A stretch of DNA of 62,930 nucleotides, the filler included. It is 11 parts of 11 records of this genome, joined end to end, with 100 filler letters (N's around TTAATTAATTAA, not from the genome) between each part and the next. Parts side by side here need not be neighbours in the genome. Positions count along the whole stretch, not along the records: positions 13,348 to 18,705 come from SRR15195285_415; 10 more parts are not named here. One strand, given 5' to 3'. A program made the translations under genes and the position numbers. Below are positions 1-62,930 of this stretch, in pieces. The stretch's first letter is position 1; each line of letters opens with the position of its first letter. Under the pieces are notes generated by a model. The model searched no databases and was not told the DNA's origin. It saw only the letters and a list, made by a program, of their open reading frames with translations.

Positions 1-1179
1 TACCCAAGCGCCGGAAGTCCATCTTTAATACCGTAGGAGATGAGGGCCGCCGCACGACGAAAAATTGGTTCATCAATTGATTCCGCCGCTTTACGGTACC
101 CACATGAACCACATGTAAAGCTACTACTAGTAGATATAGTACATCCGGTACGGTACCATGAATGGATACTGTACAGCTGTACAATTTCAATTCCACAACT
201 GTCCGTCCGCGCGCATGGTCGTCCTGGTCGAGCATTTTCTCCAGATTGTCTCGGCCAGGTGTCCTCTCCAGAATGTCCTCTTGCACGATTACTGTGCTCG
301 AATGTGGTCCACTTGCCTGGGAACACCACTCAATTTCTCGGGTTTCGTCTGTCTCGGTCGTGTCTCGTCCAACAAGTAGAAGTACTACTAGTAGTATGCC
401 AACCAAGTGCGCGTTGGTGAGGCCTCAGAGCCGGTGCACAGCCCTCCCTGCCCGAAATTCCGTAAGAACCAAATGACTATTTCGCCAAGACTACGCTGTA
501 TGCATGTATATAATGTACAGGTCGAAATCAAGCGCCGGATATTTTCTTTAGAATCATATCTGCAGTCTACACTGGTAAATAGTACCATTTCTAGGGCCAC
601 TTGCTCACAGCGTCGCCAGGGTGCCGCGTACAGTCTAAGGGCTGGCAGCACTGATCTTTTGTGGAGTGAGTGCGAGGAGGCTGCATTGCCGATTCACTCC
701 GGCATTCAGCGAGGCGGCATTTCAAATTCTGGACGTCAAGCCAAACACACCCGTCATTTTCGACTCTAAATCGCTTCGAGCTGCAGATGCAACGTAAATT
801 TGCGCGTAAATTCCAGGTAGAAAGTTGTAGATACAATCAAAATTCGAACCATCATCTCAATCCCACTGATTTCTCCGAGGGTAGAAAATGTGAGACGATT
901 TTGGAATCATCCCCATGATGGGATCATCGATAGTCCAGTGATTCTCAAAAATGGCCCAGACCGATGCAGGCGGGTCGAGAAATCACTACGGTAGAGAACC
1001 GAATCAATCCATTGAAACGACGGGAAATCCATCCAACGTAATACGAGTTTTGACGGTAAATCGATTCCGAAAAATGCAGGTGGAGTTCCCGTCGTATGAG
1101 TGTTGGATTGTAGAATGACGGTAAGAATCCTCGGGGGTTTTCAGTGCGGAGATTGCGAGCAGCGGAGGGAGCGGCCTTT

Positions 1180-1410
1180 TAAGCTGCAGAGGCTGGGGCT
1201 GCTGAGGGGGCTGCTGAGGGGGCTGGTGCTGAAGGGGCTGCTGCTGAAGGGGGTGCTGAAGGGAGTGCTGAAGCTGCAGGGGCTGCTGAAGGGGGGGCTG
1301 AAGGGGGGGCTGAAGGAAAGGGTTGCTGAAGCTGCAGGGTTGCTTACGGGGGGTGTCTGCGAGGAGATTGCGAGCGGAGGGGGGCTGCTGAAGGGGGTGC
1401 TGAAGGGGCT
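1180..1410. repeat. Degenerate G-rich tandem repeat (unit about GGGGCTGCTGAA) upstream of the lectin gene
   Basis: Many imperfect copies of gggg(c/t)tgctgaag. It explains the spurious LQQP and LLKG ORFs on both strands. Confidence 0.8.
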
Positions 1411-1428
1411 TCTGTGCGAAGGGTTGCG

Positions 1429-4400
1429 ATGTCGATCTACGGGGAGGCGAGCGATGGGCTCGAGGGTGGGCTGTCGGTAAGTGGGGGTGGAGGGCAGCGG
1501 GGGCGGGCTTTGGTTCGCTGAGTGCGCATGGTCTAACGCTGCGTCTCGCAGGCACCTGGGGGAAGCGGGCCGAAGGCCGAGGTCAAGAACCCGCTCAAGG
1601 GATGCACAGACCCGGTGATGGCATGGTACGGTGCCTTGCCGGCGGATCAGCAGCAGAAGGCGAAGGTCGGCGGCGGGTGCGTGCCCGCGCAACTGGCGCG
1701 CGCCCACGGTTGGTTTGCTCGCGCGCGCAGTGCCGCTGACTCTGTGTGGCCATTCTGCACCCGCTGTGAACAGCGTGGGCCTGGTCGTCCTGGTCGGCCT
1801 GCTGCTCTATTCACTCTCGGGCCCGAGCCCGTCCGACCTGGTCTGGGGCGTTGATCCCGGCAAGTACGAGGCCGGCAGCACTCCGATGTCATTCACCGAA
1901 GCCGAAGCGTACTGCGTAGGCAAGGGATACCATCTTGCCTCGATCCACAGCCAAGAGGAGCAGGCTATGGCTGCCACTGCCTGCGCCATGCAGGAGATCG
2001 GCACGCACTGGGGCGACACCGAGCGCCCGAACGGCTGCTGGATCGGCCTGCACGTTGGCGCGCAGGAAGGCGTGTTCGAGTGGACCGATCATTCCATGGT
2101 CGACTACCTAAACTTCTACTCCGGCGAGCCGAACCAGTGCTCTATGGCTGATCTGTGGGACCGGAACCACTGTGGCTCCGAAGGCGAAAAGTACGTCGAA
2201 CTGCAGTCCAACTGGGGCTTCGCCTGGAACGACAATGGCTTGGAAGGATCGCACACACACGACGTCGAGACCCAGGCGGCGCGACAGGCAGAAATGGACG
2301 CGAGCGGCGGCGGCACCGCCACCAACTCTGCCCGTGGCATGTACCCGCTGTGCCTGAAGGAAGAGACCACGGAAATCGCCCTTGAAGGCGGCATCGACCC
2401 GAACTCGGTGGTGGGGTCGTCGAGGGCCTCTACCACCTGGCGCCTGCCGAAACCATCTTGCCGCGCCTACGGCATGGATGGGCAGGTCCAGGAAGCCGTG
2501 AAAGACCAAAACACCGGAAAGTGGGACTGCGGCCCAGAGCCGGATGGCACCAAGCCGAACTTCATCCTGATGCCGTACACTTCCTCGGCCGTTCAGGCGG
2601 AAGATATGTGCAAGGCAAAGGGTTACGCGGGCCTGGCTTCGCTGCACTCGATCGCGGACGTCAGACACGCAAAGGAACTCTGCGGCAAGTTCGCGAACCT
2701 GCACAAGGTCATCAAGGGTCTGCCGCACTCGTGCTGGATCGGGCTGTCCGACAAGGAGCAGGAGGGCGGCTTTGCCTGGATGGACTCAACCGCAGTCGAG
2801 TACCTGAACTGGTCTCCGGGCGAGCCGAATGAATGGGGTGGCGAGGAGTCCGGCGAAGACTACGTCTCCATGCGCTACGACTACGCTGGCGGCGCCTGGA
2901 ACGATGCTAACGTGCTCGGCGAGGCCGGCCACGCTGCGATGGGTAGCAACGGCGGTCACACTATGGCACAGATTACGGGCTGCCACGGCTGCTACGGCCC
3001 GGCTGGGTATTACCCTCTGTGCGAGGAGAAGCGCCCGCACGCCAGCCAGAACGGGCCGTGGGAGTGGCAGACCCTCACCGGTGCGGAGTCAGGCCGGTTC
3101 AAGGTGCTCCCTAGAGCTCTTCCGCGGGCTCACGCCATGGCTGCATGCGCGGAGAACGGCATGCACGGGCTTGCTTCCATCCACAGCCGCTCCGAGCAGA
3201 TTCAAGCAGCCAAGGTGTGCCGCCAGGTCGCGTCTGTCGACGCAGAGCTGCAGCACGGCGTAGCCGAAGGCTGCTGGATCGGCCTCACGGATGAAGGTCT
3301 TGAAGGCACCTTCCGGTGGCAAGACAACTCGCCCACAAACTTCCTGAACTGGAACTCTGGCGAACCGAACGAATGCATTGGTTGCGGTGGCGAGGACGGT
3401 GTCGAGATCGACTACCGCTGGGGCAGCCGCGACGGCTACGAGTTCGGTGGTGGCTGGAATGATGCAAATGACTTCGGTCGAGCAGGATCTGCTTCTGACG
3501 GCCGCAATCTGCAGGCCACCCACGACACCTGCTGGGGCTGCTGGGGAGCCGTCGGATACTTCCCGATCTGCCAAACTGCGCTGCCGACAGCCGAGGGTCC
3601 GCCTGAATGGAGGACTCCCTCCAAGGCCGGCACATGCGTCGGCCCAACCGGCGCCACGCAGCCGATTCAGTTTCAGCCAGGATCCAACCAGTACTCCTGC
3701 CCAATGCAAGCTGGCTACCCACAACAGGCTCCACACCCGACCAACTGCGTGGACCACCAATACGCGCAGTACCGCTTCCTGATCGAGGCTGTCCGCGGTG
3801 AAGGCGCTGCGGAGGCTCCGGGCGCAGACAGCACACACGCAGCGAACTCCGTGCAGATCGCCGAGTTCAACTTCTACGGAGGACCTGGCAAACAGTCACC
3901 AATCTTCTGCCAGGCCAGCGCAGGATGTACAGTCACCAACCCGGGCGGTGACAACCCTCAGCGCTGCGCGGGAGAGATCCAATACAACCAGGACACGCAT
4001 CGGGAGGAGTGCTCGAGCGGCGAAGGGCTTGGTTCGGAGCTTCCGCCTATGGTTGTTGACCAAGACGCCAACACGAAATGGCTTGATTTCGGAATGGTTC
4101 GCGCGAGCGATTTAGCCGGTACCGGCCAGGGATCGCAGCTGATCTTTTCGGGCGGCGCCCTCGAGCGCTCAACCGTCGTCGGCTACTCGTTCGTCACAGC
4201 GAACGATGCGCCGGAGCGCGACCCGTCCTCGTGGAAATTCCAGGGCTGCCCCCATGCAGGCGTATGCACAGAGCAGCAGTGGGTCAACCTCGACATCCGT
4301 CGTTCCTACTCCGCTCCCAATACTCGGAACTTTGAAACGCACGAGTTCGCTGTCGGTTGCGCTGGTCAGCTTACGCAGACCACGTGCACCGGCGAAACGC

Positions 4401-5180
4401 AGGCTGCTGATCAAATGTGTACGCCGCTGCCGAACAGCGAGGGGGGCTATGGCTCGTGTGCGAGCACTGGCGCCACCTGCCAAGGTGGAGTAGGTGCAGA
4501 CCACCATCAGCGGGCGTTCGTTGCCTTGCCGAAGCCGGAATCCTGGGATTCGGCTCGCCTGCTGTGCAAGCGCAATTTCGGACCGCACTCTGACCTGGCG
4601 TCGATCCACAACCCAGCGCAGCAGGCCGCTGCCGTGTCGATGTGCACACAGCTCACCAGTGGCGAAACCCTGGAAGGAGGCGTCCCAAAGGGGTGCTGGA
4701 TTGGCCTCAACGACGTAGCGACCACGCGGCGTGACGGCTTGGCGGGAGAGTCCGTGTTTAGCTGGGTTGACAGGAGCGTAGTCGACTTCATCTCGTTCGC
4801 TCCAGGCGAGCCGAACAATGTTGGCGATAACGGCGAAGACGTGACCGAGATCGACTTGCGCCAAGGCCGCCATGATGGCGCCGCGGCCGGCGCATGGAAC
4901 GACAACAACGAGCTCGCTGAAGCGGGCAACAGTGACGACATGGCCGGCTGCTATGGCTGCTACGGTACTTTTGGCAACTACCCGCTGTGCGAAACGCACG
5001 CCCCGGCTGCCGGCAGCAATGAGCTTGGCCATGCCACCGACTCATCTATTACATGCCAGATTGACCAGACGCATGACTACGGCCAGGGCGGCATTGGGGG
5101 CAAGGGCTGCACGGGCACCTACGCCACGTGCTGCATGCCCCCTCCACCGCCGCCTCCGCCCGTGACCGGAGCAGGGCAGT
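1429..5180 (+). CDS. Type II membrane protein with four C-type lectin domains and an F5/8 (discoidin)-like domain; 3' truncated
   Basis: Spliced model: exon 1429-1476 (MSIYGEASDGLEGGLS), intron 1477-1551 (GTAAGT..CTAAC..CAG), exon 1552-1676, intron 1677-1773 (GTGCGT..CTGAC..CAG), then the long ORF frame starting with hydrophobic VGLVVLVGLLLYSL. Four repeats of LASIH..CWIGL..F.W.D..GEPN..WND..YP(L/I)C. The segment QIAEF..DQDANTKWLDF..TANDAPERDPSSW resembles F5/8-type domains. Confidence 0.85.
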
Positions 5181-5280
5181 NNNNNNNNNNNNNNNNNNNN
5201 NNNNNNNNNNNNNNNNNNNNNNNNTTAATTAATTAANNNNNNNNNNNNNNNNNNNNNNNNNNNNNNNNNNNNNNNNNNNN
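5181..5280. other. Artificial contig linker
   Basis: N44-TTAATTAATTAA-N44; the core has stops in all six frames. Confidence 0.98.
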
Positions 5281-5281
5281 T

Positions 5282-8200
5282 GTTTCTGCCGGCGGAATCT
5301 CTATTGAGGAGGGAGGAGTCAACATTGCTGCCGATGGTTTGAATGTCACCGGTGGCATCGTGTCGGCTGCTGATGGTAATGGCTTCGGCTTGAAAGTGCT
5401 ATCAGGACTAACTGCACTTTCGGGCGGCGTTGAAGTTTCTGGTGGCATGACTTTAAATGACACGGGAATTGAAGTAATCAGTGGTGCGTTGAACGTAACC
5501 GCCGGTGGCGCAGCCATCAGCGGTGGCCTCATCGTAGAGGATGGACTGACTTCTAGTGGGGGCGCTGAGATTTCTGGACTCATGACCGTACAAGACGGCA
5601 TCGACGTGAGGGGTGGTGGCATTCAAGTGCTCGGTGGCGGAATGCTGGGAATCAACCAGGACGCGCCGGAGTACCTGGTCGACATAAAAGCCAAGTCCAA
5701 CATTTCAGAGCCAGCGTACTTGGGTGGTAACTCGGTTAGCAATGATCTGACTGTTGGTGCTGGTGCTGTATACGTTGGTGTGACCGACAGCAGCTTCTAT
5801 ATAGAAGTGACGTCAACTGGCACTGCTGACAAATTCCGTTGGCGGAAGTGCGACTCTGTTGCTTCAGATTGTCAGAATAGGGCAGCAGAGTGTGTGGAGG
5901 ACTTCTCAGGTGACTTGTCGATGGAAGAGTCGGAAATGAATTTAGTTGACGGCGTGACGATCTCGTTTGGGGCTGCAACAGGACACAGCACTTCGGACAG
6001 TTGGTGCTTCTCAGTCAGTGTTATCAATCCGATCGGCGTGATGGATGCTTCGGGTACCCGTACGTTCACTGTCACTCAAGACGGCGCTATGTTCGCTGCC
6101 GGTGGAGCAACTGTTCGCATGGGTATGACCGTCACAGATGGCGGTCTGACAGTTGCGGAGGGTGGGATTCACGTGGATGCGGGTGGCATGCACATCGCAA
6201 GCGGTGGGTTGACAGTCGACGGCAGTGACGGAGTGGGGATGAATGTCACAGGCGGCATGGACATCAGTGGTGGGAGTGACTTCACTGGAGGTGTGACAGT
6301 GGGGGACACCGGTTTGACTGTCAGCGCCGGCGGGATTTCCGTGGAGAGCGGTGGGATTGACGTGCAGCTGGGTGGAGTCAACGTCAGTGGGGGTGTGGTT
6401 GCTGGCGGAGGGATAACTGTTTCGGAAGGTGGTCTCACTGTAAGTGGGGGTGCTGTTGTGGGGGGAGGCCTCACTGTGCAAAACTCCGGGGTGACGGTTG
6501 AAGAGGGAGGCCTAGAAATTGCAAGCGGCGGCATGACTGTCGGTGGCGGCATGCAAATAGAAGATGGAGGGTTGGATGTTGCAGGCGAGTCAGCATTGGT
6601 TGGCGGCGTCAACGTGGTTGGCGGTCTGAGGGTAGAAGACACTGGGCTTGAGGTAACCGACGGCTTGATAAACATTACGACTGGGCAGCTCGCTATCAAC
6701 GTGCCCAATCCTGAGTACATGATTGACGTGCAATCAACTTCAGAGATATTCGAAGTACGGTCCTTGCTAGCAGATGTGAGTGCCCTGACGACAGGAGGAA
6801 TCTATACCGGTTCAGACATTAGTGCATTGGTAGAGGTGGAGATCGAGGCAGCTCAGTCTGCTGATGGTGGCAGCTTCATGTGGCGCAAGTGCAAGTGGGA
6901 GGACGACGAAAGTGCAGGGTGCTCGGACGACACTGCATGGGCGACCAATGTTCAATTCACTGCGGATACATCTATTGAACTTTTCGATGGTGTGACAATC
7001 AGCCTTGCAGGGGGGCGCATTGCAGGTGAGCAGTGGAACTTCAAGATTGCAGCGATGAACCCGTTGCGATTCGAAAATGCAGCGGGGGATCTCACGTTCT
7101 CAGTTGGCCAAGATGGTTCTGTTTTTGCCGCTGGCGGTGCCCAAGTGGAGCAAGGTCTGACAATTCTCGACTCTGGATTGACAATCACCTCCGGGGGACT
7201 GCAGGTTCTGGCCAGTTGCGTTGGCACGACCAACTCAGATCTTGACAACGATGGCCAGATGGACGATTGCGCAGTAGTATTTGCAGCAGCGGGAGCTGGG
7301 ATCGATGCCAACTGCCCAGATGAATGCACGTACAGTGCCCCTGGCGTGGAAGTCGACGGCAGTGTAGTCGTGCACACTGGTGGTGTCATCGTGGAGGAAG
7401 GGGCAATCGTTGTCGAGAATGGCGGACTGGACATTGCTGGGGCTGCCACTATTGGTGGGGGCATGTCAGTCACGGGCACTCTCGAAGTCATGAGCGGAGG
7501 TACCACAATTCACGGTGGTGGACTGTCCATCTTGGCTGACTGTACTGGAACGGGTAACGCTGGAGAAGACTGCTCGGCTGTATTCCTTGCCGCTGAACAT
7601 AAAATTGCGTCAAGCTGCCCTGCTGGCTGCTTGTTTAGCGACAATGGACTCGAGTTGGTGACGGGTGACTTGACTGTCACGTCCGGCGGAGCAATCGTGC
7701 AGGGAGATGTCAGTGTGTCAAGCAAACTGTCTGTTGCAGGGACCGCAACTTTTGACGGGGGCGTTGAGGTGGTAAACTCTGACTTGGTCGTGGCTGAGGG
7801 AGGAATTACAGTAGAGGATGGAGGCGTGACCATCAACGGCGGCCTGGACGTCCTCGACACTGGCATGATAGTTTCTGGGGGATTGACACTGAACGATGTC
7901 GGTTCCTGCCGGGCGATCGATCCGTCTACTGAAATGCACGTGGCAACTTGTGGAAACGTGGCTGCGGAAGAATCGGCCTGCAACAGCTTTACTATGGAGG
8001 TAAACGGTGTGCAGACGGCGGTGTGCGTTTTCAGAAAGGGTCTCATTGTGGAGAGCGGTGGCGTCACTGTTGATGCAGATGGGATGACTGTGGCAGGCGG
8101 CGTCCACGTTCTCGACACTGGTGTCACTGTCTCTGGCGGGAAGCTGGATGCTCGTGATGGGGCGATTGTTCAGGGTGGCCTGCAGGTGCAAAACGGAGGA

Positions 8201-9922
8201 TCTACTGAAGCTTGCGAAGCCAGCGGAATACAATCTCCCACTGCATCACAGATTCAGGCATGCCTCGACGCTGACCTGTCTGGCACTGAAACTGAGAGCG
8301 AAGCGGCTTGCCAGCAAGCCGGTTCTTTCTGCGTTTACACTCCGTGGGCTGCTGCAGTACAGGTTGCTACTGGAGGCCTTGACGTGCAGCAGGATGGTGC
8401 AAGGATTTCCGGCGGTGTGACGGTAGTTGATACTGGACTGACAGTGGAATCTGGTGGCGTCAACATTGCGGCTGGTGGACTTAATGTCACTGGTGGTATG
8501 ACAATCAACGACGTCGGCCTGATCATCTCTGAAGGAGGCATCGAAGTCGACGACGGCATGACCGTGAAGGGTGGCATGTTCATCGAAGATACCGGGCTCA
8601 CGATCACTTCCGGCGGTGCCCAGATTGACGAAGGAGGCTTGGTAGTCAGCGGCGGTATCAATGTGACCGATGCAGGGCTGACTGTGGATGCTGGCGGTGC
8701 TACAGTTTTTGGTGGTGCAGAAGTTAGTGGCGGGATCAAAGTCGCAGACGGCGGTCTGACTGTCACAGAGGGAGGCTTGGCGATTGATGGAGGTGAGCTT
8801 GGCATCAATGTCGACGTTCCTGAGTTCATGGTGGATATCCAGGCGACCATGACGTTGACCGTAAACCAGCGGTCCAACCCTGGGGAGGAAACACTTGCAG
8901 TTAGCGGTGCGTACACTGGACACACAGGCAAGAACGTGGAGGATGCCACTACGTTCAGGGTTGAGATTGAGCAGAAATCTCCTAACGGACCGTCTACCGC
9001 GACACTGTCTTACTTCAAATGGAAAAAGTGTATCGGTGGTGTGTGTGAATCCTCCCCTCCTTGGAATCAGGAGGCTGTGCCAGTCACAGGTGCACCGCAG
9101 CATTTGATGGAGAACGTCTTCGTTGAATTTGGGCGTATTAACGATCACACTGGAGACGAGTTCTGGTTGATTGATGCCGTGCCGACGAATCCTTTCGGTG
9201 TGCGCGATGCGACTGGTGCGATCACCCTGTCTGTGGGTCAAGATGGATATTTGCAAGGCTTTGGCGGTGCTTTTATCGCCGGTGGCCTAACGTCTGAAGA
9301 TCGCGTAACGATCGAAAGCGGAGGCCTGACGGTCGAGGCCGACGGTGCTACAATATCTGGCGGCGTCACCATTACCGACACCGGACTGATTGTGGAGAGC
9401 GGTGGCATGGACATAGATGGTGGGCTCACAGTCAATGGTGGACTGACTGTCGAAAGTGGAAGGCGGGCCTCATGCACCGGCGTGGCAGGAGGCGTGGACT
9501 GTGCATCAGCGTTCGAAGCAGCCGCAAGCACATCCTCCGACAATTGCCCTACAGGCTGCATGTACACCCCGTCGTCGGTAGGTCTCAGTGTTGCTGACTC
9601 AATGGAAATCTCGGGTGGTGTAGAGATCAGAGGTGGGCTGGCTGTGGAGGACGGACTTACTGTCGAGACTGGAGTCTTGGCGGTGCTGAACGGCGAGACT
9701 GTCATCTCAGACGGCCTGACTGTGCGCGCAGGCTTCACGGTGGACGGTGGCGACGCAACTTTCAGTGGTGGCGTGACGGTTGGGTTGGGGTCTTGCAACG
9801 CAGTTCACTCCGTCGATGCTGCACTGTGCAATGCTGTGGCGATCACAGAAGACCACACAGCCAGCAGCCTGGCGTGCGAGGCTGTGGCGAAGTGCTCAGC
9901 CTCCTCCAATCCAGACATGCAG
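5282..9922 (+). CDS. Giant Gly-rich beta-repeat (fibre/adhesin-like) protein with inserted globular and Cys-rich modules; partial at both ends
   Basis: Reading frame is open across the whole contig (in frame from 5282, VSAGGISIEEGG..). Dozens of GG(L/M/V)x(V/I)xxGG repeats, three copies of a ~150-aa insert and six Cys modules. Confidence 0.85.
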
Positions 9923-10022
9923 NNNNNNNNNNNNNNNNNNNNNNNNNNNNNNNNNNNNNNNNNNNNTTAATTAATTAANNNNNNNNNNNNNNNNNNNNNN
10001 NNNNNNNNNNNNNNNNNNNNNN
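9923..10022. other. Artificial contig linker
   Basis: N44-TTAATTAATTAA-N44. Confidence 0.98.
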
Positions 10023-10597
10023 TAATGCTCACAATGCCCCGGGCATACTAGGCAGTCAAAAGTTCAAACCTTTTGACTCACTCGCCATTCCTACCTTAGC
10101 CGCGCTGTACCCTTGTTCGCGCACGGGCGTACATGCCCACTTGAGTGTACGCACAGTGGCACAAACAGCGTCAAAGCGGCGTCCGTGGTCAATCTTGCTG
10201 TCGTCGCGGTCAACAAACTCCATTTTCCGTTTCTTTCGCGCCTCGCAGCGATTCTTGTGGCCAGTGTCCGCAAACCACACTTTCTGCTTTCCCACGGAAT
10301 CGCAATCTTCGCAAAACAGGTAGCTCCACTTTCCATCCTTTCCACTGCGTTTTGTGTTGTCTTGTCGTTGGCGCCCACCGGCAACGGTGATGACAGGATT
10401 TCGTCAAGATCTTCCACGCCCGTGCCACTACCTGCGAACAGCTCGGCACTGGCCCACCCATCCGCCATGCTCGCACGTGGTGCAGCCGATGGCTGCTGGC
10501 TCGGGGCGCGCCGCTGGGCGCGCCGCTGGGCGCGTGCGTGGGCGGTGCATGTGGGCAGGTTGCCCGCCGGTGGCGCGCCGGGGTTATGTAAAACTAG

Positions 10598-11264
10598 ACA
10601 TTCCGGCGCTTAGTAGACTCGAGTTCATTCACTGACCCAGGCGCGCCTGTCGCCGGTGGGATTTTAAAACCATGCGATCCCAAACTGTATGCGACGCTAC
10701 TGCGTGCCAAAGAATTGATCCCAGCCGAGCTGCTGATCGGTGGTACGTTTTGGTCCACGCTTACGATGGTCGGCGACTTGAAAGACGGCTGCAATCATCT
10801 GCATGTAGATGGCCACGACGTGGTGTCGCTGATAATTCAAGTCGGGCCCGATGTGCAGTCAGGTGGGGCAACCGTGTACTACGACGGCGACAAAATGTAC
10901 AAAGGCAATGGCGACACGTTCAAAGGTTCGCGAGGCCGCTCGCTCACAGGCGACTCGGAGTGGCCGTGTGCCACAGTCGGCTATCGATGCTGAACTAAAA
11001 GCATTCGACGACAAGGATCTACGACTACGCTCCGTAGGACCAGATGTGCGCAAGCGCGAGGCCAAGCGGCGGCTGATGGATATCGACGTGAAAGCTGGCC
11101 AGCCTGGTACGAACTTGTGTCGATTCACCGGTCAAGCCACACTTGGGCCACCGAAAAAGGGAAATCCCCTGTTTTCGATTTTTCGAGGGGGCTGGGACTT
11201 GGGAGTCATGACGGTCGCACAAAGACGAAGAATCTGGGAAGACTATAAGATATGTTCAAAGTAG
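10598..11264 (+). pseudogene. Possible fragment of a 2OG-Fe(II) dioxygenase (TET/JBP-like), apparently disrupted
   Basis: Stop-free stretch 10598-10993 reads ..LYATLLRAKELIPAELLIGGTFWSTLTMVGDLKDGCNHLHVDGHDVVSLIIQVGPDVQSGGATVYY, i.e. HxD..D followed by the GG motif. No distal His is visible, and protein-like sequence continues in another frame to 11264. Confidence 0.35.
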
Positions 11265-11317
11265 AATAAATATATTGGGGTTGTACGTTTACACGAGCTG
11301 GTTGAACGCGAATTTTG

Positions 11318-13083
11318 TCAATACGTGGCCCCTTCTTCTACATCATCACTAGTGGCTGTCGGATACGCGAGCCTGACAAATGCAACATCGTGCTTGCCAA
11401 TTGTTGCGTTAAAGTTGCCCGTGGCTGGTGGGAGGTCCGACTGGTGAATGATGTCGCGTACATGCATGCTTTGCCGTGGAGATAGCCCAAGCTCTGTCCA
11501 GGAAACGGACAATGTCGTCTCCGTGGATCCACGATTTAGCAGCAGCACCGCGATGTCTGCTCCTGAGCCATGTCCCAATGTCCGGGCGAACACCTGTGCA
11601 GTGATATCTAGGGAGCGTGGTCCGCCCGGCGGCGGTACTGTTGCACCAGCGACCAAACACATCGGCACCGGCGTAGTAAAATCAGATGCTGCGGCACTAG
11701 GTGCTAAGGATATGGTCCCCGTCTGATGATTTAGTGTGAAATTCTGGGCCGTGCTGCCGTCACACTTGGTCAACGAGACTACCCCTCGCCCCTTATTGAG
11801 CCGAGCTTCTGCGGTGAGACAAGTACCAGCATTCACGTTTGTGATACTGTGGGCGCCGACCTTCCACTGTTGATTCTTGTACCCACACAACACTGTATTG
11901 TTTGGGTGACACTCGTGGACCTGCACAGGGGTACCATTAGCAATGTTGCACTCATACGCATCCAGGCACCCGAATGCTGAGCCACCAGCGCGTAGCGACT
12001 GATCAGCCTCGTTCTGCCACGGCAGCAACCCTACCGCTGCTGTGTGGTTGCATGGCACCAACGAAAGAGTACCATCCGGGGCATTCGTTGCAGGCCTCGC
12101 AGCCTGCGAGATTAGCACCGGGGGCTGAGCCCCTTTTGCCTGGTTGACAGCAACAATTTCAGAGTTGAGGATGAGCTCCAGACATTCCGGGTGGTCACGG
12201 CGCAGAGTTCGTAGATCCACACCCAAAATCAAGGGGCTTGCGAGGATCGCCCACACAGCATAGTGTGCTCGGTACTCCGCGAGTGTCATTCCACCTCCGT
12301 GTGACATCGCGCCTTTGCCATAGTTGCACACCTGGAGCATGTCCGCATCGTTCCACGAGCCTGGCACAGAGTAGTCAAGGCGTGACATCTGGAGCATCGA
12401 ATCTATGTCACCGATGATCCCGCCTTTCGCAGGACCGAGATACCAAGAATCGAAAGTGTTTGTGTACTCAATCAACAGAGCGTTGGCCAAGCTATGACGC
12501 TCTGTCGTAGTCCACTCCGCAGGTGTGCAATGAATGAAACCAGTGATCCCGAGCTCCTTTTGAGCCGTCCATTCTGCCGCTGTGCCCAGAGCTGGGGCGA
12601 CTGTGTCAGGACAAATCGAGTAATAGATTGATCGGTTGGTTGCGTTCAGTGCGTCACCTAGAGCCTTAAAGGCAGCGTATTGCGCGCCTGGCTGGATGCT
12701 CACTTTGCCTCCCGCAGTCGGGCCGCTCGTTGGCCCGCAGAAATCGACTTTCAAGTAGTCTACCTGCCAATCGTGCGCGTAAGTATCAGCGTCTATCTGG
12801 TAGTAACCCTGCGAACCTGGGCCGGTGCCACATTCGTGGGCTGAGATATCAGTGTAGACGCCTAAGAGTAGACCTTTGGCATGCAGGCGATCAGCGATAT
12901 GCCGCATTCCGTTGGGGAATTTTGCAGGATCGACGACAGGCTTGCTCGACGCTGGATCTCGAGCGCGCAGAATGGCACCGGCATCGATATTGATGTATCG
13001 ATAGCCAAGCTTGCTGAGGCCGGTGGCGATGAGGGCATCGGCAGTCTCCAGTATGTTCTTCTCATTGACCGCGTTTCCGAAAC
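11318..13083 (-). CDS. GH27 alpha-galactosidase-like protein with an inserted ricin-B (CBM13) lectin domain; 5' exon missing
   Basis: Exon starts after a CAG acceptor at 13084-13086 (FGNAVNEKNILETADALIATGL..YINIDAG..KFPNGMRH). Motifs GVYTD, YLKVDFC, PGSWNDADML, HYAVWAILASPLILG, ricin QQW/QNF repeats and a C-terminal beta-sandwich. Confidence 0.9.
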
Positions 13084-13148
13084 CTGACGCACGAAATCAG
13101 GGGAGTTTGAGCTAGTTTCCAGGGCAGCGCGGAGAGAGCGAGCAGCGC

Positions 13149-13247
13149 GCGCGAGAGGAGAGAGGGAAAGAGAGAGGGACAGAGAGGGAGAGAGGAAGTG
13201 GGAGGGAGGGAGGGAGAGAGCGTGCGTGCGTGCGTGCGTGCGCGCGC
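13149..13247. repeat. Microsatellites (GA/GGA)n and (GCGT)n at contig end
   Basis: Seen directly; typical of an assembly break. Confidence 0.85.
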
Positions 13248-13347
13248 NNNNNNNNNNNNNNNNNNNNNNNNNNNNNNNNNNNNNNNNNNNNTTAATTAAT
13301 TAANNNNNNNNNNNNNNNNNNNNNNNNNNNNNNNNNNNNNNNNNNNN
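13248..13347. other. Artificial contig linker
   Basis: N44-TTAATTAATTAA-N44. Confidence 0.98.
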
Positions 13348-13492
13348 GATCCCGTCCCAGCTGAGCGGTCGGTGGCTGTGGCGGCTGGCTGCTCTGCGGT
13401 GGCTGGCTGCGCTCCTGCGTGGGGTCGCGAGTGGACAGCAGCTCAGGCTGAGACTGTCCCGGCAGGAGCACCGCATCCTCGGCGACCACCAT
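13348..13492 (-). CDS. Possible N-terminus of an unknown protein, truncated
   Basis: ATG follows a CG-rich promoter-like tract; P/Q-rich MVVAEDAVLLPGQSQP.. runs into the gap. Confidence 0.35.
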
Positions 13493-14163
13493 CTACATCG
13501 ATCTCACCCGCGTGGCATCCTCGCGCGCGCGTGCGGCGCCGGGTCCGTCACGGGGTCAGATTTCAGAACTCAATCCACCGGTACAGTAATCAGTACATGT
13601 ATCAGGCAGGATCCTCATCATACATGTACCCGCCGGTATCGATCTTATCAGCTTGAAGCTGTTCCCCACACACGTACTCGCGTTCGCACTGGCACCAGAG
13701 CTCAATCGCCCCACATCCCAGGTACATGGTTCGTATTGTATGACAAGTTTCTAGCGCCCAGTGTTCTGACAACCGGCAGAAAGGGAGCTAGCGTTGCAAG
13801 GCATAGCATTGCTGGCCAGCTATCGATCGTAGCTCCTGTGCCATCTGTCAGCGAGTACCAGACCCATATACTATCAGAAAGCTAAGATCCTGAACTTTCT
13901 GATGATATATGGGTTTGCCACCTACAGACGAAGAGCTCGCGAGCTATAGAGCGGCAAAGGTCAGTGTTCTGACAACCGGCAGACGGGGGATGCTAGTAAT
14001 CACTAGTGTCAGACTAGAGCGACAGAAATAGGTTGCTGCTGGGCCTGCTGCGGTGACAGTGAAAACAATTGCGGTGGTACTCCCGTACCAGTCACTATGA
14101 ATGTACAGCGGGAGAATCGAGGGAGTTGCATGCTCTGAAAAACGCGATCGAATGCAGGGTTTT

Positions 14164-17100
14164 TCACATTTGCACAATTGCCCAAATGACCACAAGCAGT
14201 ATGGACGTGGTGACAGTTTGCGCGTACGATGTCTTCTCTGGCACCCCACCGCCCTGGCCCTGCGCCTCGGGATCGTCAGCAAGTGGCTCATAGTTGCACC
14301 CCGGTGGGCAAGTGCCGTTTATAATTGAGCAAGCCGGCGTGTGCGCAGCTGTTGCCAAGACTTCGTCGCACCCTATGGGACACGCAGGCTGCAGCGACGT
14401 GTGCGTGCTGCCAGCTACCCAGTCACTCAAGCTATATCTGGAGTCGATGTAGTCAGTCATCTCAACTGCGTCAAAGAAGATTGTTCTCTCGTCGCGAATT
14501 TGAGTATACATGCCCATCTTGAAAAAACTGAAGTCGGTGTCGTCTCTGTCGTTGAGGTTCAGTCCAGTCGCTTCGAACACACTTGTGCCGTCGATGTAGA
14601 TATTAATGTACCCCACAGAGCTATCCTGTGATGGTACCATGTGAATTTTCAGCGTGTGCCACGTGTCGGGGCTAAGGGTAGCAATTTGGTGATCGTCGTG
14701 TCGGTCGCCGGATAAGCCATAATGTTGGTAAGGGCTCTGCACATACAAGTGGTAATCTCCCTCGTTGCTGAGCCTTAACTCGAAGTTCGGATCAGAGCCT
14801 GGATATTGCTTGTGCTGGAATATGATCGTGGAATATCGCGTGACCTGATCCCAGGCGTCTGATGGGAGGTACACACTGGCGCTGATATAGACATCCCTGT
14901 CAGGAAAGGCGCGCGTGTTCCAGTCTCTGTTGCCCAGTTCTACTCGTTTGGTGTAGCTCTTCGGTGTGGATGATCCGTAATCGGAGCTATCGCCGTGAAA
15001 GCGAAGAATGTAGTCGCCTTCGGGAGCAACCACGTTATAGTCACTCGCTAAGACGCTGGTAATACTATGGATATTGCTCGCTACAAAGCGGGTTTGGACC
15101 CCATCGATATTCTCCCAGGTGCGGCTGTTGTCGTCGTACGAATACGTCAACCAGAATGGCGACGGATTGTTGCCGGCAACAGTACCATCTTCACCACCAG
15201 AAAATATGCGCCAGTTGTCACCGCTGATACTCGCGGATGATATCGTTCCTGGCCTACCGTCCAAGTTGCCGTACGTGACTTCAGCGCGAATGGTTTGGCC
15301 GCTCACTCCATGATCACTCACGACTAGTGTCGATGTTGTAGCTCCTGCAATTTCAGCATTATTCGCGTACCATTGGTACCTAGTCCCTTCGTTGCCATAA
15401 TCTGATAGCTGGGAAGCGTCGAGCGCAACTGTACCGGGTGCTGCGCTTGAGCCTGTCACATCCCGATTCAAACTTCCAAGCACCCGGAAAATGGCGCCAG
15501 CGTTGCCAAATTCACACGCAGTACCGTCGGTGCTGCTGCCCGTGCACGCTGCCTCGACTGCAGCGACTTCAGTCGCTATGCCTGTGCACGTGGCCTGTGC
15601 TGGAGCTGGAGCCGGAGCTAGAGCGTTGTCGACCGAGTCGCAGTCATCTGCCGACCCTTCTGCACTGTCCGTTGTTACCACAAGCTCTGGTGGGTTAGTG
15701 TTGTCGTCTCGGCGGCTCTCGCACTCAAACTTCTGCCAATTGACGCTCGAGTCCTCTACCCAGAAGGTCAACGCTGTGGCACCGTCGCTCACCGTCTCGG
15801 CAGTGAAAGCGCTCACGTCCCACTCGAACCATTGACCCGTGGCAGTCACATCCACGCTGGTAATTGCGTCGCCCTGAGTCGGGCCGTTGTTCCATGTGAC
15901 TGTCGTCTCGTCCCAGTCACCACTAGCCCTGTGCACTGTGAAAGCAGCGCCGCTGTCTTTCACATACGTTGTGTGCAGTCTGAGCTTAGCGGTTCTGACC
16001 TCTGCATCAGCGTAAGACTCCAGGCTGAACCGCAACACGCCGACGATTTGGGCGTCAGGTTTGCCATAAACCTCCACGTCCCGCCAGTTAGCGTTGTTGT
16101 CGGGCTCTGCTTCGAGTAGTGAAGCATCGTCCGTCGGGTTAACTGTGGTTGTGGAGGAGCACTCAGCTTCTCCACTTCCCGGATCAGTAGGAGGTGGTGG
16201 CGGTGGTGACGGCGGTGGTGACGGCGGTGGTGGCGGCGGTGGCGGCTCATCAGTACCTGGCATCAGTGTAGTTGACACTGGGCAAGCTGGCGAGGGCTCC
16301 GCCGCGGCCTCACTCGGGATAGCCACTGAGGCATGCTGGACGACAAACTCCGGCCTGTTCGAGTTCGACTCCCTGACACTGTTGACTTCGATCCTCTCGT
16401 AGTTGTTGTCGTCGCCCTGTATCCAGAACGTGATTGAGCTGAGATCGCCCCCCGCCTGGAGCCTAGCGTTGAGATACTCGCTGACGTCGAATTCTACCCA
16501 GCCAGTGCTAGAGATGGATACCGTTTGCAGTCTCTCCTGGGGATCCGGAGCGTTGTTCCAAGTCACTGAGTTTTCGTCCCACGATTCTGCGCCCACAGTG
16601 CTCCAAATTGCGAAGTTCCACGGACCTCCATCTTTCAGAGTGACGACGTACACCCGGAGCTCAGCGCTACGAATTTCGGCCGCGCCCACTAGGGAAGAGG
16701 CGTCCACTTTGAAGATGCCTGCAATCCAGACTTGAGTCGGTTTGGCGTAAATCTCAACTTTCCCCCAGTTTGCGTTGTTGTTCGGATTACCTTCGAGAAG
16801 CGACGCGTCGTCAGTAGGCCGAAGTGTGGCCGTGCTCAGCACGGTGCCAACGGCAATGCGAATGTGAGCAGACTCTCCCGTCTTCGAATTGGTGTCCGTA
16901 GCAACCACATAGATGGTGTATCCGTAATTTCCCTCGGGTGTCCAGCTGATTGAGTATGGTGAAGACGTCGCCGTGCCGAGGAGAACGGCGTCACTGTTTT
17001 CGTTCTGAATCGCGTAAAACTTCACGTCAACAATCGCGCCGTCGCCTTGCGTAGTGGATGCAGCGAGATTCACTGAGCCACCGGCAACGTCGTCGCCCGT

Positions 17101-18333
17101 TGAGTGGGAAGTGATGTTTGCTGTTGGTGGAGCGTTCCCGCTCCGAACACTCACCACGGTGGACGAGGCGACATTCCCGTCTTGATCTGTGACCCGTGCA
17201 GAGAACTCGTGGAGCCCATCTGTAGGCGGATTGAATGTCGCCGAGTACGGGTATGATGCGTCCTCGGCGACGAGACATCCGCCTTGAACGTAAAAGCTCA
17301 CTTTCGCGATCGAGCCAGGCCCGCCGATCCCGTCGGGATCGACGGCAGTCGCGCTCAACATAATTTCCTGCGAGTTGGTGTTCTCAGCGGTGATTGAAAC
17401 AGATGGCTTGTCCTGATGCTCAGCCACCCAGTCGGCCTCACTGCCGAACCCAATGCTGGCCAAGTCGGTAGTCATACCAACGGCGTCGAAGTAGATCACT
17501 CGCTCGTCACGAATCTCGGTGTACATGCCAAACTTCACGTACCCTCCTCCACTGCTCCTGACGCCTAGCATGTTCCTTCCAAATTCCTGGAACACCAGCT
17601 CGCCGTTAAGGTATACCCGCACGATACCATCGGAGCCAGTGGCCTTGCGATAGTAAATCTTCACGTCGTTCCATTGGTCTGGTTGTATAGTGGCGATCTC
17701 GCGGCCCTCATCGCCCTGCTCCCATAGGCCTTCGCCCCCCCTGTAGTAGAGCTTATAGTCCCCAAGGTTGCTGACACGAAGTGCTCCGTGTGGGTCGGAG
17801 GTCATCTTCCACTGCGTGATGACGGTGGAGTATTTGGAGACCTGATCCCAGTTCTCGGAGGGCAGGTAGAATGACGCGGTGTAGTACACGTCGTCGCCGT
17901 TCAAGTACGTGTAGCCGATGGAGCCTATCTCCGCTCTGTTCGAGGCGTAGCTTCCGCTAGGGACATAATCGTTGAGGCCCCGCTCGCGCCCGTCGGCGTA
18001 TACCTTGAGCACGCCCTGGCCCTTGCGCGCCCAGTCCAGCCCGGTGAGCACCTCGTGACCGTGCAGCGACGAGATGCCGAGGTATGTGTCGCAGTTTCTC
18101 GGGGAGTAGCCTCCGACCCCGCACTTGCATTCGGTGATCTCGTTGCCAGAGTTGCTGCACCCATCAACATTGGACTGGATGTTGATGCTGAAGCTGGGCT
18201 CCAGCGCAGGGCTCAGCGCAGGGCTGCCGTCGGGAAAGCCACTCTCCCAGTCTAGCTCGAAAGTAGGATTCTGCCCGCGCACTGACGCCAGCAGCGCCGA
18301 GGCCACGAGCGCGGACCGCGCCATGCCCAGCAT
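14164..18333 (-). CDS. Secreted, probably GPI-anchored protein: lyase-like jelly roll, 2 Ig, 2 DNRLRE/CBM96-like, Cys modules and a second lyase-like domain
   Basis: Intronless 1389 aa with a signal peptide. Two domains with RxE..Y..S.YLP..Q(W/H)K..(Y/F).K.GMY (PF14099-like). Two bacterial-type Ig repeats (V.FY..PYS), two PTDDASL.E..SA.LR domains, a poly-Pro linker and a hydrophobic C-terminus SILLVVIWAIVQM. Confidence 0.8.
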   Translation of the reverse strand: MLGMARSALVASALLASVRGQNPTFELDWESGFPDGSPALSPALEPSFSINIQSNVDGCSNSGNEITECKCGVGGYSPRNCDTYLGISSLHGHEVLTGLDWARKGQGVLKVYADGRERGLNDYVPSGSYASNRAEIGSIGYTYLNGDDVYYTASFYLPSENWDQVSKYSTVITQWKMTSDPHGALRVSNLGDYKLYYRGGEGLWEQGDEGREIATIQPDQWNDVKIYYRKATGSDGIVRVYLNGELVFQEFGRNMLGVRSSGGGYVKFGMYTEIRDERVIYFDAVGMTTDLASIGFGSEADWVAEHQDKPSVSITAENTNSQEIMLSATAVDPDGIGGPGSIAKVSFYVQGGCLVAEDASYPYSATFNPPTDGLHEFSARVTDQDGNVASSTVVSVRSGNAPPTANITSHSTGDDVAGGSVNLAASTTQGDGAIVDVKFYAIQNENSDAVLLGTATSSPYSISWTPEGNYGYTIYVVATDTNSKTGESAHIRIAVGTVLSTATLRPTDDASLLEGNPNNNANWGKVEIYAKPTQVWIAGIFKVDASSLVGAAEIRSAELRVYVVTLKDGGPWNFAIWSTVGAESWDENSVTWNNAPDPQERLQTVSISSTGWVEFDVSEYLNARLQAGGDLSSITFWIQGDDNNYERIEVNSVRESNSNRPEFVVQHASVAIPSEAAAEPSPACPVSTTLMPGTDEPPPPPPPPSPPPSPPPPPPTDPGSGEAECSSTTTVNPTDDASLLEAEPDNNANWRDVEVYGKPDAQIVGVLRFSLESYADAEVRTAKLRLHTTYVKDSGAAFTVHRASGDWDETTVTWNNGPTQGDAITSVDVTATGQWFEWDVSAFTAETVSDGATALTFWVEDSSVNWQKFECESRRDDNTNPPELVVTTDSAEGSADDCDSVDNALAPAPAPAQATCTGIATEVAAVEAACTGSSTDGTACEFGNAGAIFRVLGSLNRDVTGSSAAPGTVALDASQLSDYGNEGTRYQWYANNAEIAGATTSTLVVSDHGVSGQTIRAEVTYGNLDGRPGTISSASISGDNWRIFSGGEDGTVAGNNPSPFWLTYSYDDNSRTWENIDGVQTRFVASNIHSITSVLASDYNVVAPEGDYILRFHGDSSDYGSSTPKSYTKRVELGNRDWNTRAFPDRDVYISASVYLPSDAWDQVTRYSTIIFQHKQYPGSDPNFELRLSNEGDYHLYVQSPYQHYGLSGDRHDDHQIATLSPDTWHTLKIHMVPSQDSSVGYINIYIDGTSVFEATGLNLNDRDDTDFSFFKMGMYTQIRDERTIFFDAVEMTDYIDSRYSLSDWVAGSTHTSLQPACPIGCDEVLATAAHTPACSIINGTCPPGCNYEPLADDPEAQGQGGGVPEKTSYAQTVTTSILLVVIWAIVQM

Positions 18334-18705
18334 GTCGGTAGATCTTTATGTACGCAACTGGATCAGTCCAGCGCAGTGGTGCCGTGGTGTCGTCGTGCTG
18401 TGTGCTATGCTAGCTAGCGGTATGTGTACGACGAATTTAGAGTCTGCTGGTAGGGATAGCTGCCGCGGCTGGCGTGCTGTCTATCCTCGTCGCTCGCGGG
18501 CAGGCGCCTGCTGCCGTGACCTGGTACAGGGTTACGCGATGGCCCAGATCCATCACGCGCCAGCTCCGCGACGCTCAGCGAGCGTGCGTGCGCGCGTGAG
18601 AGCGCGCGCACCGCATCAGTGCGTATGCGAGGGCGGCGCCGGCGCGCGCGCGGTATAGGATCCTACCAGTACTCACAGAGGGCCGATTTGCCATGTTTGC
18701 TTCTG

Positions 18706-18805
18706 NNNNNNNNNNNNNNNNNNNNNNNNNNNNNNNNNNNNNNNNNNNNTTAATTAATTAANNNNNNNNNNNNNNNNNNNNNNNNNNNNNNNNNNNNNNN
18801 NNNNN
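18706..18805. other. Artificial contig linker
   Basis: N44-TTAATTAATTAA-N44. Confidence 0.98.
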
Positions 18806-19559
18806 TAATAAATCGTAATTCGTAATTCGTAATTCCTATGTACCGTAGTAGCACTCCCGGAAGACTACCGGTACCGGTATTGTCTATTGATATGCGCGAA
18901 TAGATATGTAGGACCTACATACTAGTATGCGAGGGCGGTTCCGCCGCGCGCGCGCATCTCGCGCGGCGCGCGGCGGCGGCGGCACAGGCTCGTGCTGACC
19001 TCGGACCAACCGCCCTCCGCCCTGTCTCCCTCTGGCTGGCTGGCTGTGTGTCTGTGGATGTGGAGATAGGAGGGGAGAGACGATACGAGGGGAGTGGTTG
19101 AGCGGGGGTGGGGATACACGGATTGATATTTATTGACAGGGTCTGGGTGGTGAGTGAGTGCACGTGCGTGCGTCATTCGAGTGGTTGGCTGGGCGCCTCG
19201 CTCGCACTCACAGCCTTGCTTCGTGGTCTGAGCGCACGACTCAGCTTGCTCACTCACAGCGCTCAGATCACGGCGTCGACGGAGGGCGTGTCCACAGCTG
19301 TGCACGCACTCCCTGCCTGGTGCGCTCTTGGTCGACAGGCAATCAGTGTGCAGTGGGTTCTCGCAGCGACGGACTGCCAAGGCGCAAGGGGCGATTTTTC
19401 GCCTCATTCAGTCCCTCAGTCAATTCTCAGGGCAGCTGGAGGGTCGAAGTTGGGCAGCTCTAGGAGGTACAGGAAAAGGGGTTGATGATGCAAAGATGGC
19501 GCTGTTCCTGAGAGACGATCGCGTCCCGGGGTAAAGCAGTGAGTGCAGTCGGGCGAGTG

Positions 19560-21570
19560 ATGGAGGAAGGGGTGCCACCCGAGGGCTTGACGCAGGCACC
19601 CGAGCCAGAGCCGCAGCCACAGCCGAAGCCGGCGCCAGAGTCACATTCCGAGCCTGAGGTCGAGGCGGGTGGGGTCGAGGAGGAACCTGTCGACGGAGTG
19701 GACGTAACGCCTCGATCGGGACCATCGCGGGGCTCAATGCGAAGGCAGAGGCGGGGCTCGGTCGACCTGCTTCTCGGTATCGGCAAAAACATCGTGCAGC
19801 AGGCCACTGGGAACCCCCAGCCGTCGGCAGAGTCCGACGTGATGAGAGAATCATCGCTGACCAACAAAGCGCTCGCGCGAGCGGGTAGCTCGCCGGAGCT
19901 TGAGCCCGGCGAGCTCGGCGGACAGCAGGACGCGGACGAGCAGCAGACAATGAGCGACGAGCCAGGCGTCGAAGACGAGGACGACGTGGAGGAAGAAGAA
20001 GAAGATGAAGAAGAAGAAGAAGAAGAAGAACAAGTAGACCCAAACAGCTGGCTGATGGACGAGGTGCCTGAAGACGGCGATCTGGTGCCAGGAACGCCCG
20101 TGCCGAGCTGGGTCATCACGGCCGACGGCCTGGCGGCCATCAAGGCGTCTGCGTTGCTGTCGGTCGCTGAGCACTGCGGCTGGAAGAAGCTAGAGAGCAA
20201 GAAGAAGAAAGGAGTGTTTGAAGAGTGGTGGTTTGTCCTAGTCCAGGACGCGCGCGAAGGCGTACTCCTTCTGGCGCAGTATGAGTCTCCTGAAGCGCTC
20301 GCGCCGACCGCGGTGCTAAAGCTGGAGCCAGGGCAGTTTACAGTCAGCCCGCCAAAAGAGAAGCGTAGCGAGATGCACTGCTGGCGGTGCGCGTACCCTA
20401 CAAAAGACGCTGCGCTCCCACCGGTTGTTTGCTTGTGTGTCGCGCTTTGCCTGATCCCTCTCACTCCCTGGTGCGGGGTCAGACTTGATGTGACAGGCCA
20501 GCACGAAGCCAAATACATCTGGGCCGCACGCACGCACGAGGACATGGACGGCTGGAAAGGAGTCCTGTCAAGATGGGAGGGCGGTACCGGAGCCGCGCTG
20601 GGACGAGGAGACAAGCTGCGGCAGTCCACGGCGGTAAAGCTGGTGTCACTGCCACACCAGATCGCTCCGAACGGAATGCTAGAGCATAGCGGCCGTGGAC
20701 CGGAGCGCATCCTCAAGGGCACGCCTGGCCCTGTGATCCAGGCGTTGGCGCTGAAGTGTGGGTGAGTACCACGCTGCCGCGCGTCGTTGTCTGTGGCTGC
20801 CATCGAGAAAGATGTGTCTTCGGCTCGCTAGTGGCAGCACACGCATGGTGGATCTGTCTTACTGCGTGGTCTGATGTAGATACCTGCGGAAAGAGTCCCG
20901 GAAGCTCAAGAAGTTTGCTCTGAAATGGTGTGCTTTCATCGATGCGGAGCATGTGGGTGTGACTGTGTCTCCGGTACAGGTCGGCATTGGGATGGGTGCA
21001 GTCAGCGACCCGCGACAACTTGGCTGGCTGTTGGTTTATGCAGATGCAGAGGCACAGGTAGCACAGGTCAGACGCGGCACCTCGGCCTTGCTGCCGTTTC
21101 TGCACTACTGTCACCATCCTGATGCATGGTACCTTCGTTTGTTTGTGATCTGCAGGAGTGTGTGCCGTTCGTTTCGGCGGCCTGTAAAGTTGGGTACCCG
21201 AAGAAGATTCGACCCGCGTACCCGTACTGTTTCAGATTTGAAGGCACCAAGGGGGCTTTCGCGGGGACGAAGTATATCTTCGCCGCGGACGTCGACGCGG
21301 TGCGTAGCAATGGGGGGTTTTCGCTTAGACCTCTCCTGCTCGTATGTCCACGCAGCGTCCAACGTACGTCACGAAACGACACATTCTGACTGTGGCCGTG
21401 GACAACAGGATGGTGCCGCTTGGATAGAAATATTGGACGCATTTACAAAGCAACCACGTGCGACGGGTGACTCTGATTCAACGTCAGCAGCAGGCTACGC
21501 GAGTCCCAGAGCAGTGGTGGGAGATGCATCCGCTCCAGGGGGGCGGCTCCGCAGCGCAACGGTAGGGTGA
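19560..21570 (+). CDS. Multi-exon tandem PH-domain protein with an acidic N-terminus
   Basis: PH1: HCGWKKLESKKKKGVFEEWWFVL..KYIWAARTHEDMDGWKGVL, with an in-frame intron at about 20387-20481. PH2 is split over later exons: YLRKESRKLKKF..YCFRFEG..KYIFAAD..WIEIL. Later exon boundaries are approximate. Confidence 0.7.
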
Positions 21571-21710
21571 CACCGGCCGACGGGGCTGGAGCCACAGAGA
21601 TCGTCGAGTTTTGCTGCGCTACGGGCGCGATGGGAAAACGATTGAGAGGAAGTTCCCCTTTGTGTCTCTGTGTAGAAGTTGTGAGTAATTGCCGAAGCTT
21701 GATTTGCTCT

Positions 21711-23538
21711 CTACCACTCGAGCTTGCGGAGTGTTTCCGTGCCTTGTACCACAAACACACGCTCCATAGTGTCGCCATCAGTGGGTGCTTCTGGGCTTCC
21801 AAGAGATGCCAGTAGTGAGTGGCTTCCGGCAAAGAGCTTTGTGTCACCGTTGTCGTCAAACAGAGCAAGTTCTTCCGCTGTCACCTCAAAGCTCACAGTG
21901 GCTCGAGCCCCCGCCTCTAGACTCACTCGCTTGAATCCGACCAACTTGAGCTGCGGCAGCACGCTGGTCACCGCATCGTCCGCATCTGCGGCGCGGAGGC
22001 CGCTCCAGTACAGAGTGACTACAGCGTCACCCTCCCGTTTGCCTGGATATAAACGAGATGTTGGGAGCAGATAGGCAGGCTGTCAGGCAAAGTCCAACAA
22101 CCCCACTCTAATACCACCATTCTGCCACCAGGGCAGTTTTTTGGAAGTCTAGATAGATTGTACGAGGTAATGTCTCACCATGGTTCGTCACCCACATGCT
22201 GAACGTGTCATTCTTCTGCGTAGAAATGATGGTTGATTCAGATACGATACCTCCCGTAAGGCTAAACCGCACATAGGACAGCCCGGTGCCAAATCTAAAT
22301 AGAGGCTTTCCAAACTCATTCTTGTAGTACTTGTAGGTCCGCGAGCCGGAACCACCAGTGCTGATCCCCATATTTGCCATGTCATTCTTAACGAATGAAG
22401 ACGGGTACACAGTGATAGGGAGCCTGGCATTTGCACATGAATCAGACTTACGCACGATTCTACCTAGCGAATACTTATCGTATATCGGCATGAGCGTCGC
22501 AGCATGACTGCACACACTGGTAGCTGCAAGAGAACTCGTGGACTTACCGGCCCCACCGATTGCAACCCGGCTCTCCATAGAGCGCACAGGCCAGCGCCTC
22601 CGCGCCCTCAATACCCGGGAAGAACGACTCCACCAGTGCATCGCTCACCGCGTTCTTCGCAGGAGGAGCAAAGCTGTCCATTGCGATGGCACCACCATTG
22701 AGGAGCACGATCACAATCGGCTTGCTGGGAATTGCAGCACGCACGGCTGCCAACAGCGCAGGCTGAGCGCCGGGAAGGCCGAGGGTTTGACGATCAGTAC
22801 CCTCTGTCTCGACGCTGTGATCTGTCCCAACGAAGAACACTACCTGATCTGCCTGCTTTGCGGCCGCGATGGCCTCCCCGAACAATGCAGTGGAAGTGTC
22901 ACCCACGCAATGGTCGCCCGGTCGATCGGAGTCACATTCGATGCCCGCCGCGTGGATGACCTTACCCCTTACACGCAGTTGTTGCAATGGCGAACGTATG
23001 CAACCACTCGCGCGCTGACCTTTCGCCCATGGTAGCTTTGGGTGCATCGGCCCTGGGCAGACTGCGTCGTAGTACCGAGAGGCTAGCGCCAGCGTAGCAT
23101 TCGCCAGGGGCCCGAGTACGGCAGTTACCTTGCCCTGGCGAAGCGGGAGTGCGGCGTTCTCGTTGCGCATCAGGACCATGCCTTGCAGGGCGCTCTCTTT
23201 GGCAAGTTGGTGGCTTGCTTCGTTTCCAACATCGTCCGGTGTGATCTTCGCCCACGCTTGTGATTCCAGCTGCCACACGATCGTCATTGTGTTCGCGTTG
23301 ACACAGGCACACAAACAAGTCACTCATCGTTTTAGTCTGCAGCTGCTACCTAAGCTATGTAGCTGAGACAACAGATTGGGTGGTATGCTGCACTGTGCTA
23401 GCATTGATCACCGGGTCGAAGTATCCCGCCCGCATCATGAGGCGGAACGTTCGCTCGACCGTCTGGTTGAGAGCCGCAGAGGTAGTCAGACCGCGGCTGA
23501 TCGCTGGCGCCACGCCATGATCGAATACATGCCCACCT
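21711..23538 (-). CDS. GH3 beta-xylosidase/beta-glucosidase, C-terminal part (GH3-C + Fn3-like), multi-exon
   Basis: TVERTFRLMMRAGYFDP, ESALQGMVLMRNENAALPL, AVLGPLAN, ETEGTDRQTLGLPGAQ, RLPITVY, RTYKYY..FGTGLSY, LVGFKRVSL. 5' end lost at a poly-G tract and gap. Confidence 0.9.
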
Positions 23539-23602
23539 GCAGTGCGTCATGTCAGATGGAGCGCCAGCTGCATCTGGGGGGGGGGGGGGGGGGGGGGGGG
23601 GG

Positions 23603-23702
23603 NNNNNNNNNNNNNNNNNNNNNNNNNNNNNNNNNNNNNNNNNNNNTTAATTAATTAANNNNNNNNNNNNNNNNNNNNNNNNNNNNNNNNNNNNNNNNNN
23701 NN
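23603..23702. other. Artificial contig linker
   Basis: N44-TTAATTAATTAA-N44. Confidence 0.98.
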
Positions 23703-23839
23703 GTGGCCAGTTCTGGGGTGAACCACTAGTACTACTATAGATCTAGTACTTGGTACCGTACTACGCGCGACGGTAGACTGGACGCAGACGCGCGCGCGCG
23801 CGCTCGCCCGCGGCTGCGCTGCGCGACCGACGGACACAC

Positions 23840-25096
23840 ATGGGCGACGACGTTGGAATGCGCCTCATCGAAGCGGCGATGGACGGCGACGTGGCGGCGA
23901 TGGCGTCGGCAGTCGATGATGGCGCGCCAGTCGGATTCCAGGTGTGGTAACTTCCGAGAGTAAATTGCTCTGCTTTGATGTTTGAGGACTAATCTTGAGC
24001 CGACGGTATACATTTGCCCATCCAGGATCCGGGGGGGCAGACCGCCGTGTTCTGGGCCGCAATGGAGGGACATAATGAGGTGCTTGACTGGCTGCTGAAG
24101 CACGGAGCGCCAGTTGATGCCACAAACGAGGGTGGGCAGACAGCGTTGATGGGTGCAGCCATGCGGTGAGTCCACTGACCGATGAACCGGGTTGCAGTTT
24201 GATACGGTACAATGTAATGTCGCACACTCACACGATCGACGCTCGATGCAGGAATGAGACCGGGATGCTTCAGCGTCTGATCGACAGCGGTGCAAGCATG
24301 GACAACCAGGACTTCTCGGGCCAGACCGCCTTCGCTTGGGCCGCTAGTAGTGATGCTACCGATTGCGGTGCGTTCGCATTGCTGTGCAACTTGCCCGGAT
24401 TCTCATCCGCCCATCGCGCCCGCAGCACTAAAGTGACTGAGTAGCGTGCAACTGCGCGTGGACGCGCAGTTGAGGCGCTGATTCAGGCAGGTGCTGACAC
24501 GCTACTGCATCATCTTGGAGAAGATTTGCTCCAGTATCCCACCATGGAGCTCGACGAACTCGCAGGACATGACGGAGGCGGCGAAGCATACGGTCCATAT
24601 GTGGCTGTGCTCGGGCTCGTGTATGACATGTCCACATCAGCAAACTTTTACGGCCCTGGGGGGAACTACGCGATGTTTGCTGGGCGAGATGCCACGTTAA
24701 ATCTCGCTCGCAATTCTCTTGATGGAGACCTGCCTGGAGCAGATAAAGCGAGTGTCGAAGGTGCGTTTCACGCACGCAATTGGGGATGCTCATCTATCAG
24801 TTTTTATGCCAGTTTGAGATTTCCGCGACATCTGGTGTGCTAGGGCTCTCCGTGGATGAGCGGTGCGCACTTGAGGGATGGATTGCACGGTAAATGCATG
24901 CAGGCCACAATCCTTTCCGTCGGGTGTGATACAAAGCTCGTGGCGCGCTGTTGCTGTGTCAAGACATTGACTAAATAGTTGGCGGTGTATGCGTTCGTTG
25001 CGTTGATCCAGATACAAGGACAAATATCCAGTCGTTGCACGGCTCCCAGCTTCGGTCTTTCCGTGGTCAGAGGGTCAGGCGCAAGCAAAACTTTAA
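23840..25096 (+). CDS. Ankyrin-repeat protein fused to a cytochrome b5-like heme/steroid-binding (MAPR) domain; ends in AKL
   Basis: Missed by the ORF track; six exons spliced by eye: MGDDVGMRLIEAAMDGD / GQTAVFWAAMEGH..GQTALMGAAMR / GQTAFAWAASSD / ..YVAVLGLVYDM..FYGPGGNYAMFAGRDAT / ..LEGWIAR / YKDKYPVVARL..QAQAKL-stop. Confidence 0.8.
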
Positions 25097-25503
25097 AATT
25101 ATGTTGGGAGAGGAACGTGTGGTACCGTGGTGCAAGTTATCGGTGGCATAGCATCTGTTCAACACTTTCGATTGGCAGCAGAGAAGCCATTCGGTATCGT
25201 AATAGATCTCCTCCGACGACAGGAGCATCGAGGCAATTGGCATCTGCTCCAAACAAGATTAGTTTGCCACAACCATGCTGCGCTGCACAGGGGGGCAGAA
25301 GGTACATGTGTCATGAGGCAGGATCGTGGGGGTGGTATTGCTGGGATAAAAAGCCTCCCCAAGTTGCATGCGTAGGCGCTCAAGTTAGTAAAATTAAGGG
25401 GATGAGGCATTGAGGCTCTATTTTCCCCGCCCGGCAGCAAAGACAATGCGACTGGTCCTGTAGAGGTGAAGTCGACATGATCCCAGCTCTGCAGCTGTAA
25501 TCA

Positions 25504-27679
25504 TCAAGCAATGCCGGTTGGTGTAAGAATCAACAGCGCCACATCATGTGGAGCGACTTCGACTGTCTTTGGCAGCGAGCACCCGTCGCACAGCAGTTTC
25601 CCACTGAATGCCTCAGTAATCGTCCAGCTGCCTTGTTGGCCTCTCTGCAGTTTGGTGTGGCTGATGCGGCTAGGTGGCAACTCCTCATTCTGCAGAGTCA
25701 GCTGCTTTGGCATGGTCTCGAGATTGAGTAGCGCAGCCACGGCACCAGAGTTCGCCAGCGCGCCAGACCACTGGAATTGCACACCGGGCGGGCAGATCAG
25801 AACTAGCCTCAGCAAACTGTGGATGGTACCACAGGATTTCTAATGCCGGTGCCTGCCCTTAAAAAACGCACTACCAGACGGACAAGGGTACCCGATCGAT
25901 AGGTGCCACATGCGACAATGGTACCATCCGACCCCCACTGCTTCTACTAAAACTGCTTCTACTACTAGTGATCGTGGATCAGATCTGGTACAGCCGTAGC
26001 AACTCACCACCATGTGACCGTAAGGAAGGTTGTTCTCCGGATCCGTTTTCCTGCTCGCTGGTAGCCACTCGGAAGTACGCAGTACGCCTTGTTCTGCGAG
26101 TGGATCCTTGCTCACGCTGATCGCAGCCTTGTTTGTGATGGTCGCGAGCGTGGCCGCCGTCATGTTTGTAAGATCGGTTCCGAGGATGAGTGGAGCCTTC
26201 ATCAAGCACCATAGCGCAAAATTGCTGCGTCCTTCTGCGTCGCCCCACTCGGAGAAAAAATTACCCTGTTTGGCCAAAGAAGCAGGAACGTGAGTTCTTC
26301 GCTGATAGATCGCAGCTGCGGAGTTCCTTTCGATTGAGACTCACCGTTTCTAGCATACTACAACCATTACCGTTAATAATTAGCAACATTACGAGACAGC
26401 GTGGAACGATCTTAGTCTTTCGATCACTGTAGTCTAGTATTAGCGGGCGCGAATCAACGAATTGCTGCTCACTCGGCGTCATTCCACGCTGACCGGGTTC
26501 CCACCACAGTCTTAGTTGCGTCATTATTAGTCACGGCGGTTGTAAGCATGCTGACGTAGGTGTTGCTAGTGTCTGGAGTCGTACGCCACAGGTTGGCGTA
26601 GTGAGGATTCGTTGCATTGACTTGGGGGCTGGGGCTGTTGATAGAATATACAATCGGCCGCTTTGTGGCATTTAATGCATCACGCATAGCAGCGACGCTG
26701 CTCCGCGGCCCGCCGCAGCCATCGCTATGGTGCAGGCGTTGTGATTAGTCAATGTGAAACGCTTCGGCTACGCTACTTGCAACTACGCAAAACCGATATA
26801 TGCACTAGAGGCAGAAACAGATGAAGATGGGGCGAGGGTGGGCATTAGCGGTGCAGGTCAGACTCACAATTTCAGATAGTCCACTCCCCACGATGCAAAC
26901 AGGTTAGCGTCGCGTTCGTAGTAGCTAATCTCACGGCACTGGCCTCCTTTGCTACAGCCAGGTCCGGTGCCATCAGTCGCGTTCTCGTCAATTTGGCTGC
27001 AGCATTGACCCCAGCCCATTGATGCATACATGCCGAACTTCAAGCCAAGTGAGTGGATCCGTTCGCCAAGCCATACCATGCCGTGCGGATAGCGGGTGGT
27101 ATTCACAACCAGATTTCCAGCTGCGTCGCGTCGCTTGGTGCTATACCCACAGTCAAGTGAGATGTACTCGTAGCCAGAAGCGTGGAGCTTGTCGGCCATG
27201 ACTTCGGCGATTCCTACGACAATGGACTCATTGAAGTTGTGGCAGCCGCCGGTTGACACGGTCGTGCCCCCAGTCCACGGTAGCGGGAGCTTGCAGCCGC
27301 CCGTGCGCCCAACGCCGAAGCAGTTCCAAGCTGGCAGATATTTGGCAAAGCGCATTAGCAGGAACGATGGAGGAACACCAGCAGCAAAACGCCAGCGCAC
27401 AAGATGCATACTGATCAGTGGAAAAGCCTTTGACGTACGATTCCAGCCCTGCGCTCACCGCAAGCACGAAACGGTATTAGGGCAGGCAGCCCAGACTGTC
27501 TCCGCTAAAGATGCTCAAACACCATTGCAGGTGCACATATATGCAGCATGAGGTGGAGCATCTATGCATGCAAAGCGCACCATTGGGGGCGTCGTTGCAA
27601 GACCATTGTCAAGTCCGTAGACCGCCGGAAGCAGCGCTGCCAACGCGACTGCCGCGAGCCGGACCCTCGTCTGAGCCAT
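25504..27679 (-). CDS. Secreted GH27 alpha-galactosidase, multi-exon
   Basis: Signal peptide then LDNGLATTPPM, YISLDCG, GLKFGMY, WGVDYLK, MRDALNATKRPIVYSI, NLWRTTPD, WNDA, NFALWCLMKAPLILGTD, VAPHDVALL. Confidence 0.9.
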
Positions 27680-27952
27680 CGCGTCCGTCGTGACGCGGTA
27701 AGGTAGCAGCGCGCGCGGTCGCGCGAACGCGCGTAACGCGCGCCTGGCACGCGCGCGCGAGATCACCAGCATCGAGCATGCCTCCGCTGACGCACGCCGG
27801 TCGCACTCAGTGCTGCATCGCATGATACGTCGAATACGCGATGGACGCCGTCGACGCGCGCGCGGGAGCGGAATCAATTCGAAGCGCGCGAGGACGAACA
27901 ACTCGATCGACACGCCGTGGCTCGCTGGGCGTGCACACACGAGGGCAAAAGG

Positions 27953-29213
27953 ATGCAGAGTCGTAGAGTGACAGTGGCTCTCAGCCTGATCGCATCTGCA
28001 CTGTGCCTCAGTGGTGCCGTGCAGTTGCGCGCTGATACTGATATTTCAGCTGGCACTGCTGCCGATGGGGCTGCACCTCCACAGGTTTATGCAATCACCA
28101 CTTTTTCAACAAACGGCGAGGGTTTCAACATCTACATACTGCCAACGGACTTGTCAACGCCTCCACAGCTTGTTGAGAATAGCCGGCTCGACTACCCCAG
28201 GCCTGGGGGTGTGCCGACCTTCACAGCTGGTCCACTGCACGGTGAGAAGGTGACAGAGTATGTGCACTGGTCGCCCGGGGACTTGCGTGACCACACTCTC
28301 TTTGGGCACAATGGTCAGCTCTTCGCTTTTTGCACAACCAGCTGGGGGCACCCTGGCGATGGAGTAGGAGGTTCTGGCTCGAGCTATGGGAACTTTCACA
28401 TCCTTAAGCGGAAGAGCCGTGGGAGCTGGGTGCTGCACAGTCGAGTGGTGGTTCCGCATACCCTCGCCAGCAATCATTCGGTGCCTACCCCAACGCTGTG
28501 GTCACCTATTCCCTTTAAGTTTGGCGATGCGGTCGCGATCTTTGTCTCGGCGACACGAAGACCACCGAACTTCACCACTGTAATGGTGAGCTAACACTTG
28601 CGTGACGCCTAGCCATATTGTTGCTTGGCGCTTGCAAACTTGTTGGTCACGTCACCTGCCCCTGGCCCACATCGAATGCATTCCTCAGCTGTGGATGAAC
28701 GACGACTTGACCGCAGTCGTAGCACAAGCTGACCTCACCACACCAGGAGATGAGTTTGAGCTCGGCAGTCGCCCAAGCTCACGCTTCATCTCGTACCAGC
28801 CGTTCGATCGGCTAGAGGGCGACCTCGGTGTCATCTTGAAGGACGAGGCTTACTCGGAGCAAAATCGATCGACGGCCGTGCCGAACCGCATTGTGCTACA
28901 GTCCAACCTTTCGGCCAACGTGATAGACCAGCAATTTTCATACTTTGATCGATTGGCTATCTCAGGGTGTCTGTTGATGGTTGAGGCGCACACAGTTTTT
29001 CCAGAGCCGGCGACGTCAGGATATCGTGTGTTCTACTCTGTTTTCGAATGTCGCAAGATGGACTCTGCATGCTCGTGCAATGCCTACGAGCGTGCTGTGC
29101 GATCTGTGTGGTGCGATACAAAGCTGTTACATTGTGAAAATGACACTGTCGCCGTTGCCGATGGCAACACTCTCGGTCTCGTCACTAAAGTTGACCCAGC
29201 ACTGCTAAGCTGA
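27953..29213 (+). CDS. Secreted protein, possibly a five-bladed beta-propeller glycoside hydrolase (GH43/GH32 clan-like)
   Basis: Signal peptide and an intron at about 28586-28690 (GTGAGC..CAG). LRDHT..NGQLFAFCTT, LWSP..AIFVSA and VEAHTV..YRVFYS resemble propeller blade motifs. Confidence 0.5.
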
Positions 29214-29325
29214 AGCCTTCATGATCCGATGGGCTGAATCAATGTTTGACTAACAAAGAAAAAACGAATTACCAGAATTGTCTCCAAGGGATAGCAAAGC
29301 CCCGATCGCCACGTTCGGCATTCAA

Positions 29326-30716
29326 CTACATTCGGTGGCCGACCGCACCATTCGAGCGCGTAAACAAGTCGTTCGCGCTGACCCCTCCGCCGCCGGTTTT
29401 CTTCTGAGAGAAGAGGCTTGAAAATGCGTCTGACCCTTTCATTCCTGCGCACAGGAAGAGGAATAGCATCGGCAAGTAGTGACACCGTCAGCATTTCAAC
29501 AATACCAGATGCGCGACCAAACTCAGACAATTGGCGACCAGTTGGACAAAGCAACCATGCAGCTGCGAGCCGGTTGCAACGTCAGGTGGAGCGTACGCTT
29601 GAGGTTGCCACTGGCTTCTGCTTGAACCTTGTCCATGGAAAACTGAGCGGCCTTCCGCTTTGAGACCTCCCTTTGTTCTGTCTCATTCACTCCCGCCGCC
29701 GCCTTCATCACTGCCATCTTCTCTTTCTTGCCAAGGTATTTCATCTTCAACACTTCCGCCTCTGCACTCCCCCCGTCTGTCCCTTTCTGTCTCGCGTCGG
29801 CAGCGGCAGCAGCCTTCTTCTCTTTCTTCGCCGCCTTTTTCTCCTTCTTCAAAGTCTTCTTCCGTGCCTTCATGCGCGCCTTTGCTGCGTCAAGCTCCTC
29901 TGCGCTCGGGTAGAGCACGATAACATCGTTTGCTGGGTCGAACGAGGTCCCTGTGACAGGGCAGACTCCGCCACTACCTTTCTGTGACAGCTCACGGATG
30001 GCCTCCATCGACAACGCCACGCCTGAGGTGCGTATCACCGCAAATTTGTTCGTGCCGTTCATGTCGCGCATGGTCACCGGGCACTGGAAGCGCGACCCTT
30101 GGTATGCAACTCGCCCACCGGAGCCGTCCGCCTTGGTCTGACCGGCAGCGTCCTCACGCGAAGTGAGCTTAACGTCGATCATCTCACTAGTTGACGTGAC
30201 GTGAACAGCCTTCTCGGGCATTGTGCCGCCAGCCTTGCTGGCCATGAGTGCCTCAATCAAAGCCTGCTTGGTGTACAGATGACCGAGCTCACAGCAAACG
30301 ACCGGCTCGACCAGTTCCATTGAGCTGATCGCACACCCAGTGGCCTGGGCCGCATTGATTTGGCTCTGATCTGTTTTGACGGCCTTTTCCCAGCTTGTGC
30401 CCCCCGCAGAGATATCGGCTCGCATCTCTACCCACAGCCGATCGTTGCAGGTCGATCCGCCATCGCCACCACCGCCGCTCAAGCCGCCACTGAGCAGCAG
30501 CTGCAATGTGCAATCCGGTCCGATGCCACACTGTCCGAGCGTGCGCCCAGCCCGCGGCGACACGAAGCCCCTCCCGCTGAACAACCGCTGCTGCACGCTC
30601 GGCACGCCGTTGCGCTCCTCCACCGCCGCCATCACGCTCGCGACCGTGTCACCGCTCGCCACGTCGAGCGTCAGCGACGGGGCGCCCGCACCGAGCCCGC
30701 GGACGAAGATCTGCAT
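29326..30716 (-). CDS. RTF2: Replication termination factor 2 with an N-terminal ubiquitin-like domain
   Basis: MQIFVR.. UBL ending LSGG, then GGDGGS; CAISS..L.EPVVCCELGHLY.K; FQCPVT..MNG..KF; CPVTG. Intron 29445-29596 (GTACGC..CAG) gives a last exon MKGSDAFSSLF..NDLFTR..stop, which fits the Rtf2 C-terminus. Confidence 0.88.
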
Positions 30717-30748
30717 CTCGCTCCCCAGTGCGCTCCCCAGTGCGCTCC

Positions 30749-30848
30749 NNNNNNNNNNNNNNNNNNNNNNNNNNNNNNNNNNNNNNNNNNNNTTAATTAA
30801 TTAANNNNNNNNNNNNNNNNNNNNNNNNNNNNNNNNNNNNNNNNNNNN
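30749..30848. other. Artificial contig linker
   Basis: N44-TTAATTAATTAA-N44. Confidence 0.98.
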
Positions 30849-31326
30849 GGTGGTGGTGGTGCTGCTGCTGCTGCTGCCCCTCCTTGTTCTCCTTGTCCTG
30901 GTGAGCCTTCACCTGGCGGACCGAAAGGCTACCATCGATGGGCAAGTAATCCAGAACTTCTCTGTCATCTCGCTCCCTAGTATGTCGTCGATGTTGTTGT
31001 TGTTGTCCGTCGCTGTGCGCATGGGCTTCAGAGCGCGGCTGCTGATGGCCATGCCGAGCCTTTAGTCCACCTTGGGCACGCGTTCATCCCAGCCGCTTTA
31101 TCAGAGTCGTCGCACGTGCGAACGAAGGTCGCACGGTCCAGCTGCTGCTGCGCCTTCTTCATGGCTGTCTTGTGGGGTCCGTTCGCGCTGGCTGGACATG
31201 TGTGCTAGCCCACCGATCTTAGGTTTGACTGCGTGGTGAGGTGCAGGGAGGCAGCGGCAGGGCGGAGGTTTTGCAGAGAGGACGGGCGAGGACAAGCTGT
31301 GTGACCCAGCTCGGCGGTTGTTTGAG

Positions 31327-33909
31327 ATGGCCGAGACATCGCCGCCCGTGGTCGGCGGGCAGCAGCCAGCCAGCAATGCGCCCGTGGCTGCTACCAGCAC
31401 CGCGGGGTTAGCGGCAGGGGGCGTGGTGGCGCCGCCCGTGCGTCCGGTGAGCGCTCCGGCCCCCGCTCCAGCGCCGCCCGTGCGGCCCGTCAGCGCTCCC
31501 GCTGCTGCGGCTAGTGCTGCTGCTGCTGGGAAGCCTCCGTTCACGATGACCGAGGCGGTCACGCCTGTGGCCGCCCCTGTGGCTGCGCCTGTGGCCGCGC
31601 CTGTGGCCGCGCCTGTGGCCGCGCCACCGCCGCCGAAGAAGAACCTAGACATCGACTTCGGCTGCGCGGCGTTGCGAGAGCACCGACTGGAAGCCACGGT
31701 CGAGCGCGAGGTACTAGAAAAGCAGCTTCAGGTCGCGCAGACCTGGTCAAAGGTGCGGAATGTGGACGCCGCGACCGCTCGGTTCAAGTACGCGCGCGTG
31801 ATGCCCGGCCCGAACGGAGAACCGCCGCAAATGGTTGCAACCCCAGCTGAGATCGAAGTGGCCCGATGTGATCTCCGGGTGAAGGAGATCGAGCTCAAAA
31901 TGGCCGCCCTCAAGGAGGACGAGCTACGGGTCAAACTGCGGGATGCCTGGCGCAAAGAAGAGGAGGAGATGCAGAAGCAGCTGGCGACGTTGAAGCACAC
32001 CGTCGAGACGGTCAAGCTCTATCCAGCCCTGTCCGCGATGAAGCCGCGCACGACATTCTTTTTCTCAGACTGCCAGCAAGAGGGTGCCTGGGGTATCGGC
32101 CGCTGGTTCTGTGAGGTGCTCTCAGAGCGCCCGAACTGGCGCCGCTACCCAGCAGAGAAATGGTTCGTGACCAAGAAAGGCACGCAGCTTTGGTCACCAC
32201 TCGGTAAGGTGTACATGGACTACACGGACCAGGACGTGTACTCGTACTGCTCTTCTTTGGTCCCGGGCTCGGAGTGGATCTCAGATAAGGCGCGCCTGGC
32301 CAAGTCGCTCAGCGATCACGGCGGAGTGCCGGACAGTGAGGGCAGGCTGAGGCTGTTGCAGACTTGGTATATCCACGCCGGTAAATGGTCCGCCGCACCA
32401 AATTCGGAGGGCGGCTGGGATGAGGCCAAGTGCGGCGACGATTACGCGCCACCGGGTGCGGTAGGAGCGGAGGCGGCTGCGGTCAAAGAGGGCGTAGACC
32501 CAGATCCAGATTCCACTGTCTGGTTCCTCAAGGAAACAAATCGCAATTACGCAGCCGGAACGTTCGTCCATGCCTCAGCGGCAGCATGCCGGATGCACGC
32601 CGAGTCCGACAGGAACTACGTCGTCCAGCAGCACTACCAAAATCCAATGCTGCTTGACGGAAAGAAGTTTCACATACGTGCTTACCTGATGTGTCACTCG
32701 CCTGCAGGCTCCACGCGTGTGCAATGGTACATTTACAAAAACCCTGCCATCCATGGAGGAAACGTCGCGAAAGGAGAAAAGGACTGGACTCCGACTGACC
32801 TAGATCGTGCCGCTCAAATCACGCGGGACCGCTCCTTTCCTTTGGGAAACTGGGAGCACTATGACAAGGTCTGGGCATTGATCAAAAAGAACATATCTCC
32901 GATGTTGAAGCATGTTTCCATCAAGCTCACGCCGGCTGCAAAGGCAGCTTATGAGCTCTTCGGAATTGATATAGCACTGTCCGAGAATTGGGATATGTGC
33001 TGTTATGAGATCAACTCTGGTCCGTGCGTGAAACCTGAGAGCAAGCCGATGCTTCATGATCTACTCGACATCGCTTTGCCGTTCGGCTACGATCCGAAGC
33101 GCCAGGACATGGCTAAAAAGGCATTCGAGATCCTGGTCGATGAGGATCCTTCAGTGATGCGTGCTGCACTTGGGGTTGAGGAATCAAGGCAGCAGTCGCC
33201 ACCATCGCAGCAGCCAGTGGTACCGCAGCCGCAAACTGGGACGGACGCGGTAGCAGTACTGGCACCGCCACACGTACAAGTGAAGCAAAGTCCCACACCG
33301 GTACAGATAGTGCCACAGGACTGGGAGCAGCCACTTGCAAACCTGTCCGCGAGATTCGGGTGCGGGAGGGACTTGGCTATCGCAGCCATGCAGGAAGCCA
33401 ACGGGCATGCAGGTAAAGCAGCTTCATCGCTCCGAGAGAAATTCCAAGACTCCCCTTTAAAACGTGTGGAGCTGCCAGTGCCGGCCGACGTGGCCGAGGC
33501 GCGCGCGCAGGCGAAGGCTGATGATGCCACAGGAGGGCAGCACGACCTGCAGGAGCAGCTAGATAAGCTACAGAGAGCCGAGGCCACTGCTGTGGCTGGC
33601 GTGTCCCGACCTGCAGAAAACCTGGAGTCCTCTACCCCAGCTGATACTCTAGGGCAAGTGCGTACTGCAGTCCCGGTCTCGCCAACGATCGGTGCTCCCA
33701 CCGAGTCAGATACTAAGGACACTGGCGATGCGGCAACGCAAGAGGTACCGCTGGCCGTACCTGGAGCATCGTGTGCGGTGTCGGTAGTTGATCGCGCACA
33801 ATCAGATACGAAGGACGCTAATGATGGGCCAGAGCAAGCCGGTTTGCTGCCCCCTCCTGTACAAGTTCCTGAAGCTTGGAACTCGGTCACTGCAGATGCA
33901 GACAGATAA
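31327..33909 (+). CDS. Tubulin-tyrosine ligase family (TTL/TTLL, ATP-grasp) protein
   Basis: WFLK..GTFV, YVVQQHYQNPMLLDGKKFHIRAYL, YELFGIDI..YEINSGP. Pro/Ala-rich and coiled-coil N-terminus; possible UBA-like segment near the C-terminus. Confidence 0.85.
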   Translation: MAETSPPVVGGQQPASNAPVAATSTAGLAAGGVVAPPVRPVSAPAPAPAPPVRPVSAPAAAASAAAAGKPPFTMTEAVTPVAAPVAAPVAAPVAAPVAAPPPPKKNLDIDFGCAALREHRLEATVEREVLEKQLQVAQTWSKVRNVDAATARFKYARVMPGPNGEPPQMVATPAEIEVARCDLRVKEIELKMAALKEDELRVKLRDAWRKEEEEMQKQLATLKHTVETVKLYPALSAMKPRTTFFFSDCQQEGAWGIGRWFCEVLSERPNWRRYPAEKWFVTKKGTQLWSPLGKVYMDYTDQDVYSYCSSLVPGSEWISDKARLAKSLSDHGGVPDSEGRLRLLQTWYIHAGKWSAAPNSEGGWDEAKCGDDYAPPGAVGAEAAAVKEGVDPDPDSTVWFLKETNRNYAAGTFVHASAAACRMHAESDRNYVVQQHYQNPMLLDGKKFHIRAYLMCHSPAGSTRVQWYIYKNPAIHGGNVAKGEKDWTPTDLDRAAQITRDRSFPLGNWEHYDKVWALIKKNISPMLKHVSIKLTPAAKAAYELFGIDIALSENWDMCCYEINSGPCVKPESKPMLHDLLDIALPFGYDPKRQDMAKKAFEILVDEDPSVMRAALGVEESRQQSPPSQQPVVPQPQTGTDAVAVLAPPHVQVKQSPTPVQIVPQDWEQPLANLSARFGCGRDLAIAAMQEANGHAGKAASSLREKFQDSPLKRVELPVPADVAEARAQAKADDATGGQHDLQEQLDKLQRAEATAVAGVSRPAENLESSTPADTLGQVRTAVPVSPTIGAPTESDTKDTGDAATQEVPLAVPGASCAVSVVDRAQSDTKDANDGPEQAGLLPPPVQVPEAWNSVTADADR

Positions 33910-34067
33910 CCTCGCTGTGGACCAGTTGGGTAACCCAATGAACTGAGCTATTCGAATATTTGATCTAGCCTTTCTGGTGTACTTTGGAGATAAAGTTTCT
34001 ATTGCAACGGCTTGATTCAACATTGCACTTGAATGCGGGGCGGTAGCAGGTGTCAAAAGACTATCCA

Positions 34068-37000
34068 TTACAGTGACCAGAGCGTATACTGCCCTCCTGG
34101 GGCCTTCGTCAGCTGCAGTTCGCGCTCCTTTTCAGGACGGCTGTCGTCGGTCACCTCGCCAATTGAAAATGTGCAGTTCACCTCCCTGCCGCTGAACCAC
34201 GAGCTAGAATTGTCGAACTCAAATGTAAGCTCGCCGTCTGTCTCACAGAGGTGCGAGCCCTGGACCCACCACGTGCTGCAGCCTTCGCCGAACTGAGTCA
34301 GTGGGAGCACGACCAGCTCTGCACCGCCGCCACCACTGACAAATGTGCCGGTTGCAGAGAGCGACGAGTCACTTATGACAAGGCTCCAGCAAAGCCGCTG
34401 CCCTGGGCTGAGGGTAGCAGTGACTAGCTCTTTTCGTCGAGCTCCAACATCTAGCGTGGTTGGCTGGAGCAATCCAAGCTTGAGAGGCGGCTGCGGTGGC
34501 TGCTCTCGCGCCGCCTTTTCCGCGTTCAGCAGCGCAGTCGTTACAGCAGCCTTATTCTGCGTTGGCGCACCATTCACCTCCACAACTCGCTGCCCGACGC
34601 GGAGGACTTGCGTAGTACACTCTGGTGCTAGCTCGAGCACTACTCCTCCATCAGAGAGCTGGGCGATGCCAGAAACACCGTAGCCGTACCTTGACACATC
34701 TTCGTCGTCACGTGGACGGATTGTCACTTGGTGCTGTGGTACTGGTACCCACGGCCCGTCATCAAGAGAGTCTGCGCTGCTACTGTTGTGCGCAAGATGC
34801 ATGCTGCCTGGTTTGTGCGGATACTGCAACTGAGATGTCGTGATACCACTATCCCCACCAGATCGACTTGGCGTAAGCACAGTAGACTCCGTGTCGCGTC
34901 GTCCTGACTGCTCCTGTAGACATGTGAACCAGTCAGAGAAATCATCTGCGTTGTCTGCAGCAAGAGTGTGCACAACGCCCTCGATACCGATCTGGAAAGG
35001 GAACCGTATCTGGTGCCCCTCGCTTTCGCCAGGCATAGCAGCTACCTGTGCTAGACGAGTCACAGTGAACTCGTGTCGTGGCAGTCTTATCGTGTCCACA
35101 GGCACAAGAGCAGTTGAATCTCCCTCGGTTTCATAGAAAACGAGTGTGCCCTCCTTCAGCAGCACAAAGAACCGGTGCTTCGAGGCGCCCATCCGCCCCC
35201 GTTGATACAGCCAGCCGTCCTGGACCACCGACCAAAGATTCATCCTCCTTCCTTTGTAACCATCGGCATCTGCCGTGTCGGCCCAGAGGCCGGAGTGTGC
35301 AGCATGCTGCGGAAAGCGCTGATTGACGCTCCAATGAGCCACTGGCCGCGACAGCAGTGCCTCCAGTGTGAAACGTCTTCGCGCTGGTGGCAGTGGCTCA
35401 CTGCCCGGTGTAGCGGGCAGTGGTGATATGGGCGACTCCAACCAGCGATTGAAGTAACCAGTCCATGTTTTGGCAGTCAGTGGCGGCCGCAACACAGAAG
35501 TTAAGCTCGGATCGTAGCTTTGATTCTCGCATGCCGGATCGAGCTCAAGCTCGTCCCATACGCTGACATACTGCTGTTCTCGCGACTCGTAGCGTTCCCG
35601 TTCACAATTGAAACGGAAGTCCGAGTATGCGTTTGCATACATCATCTCAACAAGGCGCAGCAGGAGCCGCTCATTAAACTGGAAGAAAGTAGGAAATGCC
35701 TGCAGCATTTGCCACACCGAGTCAATGAACTGGAAGAAGACAGGCGACTTCTCCTCTGCCGCAGCTCCCCAGACGCGGTCACGAAACTTATGGCCGAATG
35801 CCTCCCATTCCTTTAGCAACAGCATCCTGAACCCGGCAATCGTCCGGTAGTACGGATCCAGACAAAGCTCGGCTAAGGAGCACAGTTGGGCAGTCCGGTC
35901 CCAACCGTCAGAGCAGTGCAGTACTACTGTTCTCTTCTTGTCACACACCTCTGCTACCATCATCCGTGCTCCCGACAAAATCCGTCCGACGTATGCCAAC
36001 CATCCCGTAGCAACTACTTCAGCTGCCCACACGCGATCTCCTGCCGAACTGGGAATGTCGGCTGGCGGGTGTTTCCGCACGAGTGCGTGCATTGCTTCTA
36101 GTGAGTCCCGCATCACATGAATGTTGTCAATATTCAAAAATACGAGGCTTGCGTCGACACCTGACTGTTGATAAGACGCCACATCCTCAGCACCACCGCC
36201 TCTCCCACGATTAGCAACGGCGCTCAGGTACGGTCGGGCATCAAGCATGGCAATAGACTGTGACTCAGGATTGGCGGATGCGATCAATGCAAAAAGTCGT
36301 TCGTCTGCCTCGGACTTCTGTCCGCGCACTCCAACAAGTGGCTGAGCACATCTTACTATGGCAGCGTGTGAAGTAGGATGTATCCAAGAGAGGACAGGCA
36401 AGCGTTGCTTGCTGCGAAATTTCGCTACTTCCTGCACGTCAGCATCATTAATCGATGCAGGAACGTAGAACACATCGGGATACGTTGGGCAAAGCTCGTA
36501 GTTGCTGTTAAGCGAGGTTGCTCGCCAACGCGACGTAGCGCTGTTCAGTCCCTGTCGCTCCCATTCTGACCGCATACATGCAGCACCTGTCCATTCTAGT
36601 TGTGCGGGTGCATTCGGTGGGTTGATAAGGAAGCTCCACCTCTCAGAATGTATTCGCTGATGCATATCACCCAAGCTCTGTATTACGTCAGTGATTGTTT
36701 GCATTTCCTTGCCTGGTCGCATCCGACCATTTCCCCCAAAGGTCAATCGCTGCAACGATTTCGATAACGCTGAGCCAGGTGTCTTCAATTGAAAGATGAG
36801 GCTTTTGAGGCAGCTGTGCGCAATCGTGGAGTAAATCGTCCCAATATCATACTCTGCCATATCCATCAGGAGCAGAAGTTGTTGGTCGAAAATGAAGTAC
36901 AGACGTTGCGAGTCCTTGTAAGTGACTCTTAGTACTGGCGTCGCGAAATCAAAGCCGGTTGGATCGTCGTGCAGCCGCAGCTTTTCCTTGGCGCAGAAAT

Positions 37001-39315
37001 CTGCCATCGACACAAGCGATGTGTCGATGAGGATTCGGGGAGGCCCTTGCGCCCCAAGCACAGTGTCATCTGTCTGCGGCTCGCGCGAGACGAAAATCAA
37101 CCTTGATGTCGTGACGAACAGGCAGCCACGGTGTAGCTGCTGGTCCATGAGCTTCAGAACACATGGACCGCCGCATCGAACGATCTCTTCTCTTCCTTCC
37201 AGCCCTTCCTGCAATTTATCCTCCAGCCAAGCCTTTGACTCAATCGTAGCGTCACGCATATGGTCAGCGTGCTCTCTCGTCTGGCGCGACTCGTCAATTT
37301 TGCTCTGCTCTGATTCTACTTCTGCCTGGTGTGCAGCGCGAATGTCCGGATCGATTACCCACTCGGGATTGAAAGCTCGCTCGATGAGAGCATCGGCATC
37401 AAACAGATGGGAGGGTGCAGCCCTAATGACCTGGTTCAACTCGTGTGGGTCCGATGACGCAAGAATCTGTCGCGAGCACATGTCGAGGGTCGCGAGCCCG
37501 ACGCGCAACAACAAGTCGCGCGCCGCAAGATCCCCCCCATTGCGCTCGACCCCGGTCTGATTCGTGTCTACAAACGTCAGTGACAGTGGCCGGCCTGCGT
37601 TGAGGATGAGTGTTTTCGTTTCGTCATATGTTAGGCCGCTCACTCGCTGGCCTTGCACAGTAATGACGCAAAGTCCGGCCTTGAGCTCTGGATGTCTCTG
37701 ACCCGTTACTATCGAAACAGTATCTACCACCAGTGGGCTCGCCCCAGCGGGAAACGTAAGGCCTAGTTTCTTGTCAGCCTCGGTGAACACCACGTTGATC
37801 GGAGCGCTCGCTTCCTGGCTTGCCAAGACCCCAAACATGCAGTCCCACACGCGCAACGCTGTCTCCGCAGGTAGCACGTTGAAAAACAGGCACAGAAACC
37901 AAGACACGAAGGCGACCTCGGCCATGACAGAATGACGCACAAAGTGCTCGTGAATAGCTGGCAAATATAGTTCTGTCAACGTCATCAGAGTCCTCGTATC
38001 AGACTGGCACCCAGCCATACCGGCAGTATGGTAGTGCGACAGGAGGTTCTCTTCCAGCAATGCTAGCATCCAAAAAGCATCTTCCTCCCGGGTGGGTCGA
38101 TCCTGTAGGGCAATCAACATTACGGCCGAGATGAAATTCATCGACTGACAGTACCCAACGCCTGGGTTCCGGAGGGAGTAGGCGACGAGCACATTCCGCA
38201 GCTCGCCCAACGCCTCCTTTGTGTCGATAAAAGTATGCAGCGGAAACGTGCGCGGCAGGTCTTGGTCAATCGTCTGCACCGACTCGGACTTCGGCCCCTC
38301 CAATGCTGCCACTTCGTCGACTAGTTCGGCGTAGTGTTTACCCCCCGCACCACTAAGGGCGGCTCGGCTGCGTTGGGCTAGTCGCGTCCAGACCTCCCCT
38401 CGCATCTCGTGCGGAATACCTCTGCGGACAAGCGACGACAAGTCGACCGGGGCGGAATCTGCATCAAGATATGCGCGCCAGTTGGTAGCCTGCTCGTCGT
38501 TGAGCTTCCGGCGTCGCTCCTCCTGGCTGCAAGCGTAGATGTAGAACTCTGGCTGCTTTGTGTCGATCCTAAAACCATACCGATCGTGCGTCTGCCCTGT
38601 GTTATACGGCGAGGATTCCCAGTCCAGCGCAGTCGCGCCGCTAACCTGACCAAAAAGTTTTTGCAGCGTCCATTGGTCCAGTAGCGTTTCGAGCATTTCG
38701 ATACTGGCTGCGTCGGTCAAGATCTGACGCGACTGCAGGTGCGCCACGTATTCGTACGCCGCCTCTATGCCCACTCCGCCGCTGCGCACTGCCAAGTATA
38801 GCACAGTTGATGCGACGGTAAGCGCCGCCTTCTGCTCCTCGTTGATTCGCGCATCGCGTTCCATATCGCTCATATCGCGTACATCAAACTCGCCCATCGT
38901 CCGCTCCTTCTCAGCGGTTAAAGCCTCCAACGCCGCCTCCTCCAACAGCGCCATGTTCTGCCAAAGTGGCGATTGCATGACCGCAAGCTCTTCCGCGAGC
39001 CGGCGCTCGATGCCGTCATCATGCACGCAGAACAGCAGCTTCACAGTACGAGCGTAAGCGGCTGCGGTGGTCGCGTCCTCTTGCTCGTCGCACGCGCCCA
39101 GCGCTGCGACCAGCAGCCGGGCGAGGTGGTCGAAGAGCACTGGCGGCAGCTCGCCGCCTGACTGCTCGTGCCGCGAGTACAGCACCATCAGCTCCGCGAG
39201 CGCAGCCCTCCCCGGCTGGTGCGAGAACATATCCATCCCCGCCGCCATGTACGTCTCCAGCTCGGGATCATCCGGCTCCCGCTCGCAGATCCCGCGGAGC
39301 AGCGCGACCAGCGCC
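34068..39315 (-). CDS. Fusion: helical domain, TBC Rab-GAP (PDZ-like insert), GRAM/PH, myotubularin phosphatase, PH, PDZ-like, GOLD
   Basis: TBC: LVRRGIP..RGEVW, IDQDLPRTF, YSLRNPGVGYCQSMNF, LRVWD. Myotubularin: NYELCPTYP, FRSKQRLP, RCAQP, LDARP..AVANRGRGGG.E, NIHVMRDS, HCSDGWDRT, LCLDPYYRT, EWEAFGHKF. PH: GWLYQRG..RFFVL. GOLD: LTFEFDNSSSWF. The frame extends upstream of the ORF-track Met to a CAG acceptor near 39316; the true start is unresolved. Confidence 0.88.
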
Positions 39316-39557
39316 TGTCAGCGGCGACGCAGCCCAGGCAGCGAGAGCGATCAGAGAGAGACTGCAAAACACGAGGACCCCAGCGGGCTATCTCGCGACG
39401 AGATGCCCGCCACAATGACTGGCGCGACGACTGACAGAAGATGAAGAAAAGGCACGAAGACCAAATACCAGGTCGAGCTGACTGTCCACTGTGACGGCAG
39501 AGCACACAGCCAAGCGGACTACTACAATGTCGTGCAGTGGTTTGTGTGGTGCGCAAT

Positions 39558-39799
39558 AAAAGTGGGCGACCACTCAGTGGCGACCAGCAAAAGTGGGCGA
39601 CCATTCGGCTATATATATGTATATGTAAAAGTGGTATATGTGCGCACCGGCTCGGCCGTCCCCTCTTCCTCGATGACCGGCGCCACGCGATCGCGGGGGC
39701 TGATCAGACTCGGCGGCGGGACGGCGGGCTCTGCTGGCTCCATCTCTCAGCTAGCGCCCCATACTATTGACTGGGGGAGGCAAAAGTGGGCGACCATTC
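39558..39799. repeat. Dispersed direct repeats AAAAGTGGGCGACCA (three copies plus a partial)
   Basis: Copies at about 39558, 39589 and 39782; partial GTGGCGACCA at about 39577. Confidence 0.75.
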
Positions 39800-40108
39800 C
39801 CCCATGCTGGTGCCGCAGCGCCGCTGGGATCAGAGACGTTCGGAGTACGGAAATCTCACTGATAAATACAGTGCCAAGGCGATTGCCCACCAGCGCGATT
39901 TTCGAAAATCGAGAATTGATCGTGAAATTCGGGGGTTTTGACTCGCGGCGGGCGGGGGGCGGGGGTTGATTCAAAAGGTCGTTGGGTGAACTGAGCTGGC
40001 AAAACAATCCGACAGCGTCTCACCAAGGGTACTAGATCTAGTACACGTATTCATACTACTATCCTAGATCTAGGATAGTAGTAGACTCAACTGGGTTGGT
40101 CACTCCCG

Positions 40109-40208
40109 NNNNNNNNNNNNNNNNNNNNNNNNNNNNNNNNNNNNNNNNNNNNTTAATTAATTAANNNNNNNNNNNNNNNNNNNNNNNNNNNNNNNNNNNN
40201 NNNNNNNN
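40109..40208. other. Artificial contig linker
   Basis: N44-TTAATTAATTAA-N44. Confidence 0.98.
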
Positions 40209-42383
40209 GCTGCTGGCAGATGCACGTACACTCCCGACAATGAGACCACACTTGCCACGGACGAGGAGGCGTGTGCTGCGACAACCTTGTTCAACATGAG
40301 CCAGCCGTGCGCAAACCTAACGAACGCCACGAACGGCACGTGGGTCGAGCCCGAGCTTCTAGACCCGCCCGATCCGGGGCTGTGCAAGGACCAAGACCTG
40401 GCGCACCGGTTCTACATCTTCACTGCCATTATGTTCATGGCATCGCGACTGCCGCCGCTGAAGCGTGTGTCGCGAGACCACCGTGTACGAAGCTTGATTG
40501 CCGGCAAACGCCTGCCCGAGGCAGCCGGAGAGATCGCGCTCGCGCAGGCTCAGCACGACGTGACAGACGCCACACAGGATCAGCTGTGGACGCTCGTCAG
40601 GAAGGTGAGGGAAAGCCGTCGCAAACTGATGGGCCCAGATGGAACGACCGAGGCGGTGCGGTATGTGGCCCTAAAAGAGCTGGCGAAGTCAAAGTTCCAC
40701 AGGTGGAGCTCTCGGCTTGCCGCCCTTGTAGCGGCCTTCACGATGATTGTACTTGTCGTCAACAGTTCGGGCCAGAAGTTCACCCAGGGCGCCTTCGGAA
40801 ACATCAAAGGTAGCCTGGAGTACTTCAATCGCACCGATTCTGGCGACATTCTTCCCGCACCAGGTGTTCGTGGCGACTATCGGGGTGAGCTCTACGTGGT
40901 CAGACCACCAGGCGCAGAGGAGTTCATACCAAATTCTGTCGGGGATGCGAGAAGTCTGGTGCACCAGGAGGTGGACTGCCCGATCGGATACACAAATATG
41001 GGGAGGTTCTCCTCTGATCCTAAAGCGGACCCTGACGGAGCGAGTAGGCAGGTCGTTTACACTGCGTGCGAAGATCTGGACAGGCCTGGTAGTGAGCTGG
41101 TGCTGCAAGCTGAACCGCCAACTTCGCTCAACAACTGCCTAGTGAGCGTCGAGGACCAGCAGACTGCGTTGCAGTGGTATGTGCTTACCGCCTTTCTCTT
41201 CATGGCAGCCCAGTGTCAGCGGGTAGTGCTACTGGTACGCGACTGGTGGAGTGACGAGCTGTGTTGGCGCTCGACGCCGTTTACCATCATCTCGCTGGTG
41301 CTTTCGATCGTTCTTGTTATCCACTCGATCGGTTTGGGTATGGAACGGGCACGCGCGGAGGTAGTGGTGGCATCGCTTGCGTGCATCTTCTTTTTGTGCC
41401 GCGAAGCTGTGCACACCGTGGTGGATGCGAAGGTTACCAACCCCGCGGCAGCTGCTGGGCTACACTACGTGCTGATGCGCAATCTTTACTCCATCCTGCT
41501 CTTCGCGGTCTCAGTGCTGCTCGTAATCCATGCCATACTAAGCACACCGTGGTACTGGGGAGCTGTAATCAAACCTTTCCAAAGTGCAATGTTGCCTGTA
41601 CCCCCACCAAATCCTACCCAGGACGAGTTGTTGGAGTATGCGAACCAAGTCCAAGAGGCCAAGATCAACGACGCAATCACCGAGTCTTTGCACTCGGAGA
41701 TCGGTTCAGTTGATGTGCTCTCGCTCCTGCTATCGTCATTCTTCGTCTTGTGTGCTGCGGAATGGATGGCCGAGGTGGAGCATGACCTTGTCGAGGCTGA
41801 GCGTTTCAACACAACTGAGGCGTATAGTTATGTTGACGGGGTCAGGGAGTTAACACCTGCGACGATCTTCCACGGCGTGTGTGTCGTTTTATCCTTTCTG
41901 GCGTCCGTTGGTCTCACCATTGGGCTGCTCGCTACGTCTGACCAGCAAATTCTGAATGCGGTGGTGTGGCCTGGCCTGAATCTACGGTTGGTATTTATCC
42001 TCAGCGAAATCCTGCAGGTGGGACTCGCATTTGTGTTCGCCAAGACGACGTTCAAGCATGGGCTAAAGCCGACTAAAGTGGTGCCGGTGGCGGTGTTGTT
42101 GTTCCTGGTGGTATGTTTGGGGTGGATTCCGCTTTTCAGCGACCCGTATCCTATGAATTATCGAACTACAGAAGCTGCAAATCCCGACGATTTAACGGGT
42201 CTGAATGGAGCTGGCGCGGCTGATGCAGTGGAGCTCGAGTTTCACGACACCTTACGGCTCTGCATTGCTCAGGGGTTCGGCTTCTCAATTGTGTCAACCA
42301 TGTTTCTATCCGCTGAGGTCGATCGCGGCTTCTGCAAAAAGCCGAAGCCACTTGACACCGGCGCTGGCATCAAGGTGCAATGA
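40209..42383 (+). CDS. Multi-pass membrane protein of unknown family, 5' truncated
   Basis: Frame open from the contig start (AAGRCTYTPDNETTLATDEEAC..). About 11 hydrophobic segments with Cys-containing loops carrying N-glycosylation sequons. Confidence 0.75.
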   Translation, partial: AAGRCTYTPDNETTLATDEEACAATTLFNMSQPCANLTNATNGTWVEPELLDPPDPGLCKDQDLAHRFYIFTAIMFMASRLPPLKRVSRDHRVRSLIAGKRLPEAAGEIALAQAQHDVTDATQDQLWTLVRKVRESRRKLMGPDGTTEAVRYVALKELAKSKFHRWSSRLAALVAAFTMIVLVVNSSGQKFTQGAFGNIKGSLEYFNRTDSGDILPAPGVRGDYRGELYVVRPPGAEEFIPNSVGDARSLVHQEVDCPIGYTNMGRFSSDPKADPDGASRQVVYTACEDLDRPGSELVLQAEPPTSLNNCLVSVEDQQTALQWYVLTAFLFMAAQCQRVVLLVRDWWSDELCWRSTPFTIISLVLSIVLVIHSIGLGMERARAEVVVASLACIFFLCREAVHTVVDAKVTNPAAAAGLHYVLMRNLYSILLFAVSVLLVIHAILSTPWYWGAVIKPFQSAMLPVPPPNPTQDELLEYANQVQEAKINDAITESLHSEIGSVDVLSLLLSSFFVLCAAEWMAEVEHDLVEAERFNTTEAYSYVDGVRELTPATIFHGVCVVLSFLASVGLTIGLLATSDQQILNAVVWPGLNLRLVFILSEILQVGLAFVFAKTTFKHGLKPTKVVPVAVLLFLVVCLGWIPLFSDPYPMNYRTTEAANPDDLTGLNGAGAADAVELEFHDTLRLCIAQGFGFSIVSTMFLSAEVDRGFCKKPKPLDTGAGIKVQ

Positions 42384-42617
42384 TCCGTAATTTCCGCAGC
42401 CGTCTTGCATATGTGTTGCACGCGCGTGAAGCACGATGCAACAAGTAGCATTGTACATGCATCTGACTTGTGTATACATGGCCATGGCGCCACGACTAAG
42501 TCTACCCGACCCGACATCACCAATGCCTGTGGTATATCGTCAATCAACATTGGCCGGAACGATTGCAAACACTAAGCCCCCCCCACCCCCCCACACACAC
42601 ATAGCAAATGAAGACCT

Positions 42618-43586
42618 TCATTCATGGTCAGACCACACGATCGCCGTCTTTCGCGGCGAATATACCGGTGGAAGGACAAATCCATTTTTCTGCTCACTGT
42701 AGATCACTGTACGGGTCGATCTACCCGCCGTGCGTAGGGTCATAGCGACATCACGAACGGCAAGTTGCTTCTGCTTGAGCTCGAGCTCCTGCAGCTTATG
42801 CGACGCTATCTGCATCGCCTGCCAGTCTCGTCCGCTCTCTGCTCTTCGGGCGCTATTGAGCTGGTCCTGCTGCTCACGTCGTAGCGCTGACGCCTCACGG
42901 GGCGAGAGGCGCGTCGCGCGTCGCGCAGCGGCTAGGTTGCGGGTCTCGTCAAACTCCTGCTGCTTCAGTGACCGCATCTCTTCGAGACTGGTCTGGTGTT
43001 CCGTAGACCACAGCAGCCGCTGCTGCCGCCCAATTTCCAATCGATGCCGTGCCGCGGTGTAGTACTGTACTGGCTGCACAGGCCTCTCCAGATCCGGTCT
43101 TGCCGAGCGGGCAGGTGCCTGCCGCACCCACCGCCCATCCACCTGGCGCTCATAAACCACCGGACCTCGGCGTGCAGTCGAGGGCGGTCGCGGTGCCTGC
43201 ACCCATAATGGTGGTTTCAGCTGCAGCTCCTCCGTGGTCATCATGGGCGGGTGACAACCCGCCAGGGTAAGCGGATCTCTGCTACTGGGCATCCCGAGGC
43301 CGGTGCGGGCGAGGCCACCGCTTGCCTGCTCCCGCTCGCGTCGCCTCTGCTCGCGGTACTTCTCCCTTTCTTCCTTCGACCACTTCGTGCTGGCCGGCGG
43401 TGCATTGTCCAGCCGGCGCATAGTGCTGCCGCTGTCCGCGCCGTCTGCACCCACGACCGCATCGCGCGGGTTGGTCAGCGCCGCCAGCACCGACCGCGCG
43501 TGCTCAACCAGCACCGTGCGCTCGGCGACCGCGCGCCGCCCCGGCTCTGGCTTCTTCGTCGGCCCCATCGGCTCCGCTGCTGTCAT
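42618..43586 (-). CDS. Hypothetical Arg/Glu-rich coiled-coil protein
   Basis: 322-aa ORF with charged helical stretches; no family recognised. Confidence 0.55.
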   Translation of the reverse strand: MTAAEPMGPTKKPEPGRRAVAERTVLVEHARSVLAALTNPRDAVVGADGADSGSTMRRLDNAPPASTKWSKEEREKYREQRRREREQASGGLARTGLGMPSSRDPLTLAGCHPPMMTTEELQLKPPLWVQAPRPPSTARRGPVVYERQVDGRWVRQAPARSARPDLERPVQPVQYYTAARHRLEIGRQQRLLWSTEHQTSLEEMRSLKQQEFDETRNLAAARRATRLSPREASALRREQQDQLNSARRAESGRDWQAMQIASHKLQELELKQKQLAVRDVAMTLRTAGRSTRTVIYSEQKNGFVLPPVYSPRKTAIVWSDHE

Positions 43587-44141
43587 CTGCCGCCCTCTAG
43601 CTCAACGCCACAGCCATAAAATCAAGACTCCGAGCAGTATGGTGGGCAGCAGCCTCTGTCCGTGAGAGACCTGAGATACGAAGTGTGTGATTAGGAGGCC
43701 TCAAGGAGTAGCTCTACACAGTCATACTCTTCTAGTTGTATGACTAGCAAACCCTGTGCAGAGCTAGCTCTCTGCAACAGAGTGAGCAGCGTCTGTAGCT
43801 GTCTCTCTGCAAGAGGCAGCTCTCCCTCTCCCTCTGTACGAGGCAGCTCTCCCTCCCTCCCACGCTCTCTGTCTCTGCTCTCTCGTTCCCTTCAAGAGCC
43901 CACTGTCTGTCCGGGCCGCCTCTCTTCCTACCCTCCGTGGCCCGCCGGAGCACGCACTCACCAGCACACGCACCGGCCGGTAGCACTACCGGACTACCGG
44001 TACACAAATTCGACAAATGTCAACGCCCAGCACTGAGCCATTGACGCGTGACGGTTCTTCAGATGACGCCCAGCAGTCACAGGCTTTGAGGCTGCTGGGT
44101 TGGATTCGCTAAATGAGGGAAGGTAAAAAGTAGTTGTCTGT

Positions 44142-44241
44142 NNNNNNNNNNNNNNNNNNNNNNNNNNNNNNNNNNNNNNNNNNNNTTAATTAATTAANNN
44201 NNNNNNNNNNNNNNNNNNNNNNNNNNNNNNNNNNNNNNNNN
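44142..44241. other. Artificial contig linker
   Basis: N44-TTAATTAATTAA-N44. Confidence 0.98.
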
Positions 44242-45680
44242 GCTGCTGCTGCTGCTGCTGCTGTCGTCGCTTCTTTTTCTTTCCTCTTCGCCCCCCACGT
44301 ACTGGTGGCTGATCTGTTTTCGCATGCTCTGGGTACAGCGCCGAATCCTTGTTCAGTGGGTCCCGGTGGAACCACTGTTGGACGACCACCTTCGTCGATT
44401 CAGCTGATTTGGATAGTGCACGCACTGGACAGGAAGCATGTACGGCGATCTTCTCTTTTGTCCCATCTGCTCGCGCTGGAAAGAAAAGAACGGCGTCCCC
44501 TTCCCGCGGTGCTAACCGCAGCAGCTCTGTACAGCAGCAGTACTGCATCCCGAGGCGCTCATAGTCTTCGCCTGCACCGCCACTGTCGCAGAGGCTAGCG
44601 TTGCGTTGCGCGCAAGTCATGGAGCGGTAGTCGGTTTCCCGGTTCCACACGTACGTTGGCTGGCCTTGCCCTGTGCTAGACTGCAGGTACGGAAACACCT
44701 GCAATCGAAAGATGATCAGCTGCCCTGCACCAAGACTTCGCCTGTGATTATTGGACGGATTCGCGGTTGCTGCATCCTGCAGAGGAGCGTGGCGTTGAAG
44801 GTGGACAGGGCTGGAATAGACCGTACCGTCTCGCCACCATCGTCCACGGTGCTAAGGTAGATCAGAAACGTCGCCACACGATCGTAGCCAGTTTCCATGG
44901 TAAAGTCGGAGTGAGCCGCATAGTACTCTCCGTGCTGGTACTCAGCCATCTGAGCAAAGTCACACGTCAGAACATGATGCTGTTAACAAATCAGTTCTGC
45001 CTCTGCTCTCCTCCACCTATTTACCCATGTCCAGTTAGAGTGCAGCCGGACCTGAAACACCTCTGCATAGTTTGGGTTAACTGGAAATACGTGCACGGCT
45101 ACCCAACCACGGATAACAAGTCATATACGCAACATACCCGTCAGTCACGTTGAACGGCTGCAAACTTATGCCACAAACGGTATGCGATGCGGTGCTGCAC
45201 GAATCATCAATTGAGAGGAAGAATAACTACCTGGGTTTTCAAGGAGGTTCGACTCGCGAACTATGACCTCGATGTTGTCGTAAATCCTGCGGTTGATTTC
45301 AGCAAATATGTCGGTTTGCATCTCAGGGACTCCGAGCCACAGCGATGAGGATGTACGAACAGGAATTTCGCCGCCAGTCTCGCCCGCTGTGGTGGAGTGG
45401 AAGTATCGCCCTGCTGCATGGTCTCGCAGGTGCGCCGTCCTGTCAGTGCACCAGCGTGTGAACCGCTCGTGCAGCCTACTGCCTTTGAAGACAGCAACCC
45501 GATCAGCAACAACAAGGGCGCCACGCACTCTTCCTTGCTAGCAAAGTTTCTTAGCGTGAAGATTGCGGGCACCGCTGCGACGCGCTGAATCTCTATGTCA
45601 CCGCCGCCGCTGCCAGGGGCAGCCCCAGCGTAAAACTGGCTGTCCCACGGCACCAACAACAGGCAGACTAGTGCCGCCAT
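44242..45680 (-). CDS. Prolyl 4-hydroxylase-like 2OG-Fe(II) oxygenase, multi-exon, 3' truncated
   Basis: Signal-like N-terminus, PAIFTLRNFASKEE, VRTSSSLWL, YQHGEYYAAHSD, RVATFLIYLSTVDDGGET|VFP, PREGDAVLF..HASCPV..K.VVQQW. Confidence 0.85.
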
Positions 45681-46392
45681 GGACAGTGTCCTGCGGCACG
45701 AACGCATCCTCGAGGGCGAGGTGATTAGCTGCTGCCAACCGTTGGAACGAAGCAAACCGACAGCGCCGCGAGGGACTGCCGACCCCACGCGGAAAGCATC
45801 CGTATCGCCGTACGCGTACTGTACCCGCCGGCAGTACCGTACGTAATCGATGCGAGGAACTGCGAGCGCAGGTGCATGCACCGTGGTCTTATAGTACATA
45901 CTGGGGGTATCATAAATGTCATATGATTTGTCAATTTTACACCGGTACTTTATAGTCTGGGCACTGTGTCCGCGTAGATGGATCTGAAGGATCGGTCGAG
46001 TCGCGATCGCGTATCTCGCGCGCGCGCGCGCGCGCGCGAGGAGTACAGTGCCGCGCGCGGCGGGTTGCGTGCATCGCTACTAGATCGATCCTAGTATGAC
46101 CCAGCGCAGCAGGGAGCCAGCAGGACCGACGAGCGGTGTAACTACTGGTACTGTAGAGCGTTGAGCGAGAAAGACCGTGTGTCGTCGCTCCGGCGTCCGG
46201 CGCGCCGGCGGCGAAGAAGCGGCCCGGCCCCGTCCGTCGGGCGACCGCGACCCGCGCGTACCCAGTGACGCTCCGGTTGCTGGCGTGGTGTACACTGGCA
46301 GCGAGTGCAACAAACCGAACATATACAGTACCGCGCCGCCCGAGGGGAGAACCGTGTTGGTTTGTCCACACAAGACGCCAGCAACGAACCTG

Positions 46393-47658
46393 ATGCTGCA
46401 ACGGGCTGATGTCTCAGCGCCAGCAAAAACCTGCAGGCTGCACAGTACACTGCCCCAAATCAATCTCGTGCTGGTCTGCCTGGCGATGCTCGTGGTGGTG
46501 GCGAAGGCACCCGCACAGTCGATGCTGCAAGAGGACATGAGGTCTGTCGACAGAGCAGCTATCGGTTTCCTAGGAGGAGCGCGGGATCTGATATACGACA
46601 GTGAGCACAGCATCGTGCTCGTGGTAGGTACTGGGGGAGCCTTCTCCGTGATCGATGTCAGCAAGGCACAGCCAAGGCTGATCAGCACGATCGAACCGAC
46701 TTCCATCAAAGACGCGCACGGACTAGCGTACGATTACCAGCGCAGGCGAGCGTTCGTTGCTTCGGTCGCCACAGCCAGCGTCTTGTGCATTGATATCAGC
46801 AACCCACAGGAACCGAAGATTTTGTCGACACTGCAAAATTCGACGTGGCTCTACTACTCGACTCATCTCAGCTACGATCCCTCGCGTGCGGCGCTCTTTG
46901 TCTGTAGCGCTGGCAACGGCGCAGAGGTACCAGGGAAACTTTCGACCCTGGGCCACAGCATTTCAAGTGTGGCAGTGGCCGGAGATGGATCGATGGAATT
47001 GGTGCAGCGGATGACCTCGTGGGCACCAGACAGCGGTGGAATTCCCGGAAAACACTTCGCCTACCCCGTCTTTTCTACTCTTGATTCCGCTCGGCGACTG
47101 CTTTACGTTAGCAATGATGCACGCTGCTCATTGGAGGTGATCGATGTATCAACACTGGCGCCGAGAAAGATCAGCAACTACACTGACTGCAGCCAGATCG
47201 AGTACAACTCGCAGACAGCATACGATCCGCGAACACAGCGGCTATTTACAGTGGCGCAGCATGCAAATTCGTTCGCTGTGTTTGACGTCTCAAACCCAGG
47301 GCAGCCCAAATTGACCAACCTTCTGCAAGATCGGAACCAAACATCGTGCAAGACAGGTGGCTGCACAAAAGCACAAATATTTGCGGGAGCAACGGGAGTT
47401 GCGTTCGACGCTGATCGTAACCTCGCCTTCGTTGCGTCAGAGTATGCCAAGACCTTTGCTGTTGTGGACCTTGGTGGTGTTCCTGTGAAGGTGGTAGGCG
47501 TGGTGAGGCATGAGCAGCTGAGTGGCGAAGCAATTCAGTACGATAACAAACGGCAACGTGCCTTTGTGGTGTCGCGACAGGCATCGGCGCTGCTCGCGGT
47601 GGATGTGGCGAACATGCTTGAACCCAACGTCATAGGTGTGCTGTCAAGTAAGAAGTAA
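46393..47658 (+). CDS. LVIVD-repeat beta-propeller protein, probably secreted or anchored
   Basis: Intronless; about seven repeats of YD..R..FV.S......V.D.S.P..P. Hydrophobic segment LVLVCLAMLVVVAKA. Start codon uncertain. Confidence 0.7.
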   Translation: MLQRADVSAPAKTCRLHSTLPQINLVLVCLAMLVVVAKAPAQSMLQEDMRSVDRAAIGFLGGARDLIYDSEHSIVLVVGTGGAFSVIDVSKAQPRLISTIEPTSIKDAHGLAYDYQRRRAFVASVATASVLCIDISNPQEPKILSTLQNSTWLYYSTHLSYDPSRAALFVCSAGNGAEVPGKLSTLGHSISSVAVAGDGSMELVQRMTSWAPDSGGIPGKHFAYPVFSTLDSARRLLYVSNDARCSLEVIDVSTLAPRKISNYTDCSQIEYNSQTAYDPRTQRLFTVAQHANSFAVFDVSNPGQPKLTNLLQDRNQTSCKTGGCTKAQIFAGATGVAFDADRNLAFVASEYAKTFAVVDLGGVPVKVVGVVRHEQLSGEAIQYDNKRQRAFVVSRQASALLAVDVANMLEPNVIGVLSSKK

Positions 47659-48167
47659 ACAACTATAGGCGAGTCGCACACGCGATAGACGCTAGCACAG
47701 CATTGAATGGTTCGCTCCAAATGTGAAAGATCTCACCGTATTGTAGCACATGGCACACAGCAGTTTCACGAATATGTGCCTTGCCGCCGGGCATAAGGCC
47801 GCCTCACTAGTATTCCCGGCCGGTGTCACTATTCATAGGACGTCCCGCGCGATTCCAGATTTTGTAACTATATAGAGAGATGCTAGTATAGAGAGCACGC
47901 GCGTGCGCGCGCGCGCACCATCGCATCACGCAGGCGCGGCGTGGCCCCTGGACAGTGATGGTGTACAGCAGATCAAGGCATTCTATAGATACCGGTACCC
48001 GCCTTCGGGTCGAGGCGATGCTGCAAGGACACATATAGAGCTCCAACTAGATGATCTTCAAGAGGCTGTCAGTCTGTCGATACTAGCGAGCTGCAAATGC
48101 GCTCCGTGCGTGCTCTGGCGCGCTGACTCCGACTCCTGCAACGCAGTAGTTGATCTGAGAGGGCAGT

Positions 48168-48428
48168 ATGCGCGTCAGTCGCAGTATGGTTGCACTTTTC
48201 CTAGGGGTGGGGATCACGCTTTGGCTCGGGGCGACTCTTGGAGCGGTCAGCCACCACGAGGCCCACAGCGTACACAGCCATGCTAGTGCCAGCGTGCACA
48301 ACGCTGTCTCCTCGCAGCACTATCACAACCGGCGAAACAACGACAAAAATGTACGGAGCAAACAGATCGACACCGGTGTTTCACCGTCAAAACAAACACC
48401 TCCTCCTCCTCTTCCTCCTCCTCCTCCT
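48168..48428 (+). CDS. N-terminus of a secreted or type II membrane protein, truncated
   Basis: MRVSRSMVALFLGVGITLWLGATLG, then His-rich and poly-Pro sequence running into the gap. Confidence 0.5.
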
Positions 48429-48528
48429 NNNNNNNNNNNNNNNNNNNNNNNNNNNNNNNNNNNNNNNNNNNNTTAATTAATTAANNNNNNNNNNNNNNNN
48501 NNNNNNNNNNNNNNNNNNNNNNNNNNNN
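48429..48528. other. Artificial contig linker
   Basis: N44-TTAATTAATTAA-N44. Confidence 0.98.
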
Positions 48529-48734
48529 ACCTGGGCACTGATGCAGTCTCATCGACGTATTCGAATAGATCGACACCTGCGCGAGCGGCGCCGATGGCGC
48601 CGCGCCGGCCCGGCCGGCGGCACGCGCGCGCGCGCGCGCGGATCGATTCGCCGGGAAATTATGTATCATGCGCGACGCGGGATGTTGAAGGTGTCAGTGG
48701 CGCACCGACCGCGCACCAGCAGCGCGCTCCTATC

Positions 48735-51089
48735 ATGATGCTCCTGACCCCCCTCCTCTGCGCAATAGTTACGGCAGTGGCTGACCCGAGCAGAAAGGGG
48801 ATGTGGGTCTGGGGCAAGCACTCCCCGCTCGCCAACGCCTCAGCTTCGGAGGCATTTTTCGCGTGGTCCGCGAAGGAGGCCAATAGTGACACCGGCCCGG
48901 TAGGCACTATTTTTGTCGAGGACGAAGGTCTCGTGAAGGACGCGGCGCACTCGGCCGCGTTCGAAACACTTCTCGTGACGGCAGCGACGGCAGGCATTCG
49001 TGTGGCCGCGTTGTACGGGTGGAATGCAGGCGAAGGGCCATTTCCCGCAGCGTCAGTTCTCAAATTTGTGGACGGCGTCGTGGCCCTGCCCACTACCAAT
49101 TCCGCCCTTGCCGGCATATCCTTTGACATTGAGCCCCGGGACCATCCGGACCCCACGTCGTTCCAGCAGTACGCTGACTTGTTGCCGAAGGTCCGCGCCA
49201 AGCTGGACGCTGCAAACCAGCACCGGGCACAGCTAGCGCTGCCAAAGCTGACGCTGTCCATCGCTGGATCATGGGGTTACGAGTCTGCAAACGTCAGCTG
49301 CGGTAGCGTTGGCCCCGCTGTCTCCCTGCTGGACTGCGCAGTCACCTACGTAGACACCTATATTTTGATGAACTACCGCAACAACGCCTACGGCTGCTCT
49401 TGCAAACCGCCCATCAATGCCACCGCTCCAGGGCACAATGCTCCTTGGATGGAGTGCCCGAGTGATGGCTGCCCAATCGCAGGCAACCAAACAGGGTGCA
49501 GAGAGCACTATACGGCTGAGAAACTGGCAGGACACCTCGGCGACGGTATGATCGGTAAAGCTGTATCCGCCGCGGCGGCGGTGAAAGCTAGCAGCTACAA
49601 GGCCTCGCGACTGTCGCTTGGTGTCGAGTTGTCGTGCTTTCCACCGTCAGATGCTGCCGACGGAAAATACCAGTACAAGCTTAGCTTTTGTGGCACGTCA
49701 ACAAAGTACCTAGCTGCTCAAATGAAGGAGACTGAACTCGGGCTGAAAGAGGCCAGGCTGTGGGACGGCGTGGTGAGCGAGACGATTCCGTGGTCGATCG
49801 AGGACTATCACGCGCTCGTTGCGCTGCAGCAGCAGAGTCCGGATCCGGCAGCGGTGGCGGTGGTAGTCGGAAGTAATGTGGAATGGGGGGTGGACGTGTT
49901 TGTCCCTGGCATGACAAGCGCACAAGGCGATAAGTATCAGTGTATCCGCATCCCCAGTGTGGTACATGATCAGCACACTGGTAACCTGCTGGCGTTTGCT
50001 GAGTGCCGCCACACTGTCGGTGACGGCTGCCTTCCCAGTGGTGTCAAGAGCGGACCCGGAGGCACTGACCTATGCTCCCGCGTTAGCTCTGATCAAGGCG
50101 CGACATGGGGTCCACTAACCACTCTAGCGAAGAACTCTGGGCAGCCAACAGCAACGTGAGTGCAGTAGTGATCCCTGTGCTACCTGTCTGTCCTACCCAC
50201 GAAGTGCTTTCGGCTTACGCAGCGCATGGTGGCTGCTCTGTGCAGCTACATGCCTACGAAGAAGGCGACACTCCTCGAATTCAACCAAAAGTCAGGCAAG
50301 GGCTGTCTCGCTGGAAAGGGTGGCTCCTGCTGTCCTGTATGGCAGATGCTCTCGTCGGATGGTGGGTTGTCGTGGAGTAATCGGACTTCGGTCGTGCCGA
50401 CGGGTGTGGTCGCCTGGCCGGCTCGAGTTGGGCCCGGCATTGGTATCCAGCTTCGGCCAAACAATCCCCACAAGCCTGGCAGGCTGCTGAACATTGGCTG
50501 GCACTTTGCAAATGGCTCATATGCGTACAGCTTTGACTCCATCTACTTCTCCGACGATGGTGCCAAAAGCTGGCAGCAGCCCAAGCAGACTAGGCAGCTA
50601 AATACACCGTGTGATGAAGCCCAGATGGTGGAGCTTCCTGATGGAAGCGTCCTGGCTATGATGCGGCCCACCATCACGAGCTTCAAAGATTGCCCAACGT
50701 GCAGACAGCTGAGCATCAGCACTGATGGAGGGGACACCTGGGGTTGGGGTGGCGTACAAGGTGCTGTGCATCCAGAGCCACAGTTGAATGGCGCGATCTG
50801 CATGGGATCCATCTTTGGCGATGCCGACGCCACCTACGCATCGTTTCCGAACAGTTCGGACGTGAGCAACGGCGGCAAGGTCGGGCGCAAAAACGGGGTA
50901 ATTCGCGTTTCCAGAGACAATGCAAAGACGTGGAGCGACCTTATCGGGTTTGGGACCGAGACAGAGTTCGCATATAGTTGCTTAACTGATGTGAAGAACC
51001 ATAGCCGACTGGGGATCTTGTATGAGACGGGCGTTGCGAATTGTGTCGGGCCCTCTTGCCGCACTGTCTTTGCCACATTACCACGCTGA
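48735..51089 (+). CDS. Secreted two-domain protein: TIM-barrel glycosidase-like domain + GH33 sialidase
   Basis: Signal peptide; N-domain KGMWVW..GISFDIEP..YILMNYR..LGVE; intron 50156-50245; IRIPS motif, five Asp-boxes (SSDQGATW, SSDGGLSW, SDDGAKSW, STDGGDTW, SRDNAKTW), DEAQMVELPDG..MR, GRKN, AYSCL, LYE. Confidence 0.85.
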
Positions 51090-51606
51090 GCGCAGAACAA
51101 AGTCGCCTACAATGAAGTGAGGGCATGACTGGCCTTTGGTACTAGCTAGCAACTAGTAAGACGCCAAACCCATGGCCCCACGCCAGTTACCTGGTATCAC
51201 AGCCCAACGAGATAGCCTACGAATGAGCATATTGATGGCGACGGCGATAATTTTCCGACAACTTTTGTAGCGCCAAGCATACCGCTCCACAGCTCGCCGC
51301 GCGCCCAACGAGGTCAGACCCATCACAACAAATGCGATTCTCTAGTTGGGCTCACGGGCTGCACAAACTGCCCTCTAGCTAGCTAGGCTCCCGACCGGCG
51401 GAGGCCCTCTACACTGTAGCTAGGCTTCCTACCGGCAATTACGAATTGGGCTTTAGCATAGGGCCGCCGGGCCGCTCGCGATCGCTGTGCATGCGCAACC
51501 ATCTACCGACCATGCATGGGCCTTCGCCTTGGGCCACCAGCAGCAGCACCGCGCCGCGCTGCCTGCGCAGGCGGGTTGCCGCGGGAGCTTCCCGTATAGG
51601 TACTAG

Positions 51607-54342
<2,736 letters not shown>

Positions 54343-54479
54343 TGCTGCCAACACAAGTTCAGTGTTGTGAATTGCGTACTCATGGCATTTCCAATTGTTG
54401 CGACTACTCTTTCTGGTTGTCCGCTTGTCCTTGCCCCATCGTCTCCCCACCGTATCTGCCTGGCACTAGAGCGAGGACG

Positions 54480-56839
54480 CTACCACGTCTCCCCAGCGCC
54501 TCCCATCGCGTCGCCCGTCGGGGTGCCGCGCCGCCTGTGCATACGTGAGAGTTCCGTCGCCTTTCGGGTGGAGCGCAAGTCCGAGCTATCCTCTTTGTAG
54601 AACGACATCGCCATTTTCCTAAACGCGTCGTCTTCCGAGGACGCCTTTCCCCCCTTTTGCTCCGCTCGTCGAATTGCGGCTTCGCGATGGTCCCTCTCGA
54701 ACTGCTGCAGGCCTTTCATCGCGGATGACATTTCTTCCTGTGAGGTCGCACGGTACAGCGCCAGACCGAGCTCACGGTACAGCTCCTTGGACGGTTCGTC
54801 GAGCTCGTTCTTCCAGTCGGACGAGCCATCTAACAACGAGTCTGGTAGCAACGGGTCCTCTGTTGTGCCCTGTCGCCGCTGCGCCGTGCTCCCGTTGCCA
54901 CCTTTTCCCCCGTCCCTTGACCGACCGCGCGAGGAGCGCAATGGGCCCTCCAAGGCGCGTAGAAACATTTCTGAATCATCAAGTGGTGGCTCCTCAAACG
55001 AGCTCCGCTCCGCTCCGTTTCGGCGACCCCCGCCATTGCGTCGGCCACCGCCACTTCCGGTGCTGCGGCGACGTGATAGAGGGTCGGCGTCCCAGTTATC
55101 TTCAGGTTCTGGGTCGTTCTCAGCATCGTTTGCTCCTATTGCCCAGCTCGGTCCGATCTCCGTAGTCGATGCAAAGTCGGCCTCGTTTCTGCCACCCCGG
55201 CCGCCTGCACGCCGCCTCCTGCTTGCGGCTCCAGTGCCATTGCCTCGTGGTGGCTCCAGCTCGAACTCTTGTTCGACGTCACTATTGCGTCTCTCGCGGG
55301 GTTTCAAGGCCTGCTGACCACGCCGCCGGCCTGCGCCAGCCTTCTTCTGCTTCACCTCGTCCGGCGGCGTCGACAGAGGGCTATCCGGATCAGATCCGCA
55401 GTCCAACGCCCCACTTAACGCCTGGTCCACGATTTCGCGCACAGACGCTGGGCAGTCCGGGCAATTGGCACAGCGTGACAGCGCTTTCTGCAGCGTGGTG
55501 TTATGTGCCTTCAGCTCCTTCATCTGACCTCGAAGCTCGCGCACGAGCTCCTCGTGCGGATCGACCTGTACAGCCGGCTTGTTCGTAATATTCCGCGCCC
55601 GTGCGGCGTAACTCAGTGTGTTGAGAGTTTCCTCCAAGTATGAGTCCGCAGGCGAGCAACAAGCGAACATCAAAGCTTTGGAGGCGCCACCCAACGAGTC
55701 CATGAGCAGCTTAGTCAGCTTGGAATCACGGTATGGTACGAAGCTCGGAGCAAGGCTGTTCGCTTTCGACGCATCGCCGAGGGCCGAGATTACCTTGCCG
55801 AGAGTGAACAGCGACTTGTTGATGTTTCCTGTCTCCTTCAACATTTCGTCACCTTTCATGCGTGCCCGAGAGCGAAACGTCGCCTGGAAGTCCTGTGCCC
55901 CGCCCATGGTGGCGTCCGTGCCTTGAGTCTCCTTCAGCCGCTCAGATCCAGCGAGGTCCACGAAGGAAATCTTCCCAAACTTGACGTATGGCTCACCCTC
56001 CGATTCCTCCTCAGACTCGAGGTAGAAAGTCAGCATGGAGTGCGAACGCGAAGAATCCTTGTTAAGGTTATGCGATCCAACAGCACGGTGTCGCATCCCC
56101 TCGGAAAGCATGAAGAGCATGTCCTCGACATTCGTGCATTCGAAGATGTACAGGTCCTCCACGTAGAACCCACGCCAATAGCCTGGCGGGTACTCGCGGA
56201 TTGATAGGCACCCAGACGACGGGTTCCACAGGTCGCGAACGTTCTCGTTGTAAATCTCAAGGAACGATGCACGGACTGTGTATTTCACCTTGTCCTTGCG
56301 TGCGGCAACCTGATCGAAAATGTACCGCACTGAGCGAGGGATCACACCGTCGATCGCAGAGACATTTTGCCGCTCCCAGTCATCCTGGCCGCCGGCCATT
56401 GTGTATGTCTTGCCAGAGCCAGTTTGCCCGTAGGCAAACACTGTTGCAGAAAATCCCTCCAGCGCCTGTGTTTCGGCAACAAATCCGGCGCGCAATTTTA
56501 GCGTCCACAGCCACGTGCTGTGCAGCTTGGGCGTATGGCTTGGGAAGGCTGACGTGGCCGTACCGAGTCCAGCAGCGTCTTGACGCCACTTTGGTCGAAG
56601 CACTCTTCCTGTGTGGTGGACGTAGGCAGGCACCCGTCGAGCGCAAACTTCTTGACCGTCTGGCGCGTGCTTCCTGCATAGTCCTGATCGTCTGGGAGCA
56701 GCACTTGGATGCTCGTCTTGTCCCCTCCGATGCGCATCACCTCCTCCGCACCGGACGCTTGTTCGTCGCCAGACAGCGGCCGGATGCGCACCACGACATG
56801 AACGTTCTCTCCCTTCGCCTCCTTCTTCTTACCACCCAT
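54480..56839 (-). CDS. N-terminal kinesin motor protein (possibly KIF12/kinesin-16-like)
   Basis: NVHVVVRIRP; intron 56466-56563; FAYGQTGSGKTYTM, FLEIYNE, NKDSSRSH, FVDLAGSE, INKSLFTLG, VPYRDSKLTKLL, TLSYA; coiled coil and disordered tail. Confidence 0.93.
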
Positions 56840-57661
56840 CGCTGCCACCCGCGCCTGCCACCTCACCCGCCCCTTAACTCCCACACACACTACCTTCCAG
56901 CCCGCCGCGGCCCGACCGAACCGCACGCACAGCGCAGCACCGCCGCTATTATGATATGAATCGCGGAGCACCGCCACCACCGCACCGCCACCACCGCGCT
57001 CCCTCCGCCACCACAGCGCGCGCACACCCTACCGAGCACTGCAGCGCAGTGCAGAGCAGGGCGGGGCTGCAGGCGGCGGGCAGCGGGCTGCTGTCGCTAG
57101 CAGCGCAGCCCTCCCTGCCCAGCTTGTGGAGCTGTGGCACCGCTCCAAACGATCACCACTCACAATACCCAACCGCCAACGGCTCCAAGACAAGCAAAAA
57201 TACCAGTACCGGTATGATTAATACTACAATAGTAAAATAGTATACATGGATGGTGATGCAACAATAGTACTGTACCCCGATAGCCGGATTCCTACGGGTA
57301 TCCTGTACACTGTAGAATAAAGCGCCGGAGTGTACAGTATTAGAAAACAGTACGGTAAAGGAAACAAGACAGGGGAGAACCGCGGTCCGCGCGAGATAAG
57401 TCACCCCAGGAAAGCGCCGGGACGTTTCGGGAAGGGTGAATTCTCGCGCCTCTTCCGCTCCGTCCTGATGCTCCGCCTCTACATGTACGGTCCCTTGCTC
57501 CGGCGCGGGCCGCGGGAATCGGGAATGAGTCCGGCGGGAACCTGGTCACTTGAGCGGCGCGCCGGATACGGACGCGTGCGCTCCGCGCGCGGGAGTCGCG
57601 TCCGCGGGGCCGCTACCACGCCTGCTAGACGCCGGGTATACCCTGTTGTCAGTCAGCCTGT

Positions 57662-59539
57662 ATGGGCCTCTACTGGACTACCGCGGCGTTGTCCTGCCTG
57701 GTCGCCGGCGCGGATGCGTGGAACGACATCGCGGGGGCGCTCACCTACAAAGGCACAAGCCATGTCTTCCAGGTGCGCTGCTTTCTCTGCAGCTGTCGGT
57801 CGGAGTGCCTGTCCGCTGTCTCTGCCTCTCTGTCTCTCTGTCTCTCGCTTCGCCCACATGCAGCTATTCTCCTCTGGCTACTAAACTGCTTAGTCGCCAG
57901 CTCGCCGTTTGGTCACGATTTTACTGCATGTACGTTCGCAGGGCTGCCCAGGAGGCGGGCAGCCTGGGTCACAGGCGAAAGGATGGCACCACGCCGCATC
58001 CGAGTGAGTGATTCTGGAGAGTGCTCAGACACTGCTTCGTGCGCGTCGCTAAGAACGAATTGTTGCGATGGATTGCAGTGATTTGGTCCATTGGGAGGAT
58101 CGCGGAATTCATGTGGACGCAATCAAAGAAAGCTGGGAAGGCTTCACCTCTGACACGTCGCCGTGCTCTGGATTTGTCACAGTAGATGATGAGGGCGTGC
58201 CGTGCGCAGGCTTTCGCCAGGTGAGTGGGCGCGCGCGCTGGTTGTCAATGCACGAAATGTGTGTTGGCTGACCACTGCTGGTCTTGGTGGCCGGTGACCC
58301 TGGTCAGTGTGGTTCCATCACCGGCCTGACTGGCCTGAACCCGAAGGCAAGCAAGTGGGACGCTCCTCTCGAAATCCGATGCGCTAAGAACACCAATTTG
58401 ACAGAGTGGGGCGAGCCGGAGTACCTGTTTCCGGTTTACTATTATCGTGGGCTACCGTACGATCCTACTCGACCTTGGAAAGACAAGGACGGCAAGTGGT
58501 AAGATTTCAACTGCTCTGCATCCGCGATCCTGATTGATCGCTCAGCTAAGCTCACCATACGCACCCTGCACAGGTACGCTACCATCTCGACAGATGGCTG
58601 CAACTCTACGACTCGAAAAGCTCCATGTAGCGCTGGTGGGCGTCTGGACTTGTGGACCTCGCCCAAACTACATGGAGACGGGATGGACTGGAAGTATGTC
58701 GGCCCTATGGTAACCACGCCGAAGACACCCATCGACTCTTCGGCTGCTCATGAATTTGTAACCAGTGGCTACTTCGGTAGTATCCCTGGGGACCCTCGAG
58801 GTGGCAAGACGCGCGTGGTGACGAACAACGACTGCAACCGTGGCGCCACGAATATGGGCACTCCCATCTATTACATGGGTGTGCAAGAGAACGGAGGAAC
58901 TTTCACTGACCGTGCCGGCAAGCAGGAGTTCGATGGTCCTGGGGAGATCGGTATGCTAGACTGGGGAGCGTACACTCCAAACGGCAAAGCAGGAACGAAG
59001 GGAGTGCAGGCACTAAGTGGAGGCAAAGGTCGTGGCTACTCCATGGCACGCACCCTGGGCTCAGACCCAAACCAAGTAGCGGTCGAGGGGCGCCGCACAG
59101 TCGTTGCGTGGGTGAGCGCAGCGTTCACGTCGCAATCGCTCTTGCAGGACATTACGCTCGGCAGTGACAACCAGCTGCGCCAGACCTTCGTCCCAGAGCT
59201 CCAGATGCTGAGGACTGGTAGCCCGGTGACCGTTGGTACTGGCACGCCGGCTGCATCCACCACGCTCCAGTTTGAACTATTGGCCACTGTTAAGAAGGCG
59301 TCCAGTCCGGCAGGCGTCGACGTGCTCATCTCAGCGGATGGGAAATCGAAGGCGTCTGTGCTTGTAGATTTTGACCAAGAGCTTGTCATGGTGGACGCAA
59401 CCAAAGCTGGAAACAGCGACGTTCGGGCCGGTCCTCTGCTTGGCAACACAGACGCTGTCACGATCCACGCTTACATCGACCATTCCATCATTGCTGTCAT
59501 CTTCAACAACCGCACCTCCTTGACGGTGTCGGTGAAACC
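57662..59539 (+). CDS. Divergent GH32 (beta-fructofuranosidase-like) enzyme, multi-exon, 3' truncated
   Basis: WNDIAGA..HVFQ, GWHHAAS.DLVHW, PCSG, YDP..PWKDKDGKWY, HEF, LDWGAY, RRTVVAW, LRQTFVPEL and C-terminal sandwich AYIDHSII. Confidence 0.75.
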
Positions 59540-59639
59540 NNNNNNNNNNNNNNNNNNNNNNNNNNNNNNNNNNNNNNNNNNNNTTAATTAATTAANNNNN
59601 NNNNNNNNNNNNNNNNNNNNNNNNNNNNNNNNNNNNNNN
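59540..59639. other. Artificial contig linker
   Basis: N44-TTAATTAATTAA-N44. Confidence 0.98.
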
Positions 59640-59894
59640 CCCAAACCTTTGGAGCCTCACTCGACGCATCTCCTCTACAGATGGATCCAGGGGTCTGAGG
59701 CTGGTGGCATATCACCCACCTCATTCGCCCCCTCCACCGACTGTGCCTCATCTCGCAGCTCTAGCTGGGCACGGTTCTCATCTTGCGCTCTCGCCTCCTC
59801 ATATTCGCTGTCCTGCTCTGCGATCAGCTGTCTGGCTTCGACCTGCGATGCTGATAGTGCTGGTGCGCGTACTGCCACTACAGGTCCACAGTGG

Positions 59895-60200
59895 TGCGTG
59901 ACAACGAGCTACAATATCAACAAATTACCTGGACTGAAGGGCTTCGACCTCATCGCACAGTTTGGTACAGTGCTGCGAGAATTCATGAAGGAGCACGGAA
60001 GCATCAAGTTCAGGGTCATCAGCAACTGTCTGTGGTACAAGACGCTGCAGGGTGACAACATCGAAGAGAAGACTCACCACCTGAACACACCTGGTATGAC
60101 CGAAGTCATGAACGCATCAGAGATCAACAAGAAGCTCGTGGACGAAGCGAAGTTTATGGTCGAGGCGGTACCAGAGAAGCAAATGCAAGGCAGTGGCCTA
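59895..60200 (+). mobile_element. Possible fragment of a Polinton/Maverick-type DNA polymerase N-terminal region
   Basis: LREFMKEHGSIKFRVISNCLWYK..EEKTHHLNT..VMNASEINKKL..EKQMQGSG resembles the segment ending in GSGW in Polinton polB proteins. The similarity stops abruptly after GSG. Confidence 0.5.
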
Positions 60201-61469
60201 GCTCATTGCCATACAGAACAAGCATGCGCATCTTTTGCCAACCGTCACAAAAGCGTCGCAACCTTTTGCGGGGAACTATAGCTGTAGCACCGTGAGTGAC
60301 GATAGACTCAAAAATTGCACAAATTGAGAATGACAGTGTCTCAAATACGACGTCGAGGCGCTGTGTGTGCACATTCCTTGAACGGATACTTAAACTTAAA
60401 CTACATTACTAGTATCGACAGTTAGCGATGGCGGCTAGCTCTCAACTTGCCACCTTCATAGACGCGCGACTTCGCATCCCATAGGCGGGGGCAGCTTGCC
60501 GAGCGAAAGAGCACTTTGCTGGTCGTAGATTGTCTCGGGATAAGGCTTCGGCCCTTGATACACTAAATGCCTGCAAATCTGTTGGCCATGCTCCGACAAG
60601 GTTGCGTAGACCTCGGGTGACATCGCCTGCTCGATATCCCCACGAAAGTTACGCGCGCACCACGGAGCTGCACAATAGCGCCACCGCCATCAAAACAACA
60701 CGCCGTGTCGATGACGTCAGCAAGGCTCAAGCAATCCACTGTCATAAAGGCTGCAGGCATTGGTTGCACGACTGGGGTGTACATTCCAGCTACACCTGAA
60801 AAGTTGCGTGGAAGCGCAGCTCACCGAGAAATCCAGCCGAAGGAATGGCTCGAGCGTGGTCTGAGACGTTCGGACACCCTCCGTGCTGCCAAGAGAGTGC
60901 GTCGAAGCAAGGAAGTCAAGATGGCAACGACGCGATGCACCATTGGGCAGCATTGCGAAAAGTGCCCACAGAAACCATTGACTCACCCATGCACGCGGAT
61001 CACGAAGCAGTACCGCGCCAGCCGGCGTGACACACGTTGAATACTTCATCCTGCCCAAAGCAACATTGGACACAGCCACATGACCTCAGACACACTGTAT
61101 ATCTTCAGCAGCACTGCGACAATTTTGCGACAGTACCGTCGGTACGATTGTCACGCTGCACTGCAGTCACTGGTGCTACGTCGTCATATCGCTGCTGACG
61201 GTCGGATTGACAGTATGTTGCTTACCAGGCCGGTTCTTCATCTATACTTGGTATGGGCGCCTTGCTGTTCTGGGTCCCAGGAATCTGAGAGTCGCACACA
61301 CAACATCGAGAGCAGTGCTTTTGTAAGCAGCTGCGACGTCTCTCGCCGTAGATTCAGTTGCAAGCAGAACTGCGCACCTGCCGAGTGGCGCCGTTCAGGA
61401 CGCTACCACCGACGGGCGAATTCGGTACGAGTTCCATAGGATAGTTCGCAACCTAGCCGCGGCGTCAAT

Positions 61470-62597
61470 TCAAACTTGAGCACATTGTCGCAAAGAAATG
61501 ACTGTGGACGACAAACGGTACAGCTGTTGCCGTGCTGTCACTGGTGACAACACTGCGTTGCGGGCTTCACTTACGACATAGGATGGTGGAAGATCACGAT
61601 AGTCGAGCCGCCCCGACGGGTCATGGAATCCGTTTTCTACGGCAGCGTATAGAAACACGCCAACTCAACAGTCAGCACAGTTCACACCACACCAACTCCA
61701 CGGCGCAGTTGTGGCAATGCAGCGCACTGTATTCATATTTTTCGCCGGGTTCGTTCGGTTCTGACAGTGAAAGACGATCTTCGTACTCGGGGTCGTCCCT
61801 GTTGGCGTGCAACCTGGTGCGTTAGCCTCATGTGGCTGCTGTGGAACCTTGGACACCGCCTCAATCAACCAGCAGCACAAGCAGCATACCTTTCTTGCTT
61901 CTTGACTTTGAACGCACCAGCCACTGTCATCGCAGGCAGATGACTTGCATATCAAAACAAAACAAAGCAGGTAACTCCCACAACCTGCAATTGCAAAATT
62001 GGCTGGGCACTTACTGTCGGAGTGCAGCGGCTGGTATGCAACGCAGCCGGGAAGGCAGAAGTCACCACCAAATCCATTGCAGATGTAGTCGCCCGAGCCG
62101 TAGATTTCGGTGAGGACTTCAGTCAGCACAGGCGGGTCGCAGAAGTAGGCAAACTCCGGCATTGCGCCCATGTTTGCAATGACAGCACCTTCGCCCGTAA
62201 TTGAGTAGCGATGGGAGCTGTGGACGTACGACGGGTGGCCGTTCCCTCCCGCCGTCGGGTCTGTGGCCAGAATCCTGCGGACCACCTTGATGCATCCTGC
62301 GCGGCACATTTCCAGCCGCTCTGGATCCAGGACGTCCAGCACACACACGTACCCGTCCCGCAAGAACAGTTTCGCTGCCCTTTTAGCGAAGCCAGGCTGC
62401 TTGGGGTCGACCAGCTCCAGCCCCTGCATACCGCCGTTCTGCTGCAGCTTTGCTCGCAGCTCCTGCACTGCCGGATCGTCTGGCTTGTGCCATCTCCGAC
62501 CCGCCGGATCGTCCTCCGCACCAAGCCAGCGCAGCGTCTCGATCTCCGGGCCGGGACCGAACTCATCCGTGGCGTCCGAAGTAATCATGGCCGCCAT
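61470..62597 (-). CDS. Phytanoyl-CoA dioxygenase (PhyH) family protein, multi-exon
   Basis: AAKLFLRDGYVCVLDVL, HRYS, PVLTEVL, GGDFCLPGCVAYQPLHSD. The 3' exon structure and end are uncertain. Confidence 0.7.
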
Positions 62598-62930
62598 CGC
62601 CACGCCCGGGGCGCCCGCGCCGCTAGCGGCGGCGGCGCGCCCGCCATGCACCGCGCGCCGCGGCGGCGGCGCACTACATGCATTCTGTATTCTGGATGAC
62701 TTCAACTCACATGTCATTCGTGCGTGAACTGCACTTTTTAAAAAAAAGTGCTTGAGGATTTAAAAAAAAAACATGGACGAAAACGGTTGCTATTTCAACT
62801 CCCCTGCAACTGCAGCCAGGAGCTTTTGGGGGGTTCTTCTGGACGGCCTAAACTCTGCCCCTACATGTAGCGGCGACGTTTAGAAGAAATCTGGGCCGAG
62901 AAATAGGTCTATTAGCTTCTATATGGCTCG

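Follow-up and report, generated by a model that had tools for sequence, protein, structure and literature searches.

The LRRNT and LRRCT caps are two different self-contained Cys-rich caps that flank a domain, and the VWF A1 domain is closed by a single disulfide loop, with no module. In the integrin beta chain, the polypeptide passes through the PSI and hybrid domains into beta-A, which is itself inserted in the hybrid domain, and the C13-C435 disulfide bridges more than 400 residues to connect PSI to EGF1 (PMC12383024). Here we describe a predicted polysaccharide lyase, P0001, whose second catalytic unit lies between Cys motifs related to a small four-Cys module, with opening motifs confined to the N side of this cargo and closing motifs confined to the C side. 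We suggest that the flanked lyase may be a variant of disulfide-bracketed domain insertion.

Results

The window, the whole stretch of 62,930 nucleotides that was analyzed, consists of contigs joined by N44-TTAATTAATTAA-N44 spacers. The lyase ORF (P0001) occupies 14164..18333 (-) and encodes 1389 aa. Its product, from a single-celled eukaryote, is predicted to be an enzyme that is anchored at the surface and cuts sugars, a lyase by family match, with the following parts:

aa 1-20: N-terminal start, signal-peptide-like
aa 102-285: PF14099 lyase domain 1
aa ~310-470: two Ig/Big_7 domains
aa 501-666: first CBM96 domain
aa 696-716: poly-Pro linker
aa 728-888: second CBM96 domain, followed in order by the N flank, Ig-like domain, second PF14099 lyase domain, C flank, acidic/Gly stalk and hydrophobic end
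15229..15495 (-), aa 947-1035: Ig-like domain, the first part of the cargo
14410..15228 (-), aa 1036-1308: lyase domain 2 (Pfam PF14099 at 1102-1290), modeled as a beta-jelly-roll with pLDDT >90
14167..14289 (-), aa 1349-1389: acidic/Gly stalk and C-terminal hydrophobic end (hydrophobic ~1374-1389)

The gene sits among eukaryotic genes, and its product includes a poly-Pro linker and ends in a hydrophobic stretch. PF14099 matches the cargo with 146.5 bits against a Pfam gathering score of 29.9, and the nearly invariant columns of the cargo alignment include R1130, Q1173, K1175, Y1276 and R1283 (numbering is position + 904). The Ig-like domain (about aa 947-1035) has no Pfam match; the stretch matches 5-29 times within giant proteins, which marks it as a repeat-type domain. 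For the lyase, NCBIfam gave a DNRLRE/CBM96 domain and, below threshold, an OmpL47-type match at aa 361-396, and nothing else. The preliminary description of this DNA had the enzyme held above a membrane anchor. The C-terminus does have a hydrophobic end, but it comprises 12-15 residues with no tail beyond, and we infer that a GPI-attachment signal would fit it no less well than a transmembrane helix. Stalk length differs between lyase paralogues.

Compact modules had been reported in a fibre protein on another contig, and we find them in P0002, encoded on a neighboring contig of the window (5281..9922, +). This protein has six contiguous 4-Cys modules, three canonical and three variant:

7211..7333 (+), P0002 aa 644-684: compact module 1, Cys spacing [16,14,3]
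7535..7636 (+), P0002 aa 752-785: compact module 2, Cys spacing [9,14,3]
9467..9565 (+), P0002 aa 1396-1428: compact module 3, Cys spacing [8,14,3]
7901..8032 (+), P0002 aa 874-917: variant 4-Cys module, spacing [13,9,14]
8207..8338 (+), P0002 aa 976-1019: variant 4-Cys module, spacing [15,15,6]
9788..9901 (+), P0002 aa 1503-1540: variant 4-Cys module, spacing [10,15,5]

From these six copies we defined a fibre-type module by an opener A-x-C-[TV]-G, a closer C-P-x-G-C-x-[YF], four Cys within ~45 aa, and a second Cys 8-16 residues past the first that is followed by a helix (x-x-x-F-x-A-A). The AlphaFold2 model of module 2 (mean pLDDT 79) places strands at C1 and after C4, and a helix after C2; the compact module is modeled as one unit in which the first and last strands pair, so that a contiguous opener and closer share one fold. 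Neither Pfam searches of five isolated module and flank segments (E <= 10), nor NCBIfam on the fibre protein, nor a PDB profile search with the 6-module alignment (E <= 10), nor a Foldseek comparison of the modeled module with PDB structures returned any match, and a search with fibre residues 630-800 over proteins 850-2708 aa long gave no homologue at E <= 0.001. The best ESM Atlas score with module 3, 0.79, is under the level for more than a lead. Literature searches on the CPxGC motif, PF14099 and horizontal transfer of heparin lyase I/CBM96 gave no description of the module. The fibre-type 4-Cys module is an undescribed extracellular building block, whichever topology holds.

In the lyase, 14290..15593 (-) corresponds to aa 914-1348 of P0001. 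The N flank has three Cys (916, 930, 940) in two A-x-C-T-G openers and the C flank has five (1318, 1322, 1335, 1342, 1346), including two CPxGC closers; the 377 residues between C940 and C1318 hold the Ig-like domain and the second PF14099 lyase domain:

15640..15642 (-): C898, specific to the lineage and lying 17 residues N-terminal to C916
15547..15594 (-), aa 914-929: opener 1, A-T-C916-T-G then a predicted helix TEVAAVEAA (AlphaFold2 model residues 16-27)
15508..15546 (-), aa 930-942: opener 2, C930-T-G (preceded by A-A), nine residues, then C940-E-F (score 33, reached by 21/500 shuffles)
14362..14388 (-), aa 1316-1324: closer 1, P-A-C1318-P-I-G-C1322-D-E, without a trailing aromatic
14329..14361 (-), aa 1325-1335: inter-closer segment, VLATAAHTPA then the extra Cys C1335
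14290..14328 (-), aa 1336-1348: closer 2, SIINGT-C1342-P-P-G-C1346-N-Y, a full canonical closer C-P-x-G-C-x-[YF]

The layout first described for the lyase, two opening halves (at C916 and C930) and two closing halves (CPIGC and CPPGC) separated by a long stretch made of a small Ig-like domain and the second lyase, is therefore present in full. Opener 1 lacks the canonical second Cys. Opener 2 reproduces, as C930[9]C940, the C1-C2 spacing of fibre module 2, and has no helix after C940 because the cargo begins 7 residues on. The two openers are adjacent copies of one 14-aa repeat (offset 14; 3/1000 shuffles reached its score of 42). Both flanks lie in Ala/Pro-rich and acidic linker surroundings. 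Cys total 17 in P0001 and 11 in its paralogue P0003, odd numbers that leave one Cys unpaired whatever the scheme.

The flank motifs occur far above chance. From the composition of the lyase, 0.12 CTG and 0.001 CPxGC are expected per protein and two of each are observed, and 160 other proteins (165,916 aa, mostly cargo relatives) hold 7 CTG and 0 CPxGC. When the whole window is translated in six frames, four of its five CPxGC matches fall in the lyase and fibre ORFs, and in the fifth the x is a stop codon. The top non-self tblastn match of each flank in this translation is fibre module 3 (E 0.016 and 0.021). At the DNA level, comparison of flank-coding DNA with the fibre gave 9-16-nt matches only, with E at least 0.85.

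We scored spliced flanks with an HMM of the three canonical fibre modules (three sequences only); a 6-module HMM was also used. Joining the outer opener to the outer closer gave 19.2 bits, which none of 300 full and none of 300 Cys-fixed shuffles reached; with free splice points the score was 18.1 bits, reached by 0/100 full and 3/100 motif-keeping shuffles. The inner splice gave 5.4 bits at fixed points (reached by 3/300 full and 14/300 Cys-fixed shuffles) and 11.0 bits at free points, a score reached by 82/100 motif-keeping shuffles, and the inner pair appears module-like through its CTG and CPxGC motifs only. The outer spliced "module" lacks the canonical second Cys and must borrow C1335. 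Support for the proposal that a module is nested within another copy of itself is thus partial: when spliced, the outer pair scores like a module (0/300 shuffles), and the inner pair resembles one in its motifs only. Module-related sequence does lie on both sides of the cargo, as in a nested insertion; the openers and closers of the lyase are 377 aa apart, whereas all four Cys of a fibre-type module lie within ~45 aa.

Scored intact, as whole modules, the N flank (aa 910-946) gave -1.1 bits and the C flank 6.5 bits. Module 3 in its entirety also aligns ungapped with each flank (score 48 in both cases, a value that 1/500 full shuffles reached for the N flank and 0/500 for the C flank), with C916 and C1318 on C1, C940 and C1342 on C3, and C1346 on C4. 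The C1-to-C3 spacing is 23 in both flanks, as in the module, and C1318-C1346 spans 29 aa, equal to C1-to-C4. Kinship of the flanks with the compact modules, a premise of the preliminary description, is borne out by the tblastn best match, the outer splice and these alignments, and because each flank aligns to a whole module, two separate module-length caps are a live alternative. Two further relations were considered. Compared as copies of one another, the N flank and the C flank score 21, reached by 243/500 shuffles and so not significant; and C898-C916-C930-C940 as one complete module, though still a possible reading, has no profile support (-4.3 bits with the 3-module and 0.0 bits with the 6-module HMM), the scores of this intact N cluster being reached by 122/300 and 54/300 shuffles, respectively.

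AlphaFold2, which had been put forward as a check on whether the distant Cys halves pair, was run on aa 905-1360 with a 40-row alignment hand-picked from 167 proteins. The cargo was modeled with pLDDT mostly >90, but pLDDT was <50 in both flanks (model residues 1-20, 22-41, 410-438 and 442-456), and no flank packing is therefore predicted. A complex prediction for the flanks alone (model residues 5-46 vs 404-452), run without controls, scored 0.02, the mark to be reached being 0.34, which speaks neither for nor against binding.

The flanks are conserved among lyase paralogues. P0003 (93% identical) keeps all three N-side Cys, and both P0003 and P0020 (84%) retain the C-side Cys, all five with unchanged spacing; the P0020 sequence is cut off at its N end, and its stalk has a further Cys-rich insert. 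Positions and spacing of the Cys in C1318-C1346 are free of indels in three of the four aligned paralogue sequences, and the fragment P0083 lacks the second closer. Since the flanks are carried by three or four near-identical paralogues only, they provide no covariation evidence. The stalk had further been proposed as part of a general display system. We find no support for this here: the C-terminal 90 aa, searched among longer proteins, found only P0003 and P0020, which are the same lyase paralogues, no other cargo with the stalk was found, and only two ORFs in the window have the motifs.

Bacterial cassettes of an Ig-like domain and a heparin lyase I family/PF14099 domain, located in giant surface proteins, match the cargo over its full length at 33-66% identity; examples are P0004, P0005, P0015 (NCBI "heparin lyase I family protein", Akkermansiaceae), P0017 (Synechococcus sp. 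TAK9802) and L001 (Marinoscillum MAG). The order CBM96 - Ig-like - lyase is common to P0001 and, for example, P0022. Of the 18 full-length matches to the cassette, spread over 17 other proteins, P0003 alone carries the 3+5 flanks, and in 13 of the 18 the 45 aa to each side are free of Cys; unlike P0001, none of the matches from outside the lineage has opener/closer flanks. The homologous cassette of the Marinoscillum MAG has self-contained, Cys-containing Asp-rich repeats on both sides, which we take to be thrombospondin type 3-like. The flanks are additions to a bacterial-type cassette. By sequence, the nearest solved relative of the cargo is 2ZZJ (PL20 glucuronan lyase, a beta-jelly-roll; E 6e-4), and Foldseek with the cargo model matched PL7 entries as well as 8Q2A (E 2e-9) and 2ZZJ (E 1.4e-8). 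Like the cargo, PL7 alginate lyases and the Teredinibacter turnerae TtX122 domains (8Q2A, 8Q28, 8Q29) are beta-jelly-rolls; identity of the cargo to the PL20, TtX122 and PL7 structures is only 12-20%, and these have no Cys-rich flanks as far as the entry descriptions show.

Discussion

We suggest that the two flanks come together beneath the cargo and share one or more disulfides that bridge ~400 residues, forming a composite clasp across the enzyme; this is the likeliest reading, and we give it about an even chance. The flanks would be lineage-specific short Cys-rich segments derived from the 4-Cys module that the fibre protein carries whole; the N segment has opening-type elements only, and the C segment closing-type elements only plus C1335. 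Their cargo would be the second catalytic unit of a secreted, surface-tethered polysaccharide lyase, made of the Ig-like domain and a bacterial-type PF14099 domain. Placed just above the flexible stalk and C-terminal anchor, the clasp may provide a rigid junction and keep the enzyme attached if the linker is cut. The order opener-opener-cargo-closer-closer is the one predicted by split modules, whereas with two intact caps an opener-closer pair would stand on each side of the cargo. The flank Cys are odd in number on both sides (3 and 5, sum 8), which makes flank-local pairing alone impossible; as a sign of an N-to-C disulfide this parity is suggestive only, given the odd Cys totals of the proteins, and because C898 could complete the N side the argument is not decisive.

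A strict "Russian doll" pairing is a sub-case of the clasp, in which the inner C930/C940 would pair with C1318/C1322 and the outer C916 with C1335, C1342 or C1346. Taken by itself it is unlikely, accounting for a quarter of the total or a little more, and because the openers are a local tandem repeat, module-in-module insertion is not required. Rather improbable, in our judgment, is the fullest version, a mini-domain that occurs both contiguous and split, with two nested copies in the lyase, a horizontally acquired bacterial cassette innermost, and three or four disulfides knotting the enzyme ends above a GPI or membrane stalk.

The flanks may instead be two independent caps, each a degenerate module-length copy that folds alone and serves as a rigid spacer beside the cargo, a reading that we hold to be a tentative possibility. 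The N cap would take C898 as a possible fourth Cys, and the C cap would use C1318, C1342 and C1346 with C1322 or C1335, so that one C-side Cys would stay free or bond to another molecule close to the membrane. That each flank aligns with module 3 co-linearly and ungapped, with identical C-to-C spacings (23, 23 and 29 aa), argues for such caps, as do the position of F942, two residues past C940 like the aromatic after C4 in fibre modules, the 6.5 bits of the intact C cluster (reached by 0/300 full and 7/300 Cys-fixed shuffles), the low AlphaFold2 confidence in both flanks, and the L001 cassette, whose self-contained repeats show that such flanking modules do occur. However, the N flank lacks a closer and the C flank lacks an opener, and the second A-x-C-T-G and second CPxGC would have to be chance occurrences of motifs expected 0.12 and 0.001 times per protein. 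The intact N cluster with C898 reaches only -4.3 or 0.0 bits, depending on the HMM, and the likeness between N and C flanks is not significant (243/500 shuffles). Independent caps would also leave three Cys of P0001 unpaired (353, 684 and 1335), against one in the cross-paired scheme.

It is very unlikely, we believe, that the flanks are unfolded linkers whose Cys form intermolecular bonds, in enzyme oligomers or cell-covering cross-links, with the likeness to the fibre reflecting shared low-complexity linker. The pLDDT <50 in both flanks, the odd Cys totals (17 in P0001, 11 in P0003), the Ala/Pro-rich and acidic surroundings and the extra Cys-rich stalk insert of P0020 are consistent with linkers, but C1318-C1346 is strictly kept without indels in 3/4 paralogue sequences, the contiguous module folds confidently in AlphaFold2, and the match to the module exceeds what Cys alone provide (outer splice, 0/300 Cys-fixed shuffles).

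If the halves do pair, as in the composite clasp, the lyase would be a rare non-animal case in which a large insert splits a small disulfide domain that clamps round it, and to our knowledge the first case of such a module nested in itself. It would show a eukaryote refitting a bacterial enzyme cassette for the oxidizing cell surface, and nested copies, if truly present, would give a protist a modular way to domesticate and display foreign enzymes. Flanks that are independent caps would be an ordinary case of lineage-specific Cys-rich spacers.

The proposed clasp shares its principle with integrin beta: a small N-terminal Cys-rich domain is tied far downstream, and the domains between are inserted one within another. 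The two have no relation in sequence or fold (no PDB match for the module by profile or Foldseek). Nesting in integrin beta is shown by structures, whereas in the lyase it is read from motifs only; in the lyase, unlike integrin beta, a small module would sit inside another copy of itself. LRR caps and VWF A1 resemble the lyase in having short Cys motifs directly on either side of a folded extracellular domain, capping or clamping it. Unlike these, the flanks of the lyase belong to one module family, sorted into opening and closing types.

Cysteine motifs around the second lyase domain

The reading frame at 14164..18333 (-) encodes a 1389 aa lyase protein, P0001, whose domain order, established from Pfam and NCBIfam, is:

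N terminus: signal-peptide-like start
aa 102-285: PF14099 lyase domain 1
between lyase domain 1 and CBM96 copy 1: two Ig/Big_7 domains
aa 501-666: CBM96 copy 1
aa 696-716 (window 16186-16248 (-)): poly-Pro linker
aa 728-888: CBM96 copy 2
after CBM96 copy 2: the Cys-bracketed region in question, its motifs spanning aa 914-1348
aa 1102-1290: PF14099 lyase domain 2
C-terminal end: acidic/Gly stalk, then 12-15 hydrophobic residues that close the chain

We infer that the hydrophobic end is no worse a fit to a putative GPI-attachment signal than to a transmembrane anchor.

The opener and closer pattern claimed in the preliminary description is present, with two CTG motifs before the cargo (an Ig-like domain and lyase domain 2) and two CPxGC motifs after it. 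The N flank contains C916, C930 and C940, and the C flank C1318, C1322, C1335, C1342 and C1346, with C940 and C1318 lying 377 residues apart; both N-side motifs read A-x-C-T-G, and those on the C side read C-P-I-G-C and C-P-P-G-C-N-Y. The composition of P0001 predicts 0.12 CTG and 0.001 CPxGC, and 160 further proteins examined for comparison (165,916 aa) contained seven CTG and no CPxGC. Across the six-frame window, four of five CPxGC occurrences fall within the lyase and fibre reading frames, and the fifth has a stop codon inside it.

P0001 has further cysteines elsewhere. A four-Cys cluster near the N-terminal end of lyase domain 1 (C59, C69, C71 and C81; aa 59-81, window 18091-18159 (-)) has a pattern unrelated to the fibre module, and extra lineage-specific cysteines occur at domain boundaries (window 15640-15642, 15721-15723, 16159-16161 and 16282-16284 (-)). 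The poly-Pro linker lies between C684 and C725, and C725, C871 and C898 bracket CBM96 copy 2; equivalent cysteines are absent from CBM96 copy 1 and from the bacterial CBM96 sequences inspected.

The flanks are related to a module of the fibre protein

The fibre protein P0002 is an open-ended reading frame on contig 5281..9922 (+) with six 4-Cys modules, three canonical (Cys spacings [16,14,3], [9,14,3] and [8,14,3]) and three variant ([13,9,14], [15,15,6] and [10,15,5]). The protein is made up of Gly-rich "GGLTV"-type repeats, along with three large repeat units that all share a conserved F-x-W-[RK]-K-C stretch, and it is open at both ends (window 5282-9922 (+)); its one Pfam match, DUF5649, is below threshold. 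A single search found no homologue of P0002, and NCBIfam gave no match for it. The module is not a known family in Pfam, NCBIfam, PDB profile or Foldseek searches: Pfam returned nothing at E <= 10 for isolated module or flank segments, neither a PDB profile search with the module nor Foldseek with its model found a match, and an Atlas search gave weak leads only, scoring at most 0.79. AlphaFold2, given the remaining five modules as alignment, modeled module 2 with a mean pLDDT of 79 (core 85-87), placing C1 on a strand, with a helix from C2 and a strand right after C4; a contiguous module therefore appears to be a single small fold that brings its two ends together.

The similarity proposed between the lyase flanks and this compact module was borne out. 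Module 3 is the top non-self tblastn match of both flanks in the six-frame window (E 0.016 and 0.021), and ungapped BLOSUM62 alignment to it scored 48 for each flank, equalled for the N flank by 1/500 full and 1/500 Cys-fixed shuffles and for the C flank by 0/500 and 2/500, respectively. We conclude that the Cys pattern of P0001 is real and module-derived.

A bacterial-type cassette in a probable protist gene

The window, 62,930 bases long, comprises about eleven short contigs separated by spacers of the form N44-TTAATTAATTAA-N44 (at 5181-5280, 9923-10022, 13248-13347, 18706-18805 and six more sites), and adjacent genes on different contigs therefore have no physical linkage. The lyase gene lies on contig 13348..18705. 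It is a eukaryotic gene, its host most likely a protist, because proteins on other contigs are eukaryote-typical (kinesin, tubulin-tyrosine ligase, a myotubularin/RabGAP/PH protein, Rtf2 and a DEAD-box helicase) and its GC3, 0.65 overall and 0.58 for the cargo, lies inside the 0.55-0.75 range of the window's eukaryotic genes. Other contigs encode a GH27 alpha-galactosidase with a ricin-B lectin domain (11318-12907 (-)), which begins at Melibiase_2 profile position 80, so that its N-terminal part is missing or elsewhere, and two likely secreted, glycan-related proteins that lack the Cys module, one with three C-type lectin stretches (1631-5179 (+)) and a BNR-repeat protein, presumably sialidase-like (50226-51089 (+)). 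At the contig end at 13150-13247, a purine-rich (GA/GGA)n tract precedes a (GTGC)n microsatellite.

AlphaFold2 on P0001 aa 905-1360, with an alignment of 40 rows chosen from 167 proteins (P0003 and relatives shorter than about 700 aa), gave mean pLDDT 81 and pTM 0.78, the cargo being modeled as an Ig-like domain and, after it, a beta-jelly roll with pLDDT mostly over 90. The closest solved relative by sequence is the PL20 glucuronan lyase 2ZZJ (E 6e-4), and by Foldseek the TtX122 domains, Cip1 and PL7 alginate lyases. Near relatives sharing the C-side Cys motifs are the paralogues P0003 (93% identity), P0020 (84%, N-truncated) and P0083 (62%, a fragment, alignment A2); P0083 has closer 1 and the C1335-equivalent Cys only, and P0003 additionally shares the N side. 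All remaining relatives are bacterial-looking (P0004 at 66%, P0005 at 59%, many at 32-54%), with lipoprotein-type N termini, two being named by NCBI for Akkermansiaceae and Synechococcus. Searching bacterial and archaeal genomes also recovered the full-length cassette from one Marinoscillum MAG (48%) and one Flavobacteriales MAG (47%). The CBM96-Ig-lyase order is found in bacteria already, for example in P0022. The flanks are lineage-specific additions around this bacterial-type Ig and lyase cassette, because P0003 alone carries 3+5 Cys flanks among the 18 matches that span the full cassette, drawn from 17 other proteins; in 13 of these matches the 45 aa to each side are free of Cys, and another four show between one and four Cys that are unrelated. 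Having only bacterial-looking relatives beyond close paralogues, and its place among eukaryotic genes of similar GC3, suggest that the cassette (14410-15495 (-)) arrived by an old horizontal transfer from marine bacteria to a protist.

The paralogues also differ outside the cassette. P0003 is about 93-95% identical to P0001 from CBM96 copy 2 through the C terminus and has a different N-terminal part followed by a longer Pro-rich linker, and the poly-Pro linker (aa 696-716) is a shuffling joint. The stalk from closer 2 to the hydrophobic end varies, with an added (E-P/A) spacer in P0003 (aa ~945-962) and an added Pro/Thr-rich stretch and six-Cys cluster in P0020 (aa 361-385).

Nested, clasped or separate flanks

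In favour of split halves, P0001 runs opener, opener, cargo, closer, closer: openers are confined to the N side and closers to the C side. Our preferred reading, to which we give an even chance, is a clasp, in which the N and C flanks would meet at the cargo's base and be linked by one or more long-range disulfides. The Russian-doll arrangement previously described, a strictly self-nested double module, is a sub-case of this clasp and we regard it as unlikely: its outer pair scores as a module beyond shuffles, but its inner pair is alike in motifs only. Joined in silico, the outer opener (aa 912-929) and outer closer (aa 1334-1352) scored 19.2 bits against an HMM built on the three canonical fibre modules, equalled by 0/300 full and 0/300 Cys-fixed shuffles; with free splice points the pair scored 18.1 bits (0/100 full, 3/100 motif-keeping shuffles). 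The inner pair scored 11.0 bits, equalled by 82/100 motif-keeping shuffles, and with fixed splice points 5.4 bits, equalled by 14/300 Cys-fixed shuffles; its C930[9]C940 spacing matches the C1-C2 spacing of fibre module 2, which favours split halves. Counting against full nesting, the canonical second Cys is missing from the outer "module", and the two openers form a local tandem repeat of 14 aa (score 42, equalled by 3/1000 shuffles).

Each flank may instead be an independent cap, a separate module-like unit, which we consider possible though doubtful. Both flanks are co-linear with one whole module (C916 and C1318 on C1, C940 and C1342 on C3, C1346 on C4), with C-to-C spacings identical between flanks and module (23, 23 and 29 aa), and at the Marinoscillum locus L001:451-1887 the same cassette has to either side self-contained, near-identical Asp-rich repeats, each containing two Cys (D-x-D-x-D-G..C), which we take to be thrombospondin type 3-like calcium-binding repeats. 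However, the intact N cluster does not outscore shuffles, whether C898 is included or left out, and the mutual similarity of the N and C flanks is not significant. If the eight Cys pair among themselves, 3+5 Cys require at least one cross-link, an argument weakened because total Cys are odd (17 in P0001, 11 in P0003) and C898 lies 17 residues before C916. Both flanks fall below pLDDT 50 in the AlphaFold2 model of aa 905-1360; that they are unfolded linkers whose Cys serve for cross-linking seems to us improbable.

Relation to known systems

The suggestion of a general display system found no support in the sequences searched, the window having two motif-bearing reading frames only and the C-terminal stalk being common only to lyase paralogues. 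The nearest known principle to the proposed clasp is the integrin beta subunit, in which, according to PMC12383024, the PSI, hybrid and beta-A domains have a nested arrangement and the C13-C435 disulfide spans more than 400 residues.

Follow-up and report, generated by a model that had tools for sequence, protein, structure and literature searches.

A predicted protist protein with a TBC RabGAP and a motif-intact myotubularin phosphatase on one chain

The window analysed here is a stretch of 62,930 nucleotides of DNA, filler included, made of 11 parts of 11 records joined end to end, and positions 34068..39248 of its minus strand form an uninterrupted ATG-to-stop frame of 1726 amino acids, with no internal stop codon in 5181 nt. 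This agrees with a preliminary description of the locus as one reading frame of more than 1700 residues, and the full gene proved longer than first reported, as an upstream exon (96 nt) and a 333-nt GT..AG intron were added to give a spliced product of 1780 amino acids. In the extent originally given, 34068-39315, the upper coordinate is the last base of the splice acceptor; the open reading frame begins at 39248 and exon 1 lies further upstream. The gene structure is as follows:

39782..39796, minus strand: 15-mer TGGTCGCCCACTTTT, third copy, lying 39 nt before the ATG of exon 1
39648..39743, minus strand: exon 1, 32 codons read from the sequence, ATG at 39743, MEPAEPAVPPPSLISPRDRVAPVIEEEGTAEP
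39315..39647, minus strand: predicted intron 1, 333 nt, GT..AG, with two copies of the 15-mer TGGTCGCCCACTTTT inside
34068..39314, minus strand: exon 2, holding the 1726-residue frame from the ATG at 39248 and 22 codons upstream of it, stop codon at 34068-34070

The intron boundaries restore the frame and a conserved junction between EP and ALVALLRGICER, whereas the unspliced frame runs into stop codons, and the spliced N-terminus agrees with those of the relatives P0002, P0003 and P0023. Natural variants number 5 in about 250 covered bases of the intron compared to 26 in the 5181 coding bases. Judged by these features, the locus is a genuine two-exon gene for a protein of about 1780 amino acids, from an uncultured marine eukaryote (a protist). 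Three copies of the 15-mer occur in the window, each of them at this gene, where chance would give 0.02, and together they form a 30-nt direct-repeat family. The upstream copy may be a cis element or the remnant of a repeat. A single gene neighbours this one on the contig, and it encodes a member of the tubulin-tyrosine-ligase family. Counting residues from the ATG at 39248, the following modules were assigned to the protein:

38604..39248, minus strand: N-terminal helical region, SBF2-like by transitive evidence, residues 1-215
37815..38603, minus strand: TBC RabGAP core (Pfam PF00566; RxxxW, IxxDxxR and YxQ), residues 216-478
38244..38270, minus strand: Arg-finger motif IDQDLPRTF, residues 327-335 (R333)
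38136..38156, minus strand: Gln-finger motif GYCQSMN, residues 365-371 (Q368)
37515..37814, minus strand: PDZ-like 1, residues ~479-578, inserted in a TBC-fold loop between RVWDCMF and LLLRVGLA
37353..37514, minus strand: C-terminal helices of the TBC domain, residues 579-632, AF2 pLDDT 60-78, 91-96% identical to close relatives
37164..37352, minus strand: predicted long helix, possibly a coiled coil, residues 633-695 (AF2 helix at 634-678)
36849..37163, minus strand: PH-GRAM-like region by sub-threshold profiles, residues ~696-800
35439..36608, minus strand: myotubularin phosphatase domain (Pfam PF06602), residues 881-1270
35892..35918, minus strand: active-site loop HCSDGWDRT, residues 1111-1119 (C1112, R1118), CX5R intact
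34908..35228, minus strand: PH domain, residues 1341-1447 (Pfam PH, E 3.2e-09)
34467..34736, minus strand: PDZ-like 2, residues ~1505-1594, by Pfam PDZ_6 in a relative
34071..34466, minus strand: GOLD-like C-terminal domain, residues ~1595-1726, by hhalign to relatives

A fusion of this kind could be an artefact, arising from a chimeric contig or from neighbouring genes mistaken for a single one, and the window does consist of short contigs strung together through N44-TTAATTAATTAA-N44 linkers, indicating a fragmentary assembly, while no RNA contig bridges the TBC and myotubularin halves. The RNA-library contigs are fragments of 151-599 nt, and one of them covers 39317-39541, inside intron 1, which means that DNA or unspliced RNA was present in that library. 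Against an artefact, the whole gene lies inside a single contig (30849-40108), stop codons are absent across the 5181 nt, and a separate metagenome contig from DNA run X1, with 18 differences, covers 34604-39566. Contigs of a second run, X2, tile 36079-37822 and leave no loose end in that stretch. Over approximately 36600-37500, the interval for which a check of coverage had been proposed, metagenome contigs run through, and the join is not a product of assembly. The natural coding variants, spread from residue 144 to residue 1645, are synonymous in 17 of 26 cases compared to an expected 24% (binomial P = 9e-6), an excess which reaches across both halves. No fewer than six further full-length proteins from assemblies, 76-90% identical, share the module order, and a Trinity transcript of another organism (P0046) holds TBC and myotubularin in one open reading frame. 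It is supported that the RabGAP and myotubularin parts are one gene, and an artefactual origin is very improbable, being close to refuted.

Both enzymatic domains score in Pfam far above cut-off in the one protein, RabGAP-TBC (PF00566) at residues 281-472 (E 1.1e-40, 140.1 bits against a cut-off of 25.2) and Myotub-related (PF06602) at residues 890-1219 (E 3e-115, 385.3 bits against 25). The catalytic motifs of dual-finger TBC domains are IxxDxxR and YxQ, plus RxxxW, and here RGEVW is found at residues 283-287, IxxDxxR at 327-333 and YxQ, as YCQ, at 366-368, so the preliminary description was correct in giving this TBC domain both catalytic fingers, as it was in giving the myotubularin an intact active site. 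AF2 pLDDT of the TBC core is mostly 60-86, and its best solved relative is 4p17_A (E 2.3e-35). The Arg finger is retained in P0002, P0003, P0023, P0005 and P0046 and is present as DLDR in P0093 and P0186, while all nine residues of HCSDGWDRT are invariant in 11 of 11 aligned proteins of the TBC-myotubularin family. The closest solved phosphatases are MTMR2 (5gnh, 1zsq; E ~1e-93 over residues 895-1270) and MTMR1 (3e-88), both of which we take to be catalytically active myotubularins. MTMR2, MTM1 and MTMR1 (PDB 1zsq, 5gnh, 5c16) have the same CSDGWDR loop, apart from a Cys-to-Ser change in crystallised mutants, but are far smaller and lack RabGAP, PDZ or GOLD modules. By its motifs, then, the protein is predicted to combine a TBC RabGAP with a complete dual-finger signature and a myotubularin with a complete Cys-X5-Arg loop, both catalytically competent.

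The accessory domains named at first reading (GRAM/PH, PH, PDZ-like and GOLD) fared unevenly. The PH domain stood, being above the Pfam cut-off and matched by Foldseek (best 4.8e-05, every match listed being a PH domain or a protein that contains one), while the others rest on sub-threshold profiles or on those of relatives. The PH-GRAM-like region, which precedes the phosphatase as in myotubularins, gives sub-threshold matches to Pfam GRAM (E 0.067) and to PH-GRAM_MTMR6-like (E 0.091), and GRAM at the aligned place in P0041 reaches E 5e-4 (20.3 bits, under the Pfam cut-off of 23.6). PDZ-like 2 matches PDZ_6 at E 0.21 here and at 1.4e-6 at the aligned place in P0006, with AF2 pLDDT of 56-81 and an unconvincing PDB sequence search. 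For the GOLD-like part, which has no Pfam match here and AF2 pLDDT below 50, hhalign to the Pfam-supported GOLD of P0005 and P0008 gave a probability of 87.7% (E 3.4e-6, 99 columns). The N-terminal 215 residues likewise have no Pfam match of their own and a helical AF2 model with pLDDT below 50; hhalign aligned them with the N-terminal parts of P0042 and P0007 at a probability of 96.9% (E 1.5e-10), and those two proteins score Pfam SBF2 (PF12335) at 25.4 and 24.6 bits (cut-off 22.1). The PH domain is thus solid and the remaining accessory modules are leads of unequal strength, drawn from profile or transitive evidence. By kind they are modules that bind lipids or partners, and they flank the two catalytic domains.

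A chain with this make-up would, we think with somewhat better than even confidence, be a large enzyme of membrane traffic and end the Rab identity and the lipid identity of an endosome or phagosome together; the two activities, what they act on, where the protein works and how its halves are coupled are all our inference. The PH-GRAM and PH regions, perhaps with Rab binding by the TBC domain, would bring the protein to an endosomal or phagosomal membrane bearing PI3P or PI(3,5)P2, where Arg333 and Gln368 would make the resident Rab hydrolyse its GTP and Cys1112 would take the 3-phosphate off the lipid, so that both identities would be ended at the same place and time, while the PDZ-like and GOLD-like modules might select partners or cargo. 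Catalytically dead TBC and myotubularin domains can act as adaptors, and only one half might be an enzyme, the TBC domain serving as a Rab-binding address for the phosphatase, or the phosphatase as a lipid-binding address for the GAP, with no double erasure. We consider this unlikely, though two observations lend it weight. The first is the PDZ-like insert inside the TBC fold, an addition of about 100 residues which could disturb GAP function: PDZ domains account for 10 of its 11 PDB matches at E<=10 (best E 0.026, the AF2 model being unconfident), it matches P0010 at 240-317, where Pfam puts a PDZ domain at 244-309, and the TBC alignment to 4p17 picks up again past it (query 379-427 against chain 260-308). 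The insert is present in P0002, P0003, P0023 and P0041 and missing from P0005 and P0046, and P0006 has only its tail. The second is a fusion from Blastocystis (P0142) in which both TBC fingers are lost and CSDGWDR is kept, suggesting that a pairing of TBC and myotubularin does not always need GAP catalysis. Set against these, all four catalytic motifs are kept in the protein studied here and its close relatives, with 78-89% identity in the TBC core and 82-93% in the phosphatase domain.

Removal of Rab and lipid marks together at the endosome or phagosome remains our preferred reading, and a further alternative, slightly less likely again than the one above, is that both halves are active but work elsewhere, in flagellar traffic or at the Golgi/secretory interface. 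Among solved structures the TBC domain is closest to 4p17, a flagellar RabGAP of Chlamydomonas with H and R, rather than R and Q, at the aligned finger positions, and so an endosomal role does not follow from family likeness. Golgi and secretory proteins commonly carry GOLD domains, and the gene next to this one belongs to the tubulin-tyrosine-ligase family, adjacency in a eukaryote being weak evidence. Pointing back to endosomes, the myotubularin substrates PI3P and PI(3,5)P2 mark endolysosomal membranes, and FYVE domains occur in relatives that have this type of TBC domain. Fusion to this PI3P-binding domain was seen in 3 (P0320, P0321 and P0327) of the 22 long relatives counted once this protein and two close homologues of it had been set aside. 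Among standalone proteins, the nearest relatives that bear a name have the automatic annotation GRTP1 or TBC1D2A/2B-like, a placement by similarity lists and automatic names; where a source is named among the 120 best short matches it is usually a land plant, the automatic name often being GRTP1 or TBC1D2A/2B, and oomycete GAPs of about 650 amino acids are present as well (E ~1e-38 to 1e-41). The Rabs acted on by TBC1D2 and by TBC-2 of C. elegans are Rab7 and Rab5. RabGAPs of the GRTP1/TBC1D2-like kind, 4p17 included, differ from the present protein in being standalone, at about 400 amino acids, and in having no phosphatase.

The animal proteins MTMR5 and MTMR13 (Sbf1/Sbf2) have the order DENN, SBF2, PH-GRAM, inactive myotubularin and PH. 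They have in common with this protein a Rab regulator and a myotubularin on one chain and a C-terminal PH domain, and their SBF2 domain may, by transitive evidence, have a counterpart in its N-terminal 215 residues. The contrast previously drawn with them, of a DENN GEF paired with a dead phosphatase, was apt: a TBC RabGAP is found here in place of DENN, the phosphatase motif is intact, and Pfam scans, covering the entire protein and separately residues 1-229, detected no DENN family at thresholds as loose as E<=10 (relatives reach only about 60 residues further N-terminally). The PDZ-like insert, the second PDZ-like module and the GOLD-like end are extra to the MTMR5/13 plan. As the N-terminal 215 residues align with relatives which Pfam assigns to SBF2, the parallel may reflect homology. 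The myotubularin R5 group is treated in Kerk and Moorhead (2010; PMC2927912).

Every module is retained in P0002 (87% identity), P0003 (76%), P0023 and P0025 (both ~83%), across which domains are 73-96% and linkers 62-87% identical. The same myotubularin clade (13 rows, support 99) holds P0005, P0041, P0006, P0007 and P0042. P0005, whose cluster includes entries labelled Picozoa sp. COSAG01, shares the order TBC, myotubularin, PH and GOLD but lacks the PDZ-like insert and has an ENTH/VHS-like stretch (by the Pfam match of P0008) and a second GOLD, while P0007 and P0042 have the SBF2-like N-terminus without a TBC domain. No description of a TBC-myotubularin fusion was found in the literature searched, which included passages of family surveys. 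The idea that the architecture is without known parallel nonetheless has to be given up, because it is not rare: deposited entries from Lagenidium giganteum, Achlya hypogyna and Blastocystis include proteins with both domains, and such proteins occur in a Picozoa-labelled assembly and in a transcriptome. In an ESM Atlas cluster of 67 members, with Oomycota as the commonest phylum, PF06602 is present in 100% of members and PF00566 in 79%. The Achlya entry, OQR84668.1, was deposited under the name 'alpha-1,3-mannosyltransferase'.

In Lagenidium DBA04086.1 (P0093), Achlya OQR84668.1 (P0186) and Blastocystis KAK8798785.1 (P0142) the TBC domain is likewise N-terminal to a myotubularin with an intact CSDGWDR loop. 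These fusions differ from the protein described here in the type of TBC domain, P0186 having TBC1D22B (1e-7) and not 4p17 as its closest solved structure and the finger motifs reading DLDRLYP and SYRQGMH. They sit in another part of the myotubularin tree, and in none of them was an SBF2-like, PDZ-like or GOLD-like part detected. Two TBC types and separate myotubularin clades suggest that the fusion may be recurrent, which counts in favour of a coupling of the two activities. Proteins of this kind have already been lying unremarked in the databases for water moulds and Blastocystis.

The preliminary description had placed a TBC domain and a myotubularin in a single reading frame, and this was borne out: an ATG-to-stop frame of 1726 codons (P0001, our query; minus strand, 34068..39248; residue numbers count from its ATG) runs without an internal stop and holds both Pfam domains above cut-off. 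Three Pfam matches exceeded the cut-off in all, RabGAP-TBC (residues 281-472, E 1.1e-40), Myotub-related (890-1219, E 3e-115) and PH (1341-1447, E 3.2e-09), and the catalytic motifs quoted earlier are present (IDQDLPRTF at 327, GYCQSMN at 365, HCSDGWDRT at 1111), with RGEVW at residue 283. Judged by profile and motifs, the protein belongs to the TBC family and to the myotubularin family alike. The proposed accessory domains held up in part, the PH domain being recovered by Pfam (3.2e-09) while the PH-GRAM-, PDZ- and GOLD-like parts have no Pfam match above cut-off.

Residues 1-215, modelled by AF2 as low-confidence helices and without a Pfam match of their own, align (hhalign probability 96.9%, E 1.5e-10) to the N-termini of two relatives from the protein database searches, P0042 and P0007, which match the Pfam SBF2 domain of MTMR5/13 just above cut-off. 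Residues 216-478 and 579-632 form one TBC fold interrupted by a 100-residue module, so that the alignment to the Chlamydomonas RabGAP structure 4p17 ends at RVWDCMF and picks up again at LLLRVGLA. Ten of the 11 PDB matches of this insert at E<=10 are PDZ domains (best E only 0.026), and the PDZ domain that Pfam defines in P0010 is a further match; the insert is common to P0002, P0003, P0023 and P0041, its tail is kept in P0006, and P0005 and P0046 lack it. After a long helix in the AF2 model (634-678) comes a PH-GRAM-like region (~696-800; sub-threshold at E 0.067 here and 5e-4 in P0041, also below the Pfam cut-off), then the phosphatase domain (881-1270), whose best solved relatives are MTMR2 (1e-93) and MTMR1 (3e-88), and the PH domain (1341-1447), for which Foldseek also retrieves PH domains, the best at 4.8e-05. 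A second PDZ-like module is suggested at ~1505-1594 (PDZ_6 at 1.4e-6 in the aligned place of P0006; AF2 pLDDT 56-81) and a GOLD-like end at ~1595-1726, modelled unconfidently by AF2 and aligned by hhalign to the GOLD domains of P0005 and P0008 (87.7%, E 3.4e-6). Mean pLDDT was 46.7 for residues 1290-1726 and 55.8 for residues 1-700, the alignments of 11 and 13 rows having too little depth to decide on the insert, the GOLD-like end or the N-terminal domain.

All 11 family proteins compared share the phosphatase loop HCSDGWDRT unchanged, and the TBC fingers (R333 and Q368) are kept in seven of the nine rows covering them; at the level of sequence, the RabGAP and phosphatase signatures are both complete and conserved. 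The lipid-binding modules would bring the protein to membranes carrying PI3P or PI(3,5)P2, where the TBC domain would supply dual-finger GAP catalysis and Cys1112 would perform 3-dephosphorylation of the lipid, such that the Rab mark and the lipid mark would be removed together. A docking prediction of the TBC (225-635) against the PH-GRAM plus phosphatase (700-1272), run without controls, scored 0.01 against a mark of 0.34 and carries no weight either way.

The N-termini of P0002, P0003 and P0023 begin about 60 residues earlier than the 1726-aa frame, and a peptide matching them is encoded by a 96-nt exon further upstream (39743..39648, minus). The gene would have the following parts.

Predicted parts of the fusion gene
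39743..39648, minus strand: exon 1, 96 nt, matches the relatives' N-terminal peptide
between 39648 and 39314, minus strand: intron 1, 333 nt, GT..AG
39314..34068, minus strand: main exon, holds the 1726-codon frame

Homology and frame point to splicing of the 333-nt intron, giving a predicted product of 1780 residues; one RNA-library contig, at 39317-39541, lies inside the intron. The gene had previously been taken to extend over 34068-39315, of which the 3' end stands and the 5' end does not, the gene being larger by the 96-nt exon and the intron. A 15-mer, TGGTCGCCCACTTTT, occurs three times on the minus strand (39782-39796, 39589-39603 and 39558-39572; 0.02 copies expected by chance) and nowhere else in the window, with two copies within intron 1 and one lying upstream of the start codon by 39 nt; the copies form a 30-nt direct-repeat family and could be a regulatory element or the remnant of a small repeat.

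The gene lies entirely within the contig at 30849-40108, and sequence beyond these limits is no genomic context for it. Ten artificial linkers show that the window is a concatenation of 11 short contigs, and thus gene order across them is meaningless.

Artificial linkers in the window (each N44-TTAATTAATTAA-N44)
5181-5280, 9923-10022, 13248-13347, 18706-18805, 23603-23702: linkers, part 1
30749-30848, 40109-40208, 44142-44241, 48429-48528, 59540-59639: linkers, part 2

At the extreme end of the gene's contig, adjoining a linker, is a perfect 30-nt palindrome (TACTACTATCCTAGATCTAGGATAGTAGTA, 40054-40083), which may be an assembly-end or repeat feature. A convergent neighbour on the same contig, an 860-aa ORF (31327-33909, plus) of the tubulin-tyrosine-ligase family (Pfam TTL, E 2.6e-14), has its stop codon 158 nt from that of the fusion gene. 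An Rfam scan of the window gave no family at its gathering score.

A chimeric join, or two genes read as one, would also place both domains in one frame, but several independent lines stand against this. In the DNA run X1 a single contig of 4963 nt spans 34604-39566 with 18 differences from the window, and because it differs it is taken to be a separate assembly (its best source may still be the window's own sample), while in the DNA run X2 three contigs tile 36079-37822 and no loose ends were reported there. In DNA, the zone of about 36600-37500 for which a coverage check had been proposed is thus crossed by both the X1 contig and the X2 tiling. The same module order is found in full-length proteins of other assemblies (P0002 and six cluster mates, 1821-1836 aa; P0003, 1801 aa; P0023, 1817 aa; P0025, 1815 aa). 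Between contigs the coding frame holds 26 variants, ranging over residues 144 to 1645, of which 17 are synonymous where chance would give 24% (p 9e-6); the intron and the 3' flank are denser in variants than the coding frame, and in close relatives the domains are 73-96% identical and the linkers 62-87%. On the other side, RNA contigs from the metatranscriptome runs X13 and X15 (151-599 nt) are scattered over both halves of the gene and none bridges the TBC-phosphatase junction, neither splicing nor one transcript being visible in them; stretches of the gene left uncovered in these runs carry no meaning. A Trinity transcript of another organism, P0046, has TBC and myotubularin within one ORF. 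Taken together, a chimera or a pair of genes is close to excluded, and the TBC-myotubularin pairing is conserved under purifying selection. Two apparent discontinuities were set aside: an X2 joint from 38953 to 39945 (skipping 991 nt), whose shorter side has just 21 letters and falls below the reliability guide, and loose ends at 34523 and 34577, which come from an unrelated high-depth contig matching 18-19 nt.

Of the 8000 candidates scored in a word-index search, 10 proteins reached E<=0.001, and beside the query both PF00566 and PF06602 were present in P0002, P0003 and P0005. Residues 30-1229, searched exhaustively against 1.84 billion representatives, gave 16673 matches at E<=0.001, nearly all plain myotubularins, and among the matches listed phmmer and Pfam found the two domains together in four of 149 representatives, the query aside.

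Further proteins with TBC and myotubularin domains
P0046: EukProt Trinity transcript, also with an hSac2 domain
P0093: Lagenidium giganteum DBA04086.1
P0142: Blastocystis KAK8798785.1
P0186: Achlya hypogyna OQR84668.1

A fifth representative, P0041, has a truncated TBC end and the PDZ-like insert. P0173 groups near the oomycete fusions and was rejected as a fusion as it has no Pfam TBC. An ESM Atlas cluster of 67 members (score 0.83), in which Oomycota is the commonest phylum, carries PF06602 in 100% and PF00566 in 79%, and is a lead to further fusions. Two EukProt models in the P0005 cluster, P0032 and P0033, lie next to each other on one node and carry the label Picozoa sp. COSAG01, which stems from a single-cell co-assembly. 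P0032 has the N-terminal part of the TBC and P0033 the remaining TBC and the myotubularin, and this division of the P0005 relative is probably an intron or model break and not a split gene. The sole find of a protein query of JGI metagenomes was a weak TBC locus (L001, 26% identity, 1.6-kb contig), and 32 pattern matches in IMG/VR viral contigs included no relatives, with no sign of giant-virus origin.

The gene's DNA, whole or in part, occurs in 19 rows among the matches listed, from marine or seawater metagenomes of 15 studies, which makes its source an uncultured marine eukaryote; a eukaryote also fits the tubulin-tyrosine-ligase neighbour and the genes for a kinesin and a DEAD-box helicase found elsewhere among the contigs. 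Two other contigs carry carbohydrate-active ORFs: a 1389-aa ORF (14164-18333, minus) with Polysacc_lyase, CBM96 and bacterial Ig (Big_7) domains, which is bacterial-looking by domain content and so may have been acquired by transfer or sit on a contaminant contig, and a 529-aa alpha-galactosidase with ricin-type lectin domains (11318-12907, minus).

In a quick, unrooted FastTree of 157 myotubularin domains, built without taxon labels (27 near-identical cluster mates and rows covering <250 query positions excluded), the query fell in a 13-member clade (support 99) with P0002, P0003, P0023, P0005, P0006, P0007, P0008, P0009, P0041, P0042, P0043 and P0044, which mixes TBC-bearing members with the two that have the SBF2-like N-terminus and no TBC (P0007, P0042). 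The oomycete and Blastocystis fusions lie outside it, their common ancestor with the query being the whole tree under midpoint rooting, and P0046 is in a neighbouring group beside C2-myotubularin-FYVE proteins. The TBC domains also differ: those of the query (2e-35) and P0046 (1.5e-30) are closest to 4p17, that of Achlya P0186 is closest to TBC1D22B at just 1e-7, with the fingers DLDRLYP and SYRQGMH, and Blastocystis P0142 has lost both fingers. The different TBC types and separate tree positions favour at least two independent fusions, the less likely alternative being one ancient fusion that then diverged strongly. Nine sister groups were checked (among them C2-myotubularin with or without FYVE, myotubularin-FYVE, PH-myotubularin and PDZ_6-myotubularin; two phosphatase-only) and DENN was absent from all nine, giving no tree support for a link to MTMR5/13.

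The best 120 standalone TBC relatives are mostly of ~400 aa, the named ones mainly from land plants and auto-named GRTP1 or TBC1D2A/2B-like, and include oomycete GAPs of ~650 aa. FYVE domains are present in three of 22 long TBC relatives (P0320, P0321 and P0327; query and two close homologues excluded), long eukaryotic proteins of which one carries LIM as well. FYVE binds PI3P, and by domain content these TBC-FYVE proteins are a second kind of pairing of a TBC with a PI3P module. For TBC1D2/Armus and C. elegans TBC-2 the targets are Rab7 and Rab5, and by analogy the FYVE-bearing relatives and TBC1D2-like names provide a lead towards an endosomal Rab as the target. The best solved TBC relative, 4p17, is a flagellar protein whose finger positions, unlike those of the query, are not R and Q, and thus caution is needed in reading function from likeness.

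The closest known concept is MTMR5/13, which likewise joins a Rab regulator to a myotubularin domain, with SBF2 and PH. Unlike MTMR5/13, the fusion protein has no DENN domain and its phosphatase is not dead; as two defining features fail, it is not a member of that subgroup, and the opposite logic previously proposed for it agrees with the absent DENN and the intact phosphatase loop. Its novelty needs qualifying. TBC-myotubularin fusions are already in public sequence databases (Lagenidium, Achlya, Blastocystis and the Oomycota-rich ESM Atlas cluster) without meaningful annotation, and what stands is that a full-text literature search, including the available text of PMC2927912 and PMC3655817, found no published description, though supplementary per-species architecture tables might list one. 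In the text available, the myotubularin survey (PMC2927912), in which Thalassiosira is the one stramenopile sampled, makes no reference to TBC, the TBC survey (PMC3655817) never mentions myotubularin, and an oomycete phosphatome paper (PMC10925823) has no mention of TBC or Rab. Deposited relatives are named 'hypothetical protein' or 'alpha-1,3-mannosyltransferase'; the latter is the record name of P0186, in which Pfam shows TBC and myotubularin only, and is probably a mis-annotation. Such records with uninformative or wrong names gain an annotation here.

Organelle identity is set jointly by Rab GTPases and phosphoinositides, and their coordinated removal is usually ascribed to cascades in which separate proteins recruit one another. 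That nature joins on a single chain a RabGAP to a PI3P phosphatase, both apparently active as read from their motifs, hints strongly at the genomic level at a functional tie between the two erasures. The pairing is seen in several protist lineages and with two different TBC types; it is a conserved and possibly recurrent link, of the Rosetta-stone kind, from Rab inactivation to the removal of PI3P. That recurrent fusion, of a GRTP1/4p17-like TBC here and a different TBC in oomycetes, reflects a general rule by which a RabGAP and a PI3P phosphatase in physical contact together terminate the identity of an endosome or phagosome seems to us improbable; were it true, organisms with separate genes, animals included, would have TBC and myotubularin proteins working as a complex, and to the MTMR5/13 scaffold of DENN GEF and dead phosphatase the fusion with its SBF2-like N-terminus would form the counterpart with an active GAP. 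Fusions of Rab regulators with myotubularins are not limited to the DENN plus dead-phosphatase type, and the present one is a compact test object for the coupling of Rab and PI3P erasure which points to standalone TBC proteins as candidate myotubularin partners.
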